Shown piece by piece: positions 1 to 64,000 of a DNA stretch of 64,000 nt. The notes under the pieces are model-generated. The model searched no databases and was not told the origin of the DNA. It was given only the letters and a program-made list of their open reading frames with translations. A program made the translations under genes and the position numbers. Where the stretch lies: NCBI GenBank assembly GCA_963575745.1, contig CAUYUJ010000003.1, positions 124,001-188,000 of the forward strand. Direction: 5' to 3'. The stretch's first letter is position 1; every line of letters begins with the position of its first letter. This stretch comes from Prorocentrum cordatum (taxonomy: Eukaryota).

Positions 1-19
1 CTGCTCTGCTTACGACGAA

Positions 20-181
20 GCCAGGACGAAGATAGCATCTGGGGAAGATAAATCGAGAATCTCGGAGATCCGACGGTTCTGGTCGATGTCGTGGGCGCCG
101 CCTTCCCAAAGCGTTCCGGATCGCTCCGAGGGCGTTCCGGAACGCTCTAGAACGGATTGATCCCCGTCCCTAGCCCCGTCC
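20..181 (+). repeat. Dispersed repeat, second copy at ~28599-28760
   Basis: ccaggacgaa...agcgttccg.atcgctc...gaacgctct.gaacggatt.atcc.cgtcc(c)tagccccgtcc shared by both loci. Confidence 0.7.
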
Positions 182-255
182 AACATCTGTCTGCTTCGCT
201 GCCCCACGCGTCGAGTGAGATATCATGGGCGGAAGACAACAGCAACAAAAGCAGC

Positions 256-436
256 ACAGTCGGACCTAGGCAAGAAAAACATCCCTCAAGAACATGAGAC
301 CCTCCGCCAGCCAAAACATACAGAACATCCAAAGGTATCCTCCCCCAGGATGCACAAGGACATCCAACCAACAGGAAGAACACTAGGGTACCCTCCCCGA
401 ACCGACCTCGATCTTACACCTCGGTACGACTGTAGC
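256..436 (+). repeat. Dispersed repeat, second copy at ~30111-30290
   Basis: cacagtcgg.cctagg...aacatccctcaa.aacatgagacc...ccaggatgcacaag...cttacacctcggt.cgactgtag shared. Confidence 0.8.
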
Positions 437-454
437 AGCAACGGCACCATGCTC

Positions 455-687
455 CTGCATATCTTATTCCGGCCAAAGTTGGTGAACATGCAGTTCTTGC
501 ACTCCCAGTCTGGCGGGTGCCCTTTTCTCCAATTCCTCTTCCAAGCTTCCTTCTGGGCCAACTTCTTCTCAGATAACTTTTTAGGCCCGATCTGAACCCG
601 TTTGCCGGAACCAATATAAACCATATTTCTGGCCCGCACGTCGTTGCCCGATTTGCCACCGAGGTAGATCTCGAATTCCACGAGGTC
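455..687 (-). CDS. Exon of CSD/RanBP2 protein (CSD2 end + RanBP2-type zinc finger)
   Basis: CAG|G acceptor; DLVEFEIYLGGKSGNDVRARNMVY completes the CSD; DWECKNCMFTNFGRNKICR matches W-x-C-x2-C-x3-N-x6-C; the last Cys is presumably in a later exon outside the window; 3' boundary approximate. Confidence 0.8.
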
Positions 688-1171
688 CTGTGGATCAAGA
701 TCGCTGCTCCGACCGCAGCTTGGATGACTCAAACACATGCAAGTTTGGTCCGAGGGAGCCTGAGGCGAAACACACAACCAGGCACCAACACACTAAACAA
801 AGAAGATGCCTCGCCTGCCCATGCCCACACATTTCAGGACCTTCTCCTCCTCGTTTGGCAAGAGAAAGCGTGCACACATGTCAGTAACACCCTAGGATGA
901 AACAATCTCAATTCGCTTCGCTCTGCTCAGCAATCTTCTACCACCCCCTAAACGTGCACCCGCCACACGCCCTACCTTGTTATTCCCCGAACGTTCATTC
1001 ACCTTCCCGCGTTTCGATTTGTGCAATTGACCCGAACTGGAAACCGGATGGAAAACAGGATGTAACACAGGGAGTCTGGATGGCTGCTAAGGACATCAAC
1101 GTTCTGTCGATTTGGATCCTTGAAACGGGAAGGATCTCGCGTGCGGCCTCACGCGTAGCATGGGTGCGCGC

Positions 1172-1172
<1 letters not shown>

Positions 1173-1228
<56 letters not shown>

Positions 1229-1253
1229 CGTGCGTGTGTGTGTGTGTGTGTGT
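1173..1253. repeat. (GT)n microsatellite in intron
   Basis: Direct reading. Confidence 0.95.
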
Positions 1254-1370
1254 CTATCTCTATCTGTCTCTCCCCATCCAAGAAGGCGAATCAGATGTGT
1301 GACCTTCGCGCCCGCGTTGCTAACTATTCGCGCAACCGTAGTTTCTTCTTCTCCCGAGTCAGAACGCGTC

Positions 1371-1592
1371 CTCCCGCTCGAATTCGACTTCCGCCATATC
1401 TGGGCTCTCGGTGATGTGGAAGAACACCTGTCCTTTAAAATGCTCAGAGGCGCAGAAGCCCCAGCTCTGCTTCTTCACGAGCTGCCACTGCGACCTCACG
1501 ATGCCCTCTATACGCTGACCAACTAAATCACGTGGTTCTGGTTTCGCAGAGTCAAACTGATCTTCCGTCTCGCCAGATTCCATCTCCATCAC
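1371..1592 (-). CDS. Exon of CSD/RanBP2 protein (linker + CSD2 N-part)
   Basis: Encodes VMEMESG...GQRIEGIVRSQWQLVKKQSWGFCASEHFKGQVFFHITESPDMAEVEFERE with RNP1-like SWGF and RNP2-like VFFH; AG|G acceptor, GA donor. Confidence 0.8.
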
Positions 1593-1994
1593 CTCCAGGA
1601 CCAATCGGTATAGGCTATCCTTCTGAACTTCCCCACGTCATCACCCGATGCCGTACCGCTACCACCCCCGTCCGAATGTCCCTGCTTCCTCCGCTTCTCG
1701 TCCTTCGTTCGGGGAAGCATCGACCTCTCGTTCGCTCGTCTACACCTGCAGTTACAACACATCTGCCACCGTGCTACAAGATTGAACGAACGTTTTTATC
1801 CTGAAGTTCTGAATCCTCCTCAAGGTTAGCATGCTCGAAGGTCTCATACCCCCATTTCCACTCTTTCCTAGGGACGCTCCCGCGCACCTGGGAAATTCCG
1901 CGATGTCATGGGAGGGTGGTTCGAAATCTGGCACGCCCTTAGATGGCCCGAGCTCCGTCCTGAGGCGGCGGCGTGAATGGCAATGTGTGTTCCG

Positions 1995-2166
1995 CAAGTT
2001 CGTGTGGTGTCGACCCCGGCGGTGGTTCCAAACACCGCGGGGATCGTTCAACCTTGAAGGATCGACCGTTTCCGAAACGTCCGATCGTTCAACGTCGACC
2101 AATTCTGGATCGCCAGGCGTGTTCAACGTTGAACGCCCGCCGCGGGGTCGACACGACGCGAACCTA
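1995..2166. mobile_element. MITE-like hairpin element
   Basis: aagttcgtgtggtgtcgaccccggcgg is an imperfect inverse of ccgcggggtcgacacgacgcgaacct; related sequence at ~38870-39000. Confidence 0.5.
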
Positions 2167-4926
2167 CCGTAGATACCAACACGTCATTTCTGGCAAGAGA
2201 CGGCGACGTGAATAGCAATGTGGGCAAAGACGGTGTCACGACCATTTTGTGTAGCGTAGCTAATTCTGTCGCGTGCAATGTGCATGCACTCCTTCTCACG
2301 TGTTGCTAGAACAACGCGCGCTTGGGTTCTAGTCACAGCCATTGCACGGCAATCGACCCCACCACTAATTTGGCTACGGTTGCCAAAACCGTTGCTGTAA
2401 TGGCCGCGACCACGGACACTACCGCTTTCATCGCAACTATCGGTATCCAATCCTCCTCCTGCTGCTGCTGCTGCTGCTGCGGCTGCTCCCTCTCTCTCTC
2501 TCTCGCTCCCCAGGAGGGCCGCAAGCCCGCGGACTTCACGCGCGTCCGCCCACGCGTCGTCCGCGCCGCGCCGACGCGCGGCCGCCGCGACGGCACCTAG
2601 AAGCCAAGACCCCGCCAACCAGAGAAGAGGGAGGACGCCTCCAAAGGGCCTCAGAGGAGAGGGGAGGGGCAGGGCCCAGGAGCCAGAAAGGGCACTCCAG
2701 ATGCCTCGAGGAGGAGGAGGGGGTGGGGGAGGCGCCTCCTGCTCCTCCTCTCCTCCTCCTCTTCCTCCTCCTCCGCTCCCTCGTACGCTTCGTTCGTGCA
2801 TCTTAGGGACGGAGGGAGGAGTCTGGGAGGAACGGGGACCTGGAACCAAGGCGGTCTCCAAGGATCAACGTGTCACTCCGAGTCTTTCTGCTGACCTGCT
2901 GACGGCCCCTGCGCCAGGGGATCGGGGAGCCTCTCAGGCGGGCCCTCATGAGATGCCTCGCCGCAAGATCGCTTGGGAAAACACTGGGGGGTATCTTGCA
3001 GGTCGTTTTTTCCGGCTCTGGCAATCCCCTTGGATTTCCTCTTGTATTTGAGCCTCTGGGAGGCTCCTGGGGTCCAAAATATGGTGGCAAAACTCGAGAT
3101 GACGGTGTTGGGGTTGCCTCTTGTCTCCTCGTGGTGCCTTCTCGGCTGCCTCAAGAATTCTCTTGGAGACCCTTTTGGGCCGCCTTGGGTTGTCTGGGGG
3201 TCCGCTGGGAGGCATTGCCGCCCGTCGCCACCGCAGAGGGGGTCCCGAGGATTCGCCGTGTTCCGTCCCGTTGCCGCCCGTTGCTGGTCGTTGCCGCCTG
3301 CTGGGGTGCCTCGAGGATGCACACTTGCGCTTCGCAGAACCACCGCAGAGACGCTTGCACACCACGCAGCTTACACATCCACAGTACCACAACCAATTGT
3401 TCGGGATCCACGCTGGCAAGCATGTCGATACAAGGCTCAACCGTCGCTCTCAAATGAGCGTGCACCGCTCCGACGAGATGTGAAAATCGATCCATTCCCC
3501 AACATCGGGCATCCGAGCTGTAGGATAGCTTATCGGTTCCTGCAGATGAGGGCCCGGTGCGTATATCAGAGGACCAATCCGATGCCACGAACGCCCTCCA
3601 GAAACTTCCCGACGATTTCAAAGTCCACCCTTGTGCATTGGGGAACCTCATGCCCCCTTGGATGGGCTCTGACTCTTGCCCGGGAACAACCTGGACTTTG
3701 CTCTACGGAGCCCTCGCGCTGGACCCAGTCGCTTCCCTCGAAACACTCGTGGCATGAAAGGAACTGCCCTGACGGGACCGGATATCGGGCATGTGGAAAG
3801 AGGGGTGACCTAAATGGGGGGAAAAACTGCCCTGAAGGGGCCCTTTAAGGGCTCCTCTTGGAGCCAGCAGGGTCCCAAAAGGGGCCCTAAAGGGCCCCTT
3901 TAGGGCCAACTTTATTCACCCCACGTTGGGGTCACCCCCCATTGCCACCCGCCCGAGGCTCCCAGGAGGCTTTTCCCCATGACATGTTTTTCATCCTGGA
4001 TCGATCCTGGTAGCCCCGAAGCCCGTGGAGGGCCCAGGGGGGCCAACCACAGAGGTAAACACCGAAGATCGGGTTCCCGCGGGACGCCTGTCCTTCCTGG
4101 CGACATTCACGGGGCTCCCAGGGGGCAAGCCGGCACCAGGAAAAGCGAAGCCCTACCTCCCCTTACCAGGCGTCCGAGTGTGCTGCCCCCAGTGGCAATG
4201 CACTAACTCGCTGGCCACCGGCGCCCAACTGCGCGGGGCACCGCCTACCCGCGCAACCAGATTGGGTGGGTCCCAGCGTATACATCGAGCCATCTGGCCG
4301 GCAAAAGATCTGGGACGCTGGTCTATACACCGAGTTCATTCACCGAGTCCATTGGCGACACCTTGGCCGACCACACTGCGTGGTGTATACATCGAGCCCT
4401 TCCGACGGATACAGCCGATCGGGACGCTCCGCTGCTTGGCGGCGTTTCGCGCGTCTGGTTGAGACTGCCATTCACGCCTTTCTGCTCTGTAAGCGCGTCT
4501 GCTCTTGCGCGCGCGAGCCAAATACTGCCGCTGCTGCGTACTCGCCTCCTGCAATGCCAAGCGCCGTTATGATCACTGCATGCCGAAGCCTTACTGATAA
4601 TGACACAGCGATGAAGAGAGACAAGTGGCGCGGGTTCCAGACACTGCAACCATGGCATGGCAATGTGTCCGAGAAAAACGCCCAAATAATATACAACAAA
4701 ACTGCCTGCGCAGGTTCGTCGGCCTACTGGTGCCTTCCGCAAAGTACACTGAGACGTTGCGATGCTGGGCACGTCCACCGATCCTGCGCATTTTCCCATG
4801 GTAGTTTTCTAATACCGCAGTCTGTGGAACCGACGCATGACCATAACTCCAATGCGAGCAAGCCGTTTCCATTCACCAGCACTCTTCGGCCAAGAGACTT
4901 CGAGTTGCCATCTGGCCCGGACGCAC

Positions 4927-4980
4927 CTGTCTGGGCAATAGCAGTTTCACCGCCTCGCACTGCCCGTTGAACTCTAGCAC
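4927..4980 (-). CDS. Exon of CSD/RanBP2 protein (CSD1 C-terminus)
   Basis: GAG|G acceptor; 54 nt encoding VLEFNGQCEAVKLLLPRQ; GT donor; phase 0 on both sides and completes CSD1. Confidence 0.65.
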
Positions 4981-6103
4981 CTCCAGGGCAGAACGAAGAC
5001 CATGGAGAACAATGGGAAACGAATCAATATTGCGAGGGTAGGCCGAGAGGGAAAGGAAGCAAGTGACATCTTTTTCTGCAAAGCTTGACATTTCTTTTGT
5101 ACTGTTCGGTGGTTGGCGTAGGATTTCACCCTTCGGGGAGGGCCCACTCGAACCTCCGTAACCCCACAGACGGTTGAGGAGGATGAGGGGGAGGAGGATG
5201 CCTAGCCACTGGCAGTGAGACGTCTGCAAATCTGGAAAATTCTTCCGCTGCTGACTGCGAGGCCCAATTGCGCATTCCGCAATTCGCCTCTGTACGCATG
5301 CGGACCTCGCAAAGATGTCTTCGCTACATGCGCCCGTGCTCAAGTTACCCCGCCCTTCACTTCACAGATCCCAGGCCTCGCCAGGACCAGAAGAGAACCA
5401 GACGCAATCAGGGGTATCGTATGCAAGCCACATCCGCGCACCCTGTCACGTGTACAGGCAGAATTGATTGAATAAGACACGCGACAGAACACACGACTCT
5501 TTCGCCAACAACATGGCCTTAAAAACCACAGGACACAAGGGTAAGCTTGCCCCGGGACTGCAGTGGACACCACGCGCGATGCAAAGGACACAAGGTTGCC
5601 CTTGATTTGGCAAGGTCGAACTACTCATCTGGGCCGACTGCACGCGTCTGTCGGCAAATAACATCTGAACACGCGTGCGTGTACAGCCCTCGTGCCACCG
5701 TGACGAACGCGTGATACAGAAAGAACGAGGGGGCAATTCTGGCCACAGCGGGCCGACGCCACAAACGGGTCCTACGACGCAGACCCGAAGAACGACCCGA
5801 AACCCCGAGCCCCTCCTGAACCCACCGCGGGTTCATTTTCAACGTGTTGACTGTACATTCGCATCTGCGTGGGCACGGGAGGAGGGCGGAGGAGGAGGCG
5901 AAGCAGGAGGCGGAGGAGGAGGAGGGGAAAGGGGAGGGGGAAGGGGAGGGGACTATGACAAGCTAGGTGCGCTCGCGTCATATCTGACGTCCTACCCCTT
6001 CCTCCCATCCCTTACCATGGCGCAGATCTCCTGCCTACTCGCACAATCGGATGTCGCAGCATGGCATAGCATTACATGGCATAGCACGGTGTTGAATGTT
6101 AAC

Positions 6104-7145
6104 GCGTAGCATGACATAGCATGGCTTGGCGACGCCCCAAAATGAGGGGGAGGGGCTTCTGCGGTCCAACAAATCAAAGAATCGGCACCGAATGTGTGAT
6201 CACTTCCGATGGTTCCTTCGGGAGGCAATTTTTTAGACTTCGGGGCCTATTTTGAAGGACCGAACGCCATGCAGTGGCACGGCACTGGAAATAATGACGC
6301 CAACGCTGCAGCGGGAACACAATTCGGAACGACTGGAAGCGCGCAAATGAGGCCAGCGCTGAAGCGGGAGCACGATGCGGAACGACTGGTAGCCCGAAAA
6401 CGAAACCAGCGCTTAAGCGAGAGCAGCATTTTGAAAAAACAAGCGCGGAAACGTGGAAATGAGGACGCGTAACCTGACATAGCATGGCGTGGCGACGCCT
6501 CCAAAGTGGGGGGCTTCTGCGGCCCAGAAAATCAACGAATCGACACCGAATGTGGAATCACGTTCGATTGTTTTTTCGGGCGGGCATTGTCTAGATTTGC
6601 GGGCCACTTGGAAGGACCGAAAACCATGCCGCTGCATTGCTCTGGAATTAATGACGCCAACGCTGCAGCGGGAGCATGATTCGGACCGAGTGGAAGCGCG
6701 GAGATGAGGCCAACGCTGCAGCGGGAGCACGATTCGGAACGACCGGTAGCCCGAAAACGAAGCCAGCGCTTCATCGAGAGCAGCCGTTTGGAAAAACCGA
6801 AGCGCGGAAGCGCGGAAATGAGGACGCGTAGCCTGACATAGCATGGCGTGGCGACGCCCCAGAGTCGGGGGGGGGGGGGGGGCTTCTGCGGCCCAGAAAA
6901 CCAACGAGTCGACAGCGAATGTGGAAGCACTTCGGACGGTTTTTTCGGGGAAGCACTTTCTAGATTTTGGGACCAAATTGGAAGGATCAAAAACCATGCC
7001 GTGGCATGGCGCTGGGAATACTGACGCCAACGCTGCAGCGGGAGAACGATTCGAAACGACCGGACGCGCGCAAATGAGGCCATCGCTGCAGCGGGAGCAC
7101 GATTCGGAACGAGCGGTGGCCCGAAAATGAAGCCAACGCTTTAGC
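6104..7145 (+). repeat. Tandem repeat, ~360-bp unit x ~3
   Basis: gcgta.c.tgacatagcatggc.tggcgacgcc recurs at ~6104, 6467 and 6826. Confidence 0.9.
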
Positions 7146-7159
7146 TTTGGAGTCCCGGA

Positions 7160-7345
7160 ACGGTGCGGTGACGGACCGTGCGGTGACCTCGAATTCCCCC
7201 AAGACCTGACAGCACGGTCCGTCACCGCACGGTCTTGGGACCCCGCAGGCCCGTCGCCCGAGACGTCCTCAAAAAGGGACTCGAGTCCCAACACCGTGCG
7301 GTGACCCCGAATCCCCACCGACTCACCGCACGGTGTGGGCCCCCG
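7160..7345 (+). repeat. Dispersed repeat rich in caccgcacgg inverted units; copy at ~39225-39370
   Basis: cggtccgtcaccgcacggt.ttgg...tcgcccgagac...accgtgcg...tccccaccga.tcacc shared. Confidence 0.7.
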
Positions 7346-7457
7346 ATCAGTGAAACCCAAGCGAAAACCCGTTTCCGGGACCAGAGCGCGGAGGGGGGCC
7401 GGCCATTTCCCGAACGCCACCAGGGGAGAGAGAAGAGTAGTATTCATATTGTTTTAC

Positions 7458-7976
7458 TGTAAACAAATGTAATGGAAATGGCGCCTTTTGCAAAGCGCGG
7501 ACGAATACGAGGACTGCTGAATACGCGTTTAATGCGGGCGCGGAAGCTGGCCAGCTTCTGTGCCCGGAGCCAAATGGCCGCGGACAGGGAGAACAGCAGA
7601 CAAGGCAAAGGGCAGTGATGTATACGAGACCTACCGCGCGAGTCTGGTGCTCAAGCGAGTCTGCATGTGCCCTGTCGGTGACAGCACGCAAACCGTACCG
7701 AAACCAACGAGGCCTCATAAACAGTTGCCACGATGGGGCACGTCGCCTGTTTCGGCAACTCCCGTAGATGACGGCCTTCACTCCGCCCCGAGGCACATGG
7801 CCACCCACGGCGCCAATCGCAGACACGGCGCAAGTGGAAAGGGTGGAGTTACTCCCGACAATGTCCATGCTAATTCAGGAGGAAGGGTGGGGCAGACAAT
7901 TGCAGGAACGCAGTAAGATGATTCAAATGCTGCGCGCCAGAAATCTGCTGCCCCGCGAACGCAGCTCTCAGAAACA
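7458..7976 (-). repeat. 3' LTR of the Copia element
   Basis: Bounded TGT...ACA; adjoins polypurine tract at 7977; first ~190 nt align with 16773-17020. Confidence 0.7.
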
Positions 7977-7986
7977 ACCCCTCCTT
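7977..7986 (-). promoter_or_regulatory. Polypurine tract (PPT)
   Basis: Minus strand AAGGAGGGGT immediately precedes the TG of the LTR, downstream of the RNase H stop. Confidence 0.65.
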
Positions 7987-8194
7987 GCACGACTCACTAG
8001 TCGCAATTGTGAACGTAGTTCGCCTATGCGGGCGTTATATCACATGTCCTGCTACGTCGCATTCGCGAAAATAACTCACGCTATGCGGCTGTCTTTGCCT
8101 CTCACTATGTCGCAATCGCGAGCGCAGTCCGGGACATGCGACCGCCCGTGTAACGTCCTGCAGCCGAAATACATGTAGCGACGCTTCCGGCTAC

Positions 8195-9800
8195 TCATCC
8201 CGTCGGCGAAACGTTCTCCTCATCCGCCCTGAAGTCGCTGTCGCGGGAACTGGGCACGGTCTTCTTGCGCCTCTCGCCGTTCAGTCTGACCGTGGCGTGG
8301 TCGCACTTGAGCTTCCCGCGAATCACGTCCAATATCAGCTGTCGGCCGATACTCTCAATACGGAGCTGGTCGGAGAGCCACCGCCCGTGCTCTGAAGGTG
8401 GACGCATAGGATCCATGGCAATGGCCGCGAAGACCGACATCCCGTCCACGACCAGGGTTGCCGGCATGGCGCAGCCTTTCTCCTCCCTCAGTTCCCTGAT
8501 CTCCTCGGCTGAGACTGGGCCCCCGATCATTTCGTGGAGCGCGAGGAAGTGGGCCTGCAGCCCGTCAGCTGCGCCGCGTGCTGCGAGCATCTCGGAGCCG
8601 AATGGAGACAAACACGCAATGTTCTGTGATCGGCTCACGGCATCGTGCAGGTGGTAAACCTCCGTGCTGGTGCTGCGGTACTTGCCGATGCGGATGTAGA
8701 CGGTGTCCCTCGCGCCGTGCCCCGTCTCCTCCTCCCGCATGAAAAAAACCCGTCGCAGCGCGCAGATCTGGCCAGCGCATTTTACGGCAGGAAAGGCGAC
8801 GCGCGCCTTGATCTTCTGCATGGCGCAGACCGCATAATTGAGCTGCATGGCGCGTCGCATCAGCAGCTTGTTGTTGGCCCGGCGCAGCGCCGCAATGCGA
8901 GCTGCGAAGTGGTGCTGGGCGGGCAGGGCACAAGCAGCTGCTCCAAGCAATGAAACGAAGAGGTCGGGTAGTTGACATCCTGCGGGCCCGTCGGCCCTCG
9001 ATTGCAACAGGTCGACGTGCCTGGTCGGCATCGGGGCGCCGATGCACTCGTCCTGGTCGAGCGTCACGGCGCCGTCGGGGCTGCGGTGTCGGTTGGCGCC
9101 GGAATTGGTGAAGTCGCCGCATCCCCCCGTCATCTTGCCGAAGACGCTCTAGATGTGGCGGGTGACCTTATCGACGCGATTCCTTTGTCCAGTGGTATTC
9201 GGACCGTCAACGCGATTGGACAACGCGGCCGCAAACTTTGACTCGCCGGCAACGCAGTCGCTGGACGCCTCGCGCATGACCTCGAACTCTGGGCCCGACC
9301 TGGCGGGCTTGGCGCCGCGCTCTGGCGAGCGCGCGACCTGGGGGAATTTCACGGAGAAGGCTCGGCTCGCGGGTGCGTCCTTGCAGCCCGTGCCTGTTCG
9401 GATGCAGCGCAGGCGCTCGGCCCTCTCATCGCAATTGGGCGCCTGCATGAGGATGGGCAGCAGAGTGGAGTTCACCTCGCCTGGTGCTTCATTTCGTTCC
9501 TTCATCTCGGGACGAATCATGCCCCGCGGGAATACCTTCTCGACGTCCGCGGCGACGAAGACCCAGTTCGGGCGGCGCGCCGCCTCCAAGGACAGCGCGC
9601 GCTGTGACGCGCGCGCGGCTGCCCCCGCGAGCGTCCCTGGCGCGCCGGCGTCCATGCCGCGGAGCCTCAGAGCGCCGCGCGACGCCCGATGATCCGCGTT
9701 CTCTTGCCGTCGGGGCCCTTCCGGTGCTTCCACTTGAAGACGTGACCGGAGACCATGATTTTTCGCGCGCCCTCGAGTGGTCGCCGTTCGGAACATTTGC
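8195..9800 (-). pseudogene. Copia reverse transcriptase + RNase H
   Basis: LRLRGMD, RASQR.LS.EAA, ADVEKVFPRGM (from DV.KAFLQG), GTGCKDAP..RAFS; RNase H SPFGSEMLAA..AAD and LVVDGMSVFAAI. Confidence 0.85.
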
Positions 9801-11219
9801 ATCGATGGTGAGCTCCTCGAGAATGGCCGCGGTCGCCTCTATGGTGGACACCTCTTCCTCTGCCAGAAGATCGGCGTCACGCTTGATGGCTGCGGTCTCG
9901 ACGGCGGCGCGCGCGTTGAGCGCGGCTGTGCAGGAAGCGCCTGCAATGCAGTTGGTGGGCGTCTCCTCGCTGAAGCTCAGGAATGCTTCGCGCGCCACTG
10001 GGTCGAGGTGCATCTCCAAGCGTCTTGCTCGTTCGCCCTCCTCCTCCTCTAGCGTGGCGTGGTCGTCCATGGCGGCGCCGCGCAGGAGATAATCGCGCTG
10101 CGCGTGGATGGCTCGACGCTGGCGCTGCTTTTTGAAATGCTGGGGCCACTCGGCCAAGGCCGGCCGCGGCGTGGTCGACAGCAGCGGGCATCATCAGCTG
10201 GCTGTCGCCGCTCTCCAACGCCTCCGACTCCTGAGTCAGGTCTTCTGCTTCTACGGTTTCATGCCACGCGGCCAACATCACCTGTTGGATAAGGCCAGAG
10301 AAGCCGCTACCTCCTGAGGAATGGCCTACACTGCCGATGGAGATCCTCCCCCAGCGGTGCTGACAGCGTCCTCAGGGGCGTCGATGACACAATCATCGAA
10401 CACCCCATCTGGACCCTGTCTTGTGTCTGCCGCCATGAGCGTCATGTGCACTGCGAGCGTCCTGCTACTGCTCGCCAATGTGCGTGCAGGTGTCGAACTC
10501 GACGCCGTCCAAATGACTATGCCGAATGTCGCCTAGACTCTGAGGGTAACGCATGATGGCTAGGCTGCGGGTGCAGCACGGCCAATCGCCCACAGATTTC
10601 TGGCTGTGCAGTAGACGTGCGGCACGCATGTCTGGCAGCTGGAAACATATGCGGGATACGTGGCGTAAAGCTCCGAGAATGTCTGGACGCTGCCGCGTCT
10701 GCGCGGTCATCTGCACACCCCTTGCGTCCTCCCACTGGCCGAAGGTCGTGGTGCCGGAGCCTGGCATGATGTGCTCGATGAAATTCCCCACTCGGCCCCA
10801 GGCCATGCCAGTCCTAGCCGAGCCAAGCCAGTGCCCATGTCGTCGGAGACGGCACCGATGATGGGCCGGACCTCCCGCAATCTCCAGATCACGTCAGCTC
10901 GGCGGTACTTGCTTCGAGCAGGATCGAGCCGGATCGAGAGACGTGACAGCCCCAGGGCCCGCCCAGCCGCGTGCGTTCTTTGTGCTCGGAAGCCTGTGGA
11001 TCCCCACCTGGTCGCCAACGCTGAAGCGGCCCTCTCGGGACTCGGTGGTGCGTGTCTGGGGGGCGCGGCGAGCGCGGGAGATGGGCGCGGCCTCAATCGC
11101 GCGTTGCAGTGCGATCTCTCTGAGTCGCTACTGCAATCGGCTGGGCTGCACAATCCCACCATGGGGTCGGCGCCGGCGACATAGTTGCCACAAATCTTTC
11201 CGATTTGTCTATTTCCAGC

Positions 11220-11665
11220 GGTGGCAGCATAGCCAGGTGACCCCCGAAGACGACATTGCATGGCGCGACGCCGCCAACGTGGGTGAGGCTCCTACATGCA
11301 AAGATGGCGTGGGCGAGCATGGAGTCGAAGTTGGCTACAATATCTTCTAGCCCCCCGTCGTTCGATGAAGCGAGCGTGCTGTCGCGGAGCACGGATATCC
11401 ACTTGACTCCTCGTGTCTGCATCTCCTTTACGAAGTAGGTGGAGGTCGTGCCGTCCTCTCTGTCCACGATAAACCTATCCATCGCGCCGAAGATTTGGCT
11501 CCATGATCAGTCGAAGGCTGCAAGCAGCGTCGAGTCGTGTTTGGAGTCGATCTCCTGGCTGTTGATCCAGCGTAAGGCGCAGCAGATCAGATGCGTGATC
11601 ATGTGGTCCTTGTAGTGAAGGATGTCGCACTGAACGTGCTGGTTAACTCGCGTTGAGAGCAGCTG
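11220..11665 (-). pseudogene. Integrase catalytic core (rve-like)
   Basis: LSTRVNQHVQCDILHY...LRW...W.QIFGAMDRFIVDRE.G, then LAHAIFA..SLTHVGGVAP..VVFG; stop and frameshift present. Confidence 0.85.
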
Positions 11666-12474
11666 GCGAGGCCGCTCCACCGACGACGCGGCGCCATTCC
11701 AGCGACCAGCAAGCTCATCTACTTGGCGGCGCAGGGAAAAATGTCATATCCCCACGGGCGCCCGCGGCGTAACGGGAGCCGGCTCGCCCCCCAACGCTGG
11801 GGCTCAGAGAAGCGGTTCCGGCGACTGTGTTGCTGGGCCGCAGAGTCCTGGTTCGGGCGACTGCGTCGCTGGACCCGGACCACGAGCCAGACCAGCCACA
11901 GGGAACGCGCCGAGATGAACAACACAACGAGCCACCGACGCATCGGTTGGCAATCCGACCCCTTCCGGCTGGCCTCGCTTGGACGCCGCCACCTGGCGCG
12001 AGCGCTACGCGGGGTATCGCGCGAGACACGCGTGCGATAGCTGCGCAAATTGCACCTCCGGTGGTGGCGCGCCACTAAGGAGGAAGTGGCACGAGGTGAT
12101 GTGGTCCTCCAGGTCGTGCTTGTCATCGCGGGTGTTTTCCGGCGCGCGGGCGCGGCCTGACGTTGAACTCGCGCGAGCGTGCAGGATGATCGCGTTTCTT
12201 CTCCTCGCGGCAGCCTGGGCGCTCCCAGAGAGCGGGGGCACTGTGGGGGTATCGGCCCGTGTTGGGGCCCCTGGAATGCGTTGGCGAGTCCGCCCGCGCG
12301 TTGCGCTTGCGCGCCTAGCGCGGGAAGCGCGCGCGCGCGCGCGCGCGCTCGGCGGCCATCTCACTTCGGATCTGACCATCTGTGGCCCCAAACGCCGCTG
12401 CTGGAAAAGGCTGCCTCGGCGACGTCGCATTCGCGAACGTAGTTCGTCTTGCGCGTGCGCCTAAGGCGGCGACG

Positions 12475-13090
12475 TAAATCCACGATCTCATGCGCGAGTC
12501 GTTCGGCCAACTTCCAGGGCGAGGTTTGCGCGTCGGAGCTGTTGTGGCCCTCGCCGCTGGCGTGCGGATGTTTGTTCGGGCGCTGGAGGTTGCCGAACTG
12601 TTCGCTGATTTCCACGATATCGGCAACGAGACCAATGATTTTCCTCAAGATGGCACCAAGCCGATGACGACCTTGCCCGCGCCGGGTTCTACGGGCGCGT
12701 CCGCCCACGGCGGTTCGCGGCGCAGCCGCGACGGGTCGGGAGGCTCGTCGACGAAGTAGCGGCCCAACTCCAACTGGAATCGTATGATGTGGCCGCAGAA
12801 ACGTCCGCTTGGGGCCGCGTCCTGGTAGGGGCGCAGCCGCGTGTCGCTGATGAGCTCGTAGTTGCACGTCGCCCAACGACCGAATGGCCGGCGCGCGGGG
12901 GCCATGAGGGCCACTGGAGGTTGGCGCTGTCGTATGAACCTCTCAACTACACGTTGTTGGTCTTCGTCGTTGAGGTAACAGCTGATGACCAAGTCGAAGT
13001 TCTCGCCCACCCTGGCGCGGCGTCGGACAGCAAACTGGCCAGCTCGAGCCTCCCCGCAACACGCCTCGATGACGTCGACGCCGCGGTCGC
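12475..13090 (-). pseudogene. Divergent C5-cytosine DNA methyltransferase-like domain within Copia pol
   Basis: VDVIEACCGEA (motif I-like), GENFDL, PPVALMAPARRPFG (decayed motif IV P-x-C), GRYFVDEPP (VI-like), GAILRK, HPH..EG, AQTSPWKLAERLA (X-like), in the expected order and spacing. Confidence 0.62.
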
Positions 13091-14464
13091 GTGTGGTGAA
13101 GTGGGTGAGGTGGTGTTGGGTCGCATCGAGCTCGGTGCGCCGTAATGTCGTCAGAGCGCCCGTCAGGTGGCGATCCGACGCCGGGGCCGACGATCCTGCG
13201 AACCACCACTTGGGCAGACCCGAGGTAAGGTTGCCGTGGAGTTCGCCCTCGTCGCATCCGTCGGCGCGGCTCGGCTCGCCAATCGCGGGTGCGCCAAGAA
13301 GGCGGATGATGCCGCCTGTGATATCTGAACCGCTGTCGTCGTGCTGGTCTTGGACGACCTGCCTGCGCACTACAGGCGCATGGCCTTCCTTTATCTTCCT
13401 CTTCTCCTGACGAATGCGCTCTGCTGCGGATTTGGCACTGGCGGCGCAGTCGCCGGATGCCTTCCGTTCGACAACGGACTCAGGGTCGCCGACGCAGTTG
13501 CCCTTAACCCCCATGGCCGGTCGACCCCCAGCAGGGGAGGGACCATTTTGAATGACTTGTCGTATTTGTCTGGGTGGTCCTTAAATCACACTCTCCTCGA
13601 TGGTCCTGTGCTGGGGTCCTGAATCTGCAGCTTCGCGTGGTGGGCGCGCCGCGTGGAAGCCCGGCCGCGCTGCTTGGGGTCGCGCCTGTCAGTCGCCATT
13701 GGACAGGAAGTAGTGCTCAAATCTGGTGTTGAAGCTGTTGCTGTGCCTCGTCGAAAACGCGCCTTCGTCGGCGCCGCTGCTCGTCGAAATGCAGTCGCGG
13801 TGGGGCGCAAGAAATAATACCTCGCGGCGCAACGGGGCTAGGTACATCCGTCGGTTCATGATCGTCCAGCCGTAGACGTGCCCCTCCAGATTGGTGCCAC
13901 ATTTGCACAGCTGGCTGGGTGCAGGGGCGCCTGTGAGCATCGCGGAAGCAACCCTGCTGCGATCAGCTCCTAGGGCGAATGGCTCGTGGCATGCTCTGTG
14001 CTTGCAGGAGTAGGAGCGCGTGCGCGTCGGTCATCTGCTTCGCGGCGGGGCGAACCGAATGTGAACCGTGGATGCCGGAGATCACGACCCTGGTAACTGC
14101 GTCCTCGACGCGGGCACGTCAACGGGACAGTGAGTCGAATACGCGGTGGATCTCACCCTCGCTCGCGCCGCGAGTGACCCGCGACGCGCTGTAGTTTGCG
14201 ATGGGCAACGCGGGGTCCGATAACGACCGAGACGCGCGATCAAAGTCGGCGTCGCGGATGACGCGGCAGCCGTGGTGCTGCAATGCCTGCAATGTGTCCC
14301 GCCCCCGTTCCAAGACGCAAGCGGGGCGCCCCGGGCCTGCTGCCCCCCTCTGTCGGGCCCGGCGATTCCCTGGTGGGTCGGCTCCTCAGGGCAGTCGGCA
14401 ACATAGTTGCCCCCCTGACCTGCGGGGGCAGGGGTGGCTGCGTCGCTCGGCATGCAAGTTCAGC

Positions 14465-14860
14465 CGAAGTGTTCGAAACCAAACGATCCACATAGACAAT
14501 GGAGATAGGCTAGAGAACCGCGATCTCGGCGTCGTCGCATTGATCCAGGATGCGCCGGGCAATGCGATGGCCCTGCCCGACCGCGTGGGCCCGCGAGGTG
14601 GCGTTGCACATGGTGACCATGACCTCCCCGCGGTAGTCGGGGCCCGCGCCGCCAGCGCTGTCGATGCCCTTGAGCGCGAGATTTGAGCGCGGGGCAATGC
14701 GCATGTATGCGCCCGGCGGCGCTAGTGCTCCTATGCGGGTGGGTGCCAGTTCCAAGCCGCAGGTCGGGGTGCTTGCGTCGGAGCTGGCGCGTAGGTCGCA
14801 GCTGGCGTAGCCCGCGCTTCGCGCTGGGGCTCTCGCATTCGGACTGAACAGTTTGTCTTG
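14465..14860 (-). pseudogene. dut: Trimeric dUTPase domain within Copia pol
   Basis: KLFSPNARAPARSAGYASCDLRAS (motif 1), RIAPRSNLALKGI (2), GAGPDYRGEV (3), GHRIARRI (4), CGSFGF in a shifted frame (5). Confidence 0.88.
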
Positions 14861-15139
14861 ATCTGGTCGAATTCTCGTCCGTCGGCGTCGTGGTGCTCCT
14901 GGCCGTCGCTGCCCACTGCCAGTGGCGTGAGCTGTTTGGGCGGCAGGCTCCCTGAGGGCGGCTGGAGCTCACTGACGTCGTCGACTAGAATGTAGAGGTG
15001 TCCGCCCGGAACGAACTCCATGCCGACGTGCATCGCGCCTGGGCCCCCGGTGATCTCGCGGCCGCCCGGTCTCGGGGAGGCGAGGCGCTTGTTTTTTGAC
15101 GCCTGTCGCCGCCGCCCCGTTGTTGGACCCCGCGGATTG

Positions 15140-15430
15140 CCAACCTAACGGGGCAGAGATAGCGTCGCCTGTGCCCTCCACGGCCGGAGCGAGCACGCCG
15201 TGCCGAGTGGTCGCTCCATCGCGCGATGTTGTGGCGATGGGGCAATGGATTCACCAGTTCGTCACTTGTGACCCGTTGCCCACTCCTGCCACGTATAATG
15301 GAGCAGACAACCTCTCCTCCGAGGCTTGGAGCTTCGCCAGCATGGCTCGCCTGGCCGAAATCTGGGTGAATCGCGCGGCCCAGAGGTTGGTCCAGGCGCC
15401 GGTGTCGACTATGACACCTAACCGACCACC
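15140..15430 (-). pseudogene. Retroelement aspartic protease
   Basis: GVIVDTGAWTNL...PLYVAGVGNGSQ (DTGA active site); in-frame stop downstream. Confidence 0.85.
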
Positions 15431-16757
15431 TGCAAGCGATGTGCTTTCCAGGTAGCACGGCGAGTCGTTCTGGGGGATCAAGCCTGCGCCTGGCGAGCTC
15501 AGCCACCGCGGGAATTCAATCCCATGTGGCGTTGGCGCGTGCGGAGACACGTGCAAGTCCAAATGAGCGTCGCAGGGTACTCGGACGGGAAACTGGAAAG
15601 ACTGCCTGGAGATCTCAGAAGATCTTGCCGCGGTGTCCCGGGTGCTGGAGTTCGCCGAGGAGAAGGTGCCGCGTCCTGCTGCGGCGGCGTCTCCTGCGGC
15701 GCGTCTCTGGCGGGCGCGTCGCGGCCCGGCGCCGCAGGTGTCGGACCCGCGCGCGCGCGCGATCTGTGCCAATGAAGCGGAAATCGGCGATGACGTCGGC
15801 TGGTCCGCGGCGCGCGGGGCAGTGGACCAAGCTGGCGCTGGTGTTCTGCATGAAGATGTAGGCGGCATGCGCGGTGCAAGATGCGTCGGCGCAGGCGCAG
15901 GGGCGTCGCGCTGCCGTTGCCGCCGCCGGCGTCCATGCAGGGGGGGCAGCTGGCCAAGGTAAGCGCGCCCACTCCGTCGGCCCTCCATCCGGAGTGGGGG
16001 CCCTTCCGTTGGTCAAGGAGGCGCTGGAAGCTGGGGGCCCACCGACGGCGTTGCTCCGACCATGGGCCTCGGAACCGTCGTGGGTTCCCGCCCCGAGTGC
16101 GTCCCTCTTCGTTGGCGCATTGGGTTTCGTCTTCTGTTGCGTCGTTGCGGCTGTCACCGCGCCTGGGGCGCCCTGCGCCGTAACTGCGGTGATGCCCCTC
16201 GTGCGTCGCGTCGCCACTGCGCTGACTGCCGCCAACTGCGCGAAAGTCCAGGGGAATGCGCATCGGGATCTCGCCCTGCCAGTCTGTAGGGAGTCGGTGG
16301 GCATGCCGATGCGTCGCGTGCCATGAGAACGCACGCGTGCACTCTCCGACCTGAATCGCTGTCCCTGGCATGTGCGGCAGCATAGCTGTCCAGCGCTCCA
16401 CTGACTTCCCATTCTTAATACTTAATGATGCTACTACCCGCCTGCGCTCATTTTCAGCCGTAAACCCGGCCCGCGGGGCCGAACGCGACTCCACCGCAGT
16501 TGGAATGCGCCCCGGGAGAAGAGCGAGACGCGGCGGCTGGCGGGCGTCGCGCCCCTCGTAATTGTCGAAAACGTACTTGTTATGTTAAATGTTATTGTTG
16601 TCCGTCTTGGCGGGCACGAGGGCATGAACGCGGAAAGCAACGCGACTCGGATCAACCATGCTGAGCGCGGTGAATAGGATGAGGTCGAGGAATGCGAGCG
16701 AGAGACGGGCAGGGGTGCCGCGCGGGCCATGGTGGCGAGAAGGGTGGAACGGAGCTG

Positions 16758-16770
16758 TGCTCCGCTACCA
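16758..16770 (-). promoter_or_regulatory. Primer-binding site, tRNA-iMet-like
   Basis: Minus strand TGGTAGCGGAGCA, 2 nt after the 5' LTR end; resembles the TGGTAGCAGAG initiator-Met PBS. Confidence 0.7.
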
Positions 16771-16772
16771 AC

Positions 16773-17020
16773 TAGGAACACGGATGTGATGGACATGGCG
16801 CCTCTTGCAATGCGCGAACGAATGGGGGTTGCGCGGTGCGCGTCTGCAACGGGCGCGGAAGCTGGCCGGTTTCCGCGCCCGAAGCTACATGGCGGCGGAA
16901 GGGGGGAACGGGCGCGGAACAGCTGGCCGGTTTCCGCGCCCGAAGCTACATGGCGGCGGAAGGGGGGAACATTTGACAAGGCAGGAAGCAGGAACATGTA
17001 GGATACATACCGTTCGAGTA
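16773..17020 (-). repeat. Truncated 5' LTR with internal ~60-bp tandem duplication
   Basis: tgtgatggacatggcgcctcttgcaatgcgcgaacgaat vs tgtaatggaaatggcgccttttgcaaagcgcggacgaat at 7468; 16849-16970 is a near-perfect dimer; ends at a poly-G run. Confidence 0.7.
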
Positions 17021-17299
17021 AGGGGGGGGGGGGGGGGGGGGGGGGGGGGGTGCGGGGAGGGGGGGGGGGGGGGGGGAAGAGGAGGGGGATGGGGGGGGAG
17101 GAGGAGGAGGAGGAGGAGGAATAGGAGGGGGAGGAGGAGGAGGAGGGGGGGGGTGTGGAGGAGGAGAAGGTGGAGCGTGCCAAAGGGTACCAGTCTCCAC
17201 TGACCTGACCACTGCGACTGCTGCTGCTGCCGCCGCTGCTGCTGCTGCTTGAAACGCTCCCCTTGACCAAGAAAGAGCAGCCAGCGCCTCGCGTCGGGG

Positions 17300-20200
17300 T
17301 CGTGATTATCTGGTATTTCCTCGCCTCCACGATAGTTTGTGCCAGGATCGCTCGACCCAGCAGCTCTCTCTGACGCCGTCGGCATGGGGGGCGGATGGAA
17401 ACAGAGATGGCACCGAGCGGAGGCAAGACGAGAGGCGAGACGGTAAGAATGATAGCATGCGACAATAAAAGCAAAGTGATGGCCGCGAATGCCAAAGAGA
17501 AACGCGGGCTGGGCGGGGAGCTGGGAACGGAGAGCGCGGGCAGCCCAAAACTGGAGTCGAGAGCAGGGGCGGGCGCGATGGGAGACGCGGTCGGGATCCC
17601 CAGGGCAGCCGAAGACACGCCCGCAAGGGCGTTGCACCCCCCCTCCTGTCGCCCAACCCCCAAGGGCTGACTTGGGGGCGAAAAGAGCCCGAGCCGAAGG
17701 GATTTCCCAAAGCGCCTGTCTGTGGGCCTCCCAATCCTCACTCGACAATCTCAACCTTAAGTTAAAATGTCTTCTCGCCCTCTGGGCCAAGAGCGCTTCG
17801 AGAGGGGCCCGAGGGAGCCCGGACTTGAAAACGCGACAGAACCGACCCTGCTAACGGATAGGCGGCTCCTCTCGAAGATCTTGGGGCGTGGAATGAAATG
17901 AGCGCATCGCTTCGGCTCCGCGCTCTCGAAGCACGGGGTCCGATGATAATCCCTTCGCTGCCTCGTCCAACGTCGAGGCAATGGCGGGGGGGGGGGGGGT
18001 GGGGGGGGGGCGGGGGGGCGCCAAAAGGGCGGGGCCAGAGATGCGTTGCCCCACCAACCAAGAGCGCCCGCGCCCACCATCGTCGCACGAAGGCGCTCCA
18101 AGTTCTGACGCCACGTGGAGCACGCATGTAAGGACGACCGCATGAGAGCGGCTGCCGCGAGGGCCTGAGTGCTAGGAGCCTCGGGCAAGCCACAGCGCGC
18201 GAGCTGAAACCAGTCGCCGTGGCGAAGGGGAGTGAACGGCGCGCGACGCATGCGAACAAAGGGCCTGCGCTCGGTCATGGGACCACTTGCGCAAGGCTGG
18301 AACTGCTGCATCTTGTAGCTCAGGACTGCGACAACTCTCTCACGATATCCAGCGACCGAGACTGCGCGAGGGGCACCGCGCGCGCCCGAGGCAGAGGAGC
18401 GACGCAGAGTTTTCTCAAATGGCTCCTTCCACTCATCCTCTGGAGTCGCGTCGGGCCCGGGGAGGCATCCGAGATGCATGGTCTTCCCAGACGCTAGAAA
18501 AAAGCTCCACGACTCCTCGATCAGGCCCAGGCCGCGCTGAAGCTCAGCACATGTCTAAGGCGCGGCAGGGGCCCGAAGCGGAACCGCAACAGATTTTCCA
18601 AGCAGGTGACGAACCCCATCCCTCCTCCACACCACCACCCCGATATCATCTGCACATGCGCGAACCACTCCCCGATTCTTGCGCGAAACATGGCGTTCCA
18701 TGTCGGCAAGGAATGAGTTAAGTGCGACAATGAACAGCGCACCCGATAGCGGGCGCCCCAGCAGGACTCCTGACAACATACAGTACAAGAAGACCAGTGA
18801 GTCGCCGACCATGGAGTAGCAAGAGTTCACGTGATAGAGCACTCGCACAGCAAGCCGAAGACCATGCGGAATGGGAGCAGCATCGAGAGTAGCGAGCATC
18901 CAAGACTGGCGAACAGATGGGAAGGTTTGGGCAACATCAAAAGCAAGGAGAGGGGCGAGCTGGGGGGAATCTTGATTTTGCCGAATGCTCGTCTCCCGAG
19001 CCGCCGAATAGAGACCAACAACGTTGTTTAGAAAATTGCGGCGCGGAATGAGGCCGCGCTGAGACTCAGGCGCATGGCCTTGGAGGGCGCGGCATGTTGC
19101 CAGGTTCAAAACCGCAGCCGCCACCTTATTCGACGCATGTTTCAGCCCGCGGGGTCGCACTTCGCCTCCCGCGCGGGTTACTCCCGTCGCCGCAGTGTCC
19201 TCGCCCTCCTCCGGCTTCGGGATGAAGACTTGGAGAGAGGCATTAAAGACGGGGGACATAAGATGACCCGACAGGGCCCGAAGCAAAACGCGATGCAGGG
19301 TTCGAGGACCAGCCCATGGCCGCCAGACGGAGAACGGAAGCTCATCGGGACCCGGGGCAAAGGAACAGGCCCCCCGGAGGAACTGCTCAACCCCGCGGAG
19401 GCAGGGAGGAGGAAGGCCCCGAAAAGCAAGGTCCGACGGTCCAAACTTCTGGATACATTGGCTGGCTCGATGCAGGAGCGGCGTCTCCTGCGCGAAGATC
19501 GGGGCCCAAAAGCGATTGAGCTCTTGAGCAACCCATTTAGGCAAGGAAATCACCTCGTCCGATCCCCCCCCGCCCCCAACTCCGCCCAGCACTCCAGCGA
19601 AGTGTTTTCGCCGCCCGAAGCTGCGCCGCAGCCTCGAGCGCCTCGCGACGGCGGCGCGCCGCTGCCTGAAGCGGGCTTGCATGCCAGGGCGAGGCTCATT
19701 GTTGGCCTCAGCTTCCAGGGGCCAAATACTCTGCTGACGCTCTTGGCGCTGCAACGAAACGTGGAGATCGTTGAGCGCTCCGGGGCCCAGGAAAGAGACC
19801 GCGCTCTGTCCTCCGCCCGCGTGGAGGTCGGACAGTTGAAGGCGAGCGCAAATCCATCCGCGGCGAGCGAGGAGGCAACGAGCCAAGCGGACATCTCGGC
19901 GAGAGACACAGCGAGCGGCCGAGCGAGCTGCCATGGCACGTGAGACCAGGGCTCTCGGTTGAACCTCCAACTGTAGATCCCGCACTGCTTTGGCCGCTAC
20001 CCTGCTGCAGAGGGTAGCGTAGCGAAGAGCCCCGGGGGCTCGCAACGGTCAGTCGATAAAAGACTCAGATACTCGCGCTCAGCCACAAGCTTTGGGCACA
20101 GAGGATCAGCGACGACATGGCGCGGAAGAGGGCGAAAATGAAAGGGGGGGGGTACCGTGGAACCAATAGCCCGTGGCCGAGCTTTCATCGTGAGAGTGAC

Positions 20201-20935
20201 AGGTGCGTGGTCACTGACACCTGGCAGAAACATGTCGCGAGGCCCCTCATAACGTGAAACCTGTCGCCGGCCCTCGCAGAGAATCCACGGCGGCGTCGCC
20301 GCGGAGAAACGATCGACACAAGCCTCGGAAAAGAAAAATCCCCTGGTGCCATCATGTCGGGGCCTCGCACGAGAGTTCCGTGAGCTGCTTCCAAATCGCC
20401 CTCCAGGCGCTGCCCCCTGCTCGCGGCAGGCGCGAGGAACCGCTCGAAGAGCGCGCCATGTTAGAGCCCCCGTTGGGAATGAGCTCGACGCGCTGTGGGC
20501 GCGACCGAACGACTGACGCCTGCGCCAAAATCGCACGTTTGACGGCCGCGAGGGCCGAGGCGGGGATATCGAAATTGCGCGCTTTCCGATTGGTCAAACA
20601 AAAAGTTGGGGATGAGAGTTTCAAGGTCAGAATGCGCCCTGGAACGAATGAAAGCTCTTCGACCTGGAGGGCATCGCCCAAGTCAGGAATTAAAATGGCT
20701 CCGCCTGCGTTCGAGCCCTCGCAGTCGGGGCCGGTAACTTTATGCGAGGACTCGATGCGCTGGCAGAGCTCGGCGACAGCAGCGGGCGCGCCATGCGTCT
20801 CCTGGAGACTCGCCAGCGCTCGACTTAACGGGGGCACTCAATGCGCGCAGCCGCCGCGCCATGCCCGATGACGAATAGTGGCAGAGCGCTCGAGCATTCC
20901 ACGCGACGAAGTCGATGGAGTTGCCGCCGAAGAGA
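17300..20935 (-). pseudogene. LINE ORF2 (APE endonuclease + RT), frameshifted
   Basis: VAWNARAL, LQETHG, SDHAPV; APGPDELP, QRGLIPRR, AFDVAQTFPSV, SGVLLGRPLSG, ACADDIG; C-terminal GWATG..CGRVFGCPG.PDRVSH...CSRL. Confidence 0.9.
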
Positions 20936-20938
20936 GTG

Positions 20939-22386
20939 TTACCCACACCGCTCGACCTGCCTCGGGGCGAAGACTCCCTTGCCAAGTGCCACCGGCGATG
21001 CGTAGTCGAGGCCCGTGTCCGTGACGCCATTCTTGTTCCAGAGGACAGAGGGGGCTTCACCGGGGGCAACATTGATCTTCGCGACGGGTTCCCATTGATA
21101 GGTAAGCATGCCAGCGTCCTTGTCAATGTAGATATTGTGAGTGGTGCGGCACTGGGCTTCCAGTGCATTCCGATGTGCACGGCGGGCGCGCCCTCGAGGG
21201 AGATCACGCAGATTCTTGTCGCGACCGACATGCGCAGGCATAGAGCGACCGCCAGGCGCCATGATCGCAAACGACCGCCACTGGCCACATCCGAGGCGAA
21301 GTGCACTCTGGCAGCGCCGAATCCGAGCCAAGCGCGTATCGGGCCGAGCATGCGAATAACGAAACCTTTTCCCAACTGCGGGCCTTCCAGCCGCACCTCC
21401 TTGCCGTGCTCGCACCCACAGGCCGATGCCCATTCCTGCAAGCACTCCCTCGCATGGATGAGAGAGATCTCTTTTTATGCCGTGACCGTGAAGATGGTGG
21501 GGTCGATCTCTCTATCCCAATCGCCAGTGCGAGCGACTTGAGCCCTCGGAGGAGCAGACTTCGCAAGGTCGAGCTCACCCTCGAGTCTGGCGAGGCGCTC
21601 CAACATCTCACGTTGTCCTGCTTCCACTGCGGCAACCTTCTCGTCGGTGGCGTCGAGCCTGGACGCGAAGGTGTTGATGTGATTATCAACGAGCGCGTCG
21701 AACTTCTTGAAGGCAGGGGCTGTGGCGGCCGCCAGCGCTCCAGGCAAGTGGGCCTGGATGGAGTTGAGACACACCGGCGACATCTCCCGCAGGCATCGCT
21801 CTTGGAATTGAGCGAGCAGTTCGTCATGTACTGCAGGCATCTCTTGCCGAAGCTGTGCACGAAGAAGCCCAGCTGCCCATGGGTCGACACCGCGAGCCGT
21901 ACCTTGAGCAGATGCAGTGGCCGCCCCACCTGGCAGGGCGCGCTGTGGGCTGCCCGCCACGGGAGTGCCGCACCGACCCGCAGGCGTGCCAGGAGCGCTT
22001 TGTCCCAGAGGCAGCGCAGCGGCGGCAGCAGCCGCGGCTTGCGCCATGCGCACTGCAGCCATCTCCTGCGAGGGAAAGGTTGGTGCGGTTTCCCAAACGG
22101 CTTGCGTGCGTTCACCCTCAGGGAACGTCGGCATGTCCTCCATGCGCGCCAGCGTACTAGCGGGCTCCCTGCCAGCGCTGCGGGAGCGTGCCGATGGTGC
22201 AGGGGAAGCAAGGGCCGCCGCCGCCGCAGCCCGTAGCTCACCGTCAGGATGTTGCCGTGAACGAGCACCAGAGCGAGGAGGAGTGACGTGAGAGCCAGCA
22301 CTGCAGCCCGAATCAGGAGAGCCAGATGCAGCGCGCCGACGACGAGGAGTCTGTTTGATTGCCTTCTTGCGGCCATCCCGTCCCAT
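20939..22386 (-). pseudogene. LINE ORF1 (coiled-coil protein), interrupted
   Basis: ATG ~135 nt after the SL; 303-aa open stretch with heptads (RLDATDEKVAAVEAGQREMLERLARLEGEL) and WDREIDPTI; continues past a stop and a frameshift to ~20940. Confidence 0.7.
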
Positions 22387-22519
22387 AGCAGCCCGATGGC
22401 GAACAGAAGAGGGAGACGAACTCTTGGCCCCAGCAGCGCGCAGCTCGACTGGGGTTGCCTGAAACAGGAGCTAGCCTCGGACCAGAGGTGTCCACTTCTG
22501 GCCCCGAGGACAAAAACAT

Positions 22520-22541
22520 CTTGAGCCAAAATGGCTACGGA
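22520..22541 (-). other. Dinoflagellate spliced-leader (DinoSL) relic, exact
   Basis: Reverse complement is TCCGTAGCCATTTTGGCTCAAG, matching DCCGTAGCCATTTTGGCTCAAG; not followed by the GT donor of an SL RNA gene. Confidence 0.95.
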
Positions 22542-22723
22542 GGAGGAGGAGGAGGAGGAGGAGGAGGAGGAGGAGGAGAAGGGCAGCAGCAGCAGCAGCA
22601 GCACCAGCAGCAGCAGCAGCAGCACTGCAGCTGTCGTTGACTCGGTGAGCTGTGGCCCGCGGCGGAGGCGAGCGGTCAAGAGACCCCTGGAGAAACACGG
22701 GCAGCGCGCGCGGGCGCCACGGC

Positions 22724-22778
22724 CTCGAAGGTGACGGGGTCCTTTTTCTGGTAGTTGATATTTCTGAGCAGGGGGCTC
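22724..22778 (-). CDS. Exon of CSD/RanBP2 protein (CSD1 middle)
   Basis: TAG|G acceptor; encodes SPLLRNINYQKKDPVTFE, which parallels SPDMAEVEFEREDLVEFE in CSD2; GC donor. Confidence 0.75.
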
Positions 22779-22989
22779 CTAGAGGAACAAAACAACCATA
22801 CCCGTCGGTCGGACAAAAGTTGGTAGAAACATGAAGCAGGAAGGCGTTGGGGCTTCCACCCGCCCCCTGAAGAGGAGGGAAGAGGAACAAAATCACTCGA
22901 TGATTGAAGTAGGAAGGCGCCTAAAGTAGATTGGGATCTGAGAACCCAGAAGTGCCTACTCTCCACGACCGATGGGTAGACACAAACTT

Positions 22990-23100
22990 TCAGCGCTCCG
23001 CGCGGATTTCTTGGATCTTCGGGCCCCCTTCCCTGGCGCGCGAAGCGCGCCGGGGTGCGGCGCCGGACCGCCGATCCAAGAGATCTGCGCGGACCGCCAA
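22990..23100. mobile_element. MITE-like family (copies ~22990-23100, ~38525-38650, ~40080-40205)
   Basis: Terminal inverted repeat ccgcgcggatttcttggatc / gatccaagagatctgcgcgg; similar arms in the other copies. Confidence 0.6.
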
Positions 23101-23124
23101 CAGCTTATGCTGATGCTGTTTCTT

Positions 23125-23246
23125 GCCATCGCTCGGGCGTCCATTCCCCGTGTACCTGTCGGTTTCGCGCGTGCTTTTTTTGCTCGCTGATCCAGGGTGC
23201 TCCTCGATGGTCCTCGCCGAGACGCACACGTCCGAGCGATGCCAAG
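23125..23246 (+). repeat. Dispersed repeat; copy at ~30368-30494
   Basis: gccatcgctcg..cgtcc...gcgcgtgctttttt...tgctcctcgatggtcctcgccga...cacacgtccg.gcgatgccaag shared. Confidence 0.8.
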
Positions 23247-23265
23247 GTTTCTCTTCTTCGAGCTC

Positions 23266-23323
23266 CGCGACATGTGGAAGAACAGGTCGCCCTCGAAGCA
23301 ATATGACTGGATGTGGCCCCAGC
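23266..23323 (-). CDS. Exon of tandem cold-shock-domain + RanBP2 zinc-finger protein (CSD1 RNP1/RNP2 part)
   Basis: CAG|G acceptor; encodes WGHIQSYCFEGDLFFHMS(R); GA donor; joins in frame to 22778. Confidence 0.75.
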
Positions 23324-23909
23324 CTGGTGCCCCGCCTCCGCCAGGGCCGCCCCCAGCTCACCTCCGCTGGCGCCTGCCAGCCCCCCGCCAGCTTCCGACG
23401 CTCGGGGGGGAGACATCGACCTGGAAGCGGCGATGCGTCGTCGATGGATTGGCGACAGGCCCCCGATGGCGAATCTGCACGCTCTGGGGCGAGGTGGGGT
23501 TCCGGGGCGGGGTGGGCTCAACCGCCAGATGCAATCATCGACCCCCCCCCTCGGCGGAACCATATCGCTTCTCGCCCCCCTGGACATGATATGCCACCCA
23601 TGGTCCCCTCAGTGCGGGGTCCACCAAGTCCTCATAAGATTCCAACCCAACCCCAATCATATTCAAAACAAATACCAATCCGGAATCCAATGGGACTCCA
23701 ATAGGATTCAAATGAGGTCCCAATCATATCCCAATCCGAGTCCAATAGAATTCAAATCGGATTCCAATCCGCCGCTGTGCCTGAACGGAGTGGGCGTGTT
23801 AGAATGCTTGCCTGTTGTCTGGGAGGTCCGGGAGGTCTTTTAGAATTTTCTAGGCCTGCACGCACCTCTCGACCACCGCCCTCTCTGAAATTGATTTCTG
23901 GCGGTCTTG

Positions 23910-24940
23910 TCGGCCTCCAAAAGGCCAAGATGGCCTCCAGGAGGGCTTCCCATACAGCCAAGACGACAATGTGGCCCAAGAGCTTCTCAAGACAGCCTCA
24001 CGACTGCCCAAGAGGCCCCCAAGACGGCCCAAAAGGCCTCCAAGACTGCCCAAAGCGCTCCAAGATGCCTTCCCGGACAGCCCGAGGGGGCCCATACCAA
24101 TGATTGGAGTTTGGGTTTTGAGAGATTTTGAAGTTCTCGTCTGTTCGGGTTTCCGACCGCCTAGGACGGCCAAAGAAGCCTCCAAGAGGCCTCCAAGACA
24201 GCTCCAAGGCAGTCCAAGCGGCTCCCAACAGGGCCCAAAGTCGGCTCAAGAGGACCCAAATATTGCTCAAGGGGCTCAAAAGATGACCCCAAGACGGCCT
24301 TGAAGCGCTCCAGGAAAGCAATAAGACGGCCCAGAGATGCCTCTTGGGCTATTTTGGGCGATCGGAAACCCGAACATGCTAGAACCTCAAGCTCATGCTG
24401 GCTTCCTCGGGCTCTCCTGGAGGGCCTCTTGCAGCCGTCTTGGGGGCCTCTTGATCGGTCTTGGGGACTTCGTGGGAGCCTCATGGCCTCCACGACGGCT
24501 TCAAGACAGCCAAGACGACAACAAAACAGCTCAAAATGGCCCAAGACAGCTCAAGAGCCCTTCAAGATAGCCTAGAGACGGCCCAAAAGGCTTCCAAGAC
24601 GGCCCAATAGGGCTCCAAGAGGAGCCCGAGGAAGCTATACATTGTTGAAGGGTTGCGAGGTTCTCGCCTCGTTCGGTTCCCAACCGCCCACGAGAGCCCA
24701 AGAGGGCTCCAAGCGGCTTCCAAGATAGCTCAAAGACAACCTAAGATGGCCCCAAATCAACCCAAGAGGGCCCACGGATCGCCCAAGGGACTCCCAAGTG
24801 GGCCCCCAAACGGCCCTGAAACGCTCCAAGGAGTTACCACCACGGCCTAGAGAGAACCCCAAGGCGGCCTCCATAGGCGGCAGTCGGGCCAAAAACCCAA
24901 TAAGACGGGCTTCCAGGAGGCCTCAAGAAGACCCCAAGAC
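23910..24940. repeat. Degenerate CCAAGA-rich repeat family (also ~36250-36500, ~42920-43720 inverse, ~57685-58300)
   Basis: Recurring ccaagacggcc / ccaagaggcc / ccaagatggc units. Confidence 0.7.
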
Positions 24941-25871
24941 GCCTGTTCCTCGTCGTCGTCGTCGTCCTCCTCCTCCTCCTCCTCCTCATGTTCTCTCCTC
25001 CTCCTCTTCCTCCTTCTCCTTCTCCTGCTCCTCCTCCTCCTCCTCCTCCTCCTACTCCTCCTCCTCTTCCTCCTCCTCCCTACCGCGCGGACGAAGACGA
25101 GGTCGGAATCACGATCCGCCCCAATGCGGACTACTCGTCGGAATTGCGCTGCTCCTCTGCTCCTGCACGCAGCCTGCTTCCTGCTACGCTGTTGCACATG
25201 CATGGTGGCGGGGTTTGCCGCAGACAGCTGGGTAGGATCCAGAGTAGACCCTAATCACATTCCAATCACATTCCAATCCAATCCCAATAGGACCCTACTG
25301 AGATCCCAGTCTGACTCCAATCGACCTTGTAACAGGAACCAAGAACGAGGCCAATCGGATCCTACGGGTTCCGATGGGATTTCAGTCATACCACAATGAG
25401 GTTCCAAGCAAATCCCACTCGGATTCCAGCAGGGTCCCAATCGGACCCAATCAGGATTCCAATTGGATTCAGCATTTTCCTTCTTGCCCCCTCTCCCCCC
25501 CCGCGGCAATTGTTTCCCGTGCGTGTTGGCGGCCGAATAACACGGTCAGTGGTATTCTCTGGCCTGGAGCCCTCCTCAGAAAAGCAGAAACAATCGCCTG
25601 ATGGGGGTATCATATGGAATCTACATATCCGCAGACTCTCCCTGCATATCCGCAGACTCCCCCCTGTTTCAGCCACTCTTTCTCTCTCTATGTCTCTCCA
25701 TGTCGATGGTTTCGGATTGTTTTCCTACGGCCTGCCAGAATGACCCACTTCCCTATAGAATCACAATGGGGGTCCAAGAGATTTACTGGGCCCCAGTTGG
25801 ATTACAAGCGGACCCCAACCGCATTCCATCAGTGTTCAAAGACTACCCCAATCGAATTGCATTCGGATTCC

Positions 25872-25877
25872 TTCGTC

Positions 25878-25912
<35 letters not shown>

Positions 25913-26192
25913 TGCCGTCGTCGGCCACGGCGGTCCCACGCAGCCCCCCCCCGCCCCCCCGGGGCACCCGCAGCTCGTCGTCGCCGTCGTCGTCGTCGCC
26001 GTCATCGCCGTTCGTTTGTCGACCGACCACGGCGGGCCAACGCAGCACCACCCATTCCCCCACGGGGCATCAACAACGACGTTGTCGTCGTCGTCTTCGT
26101 CTTCGTCTTTGTCGCCGCCGTCGTCGTCGTCGTCGACTACGGCGGGCACATGCGGCCCCACACACCGCCCGCGCATCCGGCATTCGCAGCCA

Positions 26193-26248
<56 letters not shown>

Positions 26249-26992
26249 CCGACTACGACGGGTCCACGCAGCCCCCCCACCCCGCATGGGGCATCCGCAG
26301 CGCGTCGTCGTCGTCGTCGTGGTATTTGTCGTCGTCGGCGTCGTCGTCATCGTCGTCATCGTCGTCGAAATCAAAAAAATCGTCGACCGACTACGGCGGG
26401 CCAATGCAGCACCACCCAAGTCCCTACGGGGCGTGCGCAGATCGTCGTCGTCGTCGTCGTCGTCGTTCGTCGACCGAGTACGGCTGGCCCACGCAGCCCC
26501 TCCTTCTAACGGGGCATCCGCAGCCTATCGTCGTCGTCTTCGTCGTCGTAGTCGTCGTCATCGTCGTCGTCGTCGAAGCCAAAAGCGTTCGTCGACCGAC
26601 TACGGTGGGCCAACGTAGCACCACCCAATTCCCTACGGGGCGTGCGCAGATCGTCGTCTTCGTCGTCGTCGTCGTTCGTCGCCCGGTTACGGCTGGCCCA
26701 CGCAGCCCCTCCTTCCCACGGGGCATCCGCAGCCCGTCGTTGTCGTCGTCGTCCTCCACTACGGCGGGCCCACGCAGAACCTCCACCCATGGGGCATCCG
26801 CAGTCCGTTGTCGTCGGGCCAGCGCAGCGCCCCCTCCCCTGCCCCCCACCACCCTCCTGGGGCATCCGCAGCGCGTCGTCGTTGTCGTGATTATCGTAGA
26901 CTGCGGCGGATCCCCACAGCACCTCTACCCTCCATTGGGCATCTGTAGCACGTCGTCGTCATCGTCGTCGTCCGTCACCGTCGTCGTCGACT
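25872..26992 (+). repeat. Composite satellite: (GTC)n spaced by a cgaccgactacggcgggccc...ggggcatccgcag unit (also ~27870-28210)
   Basis: Unit recurs roughly every 100-130 bp. Confidence 0.85.
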
Positions 26993-27976
26993 AGGCTCGG
27001 CTGGTGGTTGTGATGGTTCTCCTGGCCAAGTTTGCGTGGTGTCGGTGAGAACCAAAGCAGGGTTCCTCTTCGATGAAAACAAGAGAAGGGATCCTCGTTT
27101 GCTCTGCGTACTCTGCTCCCACCGTCACCCCCGGGGAATGATTGGATCATTTCCATCTGCCGGGGTGATAAACACTATCGCTCGGCGGTTTCCCTCCTCC
27201 TCGCTTGGGGGTTGATGAATCAATATGAGTGCTAATGCTAAAGCCAGGGAGATCGATCATTGGATCTCGCAGCTGCCGGGCCCCCCCCCCTCGGCGATCA
27301 GTGGGCAAGTGGGCGCCGATGCGTCCCCCCTGAGCCTCTCCCTCCCCCTTGAAGTGGCGCTGCCCCAGGCCACCTCCTCCTCCCGCCACCTCCTCCCTCC
27401 TCTGGGCGGCGAGCGAGGGGGGGCAGTGAGAAGGGGCAGGCCTTCTCAGAAGGCTCGGAAATCCCCCGGCCCCCTGAGAAGTTTTCCAAGCCTTCCCCGA
27501 AGACACAGAAAAACGTTCCGAAGGCGGCAGGGCTTCTGAGAAGTCCCGCCGCCTTCTGAGAAGGCCTTCTAATTGTCATTTCCCCCCCCCTCGCTCGCCG
27601 CCGATGCTCGCTGGGGGTGCCCCGTGGAGAAAGGGGCCTCTCCCCTCCACCATCCACGCCGGCTCTCTCTCTCTCTCTCTCTCTCTCCCTTTCGATGGTT
27701 CCCGAGTGTTTTCCTACAGGATCCCAAGGGGACCCAACTCCCAAACTGATTCCAACATGATTCCAATGGGGTTGGTTACTGGGCTCCAGTGGGGTTCCAA
27801 ACGGACTCCAACTGCATCCCAACAGCATTCAAAGAAGACCCTACTCGGATTGCAATATGTTTCCTCCGACCAGGTCGTCGTCGTCGTTCTTGCCGTCGTC
27901 GGCTTCGGCGGGCTCACTCAGCCCCCCCTGGGGCATCCACAGCGCGTCGTCGTCGTTGCCGTCCTTGCCGTCGTTG

Positions 27977-28019
<43 letters not shown>

Positions 28020-28137
28020 AGTTTGTTCGTCGACCGACCACGGCGGGCCCAAGCAGCAGTCCCCCCCACCCATGGGGCATCCTCAGGCAGCGCCGAGGTG
28101 GTCGTCGTTTTCGTCGTCGACGTCGCCATCGTCGATG

Positions 28138-28192
<55 letters not shown>

Positions 28193-29566
28193 TGCCGCCG
28201 TTGTCGGCTACGGCAGGCCTCTGCCCTCCACCATCCACGCCGGCGTCGAGAACCAGCCCTCGAGGCGCCCGGCGCCGATGCATTCGGAGGCTGGCAGGGA
28301 AGAGAACTGCGCGCTCACGTGCTCCTCCGCTGGGGGGGTGTCTCTGCCGACGATGCCGACGCCGCCGCCGGCCGCCTCCGCTGACGCAGACGCCGACGAC
28401 GCCGCAGACGACGACGCCGACGCCGACGACGCCGCAGACGACGACGCCGACGCCGCCAAGGGACGACGACGACGACGACGACGCCGACGACGCACAGGGA
28501 CGACGACGACGACGACGAACTATGCGCTCACGTGCTGCTGTGCTTGGTGGGGGCACGAAAAGCACGCGAGCGCGCTGGAAGCATCAGAGGAGGCGATGCC
28601 AGGACGAAAATCAATTGGGCGATGATATATCCAGAATCCCTGAGATCCATGTGTTCTGGAGGATGTCTCGGGTGCAGCGGCCTTTTCAGAGCGTTCCGTA
28701 TCGCTCTAAGAGAATTCTGGAACGCTCTGGAACGGATTTATCCTCGTCCTAGCCCCGTCCCAGGATCAGATGAGCAGAAGGTATTGATACTGGTGCTCGT
28801 CCTGGGGAGCCCTCGTCGCCATGGCTGTGTGTTCCTCGAAGTTCTGGTCTGGTCAGAACGGACCCCAGGAGAGGTCCGTGGACAGGCGTTCTTCGTGCCT
28901 TGCTGCCCCCACGAATGACTGCGTACGTTAGGCCCCGCAGCACTGGTGGGACGGTCCCTTCTTCCCCCGCCTACTAGCACACCTTGCCGACTCTTCCTGC
29001 TTGCTCCCCCCTTCAACAGGGCCCCCCTCGGTGAAACCCAGACCCGGCGGGCGCAGGCCCGGCGCAAACTGCGGCCGCAACCGCTCTCCCGAGAGCCGAC
29101 GACAAGGCCAGTATGACAAGGCCAGACAGGTGCCGCTGCTTTAACCTCCTGCCCTACCACCTTTGTTTGGGTGTACAGTGGAGGCCAGTCCACAAGAAAC
29201 CTCCCACATGGAACCTAACCCTGAGACCCAGGACGTCCATTGATCCTTGGTGTGGGAGCGTCACGCTCTTCGAAGCAAAACCATCGAAACCCAAGAAACC
29301 AAGGGCACCCTTAAGGCAAGCAGGGTGTTCTTGGCATGGGTCTCCACTGCATGCGTCTTGGTTTTTGGGGGGTTGGGGGGGCAACGGGAGGGAGACGCGG
29401 GTAGCCAATGGTCAACGTTCCACCTGTGCGTCACACTGCAGTGCCGAGGCCCGGGCATGAGCGTGCAAACTGCAGCGGGAGGCAGCTCGCGCATGCTGGA
29501 CTGCGCCACACCGAAGACACCGAGCTGGACTTCTGCGGCGGCCCCTGCCCAGACCGGACGGCGCGC

Positions 29567-31295
29567 CCAGGGACGAAGTCAGTTGGCACTGGAATTCTCT
29601 TGGGCTCTTGGAGTTCTTTCACCCCCAGGGCGCCTCCCAAATCGACAGCCTTCTGGAGACGCAGCCAAGGCGAGGAGAAGTCGGGAATCCCTGAGAGCCA
29701 ACTGGTCTGGACGATGTATCAATCGCCGCTGCCGTGTCATAACGCTTCAGGACTAAAGCTGAAGTTTAGCTAAAGGGGCCCAGGGACACACGGATAAATA
29801 GATACAAATCCCACGAATCCCTTATATTCTCAATATTTTCTGGATTTTCGTCTCCCGCTCCACGTCCCATGTTTTCCAATATTTTCTTGGGAATCAGCGG
29901 TGATTTGCGTCTGTGTCCCCCCCTCCGAAGGACGGCTCTCAGAGCGATCTGGGACGCTCCGGCATGATGGCCCTCGTCCCAGGCCTGCCTGACTTCTGGA
30001 GACCCCCGCAATCGTTTCGAAGGGCCCGCTCGGCCCCAGCCTGCGGCCGAAGGACGCGCCCAAACCTCCCGCGGCGTCTGGCGATGTTTAGTGAATCGTG
30101 GCTTTCAGAACACAGTCGGGCCTAGGCCAGAAGAACATCCCTCAATAACATGAGACCAACCGCCGGCCAAAAGAAACATAACCTCCAAGGGTACATATCC
30201 CCAGGATGCACAAGAGCACCCAACAAACACGAAGAACCTCAGGGTACCCCTCCGAGCCGACCTCGAGCTTACACCTCGGTGCGACTGTAGACTTCCGGGC
30301 CTGGAGCCCACACAGTCGACCCCAAAAACCCTGGACCCAAAAAGGATGACGTCTCACTCCCTCCTGTTGCCATCGCTCGAACGTCCGCTCCCCGTGCATT
30401 CGTTGGTTCCGCGCGTGCTTTTTTGCCAGATGATCTGGGATGCTCCTCGATGGTCCTCGCCGAAGAAAAGATCACACGTCCGGGCGATGCCAAGTCCACT
30501 GCGGCCCCGTCCGCCGACCATCCGCCAGCTTCGGCCGGCGGACTTCCGCCCCCCCGTTCTGCCTCCCTCTCGCTGCGCTGCCCCCCCCCCCCCCCCTAGC
30601 AGTCGCTGGAGGCCACGTGCTGGGCCTGCAGATGCTGGACCGCGCCGCACCGAGAGCACCGCGGGAACGACTCGGCCAGGCGAGACTCGGCCAGGCCTAG
30701 CTCGGCCAGGCTTGACTCGGCCAGCTGACCTCGGCCAGGCCGAGCACTGCCTGCCGCCCGCAAGGGGGGGCCACCGGACCTTCGTTTGGAAGGGTGCCCT
30801 CCAGGGGAGCGCAGGCGGGCCCTGCAGCACCAAGAGGGTGCGGGTTCTGCTACTGCCAGCTTCCGCCGAGGCCGATGGCGCGCGCCGAGGGCGAGGCCCT
30901 TGCTGCAGGAGCGGGGGAGGGGCGCCACCACCACCACAGCGCGAGGAGCCGCAGGGGGGGGGAGGGGTCATCCTGGTGGTGTGGTCCCCCTCTCCCCCCG
31001 CTCGAGACAGCCCCCCCCCCAGCTCGGGGAGGCCTGCGCGGAAAAGCCGCGAGGCGGGCCGAGGAGCTCCCAAGCTCCCCGGCCCGTGGAGAGCAGTCGG
31101 CGCGCCAGGGAGTGCCAGTGTCCCGCCCGCCGCCCCAAGAAGAGGCAAGGGGGCCAGGAGGGAGGGGAGTATGAGAGCGTGTGCTCGTTTTCCCAGCGGG
31201 GCGCGCTGGTAGGCCTCAGTGCGGCTGCTCGTGCAATCGCAGGACGGACGAGTACGACGAAGTAGGCCCACCAGCACGATGTCCAAGCAAAGCAT
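29567..31295 (-). CDS. Candidate 5' exons of the CSD gene (31295-31034, 30898-30780, 29649-29567)
   Basis: ATG at 31295 just after an AG; phase-compatible AG|G acceptors and GC/GT donors; hydrophobic then Ala/Ser/Arg-rich leader-like N-terminus, then AVDLGGALGVKELQEPKRIPVPTDFVPG. The link to exon 23323 is unresolved. Confidence 0.3.
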
Positions 31296-31860
31296 GTCTA
31301 TACTCTGAGCAGCGAGAGGGGGCAAGATGGGAGGGGGAGGGGTGCAAGAGGATGCGCAGGGGGAGGGATGTGGGGGGATTGGCTCAGCGGGGTTAAAAGG
31401 CCCAAGCAGGGGGAGATGGGGAGCGCATGGGGGAGTGAGGGGAGAGGAGGGGGAAGTGAAGCGGGGGGATGGGGAGTAGATGCACGGGGGGGCAGAGGGA
31501 CAGGGGTCGGGGGGAGGGCGGCGGGGTACGGGGGTATGGGGGGAGGGCGGAGGTAGGGGACGTGCCCGTTCTTGCCCTCCACCCGCCTCCATGTAGCCAG
31601 GTCGGCCACCTTTGCCTGGAGAGCCACGGCATGATAGGACAACCCGCAGGCAGAAACATCAGACGAGCGAGCGACCTATGAGGTACCGTTCCGGGGTCCC
31701 TCACCATGTTCCCCTCCCCCCCCGCACCCTTACCCGTTCCCCTCCCCCTCCCCCTGAAGGCCGGGAAAAGGCTCTGGCATTTCGATTCGTCGTTCTCGAG
31801 ATTCGTTTCCGATTCCGGCGTTTTGATTCGGTAAACATTTAATTTCTTAGATCACGAGAT

Positions 31861-32911
31861 CTACCTCAATCTCACTTTCGCCTGGATGACTCTAGAACCT
31901 AGGGACGCTGGCGATGACCTATTTCGAAAGGGTCTGGTTCCACTTCCGTCGACCTTCCGCCGACAAGAACGCGTCCACTGATTTTTAAGAACCTTCCGCC
32001 GATTTCTACTGAGCCGGAGTGGCCAACCGTTGGCATCATCCAAGAAGGTATCATTTCTGGAGCTAGCCGCGTGGTCCAAGCTGCTTATGGAGCTGTTCTT
32101 GCCGTTCTTCTCTTCGCGCTCCGATCTGCTACTTTGCGTGCTTGGCTGTTGGCTGACATCTGTGTTCCTGTCGAGACCAGCACTCGGAGAGCCCACACCC
32201 TAAGCCGAAAGGGGCTCGTAGGGATGGCTGGTCGGCCAACCCTCGTGCCCGGGGTCTCGATCCGCTGAGGGCTCGCAAGAAATCCAACCCTGGCCTAACC
32301 ATGTGTGCGCATCGCGGGCTTCCTGCCAGGGCGCTGCGCTCGGGCAGAGAGGATGGCGGGGGGGGGCGAGGAGAGAAATGGTAGTGGGGCGGTGGGAGAC
32401 TGGAGAAACTAACATGTCCAGTATACATACACAGATAGAAACATGCATTGGATTTGTGTGCGCAGGGGAGAGGAAAAGAGAGAGAGAGAGAGAGCGGGAT
32501 ACACAGGCAGAACGGCACGATTTCAGCCCTGTTGGGAGATGCAGCCTTGCCTCTGTGTATACATGTTTGTGCACATGTGGTATATTCGGCGCTTTGCGGG
32601 CTCGAAGTCTATGCCACAGAGAAGCTGAACATGTGATGTTGAACATGTGATACCTCAAGAGCCTGACTGGTTTTGCATCTTCCCCGGGATGTAGGAGATT
32701 GCCAGGGTTGGCAGGGGGGCATCTTGCCTGGGTTGGGACAAATCAGCTGGCCTACAATCATTCTGAATTCCCTCGGTAACACGGGTTTCGGTATATCCGC
32801 CTTGAAAGCTGGGTCTGTCACGCATGCGCGCGTCAGCGCGTACAATCCAGCTGCAAACTGTTGCAACTTTGAAGCCAAGTCGCCTTTGCCCTTGCTCTTG
32901 TTGGGGTCCAT
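31861..32911 (-). CDS. Possible short two-exon gene, unknown product
   Basis: MDPNKSKGKGDLASKLQQFAAGLYAL... from ATG 32911 and an open exon-like stretch ~32172-31861 after CAG|G; non-repetitive; no recognisable domain. Confidence 0.25.
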
Positions 32912-33550
32912 GCTGGCGCTGTCTCCACGTTCTGGCACCGCACAAGCGAAACGGGCGCGCGGAAACCCTCCCCTTGGCCTGAAAAGCTCGCGGCGGAAGG
33001 CGACGAAGACTGGAACGGGGGGAAGTTGCATGCCGAGCGTGGTGACATGTGAGGCTGTCTACACAATGCAGAAGAACGGTGTTCGGACGGAGCGCTCACA
33101 CGAACGATGCTGGATAATTGACCCCCAATGCCACCAATGCAAGTTGGAGTGATGAGTTTCCCGCTGGAGTATCCTCGATATGCCTTCTGTGGCGGAAGGT
33201 GCGCAACGGGCGTCCATGATTGCATTCGTATCCGCTCGATTCCCTTGCCTCCAATTCTCTCCAACCCCTCACCACAATCAATGATCGCCCATGCATTCAT
33301 TGAAAGATGACTTAAACAGTTCACTCGCCACTCAGGCGAGTTCTGCAGCATACAAGACTGGGCAGTGAGCCCACATCTTGTACAGTACTGCATACCACAC
33401 CTCGGCAGCAACTTGCACGCACATGGATACCTTACTCAGGAGCGGCGATTCAGCTGGTTATCTGGGACGACGTCGAACTCAACTCCTCCATTCATTGCAG
33501 CGGTAGCTATGAGAAGCATGCCGATGCTGCACCCCTCGGGGCTTGTCCTC

Positions 33551-33848
33551 TCAAAGCATGCGAATCTCCTCCTGCACGGGACAAAATGCATCAGGCGTAT
33601 CCCCCTGCGGGCCGTCAATTGGGCTGTCTACCTCAGGTGCCAAATCAACGTCCTCATCCATCCCGCAGGAGCGAGATCGCGCGCCAACGAAACCGCACGG
33701 CGCCGCGGCAACCATGTGAGAGTCCCTGTCGAACACAAAATGTCGAGGATGCCGCCCGTATACCTCGGCATATGGGGTGACCTCGTGTTCCGTGTTGAGC
33801 TCCTCGCAGAAACGCACCCGCCGGGTTTTGCAGAACAGGGGCAATGGC
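33551..33848 (-). CDS. Exon of hypothetical protein with RVxF-like motif
   Basis: CAG|G acceptor; KTRRVRFCEELNTEHEVTPYAEVYGRHPRHFVFDRDSHM reads as a conserved motif that I recall from dinoflagellate hypothetical proteins; end uncertain. Confidence 0.6.
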
Positions 33849-36083
33849 CTGGGGGCGACAGGGGTCCGAAACACAGCTGCGAGAAAAGGGGCACAAACAA
33901 AACGACACTGACGTGTTATACTGTCTGCACCTGGTGTGTGAACATGGCATGGTAATGCGCACCTGCTTGCACCACATGCGCCAGAACCGTGTCGCATGCG
34001 TGTCACACCGCACTCCTCACTTTTCCTCTGAGGGCGGCCATGCCCACACCGTGTGGCAGCATGGCCTTCACTCGTGACCCCGCGCCTCCCCCGCAGGGCT
34101 CGGAGGCCCGGGTCAGGCCCGCAGGAGACGCCTAAGAATCCAAGGCCGCCCACGGCCCCACGGCGGCACCCAGATCGAAACCCAGCCGGACCGATAGCCA
34201 CACCGAAACTGACCGATGCCGACAGGCTGCCAGCAGCCCAGGAGGGCGCAGCAGCACAGCAACGCCACGACGGCCGACCGAGCCGAGCCGACCGAACGCA
34301 GCTGACCGCGAAGCAGCCGAAACGACCGAAGCGCGGGCACTCTTGGAATCCCCCCAGAGACCCAGCAGGAGAACGTCACGGAGCCCCCAGGACCATTCGA
34401 GATCGAATCTGGACGAGTTCGGGATGTCCAGAATGGGGCCTTCTGTGTCCCAGCATGCGTCGGAACAATTTCGTGACGATTTCGGGATCCCGTTAGAAGT
34501 CATTCGAAAACCCTCCGGAATAGTCTGGGAAGTCATTCCGAAACAAGAATCCTAAAGGCTATCCTTGGGAGACTCTGAGGAGTCCAATGGGAAATCCGTC
34601 GGAAGCCCTTGACACTCCTTTGGGGGATCCTTCGGACACCAAGTTGATTCCTGCGAGTAATCCTTCGGAAACCCTTTTCGGAATCATATAAGAAAACCTT
34701 CGGACACCCCTTTGTGATCCTATGGGGGCGGGATCCTTCGGCAACCCTCAGGATTCTGATGGGACCTCCGATGGGAAATCCTTAGGAACCTCTGGGGAAT
34801 CATTTTGAACCCTAACGAGTGTATGGTCTTCGGGCAACCTGGGCTGGTTCGGTCGTTCGGCAGGGTGGCGGCCGCGACGCCCCGCTGCATTGGAGGAGGA
34901 GGCCGAGGGGAAGGAGGGAACCAGGAACGGACAGGAGAAGAATAGATGGGGGTGGGAATATATGGGGACGGATGAGGACGAGTCGCGCTCGCGCGTGGAA
35001 ACACCTCCCAATATCTCGTCGTTGTCGTCGTCGTCGTCGTGGCTGCCGTCGTCGCTGGTCGACAGGATGGCGACCGCGACGCCTCGATTCGCGGCTGATC
35101 TACACCATTGTCGTATATTATTGGGAAGTGTGTGTGTGTGTGTGAGATACCGACCACCCGGTGGCACAACGATGCACATCGTCTTCGTGGTCATCCTCAT
35201 CTCCTGGGCCTCTCTTCACCAGTTGGTGGCACCTGTTGCTCTTCGCCTACCTGGTGTACCTCTACCTCCCGGATGTCGACATGGTTACGTCCTTCCGCAC
35301 GCAGCACTTGAGGATGGTGATTTTGACGCGCCGTCGACGGCAACACCACTTCGCTCTCCCTCTGGGACTTCGCCTCCGGCCCCTGTCCAAGGCGTACCTT
35401 TTCCTGTGCAAGCTCTTCAACACCGCCTGCACCCCGCGCCCTCCGGCCGCCTGAGGCCCCGCCCGCCCGCGCCCTGTCTCCCCAATTAGTGCTTTGCGCG
35501 GCCCGCCTAGCTCTTAACCGGAAGAGGCTCGCTCTCGACCCGCACACCAAAAAGTGTGTGCGTGTGAGAGATTGCATGCCGTGGCCGACAGGCCCGAATA
35601 GTCTGCTGGGTAATCCCTGGGTGCCCCGCGTCGCCCGCCCTGCGGACCGCAGCTGCCAAGCACCAGAAGTCCACGAACATCAAACTGCGACATCACAAGC
35701 GCGCGTGTAGAACAGGCGTAACTAACAGACAACCCCGCCATGGAGGAGTCAAGGAGTCACGCTTGAAGCCATATTGAGATCATGTTGCGGACAGGTTGAA
35801 ACCATGATGAGGTCATCTTGCGATCGCATTGGCGTCATATTGCGGCCATCTGAACACTGTTCAAGATATTGTCCACGATGCTGTTCACGATATATTTGAG
35901 GATGGTGTGTTGGATCTTGTCCAGGTGTTCAGGATCTGGTCTCGCATGCGGTGACGGGCCTCCTGTTTCAGGATATCTGTGCGTGTGCGTCTTGGCCAAA
36001 TTCTGGTTGATAATTGCGTTTCTGAGAGGGTTAATTGTGACATTGTTCCGCATGCCATTTCCTTTTTTTTTTTTTTTTTTTTT

Positions 36084-36128
<45 letters not shown>

Positions 36129-39100
36129 GTTGGGGCCTTCTTGGGTATTTCTTGCGCCCTATTGGTGCTTTCTAAGAGGGCCCGGAATCTAAAACTTGAT
36201 ACAATACGCTCTCCAATGAGGAGGCGGTTTGTGTTAACTATGCGTTGCATTATTGGCCTTCTTGGAAGCCTTCTTGGGGCTTCAGAGGGCTCTGAGAGGG
36301 CCCAGGAGGGCCCCAAGATGGCTCCAAGAGGACCCAGAGTTTAACGCGAGACGCTCTCAAACAAGGAGGCGGTTTGTGTTAAACGTGTGTTGAATTCTTG
36401 GCCTTCTCGGACGCCTCTTAAGGGCCGTCAGGGGGCTCCCGCAGGGCCTCAAGAGACCCAGGAGGGCCCCGCGGGGGCTCCAAGACGGCTCCACGAGGGC
36501 CCGACATTCCACACCAGCACCAGCACCACGGGCAGCCCAGGCAGCACCAGCAACATCGACGCCAGAACCAGCAACGTCTGTAGCAACAACAGCGAGAGAG
36601 AGAGGCAGCAACGGAAAGCTGATTCCAAGATGGACGGACCCAGGAGGGTTTTGAAAGGATCACGAGATTACCCCTGTCACCCCAAGATGCCCACCCCTGC
36701 TAAGCAATGGCCCCAATATGACCCCAGAGCGACCCTGCGGCCCCAAAAGAACACCGAGACGAACCCATTGTCTTCCGACTGAGCTAAGGCTACCGCGTGA
36801 CCCCGATGTTAGGTGACCCCGGGACGACTCCATGAGCCCGAGACGACTTCGAGATTGCCCCAAGATGACCCCTTCAAACCCTAGTTGACGACCCCAAGAT
36901 TGTGTCAATATGGCTCTGTGACTCCGACACGTTTCTTAATCTGCTCTTGCTCTTGGCTTGGGCCGATAGACGGATGGGGGTGCTGGCCCTCCGCCCCCTC
37001 ATCGTCGTTTTATTCCTCCTCCCCCTCGTCTACGTCGCCCTCGTCGTCGTCGTCGTCGCTGTCCGCTTGGCCCCCTGGGCCCATACAGAACAAAAAACCG
37101 AATCCCGAACACACACCGAATCCATCTATTCTCTGATAATGTTTATGATGGTATGTAGGATCGTACCGATGATGCTGCTAAGTCTATTGCGTAGGATGCG
37201 TTTCATGATATCTGCTTGGGTATTGGTCAGGATGAAGCTTAGGAGCTGTTTATTATAATATTGAATATGTTGCTTCTGATGTTGTCACGGGTATTGATTG
37301 CGATAACGTGATGCGATTGCTTCGGATATTGTCTCGGGTAGTGTCTGTTGACCATTGGAGGGGGAATTGTCGAGACTAGTGTTTAGGATATTGGTGATAA
37401 TTTTGGTTGGGGGGATACTTAGGATAATGGTTGGGATATATCCTTGCGAATTACATATGTGCAGGTGATGACATGTGCACAAGATGACATGCACACTTGC
37501 GCACGATAGCGCGTCCACCCATAATGGCGGGCACTGAAAGGCCAAACTGAGATTCGCTGACAAATCCTCCAGACTGAATGTTCGGCAACAGGGGGCAACT
37601 TCACTTTCGATCACTGATGTCGCTCGTCGTGTAATCCCCATTGGGACACAAGAAGGCCATCACCACCACTCCAGGGGACACAGAAATCCCAAACGGGATA
37701 CAGAAATCCCCACGTGGGCACATAAAGTATCCGTCGCGGCCTCAACAGGCCCCGCGAGTAGCCCGCAGCGGTCTCAACAGCCCGGCACCGCCTCTGGCGG
37801 CGCCCGTGGACCGCTGGGCGCCCCGTGGTTGGAGTGTTGGGACCGCCCCGGGCTACTCGGGGGGGCTGCCGGGAAGAGCTGGGGCAGACTGGGGGGTTGC
37901 TGTCTGCGCTCGCACTTCCAAATGACCCTCCGAGCCTGCCGAGGAAAACCACACAGAAGGGAGGCCCCAGAGCAGACCCCAGAGGAAGTCGCCCAACAGA
38001 CATCTTGACAATCATGCAGCGCCGCTGCCGTGCCACGCAGCAGCGTAGCCTTCCCAGGAACGATGGCGGGCGTGAGTTGTAGCGCAATTCTGCGACATAT
38101 GCGACCATCTGCATGAGGCATCACGATCTCTTCCGGGTGTAGATCAAACATATCCAGATCGTCTGTGCATCTTGCCACGCGTGAATCTAGCGCCTAGATG
38201 TCCACCCGCGCGTTTGTTGCTTTGCGGCAGGTGCATGGCAATTAATTATGCCGATGTGCGCGTTGATACTGCCATTCCCCATCCAGATCGTCACTGCCGA
38301 GCTTACATGTGTACATGCCCTCGAATTGCCACGCATGACACGTGCACACAGTATCACAGAAGCGTGTGCATCGTCGTGGCGCGCATCAGATGTGACACAC
38401 TTAAGCAAGCTTCCATCCCACATGTACGGATATACACATCTGCAGGCAAATGTTCGTATGCACTTATTTCCAGGGAGCCGTACAACCCCCTGGCGAGGAA
38501 GCTGCAACAATAAAGGCTCGCATTATCGCGTGGACTTTTCTGATCCGCGCTGGACCCCTCCCTGGCGCATGGAGCGTGTCCAAGGCGGCGCCAGAAGCCC
38601 CGCCAACGGGGTCCAGCGCCGACCCGAGAAATCTGCGCGGACCTCCGAAACATGTATGTTTTTGCGCAGAAGCTGTCTTTGCTTTGATCAAATGTCCCCT
38701 CAAGTCTAGCCGATCATGAAACGGCACATTCTCGGCGATCGACGTTCGAATGGGGGTTGGTGCAGGGCCCCATAATGGGATCAGGGCGTGAGCAAGGGCA
38801 TGAAAGAAAGAAGGATCGCCTACGGCGAGTCCGTGCCGTGACGCCCCTGGCGTTGGTCTCTGGCACCGCGTGGATCGCTCAACCTTCGGCACATCGATCG
38901 CCAGATCCTTCTATGTTAACGTTGGAAGATCCTGGGCTCCTGGCGGCGTTCAACCTGGAGCGCCCGCGGCGGGGCCGCTGCCGCGTCGTAACGACACGAA
39001 CATGACGTACTGGAGGCCTCCCAGATGGGGTCCGAGTAGATGGGGTCGGAGGTTCGCGCAGCATCGACGATACACCAGCGATGCATCGGCGATGCATTGC

Positions 39101-42100
39101 CGATACATCGGCGACGTCGGCGGCGCATCGGTGAAGCCAGCGCGGATAAAATGGGGCTCCACATCGAGCCGCATCGCCGATGCATCGGCGATTTGGCGCG
39201 ATCCTCCGACCCCATGCGTGGTCCGTCGCCGCGCGGTCCGTCACCGCACGGTTTTGGAGCTCGGAGGCCCCAATCGCCCGAGACACCCTCGAAGAACGAC
39301 CCGAGCCCCAAAACCGTGCGTGGACCGGGACTCCCCACCGAATCACCACGCGGTGTGGCCACCACACCGTTTGGGGGTCCCCGACGTACACCCGTGGCCC
39401 CAAGGGCCTGCAGAACAGCGGCACAGGCAGCTGCGCGGCGAGGGGCGCGACGGCCAGCAGGCCGCCACCCAGCCGCCGAAGGACCTTGGCGGCGGCGGCC
39501 GCCGCCGCGTCCCCGGGGAGCGCCGCGGGCGCGCAGCCGCGGAAGCCGGCCTGTGGGCAGCCACCGGCCTACCCAGCCTCGATCTTATCCCTATCCCCAA
39601 GACTGACAAGCCCAAATAAGATGACAGACTTGGGAATGCGCCCTCAGAAACTGAGGAAATCCTCGAGATCGGCACCGAGATCAGGCGAAGCGAATCATGG
39701 GGATAAATATATTTTCCAGGCTGGCAAGGACGGAATCCATATCCGTATCCACGGCCTCGCGGGCCGGGGCCCCTGGGCCGAATGGATGCGGGGCGTTCTT
39801 TTTGCGGACGCTCCGTGCGCAACGTATATCCGTGCGACCGCACGTCCACGGGGTCGCGTCCCGGAAGCCAGACCGCGAGGGCGTGGATATGGATACGCTC
39901 GACGCTGGCGAGGCAGGGGGGCGCCCTTGACGCGTCTTCGATGGCCACGTCGAGGGGCGCGACGGTCAGCACACCGCCGCCCAGCCGCCCGAGGAGCTTG
40001 GCGGCGGCGGCCGCTGCCGCGTCCTCGGGGGGCGCTGCGGGCACTCGGCCGCACCACGGGCACGCGCAAAACTTTCGGCAATGCGCGCGGATCTCTCGGC
40101 TCGGCGCTGGGTCCCTCTGGCGACGCCCGCGGCGCCGTCCCCGGCGAGCTCCGCGCGCAAGGGAAAGGGGGTCCAGCGCGGATCCAAGAGACCCGTGCGG
40201 AGTACCGAACGTTTGCGGATGTTCAATTTTTCCTCCTGCGTGCCTCAGGGCAGGGGCCGCTGGCGCGCCGGCTTGCGCTCGCGCCCTCCTCGGGAGCTTT
40301 ACGGGGAGGCGTTCGAGATGAGGGACTGGACCGCTTCTGATAGGAGAGGGGCCCTGGATTTCGTGCCTCGCCCTCGCATGCAGCAGGATTGGGAGGTTGA
40401 ACTTGCAAGAGAGCATCTGAAGCCCACTGTGTCCCATCCGACTACCCCAACAATTAGTCATCTTCCGTTTTCCCTCGATACACACTTCCGAGGCCGCACG
40501 GACCACACGAGTGTTCCCCCTCAAAATGGCTCCCAAGACACCCAACATGACCTCAAGAGGCCCCCACGAAGCCCCCAGAGGGCCCACTAAAGACCCTGGG
40601 AGCTTTGAACAACTCCACGAAATAAACCCTCATGCCTCCAATGCCCCCCCACCCAGAAACCCGGCAACAGACACGGAGGATGAGGACGAATCAGTAAAAA
40701 CTACACTCGCACTAGAAACAACAACACACACGACATCGGAAACTGCCCATCCGTTCTCCGATCTTATCATGTTGGTCTACATGTTGACCATCCAGAATTG
40801 TGTACAACGCGAAATGTGCTGATGCGCAACGCACTTCATTGCAATGCACGTGATGCGAAAGCTTGTTACCACTTCAATGCTCCCCGCCGTGCAAAATATC
40901 ACCCGCTCCCTGTACGTGCTATAGTCATTGCGTGTATCATGTTGCTTATGCACCACGTCTGCTATGCATGCCACTACTTGTGTGTATGCGCGCACGCTTT
41001 TGTCATCTACAAATGTGCACGACCCATGCACATGTGAATATCACAGAACCGTCTTAGCGTACAATTGATGCTGTGCATAGAATTCATGTATTCGTTGTAG
41101 TGCTTGCGCGCAGAAGTTTTGACACAATATGTAGTTGGTGTGGCTACATTATTGCGCATGCGCACCGCAATGCCTGCGAGCACCATCGTACCGCGATGCA
41201 TCAGCCAGCGCTCGTGGGGTGCGACGCACACATACACACACACGCACACACGCCTACACACACACGCACACACACACACACACACGTGCATCAGAGCACC
41301 TGTACGCGTAACAGCTGATGTTCTAACACCAACAACCCACTACGATGAATACTGTGTGGGGCCCACAAATATTATTTAACACCTCTTTTTTCCTGTCAAC
41401 ACCGCAGGCTCCAACGCAAGCGCATGTGTATACAGTTTGAGTGCCATTCGTTCATTGGCAAGCACACAGACGTTTCCCGAAGACGAGCTTCTGGATTTTC
41501 GGTTTGCTTGTCAGATTGCGTGCAACACTCGCTGTGCATGCGCGATAGCACAAACGCGGTTGCTTTGTCCAAAGTGAAAAGAGACATATGGAATTGACGG
41601 AACCGCATTACGTGTCCGGACCCCATTTTCCGCTAGAGCAAAATGCGGCATTTCTTATATGACCATGTTGTGTAGCGGTTGCATTTGAATCTTGCGTACA
41701 CGCACATCCCTTCCATCTCTCTTACGTTTGATCATGTCATCGCGTATAGCATCTCGTCCGGGACGTCACTTTCCATCCTGCACGCAATAAAAAAAAACCC
41801 ACCATAAACTGTGCACTGGTCCGAAGGCTCCACTGTGGGTCATATTCGAACGGTTTTGAGCGACATTGGGAAGGCTTCGAAGATCTTTTCTGTTGTGTCG
41901 AAATTGGGGCATCAACATTGGTCCGTAGCTAACGTTGCCGAATCGGAAGCTGCGCTTTATCTCGGATGTCGATCCTTCCGCCTTACTGCGCCAGTTGGCT
42001 TTATGTTCGCGTGCTAGTATAAACTATCGCAGCTGGTCAACTAACTGTCTGATTATTCCACCCATCACCGAAGCACTGTACGATGCTCGGTTCTTGCCAT

Positions 42101-44534
42101 AACTCTGATAGATATGCAACACGCTTGTTTGCTAGGGTAAAAAGGGGCATACTTGTCAACCCTCGTGGATACACACCAACGCTTACAGTAAACGTCGGTA
42201 GATAGTTGTGTAAACTTTGAGAGACGGGGTGTCATCCTCCTTCTCATGAGCTGCGGCCTCATATACTCTCATGGCAGGCAGGCGCAATCCCGGTGTCGAC
42301 GTCGTCGTCGGCGTCGTCGCCGCCGTCGTCGTCGCGGTCGCGGGTGGGGAAGGGGAAAGAGGGAGAGAAGGTGAATGGAGGGAAGCAGGCAGGTAGGGAA
42401 TAACAGAAGCAGACAGGCGTGAGAGGCACATAGGGAGAGGGCGGGAAATGGAGAGAGGGATGGATCAACGGATGAGTCGGGGTTCATCCTCTTTCTTTTT
42501 CCTTCGTTTCTTGATGCCTTTTCTCCTCCTCCTCCTACTCTTCCTCCTCTTCCTGCTCTTCCTCCTCTTCCTCTTCTTCCTATTCCTCCTCTTCCTCCTC
42601 TTCCTCATCCTCCCTCCTCGTCATCTTCCTCCTCCTCCCTCTCCTCATCCTCCTCCTCGTTATCCTCGCCTGCGTGCTCTGCCTCCGCGCTCCTCCTCCC
42701 CTCCTCGCCCTCTTCTTCCTCTTTCGACTGAGAACATGCTTGTCGCTGCCTGTCGACCTGCGAGAAGCTGCAAAACGCGCAGAAAATGCCCAATTGAATC
42801 ATTCGAAAACAACCTTGGGGATGGGAAGTGAGGAGGTGGAGCTTGGAAATGAAATAGCAATGTCACCTGGATCGTGGGCCAAAAACTTGTAGGTTGTTCG
42901 ATGGGATGCTGACGGAAGCCGTGCGGGGGCCTCGTGGGGGCCGTTTCTAAACCTCCTGGGGGCCTCCTGGGGCGAAAGATTCGAAATTTCGGTTCATGAT
43001 CCCTCTCTGGAGTTCATCTCGGGGCCGTGTTGAAGGCCTCGGAGGCCGTCCCGAATGCCCCTGGGGCCGTCAAGGAGCGCTGTTCAGCCGTCCCGGGGCC
43101 CTCCTGGGCACCTCTGGGCCCGTCCTGAGGCGGTGTTGAAGGCCTTTTGGGCCGCCGTGGATTGTCGGGAGCTTGAAGAGTGGAGGAGCCCAATAACAAA
43201 GAAGAACCAAAGGGAAATCAAGTCTTGATGCTCTTCGGGGCACTGGTCTGGGGCCTCGGGCGCCATCTGGAGCCTGCCCGGGGCCGTCCTGGCGCCTTCT
43301 TGAAGCCTCTGGGGAACTTCATGAAGCGAGAGACTCGAAATTTCGGTTCATGCCTCCCTCTGGAAACCATCTTGGGGCCGTCTTGAGAGCCTCGTGGGCC
43401 GTCTTGGGCGCCCCTGGGGGCGTCATGGAGCCTTGCTAGGCTGTCCAGGGGCCTTCCTGGGGGCCGCTGGGCCCGTCCGGAGCGGTGTCGGAAGCCTCGT
43501 GGGGCGTCGTGGAGTGTCAGAGTGTCGAGAAAGAGAGGGCACCGAAAACATTGAAAAACCGAGGCGAAGCAATGATTTTTGCTTTTCGGTGCGCTCGTCT
43601 GGAGCCTCGGGCGCCCTCTGAAGCTTGCCCAGGGGCCCAGGGCCGTCCTGGCGCAGCCTGGAAGCCTCCCGTAGCCGTTCGGAAAGCATCCTCGGTGCTC
43701 TCGGGGTGTGATAAGCCCAATCTGGTAGACTGTCGTACCAACGTGTGGGCTCTCTGTGCGACCACGAGGCCTCTTCGGGAACCGCGAGGGCGCCCCCGGA
43801 GCGCTGTGGCACCCATGTGTGCCTGGGGTCGTGGTCCCTGGCCCGCCCGAAGCCTACTCAGATTTCTATGTATGAATGCGTGTATATATACATTCATGTC
43901 GAACGTCTTCGGCTTCTCGACTTAAAGCTGCTTTGTCCCGAGTGGGGCGTTCAATGTTTGTACAACAAGTTGTCATGCTTACTGCATGCGCATGCATGGT
44001 ATGTTCGACCTCCTCTCGTTTAGGGTTCTCGCTTGCCTTTCAATGTCCGAATGTCGTTTGTGTGGTTTGCATTGTTCGTTATTATCATGCTCTCCAGATG
44101 TATTACCCCCTCCCCGTCTCGTATTCTTCGACCCAGGTTCCTGCTATCCTGTTGCAAGTTGGGGGATTCAGAATATGGCGGCTGATAGATTGACGATTAT
44201 TGCGTCGCCGGTGTGTTATCGATGACTGCGTACGTAAGTGCTTGTTCTACCCAAAGTGCCGCCCCCAAGTTTGCAACCTGGCGACAGTCTCCCACGTTGA
44301 TGCTTGCGGGTGACTGCCGAAGCGCGTTTAACAAATCCGCCGACCCTGTCGGCGTGTGGACGACGTATCCTCGTCATCTTGCGTGGGTCGCCGTCGCCCA
44401 CGAGATCGTCACGTCGGCTCCAAGAGGGGTGGTCGGCTCCCCTCGGGGGAGGGGAGCTGCCCACGACACCGCCACGTCGGTTCCAAAAGGGGGCGTGGTC
44501 GACTCTCCCCGGGCGAGTGGAGCGGCCGCGCCCC

Positions 44535-44975
44535 GGGGGGGAAGCCAATCTGCTCCCCCCTGGACACGGGAGGGGGAGCCAATCTGAGCAACGTCGTAGC
44601 TTACTCGAAAGGAAGCCCCTTCCCTTTCATCACTTCCCCCCGAAGGGGGAGGTGCGGGGGGGGGGGTCGCACCCGGATGCGCGGAAGGGGGGGTGGGGCA
44701 CCCGGGCGGCTCCCTTCGGGGGAGGGGAGCGGCCGCGACGCGGAGGGGAGCGGTCGCGACACGGGGGGGAAGCCAATCTGAGCAACGTTGTAGCTTACTC
44801 GAAGGGAACCAAGCCCCTTCCCTCCTATCCCTTCCCCCGAGGGGGGGGGGGCGAGGGGGGGGTCCCACCCGGATGCCCGTGGGGGAAGGGCACCCAGGCG
44901 GCTCCCTTCGGGGGGGGGGGTGCGGCCGCGACGCGGAGGGGAAGCCAATCTGAGCAACGTCGGTGTTTACTCGAA
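44535..44975 (+). repeat. Tandem G-rich repeat, ~170-190-bp unit
   Basis: agccaatctgagcaacgt...ttactcgaa at ~44577, 44771 and 44943. Confidence 0.85.
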
Positions 44976-46039
44976 GGGGGGGGGTCCCAGAAGGGGGTCC
45001 CAGGGGGGTCCCGGGTCAGAATACCACCCTCCCGGGGCTCATGGCCCGCCCTATGCCGCGAAGCCTCCAGGCGGCACCGGCCGGAAGGCCTTAGCAGTAC
45101 GTCCCTGGATGTTCGCTCATATCGTCCAAATACCCTCGCCCTGCTCTGGCTGCATACACACAAGTCGTCACAATCAAAAAGTGTACGAGCAGAATCCAAT
45201 AACCCTGCTTTGACCATTTGCCATTTACTGCTCGCGGCGGCCAAGCGAAGTAGCCACAGCAGTCAACGCGAACCAGAGCATTGCGAACAACACATCTGCG
45301 GCTTCAAATAGGAAACCAACTCAATAATCTCATATATGTATGCCAAGCTCCCATGCAGCACAGGATGGTTTCAAGATCTTGTGGGAAACATAAAATGATG
45401 ATTGTACCAGCTCGAGGAAGACTGGACACATGCATGTGGAATAATGTGCAAACGGTACGAATCGCATACGAAATGATGGCTGCGTCACAGAAGTCTCAAC
45501 GATTTGAAGACTTGAAGGTGTCATGCACTAAACCAATCAGGATACAATTGAATTGCTTTCCCAATGGTCTCGTTATTTACTTGCTAGTGGGGTGTCTCGC
45601 AGCAGGGGAATGTACCGTCCTGAGCACACAATGGTGCTCAATTGGATTCGTCTGGCCCCTTGGAACTGTTAGGATCCCAAGAACAGCCGTAGCCACATCC
45701 CGAATGTCTCACCCACCATAAAAGTAAGACCCTGGATTCTGAAGTTAAAAAAGCAAACCTCTGTCTGTGCACGCGTATGTTTGTTGTTTTGTTTTTTTTT
45801 GAATCTGCTCTGGCTGACCCGGCGGTCTCCGTAGACTGCGTCGTTCGCTCCTGCTGCTGCCGTGCTGCCGCTTGCCGTTGCTTCTCCTGTTCCTCTCCCT
45901 GTCCTCTGCGTTGTTCTTGCGTTTTTTTGATTTGTGTCTCCTCTCCTGTTCCTCACCTGTCCTGTTCCTCTCCTCTCCTGTTCCTCTCCTCTCCCCTTCC
46001 TGCTCCTCTCCTCTCCCTCTCATTTCTCAGTTTCCATGC

Positions 46040-48620
46040 CGACCAGGTTCTGTGACCACTAGTGAGCAGCCGAGCTCAGGTCACCCTCAGCGGGCAAAAG
46101 GCGTGTTAGGCTGGCGCTTCAGCGCGATCCAGCGACTCAGAACTCGCGTTCGTCCCATGGAGCCGCGGGATCCTTAAAAACAAGGGGGCCTCGGTGGGCC
46201 CGCCTGGCGTCCTCTTTCTGGGCCTTGGCAGCCTCCAGGGACCTCTGGATACGGTCAGCATATTCATTAAATTCCGAGGGGATGAAACCAAACCTCGCAC
46301 ACACCTGCCGGGTCGCCGCCTTCCACCCGTACTCAGACTCAGCAGGAGGTGCGATGGACGTGCCTCTCAGGCCGAGGCAGGCTGCTGTCGCCAGCCGCGA
46401 GGCGTCGGGGATCTCGTTGGGCCGATTGTCCGATTGTCCAGCCCTTATATTGGGGGGCCCAACCAGAGACAGTGCCTTCCGACGCTCGCTTCCGCTGGCG
46501 TCGGAGGGCAGGGGTTGAGGAGGAAGGCCGACACTCCTGGCAGAGGCTCTTGATCCCGCCCCAAGCGTTGGCACCGCAACTGGTACAGAAAATAAACGTG
46601 GACCCCCTTGCGACGGGAAACCCATCTGGGCCACACGCACGGGCAATGGACAGGGCGTGCTTGGTGATGCTCATCTGCAGGGCCAGCTCAGGAATCACAT
46701 CCGCCGAGAGGAACGCATCCGTGGCAACACGGGGCCAAAGAGGCACCGCCTGCAAAGCAGGGTCGACCACCTCGTCTCGGCGGGCAGCCTTGGCCTCCAA
46801 CCTCTGGGCCTTGTCTGGCAGCGGGGCGAAATCTCGGGTGCCTCCGTCGGCCATGAGCACGTCCTGCACTTCCGCCTATCGAATGATCTGGCCAACCATG
46901 TGACTCAACGCTTGGATCTGGCGACGAGCAGCACAGGTGTCGGGATGTAGGGCAGCTCCGTTTTTGGCCAGCTCGTGAGCTCTATCAGGGCCTAGCTTGT
47001 CAAACTGGGTGGCGCGACCTGCATCGACGTCTCCCCAGGAGCAGTGAGCCTTTACTTTAGTCACTGTCGGCGGCCCCGCATCGTACACATGATGAATCCT
47101 GCTCCTCAAGTGTGCACTTCGCGAGCCAACGGCGACGGAGCCGACGGGGTCGAGGAGGCATCCGGTCGTGCCAACGCAATCTATGAAATATTGGTGCTCA
47201 CTCAGCAGATCTACGCATCCTGTCGCCGCCATGAAAACTGCGTAATCTACTCCGTCTCGCGCCATCTGGAAGGGCCCTGCCTCGTACGCAACCGCCCCGA
47301 AACACCCCGCAACGAAACCCCTCTGTCGTCGTTCACCTGGGCGAGGCCCCAACCAACTCGCGAGAGGCGGGGTTCACTAGGGTCTCTGGCCGACCCGTCC
47401 GAGAAGATGTTCCCCGACAGGCAGCCTGACGCTGGCCTGTTGACCCACGCGACGTGGGCTTGGGGGTCACGAAGTGGAGGGGGGGCGAGCTCGAGAGGGA
47501 GCGGGAAAATGCCTGCTGCAGCCTTGTCGAGGTCCTGACCCCAGGATTCAAGGCGCGTGGCGACCTGCCTGGCGGCAGGGTCCAGAGCCGACCTTCGTTC
47601 AACCTCGAACGCATCGCAGCAGAACCTGCGATGGAACAGGATGCCTGGCGCAATCTGGCACAACAGGCACTGGGGGGAGCTGGCCAACTTGTGGGCATGC
47701 ATCCGAGACTGGGCCCTGGCACTGCGAGACGAGACTCCTGACCGCCTCTTGGTGGTGAGGAGTCCACGGCTTTTTGCATGGGCCTTCTATGGCCTGCCGA
47801 AGCGGGGTCCAGAAAAGGGCCCTAAACCACACCTTGGAAGAGGTCCTGGAAGGAAGTGCCTGGACATCCGAAACCTGGGCGGCCGCCACTCGGGAAATGA
47901 CGCAAACCTGCTTGGGCGCCAAAGCTAATACATCGAGTCGTTCTCCGCGCCTGCCTTGGCATCTAGCACCTGCCAACCCAGGGCCCTGATAGATAAAACA
48001 TACAAGTGAGCAGGGGAACGCGCCACCCTCCAGGCAAACCTTGCAGCTTGGAGCTCTTCCAGGGCACCCGAGAGGACCTTCTGGAGATCCAGAGTGGGGC
48101 GTCCATCCCAGAAGGCCTGGGTCCAAAATCAAATCACCCGACTATGGTACCAAACCATGGGGTCCATCCTGAGACCCGCGGCCGTGGAATGGAGGCGGAG
48201 CCCCAGAGAGGCCGTGCCTTTCTGCTTGCACAGGTGCCCCCCCAAAGAGCCGTCGCTAGAGGTCCAGCTCGGTGCACCCGGTGAACAACCGCAGTTCCTC
48301 TCAGGCGCCTAAGTCTCCAGCTCCACCTAGCTCCCTTCAACAACCGTGCACGGCATGTGGGGTTGCGCCGTCGTCTCCCGCACGTTGCATCTGAACCCAA
48401 GCTTTTAACAACCCACTTCCTGGAGAAACGGGGCCCCTGCCAACGCTGTGAAAGACCCTTGGCTAGACGGACCGAGGACGCGATGAACTGGGTCTTGTGA
48501 TCTGCCAAAACGAGCGCGAGACGTTGATATCCCGCTGCCATTTTTGTCCTACATCCCCCAGTTCCTTGATGACGGACGCCTCGGATCCCAGGGCTTGGGC
48601 GTCTCTCCTCTTCTTCTCCT
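46040..48620 (-). mobile_element. 5'-truncated LINE with RNase H domain
   Basis: RT thumb (KTQFIASS, VKSLGSD...GRRR, ALWG), Cys motif CLLCQ...HRRFCC, RNase H IFSDGSA..GWG, VTKVKAH, G.DRAHELAKNGA, terminal FCTSCGA...LCQEC; frameshifted. Confidence 0.85.
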
Positions 48621-48779
48621 CCCCCGCTCCTGTCCGTTCAGAGGCGCTTCCCTTTCTTGAAGCAGTGCTCCGGAGGAGGCCCGATCCTCGCGATCACGAT
48701 GGCGAGTCTTTTCAGCTAGAACAACGCAGCAGAGTCGCCACCGTGCCTATGTATATATATATATATAAAACCAATAAGA

Positions 48780-51500
48780 CTGGGAATTTGAAGGAGGGTG
48801 GTCGAAAAGAGGATTGGCCGAGGCCAAGGCTGCGTAAGCCTCCTCCTCCTCCTCCACTCTTTTTCCTTGTATATAACTTCTCCCTGTCGCACTTCGAAGC
48901 CAATGTTTAGGGCGGGCCGGGCGTTTCGCCTGAGACTTCCCCACCATTTATGACTCGGAAACTTCAACAATGACACAGCTTCACAGATGGAGGGCGGGTC
49001 GTTTCCAACTTGTGGCTCTCGCCCTAACGCGGCGCACATTCGTTTTAAACATTTGCAAGAGCTTCACGAATTCAGGGCGGGTGGTTGTCAAAATGATGCT
49101 CTCGCCTTAGCGCCGCGCACATTCGTGTTAAACACTTGCAAGAGCTTCGCGGATTGAGGGCGGGTAGTTTTCAAAATGTGGCTCTCCCTTTAGCGCGGCG
49201 CACCTTCGCTTTAAAAACTTGCAAGAATTTCGCGGATTGAGGGCGGGTGGTTTTCAAAATGTGGCTCTCGCTTTAGCGCCGCGCGCATTCGTTTTAAATC
49301 ATTGCAGAGGGTTCGCGGATTGAGGGCAGGTCGTTTTCAAGATGTGGCTCTCGCTGTAGCGCCGCGCACATTCGTTGTTAAAATGCAAGGGTCTCACGGA
49401 TTGAGGGCCGGTCGTTTGAAGCATGTGGCTCTCGCCTTAGCGCCGCGCACATGTGTTTCAACAAATTGCAAGAGCTTCACGGATGGATGGCGGTTCCTTT
49501 TCAACATGTTGTTCTCGCCTGATCGCCGCGCACATTCGTTTTCAACATTTACAAGGGCGTCACGGATTCCCATAACCGACGTACCAGAAATGGTGTTGTG
49601 TAAGGATTCAGGATTGCGTGGGCGCAACATGTATGTTGATTCGCGGTGGAAGTCCCAAAATGGCGTTCTGGCAAGATTCCAAATCGTCAGGTCGCAGCAG
49701 TCTGGCTGATCTGTGACGTGGAAATCCCGAGATCAATGTTTTGGCATTCTTCGAGGTCTTCAAACGGTTGTCTTCCAACGAGGCAGTTACTCCAATGGAA
49801 ATGAACCGTTGTGGGGGCCCGCGAGGAGGGGGCTTGGAGGGAGGGTTAATTCGAAAATCGTTGATGACTCTTGGATTTACACTGGTCATCCTCCTCCCCT
49901 CTTCCTCCTCCATTCCTTTTTCTTGTGCATAACTTCTCCCTGTCGCACCCCGGGGCCATTTTTTAGGGCGGTCCGGGCGTTTTGCCTGAGACCTCCTCAC
50001 CACTTATGGCTCTGAAACTTAAAATTGGCAGCGGTTTCACAAATGAAGGGCGGGTGGTTTTCACCATGTGGCTTTTGCCTTAACGCGGCGCACATTCGTT
50101 TCAAACATTTGCAAGAGTTTTACGGATTCAGGGCGGGTCGTTTTCAAAATGTGGCTCTCCCTTTCGCGCGACGCACATTCGTTTTGAACATTTGCATGAG
50201 ATTCGGACGAAGGGCGGGTCGTTTACGAAATGTGGCTCTCGCCCGAGCGCCGCGCACATTCATTCGTTTAACATATTCACAAGTGTCACGGATTCCCTTT
50301 TGCAACGTACCAGAAATTGTTTTTTTTTGAAAGGGTTCAGGACTACGCGGGCGCAACAATTACATTGATTCGCTGCGTTGAAGTCCCAGGAACGGCGTTC
50401 CGGCACGATTCAGGATCGTCAACACGCAACAGTCAAGTTGATCCGTGGCGTTGGAATCCCGAGATCAATGTTTTGACATGCTGCAGGGTCTTCAAAAGGT
50501 TGTCTTCCAACAAAGCAGTTATTCCAATTGATATGAACCGTTGTAGGGGCCCGTGAAAAAGGAGCTTGGAGGGAGGGTTAATTCGAACATCGTTGATGAC
50601 CCGTGCGTTTACACACGTCCTCCTCCTTCTCCTCCTTCTCGTCCTCCTCCTCCGCCATCCAATTTCCTTTATAGCTGGCTCATCTCTGTCGCACACCCAG
50701 GCGTGTTGGTAGGGCGGGCCGGGCGTTTTGCCGAAGACTTCCTCACGGCTTATGGTCCTGAAACGTAAAACATGCAACCTTCTCGCTGATGGAGGGCGGG
50801 TGGTTTTGAAAATGTGGATCTCGCCTCAGCGCTGCGCGCATTCGTTGTTAAGTTCGCATTGGTTTCGCGGATAGAGGGCGAGTCGTGTTCGAAATGTGGC
50901 TCTCGCCTCAGCGCCGCGTGAGGGCGCCTCCATTTCCAAATGTGTTTTTTGCCTTAGCGCCGCGCAAACTCGTCTTAAAATATTGCAAGAGCTTCACGGA
51001 CGGATGGCGGCTCATTTTCAACATGTTGCTCGTGTCTTGGCGCCGCGCGCATTCGCATGAAAAACCTGCAAGAATTTCACGAATGGAAAACGGGTCCTTT
51101 TCAACATGTGTTTTTTGCCGGAGCACCGCGCACATTCGTTGTGAAGATTGAGAACGCCTCGACGGGTTCTTATGTTTGGCCGTCCCAAGAATGGCGTCCT
51201 GGTGCGACTTAGAACCGTCACGGCGCAACAGTAACGTTGATTCGCAGTGTTGCAATTCCAGGGATGACGTTCTGGCGCGATTACGGATCGTCACGACGCA
51301 ACATTCAAGTTGATCCGCGGCGCCGAAATCAAAAAAGTGGTGAATTGACACGATTGAGAATTATCAAAACGGTTGCCTGCAAGCGGAGCACTTCCAGAAG
51401 TGGAAACAAATCTTTGCAGTGGCCAGTGCAGAGAGCATGGAGGGAACGTTTATTGCATCATCGCTTACGAGTCTTGGGTTTACACTTGGTCTCCTCCTCT
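48780..51500 (+). repeat. Three tandem copies of a 0.75-1.05-kb element built on ~83-bp subrepeats; fourth copy ~58790-59745
   Basis: Head ctgtcgcac...agggcgg.ccgggcgtt at ~48884, 49940, 50686 and 58796; internal gagggcgggt.gttttcaaaatgtggctctcgc.ttagcgccgcgcacattcg array; CCT-rich tail. Confidence 0.9.
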
Positions 51501-53314
51501 TCCTTCCTCCTTTTTCTCCTCCCTTTTCCTCCTCTTCCTTCCTTCTTTCTCCTCCCGATCCTCCTCCTCTACCACCCGTGGCAGCCATCAACACCTTGCA
51601 CAACTTTACCGACCTCGACACTCCTGTCTTTGTCTTTTCCGGTTCTCTCTACCTCATTGTGTGTCCAACGCCTGCCGCTGATTTGTCATTCGTCATTAGC
51701 TGCTGCGTCTGCTGCGGTAACCGTTCTGTGTTTCTAGTCGTTGTAGCTAACATCGTTCTGGCCGTGTCCCATAGCCGTTGGATTGGTAAGGTGGCCCGTG
51801 AGAGCGTGGAGTGGTTGAAGGTCACAACCCCTCTGCACTTGCCTGTTTGCTGACTCCTTCGTTCAATCATGCCAACTAGTGGACATTCCTCCCTCCCCCC
51901 TTCCTGCTCCCGGTTGCGGGATAACGTTGGGAGGGAATGGCTCAGGAAACGAGGGCGAGGACGAGGAGAAGGACGAGGAGGAGGACGAGGAGGAGGGGGG
52001 TGGTTTGGCTCAGGGGGGAAACATCGACCTGCAATCGGCGATATATCGCCGATGCATCGGCGGTGGGCCCCTGGATAGCGAGACTGCACTTTCCTGGGCG
52101 GGGCGGGCTGTCAGGCCCCTGTCGGCGGTCAGTGGGCGATCGGTCGGGGGTCGACGCGCCCCCCCGGAGCCTACCCCCGTCCCAGATGGTTTGCGGTTGG
52201 GCCTCGCGCAATGGGGGGGGCGACAAATGGGGGGGGCAGCGAAGGCTGTAGGAAAGGGGCCCTTCAGGGCCCAGAAGGGGGCCTTCAGGCTCTGAAAAGG
52301 ATGCTTTTCTCCACCCCCGTCTTCAATCTCTGTTCCCTTATTTGATGGCATCCAATTGGGGCCATTATTCTGGCAGGGGAGCGTCCCGAGGCAGGAAAAC
52401 CGCCGAAAACCGACGAACCCGACGGAATACCTCGAACGCCGTCCGAAACGAGCCTCCCCTACCCTACCCTAGCGCTTACAGGTCCCGATCCCTTCCCTGG
52501 GAAAAAGGCTCCGTGCGAATCCATTGTTGATGGTCCTGGGGCCCGATGACGTGCCCCAAGAAGCCGAAATGGAGGCAAAACGACCGCATTCGAAAAACCA
52601 TCTCGTCGGAGATCCGGGAAACGCTGCCCCAGAAGAGCCCAGGGGCGTTGCCCTTGACCCTTTCGCCCGAATCGGCTCACGTAGCTGGCTCTCCCGGCGC
52701 CTCCCAGCGCCATGAGTCCCCATGCGTCGAAAAACGCGCCTGGCATAAGGGTCGAAACCATCTATGTGCAGCATTTTCGGCCCCCTGACCCAGCCCCGAC
52801 GGCATGTATTGTTTCATGACGTGGCCCCCCATCGGCCTGGACACATTCCCTTGCGCCGGCTTTTCATCCCGAGCATTTTTTTGACTGCCCCGAAACTCGG
52901 TAAAGCATGGCAGAAACTGAAACATAGCAAATTACTCAGTCCGTGGAGCTACCCACATGTGCATCGCAAGTTTTATGTCATTCCACCGCGAGCGTCTGTT
53001 CATGAGCGCTTGACTATAATAGCGCGTCCACATGGGCGACAGGGCCGACGAAGACGAGTGAATCCTAATGCGAGTGAGTGCGTATGAGCCAGAGTAAGCT
53101 TTGGTATGATTGACTATGAGCCTCCCATGCGCTCCACCTCCTCAGCTGCCAGGCCGTGCCGTCCTCAGCCTGTGGTAATGCGCGTATGTTTTAGGATAGC
53201 TGGCAGTGGGATCTGTAAAACGAGCGTTTAGCCACACAAGGCCATATGTGCATATCATATTGTAGGATAGTGCCACGGCGAGCATTTGTCCACGATAGGT
53301 GTTTGCTCCACGAA

Positions 53315-53805
53315 CGCGCCCAGGGGACCAGCACGCCTCGATTCCTTCCTCCGTGCGTCCAGAAGGTTACGTGCCGGAGCACGACCTAAGTGACCACCAC
53401 GCCTCGACAGAAGGTACGTGCCGGAGCACGACCTAAAAGACCAACGCGCCTCGACTCATTCCTCCGTGCGTCCCCACATGTACGTGCCAGAACACGACCC
53501 AAGGGACCAGCACGCCTCGACTCATTCCTCCGCGCGTCCCAGAGGGTACGTGATGGAGCACGACCCAAGGGACCAGCACGCCTCGACTCCTGCCTCCGTG
53601 CGTTCCAGAGGGTACGTGCCAGAGCACGACCCAAGGGACCAGCACGCCTCGACTCCTTCCTCCGTGCGTCCTAGAAGGTAGGTGCCGGAACACGACCCAA
53701 GGGACCAGCACGCCTCGATTCCTTCCTCCGTGCGTCCCAGAGGGTACGTGCCGGAGCACGACCCAAGGGACCAGCACGCATCCTCATCTCCTTCCTCCGT
53801 GCGTG
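53315..53805 (+). repeat. 66-bp minisatellite
   Basis: cacgacccaagggaccagcacgc at ~53493, 53559, 53625, 53691 and 53757. Confidence 0.92.
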
Positions 53806-53874
53806 CCTCCCCCTCCTACTCCTTGCGCCAGCAAGCCAACTGGCAACCACAACCCCCAAAGAAACCCAGCGCGT

Positions 53875-54510
53875 AGGGGGTGCTGAAACCAGCGCCCAGC
53901 CTCAGACGCCCTCAAAATCTGCCGCGAAAGCAAAGGATGCCGGGCCACAAAAAAGCCAAACCGCTTGAGACATCTCCACAAACTGGTCCAAACGGGCCCG
54001 TGAAAACACTCCTGGCGGCGCCCCTTAGGTGTGCTGAAACCAGCGCCCCGCCTGAGACATCCTCACAAACTGCTCCGAAAGCAAAAGATGTTGAGCACCG
54101 AAACAGGCAAACCGCCTGAGACATCCCCACAAAATGGCCGCGAACGGGCCCGTGCAAAAACCCCTGGCGGCTCCCCGTAGGGGTGTGAAACCATCGCCCC
54201 GTCTGAATCTGCTCTCCAAGCGAAGGATGTCGAGCACCGAAACAGGCAAACCGCTTGAGACATCCCCACAAAATGGCCGCGAACGGGCCCGTGCAAACAC
54301 CCCTGGCGGCTCCCCTTAGGGGTGCTGGAACAAGCGCCCCACCTGAGACATCCTCACAATCTGCTCTCCAAGCGAAAGATGTTGAGCATCGAAACAAGCA
54401 AACCGCTTGAGACATCCCCACAAAATGGCCGCGAACGGGACCGTGCAAACACCCGTGGCGGCTCCCCTCAGGGGTGCTGGAACCAGCGCCCCGCCTGAGA
54501 CATCCTCCAA
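53875..54510 (+). repeat. ~150-bp tandem repeat x ~4
   Basis: gtgctg.aaccagcgccc...aaaccgcttgagacatccccacaaaatggccgcgaacgggcccgtg recurs. Confidence 0.9.
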
Positions 54511-54534
54511 ATCTGATGTGTGTTGAGTAAATCA

Positions 54535-54802
54535 AACTATGAGAAGGTCTGAGTATGAGTAGGTCTGAGTATGAGTAAGTATGGGTATGAGTACGTATGG
54601 GTATTAGAAAATCTGAGTATGAAAAAGGTCTGTGCATGAGTAAATATGTGTACGCGTACGTCTGGGTATGAGTCTGAATATGCGTAAGCCTGTGTATGAG
54701 TAAGTATGTGTATGTGCACATCTGGGTATATGAATAGGTCTTAGTATGAGTAAGTCTGTGTGTGAATAAGTCTGGGCATGAGTAAGTCTGAGTATGAGTG
54801 AG
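54535..54802 (+). repeat. Degenerate tatgagtaagtctgag short tandem repeat
   Basis: Direct reading. Confidence 0.8.
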
Positions 54803-56847
54803 CCCGAGTAGGAGGAGACGAGAAGAGGGGACGATAAGAGGAAGGAGAAGGAGGAGTAGGAGGCGTCCAAGTAATACCAACCCCATCTTAGGATATGGGG
54901 AAGCAACTCCCCTTTTACTTTTTCATGGCCCGGGGGGTCTGGGGAGTCAACCGCCCCCCAAACTTGTCGGCGCGTACAAGTGAGTGGGGGAAAAAGGACA
55001 CGCTTCTTGGAAGGAGGCTGCTTCTTAGAAGGCGCCGGCCCTACATCTATAGATGAGGCCCGCACCGTCTCACAAGCAGGGGTGATCCTAAGAAACCCTC
55101 CCCCCTCCCCCTAACCTCAAAGGGTCTGGAAACAGAAATTCATTCCGTGGGAGGACGAGGGAGAGGATAGGGAAGGGCGAGGAGGGAAGGACAACTTCCA
55201 TTGCCAGTCGAAAAGTTGTGGGGAGTGGGGGGGCGGCACTGGTAGCACTAAAGACCTTCTGAATCTGCCCCCCGTCTGGACGTGGCTGGCCAACGCTGCC
55301 CTGGGGCCCCTTTGCCCGACCCGCGCCTGGCCCCCGCCGCGCCTCGGGCGCCGCGCGCCCTGCCCCTGCGGGCGCCCCCGCCGCGCCGCCGCGCCCGGGC
55401 GCGCCGCCCCGAGCAGCGGCGCCGAGGGGCCCTGGCGAACGGGGCCTCCTCGCGGAGGCGGCGAGGCGGGGAGTGTTTCCCGAAGTCTCTCGCGCCTCGC
55501 GAGCCAGGAAGAGGTCGTTGGGCGTCGACCGCTCCTCTCCCCTCGATCCTCGGGAGGAAGGAAGGGGGGACGGCCGGAACGGAGAAAATGAAGGCCCAGC
55601 TGGGGGTCCGAGGGCCCCCGAAACCCACGCGGTCTTGCAGCTCGAAACAAAAATGTGCCGACTAGGGGGGGGGGCCACACGTGCTCGCGTCGTGAACAAA
55701 CATTCGGACGGGAGGGTTGTTGACAATATCACCAGCCTTTCACGGCGTAGGTCGTCTAGAAAGTTGTCTCTTCCAGCCCCCTTCTTCCCGTTCGGGGAGG
55801 GATTTATCAGTGTTCCCATGTTCGTTTGCAGCCCCTCTCCCAGGCGACCAGCAGCCAACCAGGAACAATGCCGACCCGATGCTAACCATCCCCAACCTTC
55901 CCTGTCAAAAAAAACAAACCAGCCTCACTCTGCCTGCAGATTCGGAACATGCGCGACCAACACGATGCGGTCCCCACACCACCCCTGTCAGAAAAACGAT
56001 GCACAGTATACGTTGGGGCAAATTCTTGAATCATGTTCGTGAGGCCCACGAGCACTTTGTTTTACGTGTTGCCAAGGGCGGCGGGGGTGTCAGCATATTG
56101 CCTGCTTTGCGCAGGGCCACCATCCCTATCGGAAAAACAAAAACAACATGCACCTCGCGGTTAAATCTGGATCGTGCGCGGCCACCCCGCGATCAGTCAA
56201 TCGGTTTTTGCCAGGGGCTGCGGGGGTGGTGGTGTATGGCCTGCTGTGCGCAGGCCCGCCAAACACAATGATGGGTATTGGTTTTCGACGAGGATGGTGA
56301 GGGCTGGCATGTTTCCTGATGTGTGCTGTCACGTGTGCAGGTGCACCTGGGTCGCGCACGTGGGTCCGGTTTGGTTCCCAGTAGCTTCCCACCCGAAGAC
56401 GGCCGCTTGACATGCTGAGGCTCGGGTGTTACTTATGTGTTGGGGGGGCGGGTGGGAATGAGCTAGACGGCTTGCTATGTAGAAGGGTGTCTTGACCCCT
56501 CCCCTGACCCCCTCCCCTGGACCTGGAGGGGGGGTTCCGCGAGGCGCTGGAGCGTCCAAGATGGCCCAAGACGGCTCCAATAGGGCCTCAACGAGCCCAT
56601 GATGACCTTTTATCAACTACATCGTCGCCAATCGACAGCACCCCCCATGCATTATATAACACCAAAAACTGTCGTAGCACCAGGCGTGTCCGCAGGCATT
56701 TGGGCCTCCGGCTCGACAGCGCTTGCGAATCGGCCGCTGCATCACAAGCCTTCTCACAACCAGTGCCCTTCAAAGGAACGCCTAGTGAACCGGGTGCAAC
56801 CCATAAGCCGACCTGTGGTATGCAAACTCAGGAGGTGAACCGTTGTC

Positions 56848-56878
<31 letters not shown>

Positions 56879-57454
56879 CAACAAAAAAAAACGAGCGGGT
56901 GAGAGGGGACGACCCCCCTCCCCCTGCGCCGGCCGTAGGCCAAAGGAAACGCGCTCCTGGGTGGCACAACCACATCGCGAACCAAACGCTCGCAAGGCAA
57001 ATTGGGACACCGCACAAGCCGACCTGCGAGAGGCAAACTCACGCAGTGACAGGTGACCTGACCAATAAATCTACAATGCATGTGCGACAGGAAAGAGGGG
57101 GCAGAGGAAGACGCCGAGGGAGGAGGAGGAGGGGGAGGAGGAGGAGGAGGAGGAGGAGGAGGAGGAGGAGGAGAAAGAGAAAGGACTGCAACGGCCGCGC
57201 CTGCACGGGCGCACGGCCGGACACCTCGGGCGGCGGGCGGCCTCCGGGCCCGAGAGAGGATGGAGGCGACAGGGAGGAGGAGAGGAGGACGCTGGGGGGC
57301 GGAGGGAAAGGGCCGCAAGCGGGCAGGCAAGCAGGGGGGAACGGGGGGAGCACGGCCGCGGGGCGTGAGTCACCTGACCCCGCTGGTTAGGCGCGCGTGC
57401 TGGGGTGGGGCGGGCGGGGGCGGGCCCGCGCCTGCGGGGGCGGGCAGGCCAACG

Positions 57455-57650
57455 CCTTAGTCTTCACCCCCGCCGGGCCAGCAGGCCTGGACGTGGGCGG
57501 CCGCCCGGCGGCGCAGCGCCCCGCCCGCCACGCTGGCCAGGCGGCGGTACCGCCGCGCCCCGTCCGAGCACCCCCTCCGCTGGGCAAGGCGGGTCGCGAG
57601 TGTGCGGAGGATGGATGTCGTCCGGGGGTGGGGCCGCCCGTAGACTGACC
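57455..57650 (-). mobile_element. Probable 3' relic of an RLE-type (CRE/R2-like) non-LTR element
   Basis: Minus frame absent from the ORF track: VYGRPHPRTTSILRTLATRLAQRRGCS...ALRRRAAAHVQACWP then a stop; resembles the C-terminus after a restriction-like endonuclease. Confidence 0.5.
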
Positions 57651-59789
57651 AGACGAGCAGCTGGTACAGGATGTTCTGACGGTCCCTCCAAGATGGCTCA
57701 AGATAGCCTAAGATGCCTCAAGATGGCTCCCAAGATGCAAGAGGCACCAAGAACGCTCCAAGACGGCTCCAGGGTGCCTCCGTGACTTCCCAGGAGGCCG
57801 CCAAAATGCCAAAATTCATCAAACACCTTAGGAACATCAATGAATTCTGCCTTCTCGACTTTTCGCTTCCGATGGCCTTCCGAGGCCTCGGCACAGCTCC
57901 AAGAGGGCCCTATGGTGGCCCCAAGAGAGGTTCAAGAGAGCCCCAAGACGGCACCAAGAGCGCCCAAGCGAGCTCTGAAAGCTCCCCAAGCTGCGCTCAA
58001 AAAGCGATTTTTGGGGCTCCCGAGGGGGGGTCGAAATTGGAGCTCCCATCTTTTTTGATCGATCTCCTCCAAGATGCCTCAAGAGCGCTACCGAGGCTCC
58101 CAAGAGCGCCTCAAGAGGGCCCCAAGAGGCGGCCAGAAGGCCCGAAGAGGCGCCCGAGATGCCTCTAAGAGGCTCCCAAGATCCCCCCCGGAGGCCCCAA
58201 TAGGCTCCCCGAGTCACCCAAAACGCTCGAAGAGACGCCCAAGAGAGCCCCAAGTGGCCCCAAGAGCGCCAAAGAGTGTCCCAAGAGCGCTCCAAGAGGG
58301 ACCCTTCCTCTGTGTGCTGCCCACTTCCCTGATCGAGGCAACTCCTCAAGGCATCCTCTCTGCATGGGCTGGTGGGGTTACGGGAAGCGTCAAGAGTTTT
58401 CAATCTCTGGGGGCCCTTATCGGGCACTGGGAACGTCAACCCAAACCAATCGAAACGAAACAAAATGCCTTGGAATGGGTCGTGACCTCCGGGGGCCGAC
58501 GTATCGAAACCATCAAGACGTCGCATGTCTTCGTTGGGTCCTCGTTCTGAATCCGCAGCGCCGCGCGTCTCCTTGCTCCTCCTGCTCGTCCTGCTCCTCC
58601 TCCTCCTCCTCCTCCTCCTCCTCCTCCTCCTCTTCCTCCTCCTCAAACTCCTCCTCCTCGTCCCGCCGGTACCGACCGTCGCGCCTGCGTTCGCCGGTTC
58701 TGCTGATTGAAAATGTAGTTGGGTCCTCGTTCTGAATCCGCAGCGCCGCGCGTCTCCTTCCTCCTCCATTCCTTTTTTTGATGAATTACTCCTCCCTGTC
58801 GCACCCCGAGGTCAGTGGGCAGGGCGGGCCGGGCGTTCCGCCTTACTTCTTTAGCACTCCTGATCCTGAAGCTTAAGAATCCGCAGCAGCTTCATACATG
58901 GAGGGCAGGCCGCTTCCAAAATGCGGCGCTCGCCTGAGCGACGCGCCCATTCGTTTGTTTAAGTTCGGAAAAGCTTCGCGGATTGAGGGCGGGTGGTTTT
59001 CAAATCGTGACTCTCGCTTAGCGCTTTGCTTGTCTTACAGCATGTGCAAGAGCTTCACGGATTGAGGGTGGGTTGTGTTCACAACGTAGCTCTCATCGTT
59101 GCGCCGCGCACATTCTTTGTTTTCCATCGTTTTTTGGAAGAGATTCACGGGTCGAGGGCATTTCTTTTTCAAAATGTGGCCCTCGCCTCAACACCGCGCG
59201 CATTTTTTAATACAAGTATGCAACAGCATAACACTATAAAACTATGAATTTTCAAAATATGGCTCACCCTGTAGCGCTGCGTACATTTGTTTTGCAACAT
59301 ACGAACTTCGCAGAAGGAAGGCTGCTCCTTCTCAAACTGTGGTTATCGCCTCAGCGCCGCGCACACGTCTTGAACAGTTGGAAGAGTTGCACGGGAACTC
59401 ATGGTCAGCGAACCAGAAACGGCGCTTTGAAACGATTCGGGACTGTCCGGGCGCAACGATTACGTTGATTCGCGGTGCTACAATCTCAGGAATGGCGTTC
59501 TGCCGCGATTCATGATCGTCAGCAGCAGGCAACAGTCAGGTTGATTCTTCGCGCTGACATCCCGAGAATTGTGTCTTGGCACGCTTCAGTATCCTCAAAC
59601 GGTTGTCTCCCAGCGGGGTTCTTCCCTCAATGGAACTGAATCCTTGCAGGTGCCTATGAAAACGGAGCTTGGAGGGAAGGCTTATTCCAACATCGCTGAT
59701 GAGCCTCGGGTTTACACTGTTCCTCCTCCTCCTCCTCCTCCCTCCCCCTCCTTCTCCCTTTGGGCTAGCGGGCTTTTGACTGCAGGTCT

Positions 59790-59941
59790 TACTTCCATTC
59801 CGTTCCCTTCCATTCCATTCTATTCTATTCCATTCCATTCCATTACATTCCATTCCATTCCATTATGTTCCGTTCCATGATGTTACATTATATTGCATTC
59901 CACTCCGTTCCATCCCATCCCATCCTATCCCATTCCATTCC
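59790..59941. repeat. (CATTC)n pentanucleotide satellite
   Basis: Direct reading. Confidence 0.85.
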
Positions 59942-62091
59942 TCCTCTCCTTTCTCCTTCCTCTTCCTGCCCCCACAGGAGACCCCACCTATGGCCGGCCC
60001 CAACGGGGGAACCACATGGCGTCGCCCCGTCCACTTCGGCACACCCCTCACACGATTCCCGCCCCCATAGGAGCTTCCCCAAAGATTCCCTCAAAGCTTC
60101 GCGCTGCACTTCTTTCACAACGGGCGATTCTGCCCTATTCCGGGTGCCCGGGCCATCACAGATCAATCCGACTCGCAATACTTTGCAGAAATAATGGGTC
60201 TAGGGCTCCGGTCGAATTTTTTCGCGAAGTTGCATTTTTCGGAACGTCGGATCTCAGGGTTATCCGTCGCCACCTAGGGCAGCAACTAAACCCAGCCGGG
60301 AAAAACTCGGCCAGGCCGAACTTGGCTTTTTTGGCTCGCCCAGGCTGACCTCGGCTGGCTGAACTCGGCATGGCTGAACTCGGCCAAACTGAATACGGCC
60401 AAGGCCTAGTTCAGCCTGGCCGAGTTCAGACGCCGAGTTTAGCCTGGCTGAGTCGTTCCCTTGCCCTCGGGGCCGAGGCGGGGATTTGGCCATCGCCACC
60501 GGCTGAGGGGTCGATCTTCGGGGACCTCGGCAGGCGGTGGATATGGAGATGTTTTCCCTCCCCAGGGCCTGGATATATCCATATCCATCGTCTGCCGAGG
60601 TCCGCGTAAACCGATCCCCCAAGCGACGGTTGCGGATGATCCCCGCCTCGGCAAGGCGGCGGCGGCGGCGCAGCCGCCGGGGAGCATCCCGAGGCGGGAA
60701 GAACCGCCGACGGCTGGCGAGAACGTGCGAAGACCTCGAACACCTTCCTCCTCGAAGATCTGCTCATCCTTCCTCATCATCCCGCGTCCCTCGTCCTTCT
60801 CCTCCTCCTCCTCCTCCTCCTACTCCTCCTCCCCCTCCTCCTCCTCCTCCTCCTCGTCATCCTCCTCCTGCTGCCTCCTCCCTCCCCCCCTCCACCTTCC
60901 TCCTCCAGCTGCGATTCCTCCCTCCCCTCTCAAGGACCATCTGGGGTCAAGCCAGGCTGGCTCGAGCCAGTTGCTTGCCCTCGATACTCCTGGGTCTGTC
61001 ATACGTGTGTATGTGCTGGAACGCCTCTACGTCGACGTGGGTCTCAACGCTGGGACAAATTGCGGTACGCCTGGCATGGTGCGTGAGCGTGCGCTGGACA
61101 CCTTGCTCCCGATGTCCATGCTGCACGTTGTTGGCTGCCCGTTCTCGGCGGTGTGCAACTCCGTGGGCTTGTCGCTGTCCTTATGCACTGAGCAATGCAG
61201 TGCTTCGTTGTGATTGTTCTGCAGTGGTGATTGTGAATGGTTCCGCTGCTTCCATGTCAGGTCGAAGCGTTATCCATTTCACGACTGGACTATATCCACG
61301 CGCTCGTTTCGTGCGCGCTTGCGTTCTAGCCTGGCCCGTGGCGGTGTGATGACACGAACTTCGGGGTTTGGGGGCGACTCGCTGTCGGAGAAGGGTTGCG
61401 ACCGCGTTGGGACTTTTACGGGATGTCGTCGTGCGTCGTGCGTCGTCGTCGTCGTCATCATCACCGTCGTCGTCGTCGTCGGCGTCGTCGTCATGGTCGT
61501 CGTCGTCATCGTCGTCGTCTTTTTCGTCGTCGTCGTCGCCGCCGTCGTCGTCGTCGTTGTCGTCGTCTTCGTGGTCGTCTTCATCGCGGGGGGCGGGGAC
61601 GTTGTGGACAAGCTGATGATTATCCCGGAGGGAGAGGGTGCGTTCCGCGGGCCCTCCCCGCTAATTTTGCCAGGGGTCGGGGGGGCTTCAAACGGTTCCA
61701 CGACACTCCCCGAGAAAAATGACAAGTCCAAAAGGGAAACAAATCCCCAGTGGCACCACGAAGTATCTAATTCCTGCGGTGCTGTCCCCCAACAAAATGT
61801 TCGAGAACCAACTGGTTGTCTTACGCGCATCCATTCAATTTCCGGAAAAACGATACACACCGGAAAATGTCAGATCTCTGTGATCTCGCGCGTCTCTGCG
61901 CGCGCGCCGTCATAGTAATAGCAGCAGTAGTAGCATTCGTCGTCGTAGTAGTAGGAGTAATGGAAGGAGGTGGAGGAGAAAGAGGGGGAAAGGAAGAAGA
62001 CAAGGAGGAGGAGGAGGACGAAAAGGAGGAGGAGAGAAGGGAGGAGGAGGAGGAGAAGGAGGAGGGCTAGTAGGAGAAGGAATCATAAGAT

Positions 62092-64000
<1,909 letters not shown>

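What the first reader, a model, noticed from the sequence alone, without database searches (positions are those of the whole stretch)
8195..15430. Copia retrotransposon carrying both a dUTPase and a cytosine methyltransferase-like domain between protease and integrase
Seen: minus-strand order PR (DTGA, ~15410) > dUTPase with all five motifs (14465-14860) > unknown region > DNMT-like motifs I/IV/VI/X (12475-13090) > integrase > RT > RNase H, inside LTRs with PBS and PPT. Known: dUTPases occur in some retroviruses and LTR elements; DNMT-bearing DIRS, LINE and Gypsy elements are reported from Symbiodiniaceae; dinoflagellates have heavy CG methylation and much 5-hydroxymethyluracil. Inference: this family may control the base chemistry of its own cDNA, excluding uracil and pre-methylating C to mimic host DNA. 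I am not aware of this dual cargo being described in a Copia, but cannot verify novelty. This copy is dead.
Basis: partly seen in the sequence, partly recalled or inferred. Interest (0 to 1): 0.88.

Follow-up and report, generated by a model that had tools for sequence, protein, structure and literature searches.

The report
Copia retrotransposon with hidden methyltransferase-like domain
This is a dead copy of a dinoflagellate Copia-type retrotransposon that carries a dUTPase and a previously unrecognised, widely conserved domain predicted to fold like a cytosine-5 DNA methyltransferase, so the main transposon group of these algae may chemically mark its own nucleic acid.

Summary
On the minus strand, about 7467-16970, lies a decayed Copia-like element. 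Its order is retropepsin-like protease (DTGA), dUTPase (Pfam E 1.3e-14), a conserved unknown domain, integrase, RT and RNase H.

The unknown domain (12470-13100) has 392 relatives at E<=1e-3 among 1.84 billion representatives. Many sit in 1400-3300 aa polyproteins with rve and RVT_2. Pfam does not detect it.

An AlphaFold model of an intact relative (pLDDT 90) matches cytosine-5 methyltransferases best in three structure searches. The family keeps a Gly-rich loop, P-x-C (Cys in 145 of 155), and E-Q/N-P (Glu in 120 of 123). The window copy has Arg in place of the Cys, at least five frameshifts and a stop.

The dUTPase is inherited: an intact relative, P0151, has protease-dUTPase in the same order. 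It is optional in the family and common in other Copia and Gypsy polyproteins. One intact polyprotein (P0231) has both domains in the reverse order, and a related second domain type also occurs beside dUTPases.

Methyltransferase activity and its substrate are inferred, not shown. I found no published description. The polypurine tract and motif X were not confirmed. Interest is high.

The parts
16784..16970 (-). 5' LTR remnant: a 128-bp repeat (16784-16909) plus a 61-bp tandem duplicate reaching 16970
   Evidence: blastn and Smith-Waterman alignment to 7467-7594 give 76% identity over 128 bp. The tandem copies 16848-16909 and 16907-16970 are 97% identical.
16759..16770 (-). Primer-binding-site-like TGGTAGCGGAGC, 13 nt after the end of the detectable repeat
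   Evidence: Read directly. Its likeness to the complement of the 3' end of initiator tRNA-Met is recalled, not tested. No tRNA gene was found in the window.
15771..15854 (-). Remnant of a RING-finger region upstream of the protease
   Evidence: tblastn of P0151 residues 145-172 gives 46% identity, E 0.002. P0151, P0045, P0077 and P0165 carry Pfam zf-RING_2 upstream of the protease-like region.
15062..15595 (-). Retropepsin-like aspartic protease region, with DTGA at 15395-15406
   Evidence: Collinear with P0151 residues 242-413 at 46% identity. The aligned family motifs are D-[TSP]-G-[AS], GVGxG and PALLGL[RK]S. No Pfam protease hit, so the assignment rests on motif and position.
14465..14848 (-). 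dUTPase domain, decayed, with a frameshift before motif 5
   Evidence: Pfam PF00692 E 1.3e-14 on 14522-14833. 42% identity to the intact dUTPases of P0151 and P0152. A motif-5-like string lies in another frame.
13101..13480 (-). Conserved N-terminal extension of the methyltransferase-like module, with HDDSG at 13329-13343 (family motif H-x-D-D-C-G)
   Evidence: HMMER alignments start at about query residue 50 of ORF 12648-13580. The motif is present in 45 of 64 relatives that have enough upstream sequence. It is of modest confidence in model 2.
12470..13100 (-). Cytosine-5-methyltransferase-like core domain. Motif I (EACCGEA) is at 13047-13067. Motif IV (PARRPFG) is at 12879-12899, with the family Cys replaced by Arg at 12891-12893. 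The E of E-x-P is at 12744-12746. There is a frameshift near 12648, and the C-terminal Cys/His part is decayed.
   Evidence: Fold evidence from an intact relative.
10612..11710 (-). Integrase (DDE core and C-terminal part), with a frameshift
   Evidence: tblastn to P0036 residues 815-1170 and P0015 residues 810-1059. Pfam rve matches P0015 residues 810-897.
8270..9688 (-). Copia-type reverse transcriptase and RNase H, with an in-frame stop near 9146-9148
   Evidence: tblastn to P0036 residues 1467-1950 (E 6e-48) and P0015 residues 1505-1972. Pfam RVT_2 matches P0015 residues 1506-1706.
7467..7594 (-). 3' LTR remnant
   Evidence: The same 128-bp repeat as at 16784-16909, 9315 bp away.

Best explanation
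The region is an old, dead insertion of a Copia-like LTR retrotransposon in a dinoflagellate genome. Besides protease, integrase, RT and RNase H, its polyprotein carried two nucleic-acid-chemistry domains.

1. A dUTPase directly after the protease. By the established role of retroelement dUTPases, it hydrolyses dUTP so that reverse transcription does not put uracil into the cDNA.

2. A compact module of about 215 aa, N-terminal to integrase, that is a very divergent relative of cytosine-5 methyltransferases. It has a Rossmann-type core, a Gly-rich loop after strand 1, a conserved Asp-Leu, a P-x-C loop after strand 4, E-Q/N-P at the end of strand 5, and a Cys/His cluster (C-x-G-x-H-x-H) where true DNMTs have the target-recognition domain.

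I infer that in live copies this module binds S-adenosyl-methionine. I infer that it uses the Cys as nucleophile and the Glu as acid to methylate C5 of a pyrimidine in the element's own cDNA, and less likely its RNA, inside the particle.

Shown here: the domains, their order, the family, the conservation and the predicted fold. Inferred: cofactor, chemistry, substrate and benefit.
For: Element and order.
- The window is collinear with polyproteins of 1964-3301 aa that carry rve and RVT_2.
- It is flanked by a 128-bp direct repeat and has a PBS-like TGG... string.

Host.
- An exact 21-nt dinoflagellate spliced leader sits directly in front of an ATG at 22520-22540(-). None was expected in shuffles.

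dUTPase.
- Pfam E 1.3e-14.
- P0151 is an intact protease-dUTPase relative and collinear over 15595-14537.

Family of the unknown domain.
- 392 representatives at E<=1e-3 and 119 at E<=1e-10.
- 13 further polyproteins, 11 of them with RVT_2.
- Motif spacing is rigid: motif I, then +56, +107 and +171.
- Conservation over 159 domains: Gly34 139 of 145, Asp61 135 of 156, Pro87 149 of 156, Cys89 145 of 155, Glu138 120 of 123, Cys168 89 of 91.

Fold.
- AF2 model: pLDDT 90.1, pTM 0.87.
- Foldseek against PDB: all 37 listed rows are DNMT3A/B/C, DNMT1 or DNMT2-type, best E 3.2e-5.
- VIA-align against 48,161 chains: ranks 1-12 are all cytosine-5 methyltransferases, Z 12.1-9.8.
- BFVD: of 26 hits at E<=1e-3, 11 are named cytosine/DNA methyltransferases, 11 have no name and 4 bear other names. 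Several are about 200-225 aa long.

Sequence hints.
- PHROG families that E. coli Dcm also matches are hit by family members. P0138 hits phrog_757 at E 4.5e-4 and phrog_116 at 0.046. P0092 hits phrog_757 at 0.011. P0136 hits phrog_2882 at 0.0094.
- The only hhalign alignment to Dcm relatives puts P-x-C on P-C and E-Q-P on E-N-V.
Against: - No Pfam DNA_methylase hit: 0 of 19, and 1 of 72 at E 0.11.
- A PDB sequence-profile search found nothing at E<=10.
- hhalign to Dcm relatives is not significant: E 0.22 and 0.057, probability at or below 1%.
- Fold scores are moderate. TM is 0.3-0.5. Generic Rossmann dehydrogenases follow closely, at Z 9.7 against 12.1, and fill 33 of the 50 VIA rows.
- There is no recognisable R-x-R (motif VIII), motif IX, motif X or target-recognition domain.
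- Most members have P-x-C rather than P-C.
- Only 3 of the 19 family members scanned hit a methyltransferase PHROG at E<=0.05.
- The window copy itself lacks the Cys and is broken.
- No biochemical data exist.
Confidence: 0.6

Rival explanations
1. The domain is a real C5-methyltransferase-fold enzyme, but it acts on RNA rather than cDNA. Possible targets are the element's genomic RNA or the primer tRNA, in the manner of DNMT2.
For: DNMT2-type enzymes (S. pombe Dnmt2, human DNMT2, EhMeth, Spodoptera DNMT2) are among the best fold matches. The domain has no DNA target-recognition domain and is small. In the passages I read, de Mendoza et al. raise RNA methylation for the LINE-borne DNMT that failed to methylate DNA in yeast (PMC5890265).
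Against: DNMT3 and a prophage DNA methyltransferase score at least as well. Short viral cytosine DNA methyltransferase-like proteins of about 210 aa are the closest BFVD matches. Nothing here discriminates between substrates.
Confidence: 0.2
2. The domain only shares a Rossmann-like scaffold with methyltransferases. It would do something else: a different chemistry using the conserved Cys, a Zn-dependent nucleic-acid-binding or assembly role, or a processing role at the N-terminus of Pol.
For: Dehydrogenase-type Rossmann folds score nearly as high (Z 9-9.7). Motifs VIII to X are absent. There is a conserved Cys/His cluster (43 of 58) and an N-terminal H-x-D-D-C-G motif (45 of 64) that have no DNMT counterpart. 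Profile comparisons to true DNMTs are not significant.
Against: Three structure libraries and two aligners all put cytosine-5 methyltransferases first. The conserved residues fall exactly at the positions of motifs I, III, IV and VI, on the predicted strands 1, 4 and 5. The only annotated PHROG families that recur among the weak hits are DNA methyltransferases.
Confidence: 0.17
3. The dUTPase, or the methyltransferase-like stretch, is a separate nested insertion or a captured host gene fragment that happens to lie inside this one dead copy.
For: Most relatives of the polyprotein lack a dUTPase (0 of 19; 0 of 13). The dUTPase tree is unresolved.
Against: P0151 is an uninterrupted ORF with RING, protease and dUTPase, collinear with the window across the protease-dUTPase junction. 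The methyltransferase-like domain sits at the same place in dozens of intact polyproteins.
Confidence: 0.03

Closest known systems
DNMT-bearing retrotransposons of Symbiodinium (SymbioLINE-DNMT, SymbioDIRS-Dnmt3) and KnitGypsy-Dnmt3 of Klebsormidium (de Mendoza et al. 2018, PMC5890265; passages read)
   Same: A retrotransposon polyprotein carries a cytosine-5-methyltransferase-type domain. The host lineage has very heavy CG methylation. The proposed role is methylation of the element's own cDNA.
   Different: Those domains are recognisable DNMTs (Dnmt3-type or a Symbiodinium-specific type) found by hmmsearch, and they sit in LINE, DIRS or Gypsy elements. That paper states that Symbiodinium Copia 'lacks any DNMT domain'. 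The domain here is in Copia, between protease and integrase. It is about 215 aa, has P-x-C and E-Q-P, has a Cys/His cluster in place of a target-recognition domain, and is invisible to Pfam.
Solved cytosine-5 methyltransferases (prophage CP-933R methyltransferase 3g7u, DNMT3A/3B, M.HhaI, DNMT2/EhMeth, DNMT1, MET1, DIM2)
   Same: These are the best structural matches: VIA Z 12.1-9.8 over 168-208 residues, Foldseek E down to 3e-5. The order and placement of the Gly-rich loop, the Cys loop after strand 4 and the Glu at the end of strand 5 agree.
   Different: Sequence identity is 7-14%. There are no motifs VIII (R-x-R), IX or X and no target-recognition domain. One extra residue lies between Pro and Cys in most members. 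The domain is about 70-110 residues shorter.
Short viral cytosine-methyltransferase-like proteins in BFVD (for example A0A0A0RJX0, 210 aa; Tetraselmis virus 1 putative cytosine DNA methyltransferase, 218 aa; Lactococcus phage P087 putative DNA methylase, 212 aa)
   Same: Similar size and predicted fold: E 7.8e-9 to 7.7e-5, TM 0.47-0.58.
   Different: They are stand-alone viral genes, and sequence identity is 11-15%. I know of no test of their activity, and these names are database labels.
dUTPase-bearing LTR retroelements and retroviruses
   Same: A Pfam dUTPase lies inside the Pol polyprotein. 59 of the 120 listed relatives combine it with a Copia-type RT, and many others combine it with a Gypsy-type RT.
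   Different: Here it sits between the protease and the methyltransferase-like domain. Relatives place it after that domain (P0231), after RNase H (P0174, P0199, P0253, P0260) or before RT (P0196, P0256).
Heat-activated Ty1-copia-like elements of Symbiodinium microadriaticum (Chen et al. 2017, PMC5776459; passages read)
   Same: Copia-order LTR elements of Symbiodiniaceae with integrase, RT and RNase H.
   Different: The passages found describe only RT, integrase, RNase H and LTRs. 'Methyltransferase' and 'dUTP' occur 0 times in the main text. I could not test whether those elements belong to the family found here.

Membership tests
Cytosine-5 DNA methyltransferase (Pfam PF00145, DNMT) | Match to the family profile above the curated threshold | tested here: not met
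   PF00145 hit 0 of 19 homologues and 1 of 72 at E 0.11. The PDB profile search gave 0 hits. hhalign to Dcm relatives gave E 0.22 and 0.057. Weak hits to Dcm-type PHROGs occurred in 3 of 72 and 3 of 19, best E 4.5e-4.
Cytosine-5 DNA methyltransferase (Pfam PF00145, DNMT) | Class-I methyltransferase fold closest to solved C5 methyltransferases | tested here: met
   This is a predicted model (pLDDT 90.1), not an experimental structure. Foldseek PDB: all 37 listed rows are DNMTs. VIA wide: ranks 1-12 are C5 methyltransferases, Z 12.1-9.8. BFVD: 11 of 26 significant hits are named cytosine/DNA methyltransferases and no other named class recurs.
Cytosine-5 DNA methyltransferase (Pfam PF00145, DNMT) | Motif I Gly-rich cofactor loop after strand 1, and an acidic residue for the adenine (motif III D-I/V) | tested here: met
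   E-L-C-G-G: Gly34 139 of 145, Gly35 139 of 145. Asp61 135 of 156, Leu62 144 of 156. Strand 1 lies at residues 29-32 of the model. The equivalence to DNMT motifs is by position, and cofactor binding was not tested. In the window copy Asp61 is Tyr.
Cytosine-5 DNA methyltransferase (Pfam PF00145, DNMT) | Motif IV catalytic Pro-Cys in the loop after strand 4 | tested here: inconclusive
   Cys is conserved in 145 of 155 and Pro87 in 149 of 156, but usually as P-x-C. The canonical P-P-C occurs in 24 of 155. The window copy has Arg in place of the Cys.
Cytosine-5 DNA methyltransferase (Pfam PF00145, DNMT) | Motif VI E-N-V Glu at the end of strand 5 | tested here: met
   Glu138 is present in 120 of 123, followed by Q (85) or N (24) of 122 and by Pro in 114 of 122. 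Strand 5 lies at residues 134-140. hhalign places E-Q-P on the E-N-V of Dcm relatives.
Cytosine-5 DNA methyltransferase (Pfam PF00145, DNMT) | Motif VIII R-x-R, motifs IX and X, and a target-recognition domain | tested here: not met
   At that position the family has [Q/R]-C-x-x-G (Gln 69 and Arg 20 of 93; Cys 89 of 91), followed by C-x-G-x-H-x-H in 43 of 58. No G-N-x-V-like motif was seen.
Cytosine-5 DNA methyltransferase (Pfam PF00145, DNMT) | S-adenosyl-methionine-dependent methyl transfer to cytosine C5 | not testable with these tools
   Needs biochemistry.
Ty1/copia LTR retrotransposon | Domain order protease-integrase-RT-RNase H with a Copia-type RT (RVT_2) | tested here: met
   The window is collinear with P0015, P0036 and P0035. 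In P0015, Pfam finds rve upstream of RVT_2. The window's own fragments gave no Pfam hit for integrase or RT.
Ty1/copia LTR retrotransposon | Flanking LTRs, PBS, PPT and target-site duplication | tested here: inconclusive
   There is a 128-bp direct repeat at 76% identity, 9315 bp apart, and a PBS-like TGGTAGCGGAGC. No PPT or TSD was identified, and the LTR ends are not defined.
dUTPase (Pfam PF00692) | Match above the curated threshold, and the conserved motifs | tested here: met
   54.5 bits against a cut-off of 22, profile positions 8-109 of 129. Motifs 2 to 4 are recognisable, motifs 1 and 3 are mutated, and motif 5 lies in another frame. The intact relative P0151 scores E 3.1e-35 over positions 2-129.

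The most novel reading that the evidence does not exclude
A compact, Pfam-invisible cytosine-5 methyltransferase would be an ancestral, standing Pol domain of the dominant Copia clade of dinoflagellates. It would methylate the element's cDNA before integration, so that new copies enter the hyper-methylated genome already marked. Pairing of this domain, or of its type-2 relative, with a dUTPase in at least four different positions would then mean that these elements actively control the base chemistry of their cDNA.
Probability: 0.25. Interest if true: 0.9.

Novelty: new variant of a known kind. Interest (0 to 1): 0.75.

Why it matters
Retrotransposons that carry DNA methyltransferases are known from only a few lineages. 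The one survey of Symbiodinium states that its most abundant elements, Copia, have none (PMC5890265, passage). If the domain found here is an active methyltransferase, that statement needs revising. The dominant transposon clade of dinoflagellates would then encode its own base-modifying enzyme. That bears on how their nearly fully CG-methylated genomes arose and on how new insertions escape or mimic host marking.

The family has hundreds of 50%-identity clusters and a confident model. This gives a directly testable minimal C5-methyltransferase scaffold with a Cys/His cluster in place of a target-recognition domain.

It also shows that motif reading plus structure prediction can recover domains that profile libraries miss. 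The dUTPase part by itself is ordinary.

Tried and rejected
- **Names and taxa of the homologues.** The listing of cluster members and the protein atlas were unavailable. All family members come from unnamed ENA, Logan or JGI records, so their organisms are unknown.
- **The search of earlier findings.** Nothing on this genome or on look-alikes.
- **Sequencing runs.** One DNA holder with 24% of the words, names coded, and no RNA holder listed.
- **PDB sequence-profile search.** 0 hits.
- **Profile comparison to Dcm relatives.** Not significant. The Dcm alignments are of one bacterial subfamily only, and eukaryotic DNMT profiles were not available.
- **The genome search around E. coli.** It gave only the record itself.
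- **Metagenome scans.** P0151 found no relative. Alignments A1 and A5 were not conserved enough to search with. P0231 found 4 fragments, none reaching the methyltransferase-like or dUTPase region (3 cover only the C-terminal 100-500 residues; L126 matches 1628-2829). So no further copy with the window's protease-dUTPase-methyltransferase-like order was found.
- **LTR extension and PPT.** Alignments beyond the 128-bp repeat were no better than shuffles.
- **dUTPase tree.** 120 rows and 140 columns, unresolved. The window's nearest row is P0151, and P0231 lies elsewhere without support. One or several acquisitions cannot be told apart.
- **Second model (P0040, with the N-terminal extension).** pLDDT 77.8. 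The extension is of low to modest confidence, and no fold search was run on it.
- **Rfam and tRNA scans of the window.** Nothing found.
- **Literature.** Searches found no report of a methyltransferase-like domain or a dUTPase in dinoflagellate Copia. The library lacks most subscription journals and Repbase reports, and no supplements were read.
- **A DinoSL-like string inside the LTR repeat.** Considered and left as a remark only.

Full report
**What is in the sequence**

The interval lies in a GC-rich window of about 62-67% GC. Reading the minus strand in three frames gives, from high to low coordinates:
- a retropepsin-like motif VIVDTGAWTNLW (DTGA at 15395-15406);
- a dUTPase;
- a long stretch without obvious identity;
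- a stretch with the strings VIEACCGEA, NFDL, MAPARRPFG and YFVDEPP;
- integrase-like, RT-like and RNase H-like strings.

Pfam scanned 16 minus-strand ORF fragments and recognised only the dUTPase. The hit was PF00692, E 1.3e-14, 54.5 bits against a cut-off of 22, on residues 46-149 of ORF 14510-14968. Two other rows (CrgA at E 0.22, FtsK_4TM at E 0.047) are below threshold and I treat them as noise.

The copy is dead. The tblastn segments to intact relatives switch frame at least five times: 15595 / 15087 / 14833; 13490 / 12657; 11710 / 11127. The RT/RNase H frame holds a stop near 9146-9148.

**Borders**

One direct repeat flanks the coding part. It runs 16784-16909 against 7467-7594: 128 bp, 76% identical, 9315 bp apart. 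The 5' side also has a 61-bp tandem duplication.

Thirteen bases after the end of the repeat, on the minus strand, stands TGGTAGCGGAGC (16759-16770). It looks like a primer-binding site. Its likeness to the complement of the 3' end of initiator tRNA-Met is recalled, not tested.

Extending the repeat gave nothing better than shuffled sequence. I found no polypurine tract and no target-site duplication. The element is therefore about 9.4-9.5 kb, old, and only roughly delimited.

**Host**

None was expected in 100 shuffles. It is followed directly by ATG. No whole genome was held.

**The unknown domain is a real, large family inside Copia polyproteins**

I searched ORF 12648-13580(-) with HMMER against 1.84 billion representatives. 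It found 392 proteins at E<=1e-3, 119 at E<=1e-10, and a best E of 1.7e-31.

Pfam on 19 of these hits gave:
- RVT_2 in 6 (P0015, P0035, P0036, P0058, P0077, P0105);
- rve in 4 (P0015, P0105, P0013, P0018);
- RING fingers in 2;
- DNA_methylase in 0;
- dUTPase in 0.

A second search with alignment A1 among longer proteins added 13 polyproteins of 1402-3301 aa. Eleven of them had RVT_2 precomputed and none had a dUTPase.

tblastn of the long hits back onto the window shows full collinearity:
- protease-like region 15580-15092;
- the domain 13600-12480;
- integrase 11710-10612;
- RT/RNase H 9688-8270.

The order is that of Ty1/copia.

In most polyproteins of about 2000 aa the domain is near the N-terminus and no protease motif precedes it. 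ORFs such as P0165-P0167 and P0226 end with the protease-like region. I read this as a two-ORF layout in many lineages and a fused one in P0077, P0045 and the window's lineage. This reading is an inference.

**Anatomy and conservation of the domain**

Motif positions are rigid. Taking [E/L/Q/V]-[L/I/V/M]-C-[G/S]-G as position x, P-x-C-x-x-[F/Y]-[G/S] follows at x+56, E-[Q/N]-P at x+107, and C-x-G-x-H-x-H at x+171.

Over 159 domains aligned to a profile of A1 (numbering of P0007):

| Position | Conserved in |
|---|---|
| Glu31 | 139 of 144 |
| Gly34 | 139 of 145 |
| Gly35 | 139 of 145 |
| Asn53 | 143 of 155 |
| Asp55 | 136 of 156 |
| Asp61 | 135 of 156 |
| Leu62 | 144 of 156 |
| Pro87 | 149 of 156 |
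| Cys89 | 145 of 155 |
| Gly93 | 134 of 148 |
| Glu138 | 120 of 123 |
| Pro140 | 114 of 122 |
| Cys168 | 89 of 91 |

Position 88 is Pro in 24 of 155, giving the canonical P-P-C. Position 139 is Asn in 24 of 122, giving E-N-P.

The C-terminal Cys/His cluster is present in 43 of the 58 sequences that reach that far. An upstream H-x-D-D-C-G motif is present in 45 of 64.

Such conservation at 25-60% pairwise identity argues for selection on a catalytic centre.

The window copy has lost it. It has Arg for Cys89 (codon 12891-12893) and Tyr for Asp61. A frameshift near 12648 precedes the decayed C-terminal part.

**Fold**

AlphaFold2 on A1 (72 rows, first row P0007, 240 aa) gave pLDDT 90.1 and pTM 0.87. 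The model has a strand-helix core:
- the Gly-rich loop follows strand 1 (residues 29-32);
- the Cys loop follows strand 4 (82-85);
- E-Q-P ends strand 5 (134-140).

Three structure searches agree.

1. Foldseek against PDB returned 66 hits at E<=1e-3. All 37 listed rows are DNMT3A/B/C, DNMT1 or DNMT2-type enzymes, best E 3.2e-5, TM 0.3-0.47.
2. VIA-align does not depend on Foldseek. Against 48,161 chains it ranked cytosine-5 methyltransferases 1 to 12: 3g7u, DNMT3B, DNMT3A, M.HhaI, DIM2, EhMeth, DNMT1, MET1, a C5-carboxymethyltransferase, Dnmt2, ZMET2 and DNMT1 again. Their Z scores were 12.1-9.8 over 168-208 residues. In all, 17 of the 50 rows are C5 methyltransferases. The rest are short-chain dehydrogenase-type Rossmann proteins, plus one MAT2B chain, from Z 9.7 down.
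3. BFVD gave 26 hits at E<=1e-3. Eleven are named cytosine or DNA methyltransferases, 11 have no name and 4 bear other names. The best are about 200-225 aa long.

The margin over generic Rossmann folds is modest and the model is a prediction. I therefore call this 'C5-methyltransferase-like fold', not membership.

**Sequence-level link to true DNMTs is weak but consistent**

- Pfam: PF00145 hit 1 of 72 members at E 0.11.
- PDB profile search: 0 hits.
- hhalign of A1 against six Dcm-type sequences gave E 0.22. Against 79 Dcm relatives fetched from bacterial genomes it gave E 0.057, probability at or below 1%. In both runs the only alignment found lays P-x-C on P-C, and in the second also E-Q-P on E-N-V.
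- PHROGs: the family hit by most A1 members is phrog_757, 'DNA methyltransferase' (3 of 72, best E 4.5e-4).
- In one search, E. coli Dcm matches phrog_116 (6.6e-96), phrog_363, phrog_757 (0.063) and phrog_2882 (0.16). Family member P0138 matches phrog_757 (4.5e-4), phrog_116 (0.046) and phrog_363 (0.44). P0092 matches phrog_757 (0.011). P0136 matches phrog_2882 (0.0094). The other 16 of the 19 family members scanned matched none.

**The dUTPase and the 'dual cargo'**

A search with the dUTPase ORF among longer proteins found P0151 (652 aa). It has a RING finger, the protease-like region (VIVDSGAWTNLW) and an intact dUTPase (Pfam E 3.1e-35). It is collinear with the window from 15595 to 14537 at 46% and 42% identity. 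So the dUTPase was inherited in this position and is not a private insertion. P0151's contig is 2283 bp, so what follows it is unknown.

A search with P0151 residues 280-640 among longer proteins gave 165 hits. Of the 120 listed, 59 combine PF00692 with the Copia RT PF07727 (my hand count), and many others combine it with the Gypsy RT. A dUTPase in Copia is therefore common.

A profile of A1 run over all 284 fetched proteins found the methyltransferase-like domain in only one of those 120. This is P0231 (2840 aa), an intact polyprotein:
- methyltransferase-like domain at 562-728, with A-P-P-C-T and V-E-N-P;
- dUTPase at 838-966;
- rve at 1530-1620;
- RVT_2 at 2274-2441.

Both domains thus co-occur in an intact ORF, but in the opposite order to the window.

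Four further dUTPase-bearing Copia proteins (P0152, P0174, P0196, P0256) carry a second domain type. Its strings are E-[I/L/F]-C-C-x-x-D-S, I-P-C-T-G-G, E-[W/L]-P and G-C-x-x-G, and two of the four that reach that far end with a C-x-x-x-H string (CDGSH, CTKDHDH). hhalign relates it to A1 with probability 92%, E 5.8e-7, over 143 columns. Its place varies: after dUTPase at the C-terminus in P0174, after RNase H in P0196, and before RT in P0256.

This recurrence is suggestive, but the set was selected for having a dUTPase. The dUTPase tree is unresolved. I cannot say whether the pairing is more frequent than chance, or how often it arose.

**Most likely mechanism**

Shown: a Copia-order polyprotein family with a conserved module of C5-methyltransferase-like predicted fold upstream of integrase, and in this lineage a dUTPase between the protease and that module.

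From established knowledge of dUTPases: the enzyme lowers dUTP and keeps uracil out of the cDNA.

Inferred: the module binds S-adenosyl-methionine and methylates C5 of cytosine in the cDNA, or in RNA, through Cys89 and Glu138. The Cys/His cluster would replace the target-recognition domain.

It is plausible and untested.

**Comparison with what is known, and novelty**

In the passages I read, PMC5890265 reports DNMTs in LINE and DIRS elements of Symbiodinium and in a Gypsy element of Klebsormidium. It states that Symbiodinium Copia 'lacks any DNMT domain'. PMC5776459 describes Symbiodinium Copia-like elements with RT, integrase, RNase H and LTRs only.

Six full-text searches and passages of two further papers gave no report of such a domain. 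The library lacks most subscription journals and Repbase. I read no supplements.

I rate this a new variant of a known kind: retrotransposon-borne methyltransferase-type domains. Real uncertainty remains about activity.

**Verdict**

The dUTPase is ordinary. The methyltransferase-like domain is the finding.

Noticed in passing
window 22520-22540 (-): An exact 21-nt dinoflagellate spliced-leader sequence follows a long CTC/CTG repeat and is followed directly by ATG. It looks like a relic leader at the 5' end of a retroposed gene. None was expected by chance.
   Followed up: partly
window 15771-15854 (-); proteins P0151, P0045, P0077, P0165-P0167, P0226: The ORF that holds the protease-like region carries a RING finger (Pfam zf-RING_2) upstream of the protease. 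P0165 also has a zinc knuckle. An E3-ligase-type domain in a Copia gag/protease ORF is unusual.
   Followed up: partly
window 7556-7576 and 16860-16900 (-), inside the LTR repeat: The repeat holds a string (CCGCGGCCATTTGGCTCCGG in the 3' copy) that resembles the spliced leader at about 16 of 21 positions with one gap. This could be chance.
   Followed up: no
window 16994-17190 and 17963-18049 (+); also 5865-5963: Very long G-rich and GGA-type low-complexity tracts lie directly beside the 5' end of the element. On the minus strand they read as poly-Pro/Ser ORFs.
   Followed up: no
window 6071-7145: A tandem array of about three units of roughly 360 bp, 66-86% identical, lies just downstream of the 3' LTR remnant.
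   Followed up: no
proteins P0152, P0174, P0196, P0256: A second methyltransferase-like domain type (ICC-DS, IPCTGG, E-W/L-P, and in two of the four a C-terminal C-x-x-x-H string) occurs in other dUTPase-bearing Copia polyproteins at varying positions. It is related to the first type by hhalign at 92% probability.
   Followed up: partly
protein P0221: An NCBI record named 'dut [Symbiodinium sp. KB8]' (1795 aa) combines a dUTPase with a UBR-box and a UBR1-like winged-helix domain. It may be a gene-model fusion or a captured dUTPase.
   Followed up: no
window 13329-13343 (-); family motif H-x-D-D-C-G: A short, strongly conserved acidic Cys motif lies about 100 aa upstream of the methyltransferase-like core, in 45 of 64 relatives. 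Its role is unknown. It might be a processing site or a metal ligand.
   Followed up: partly
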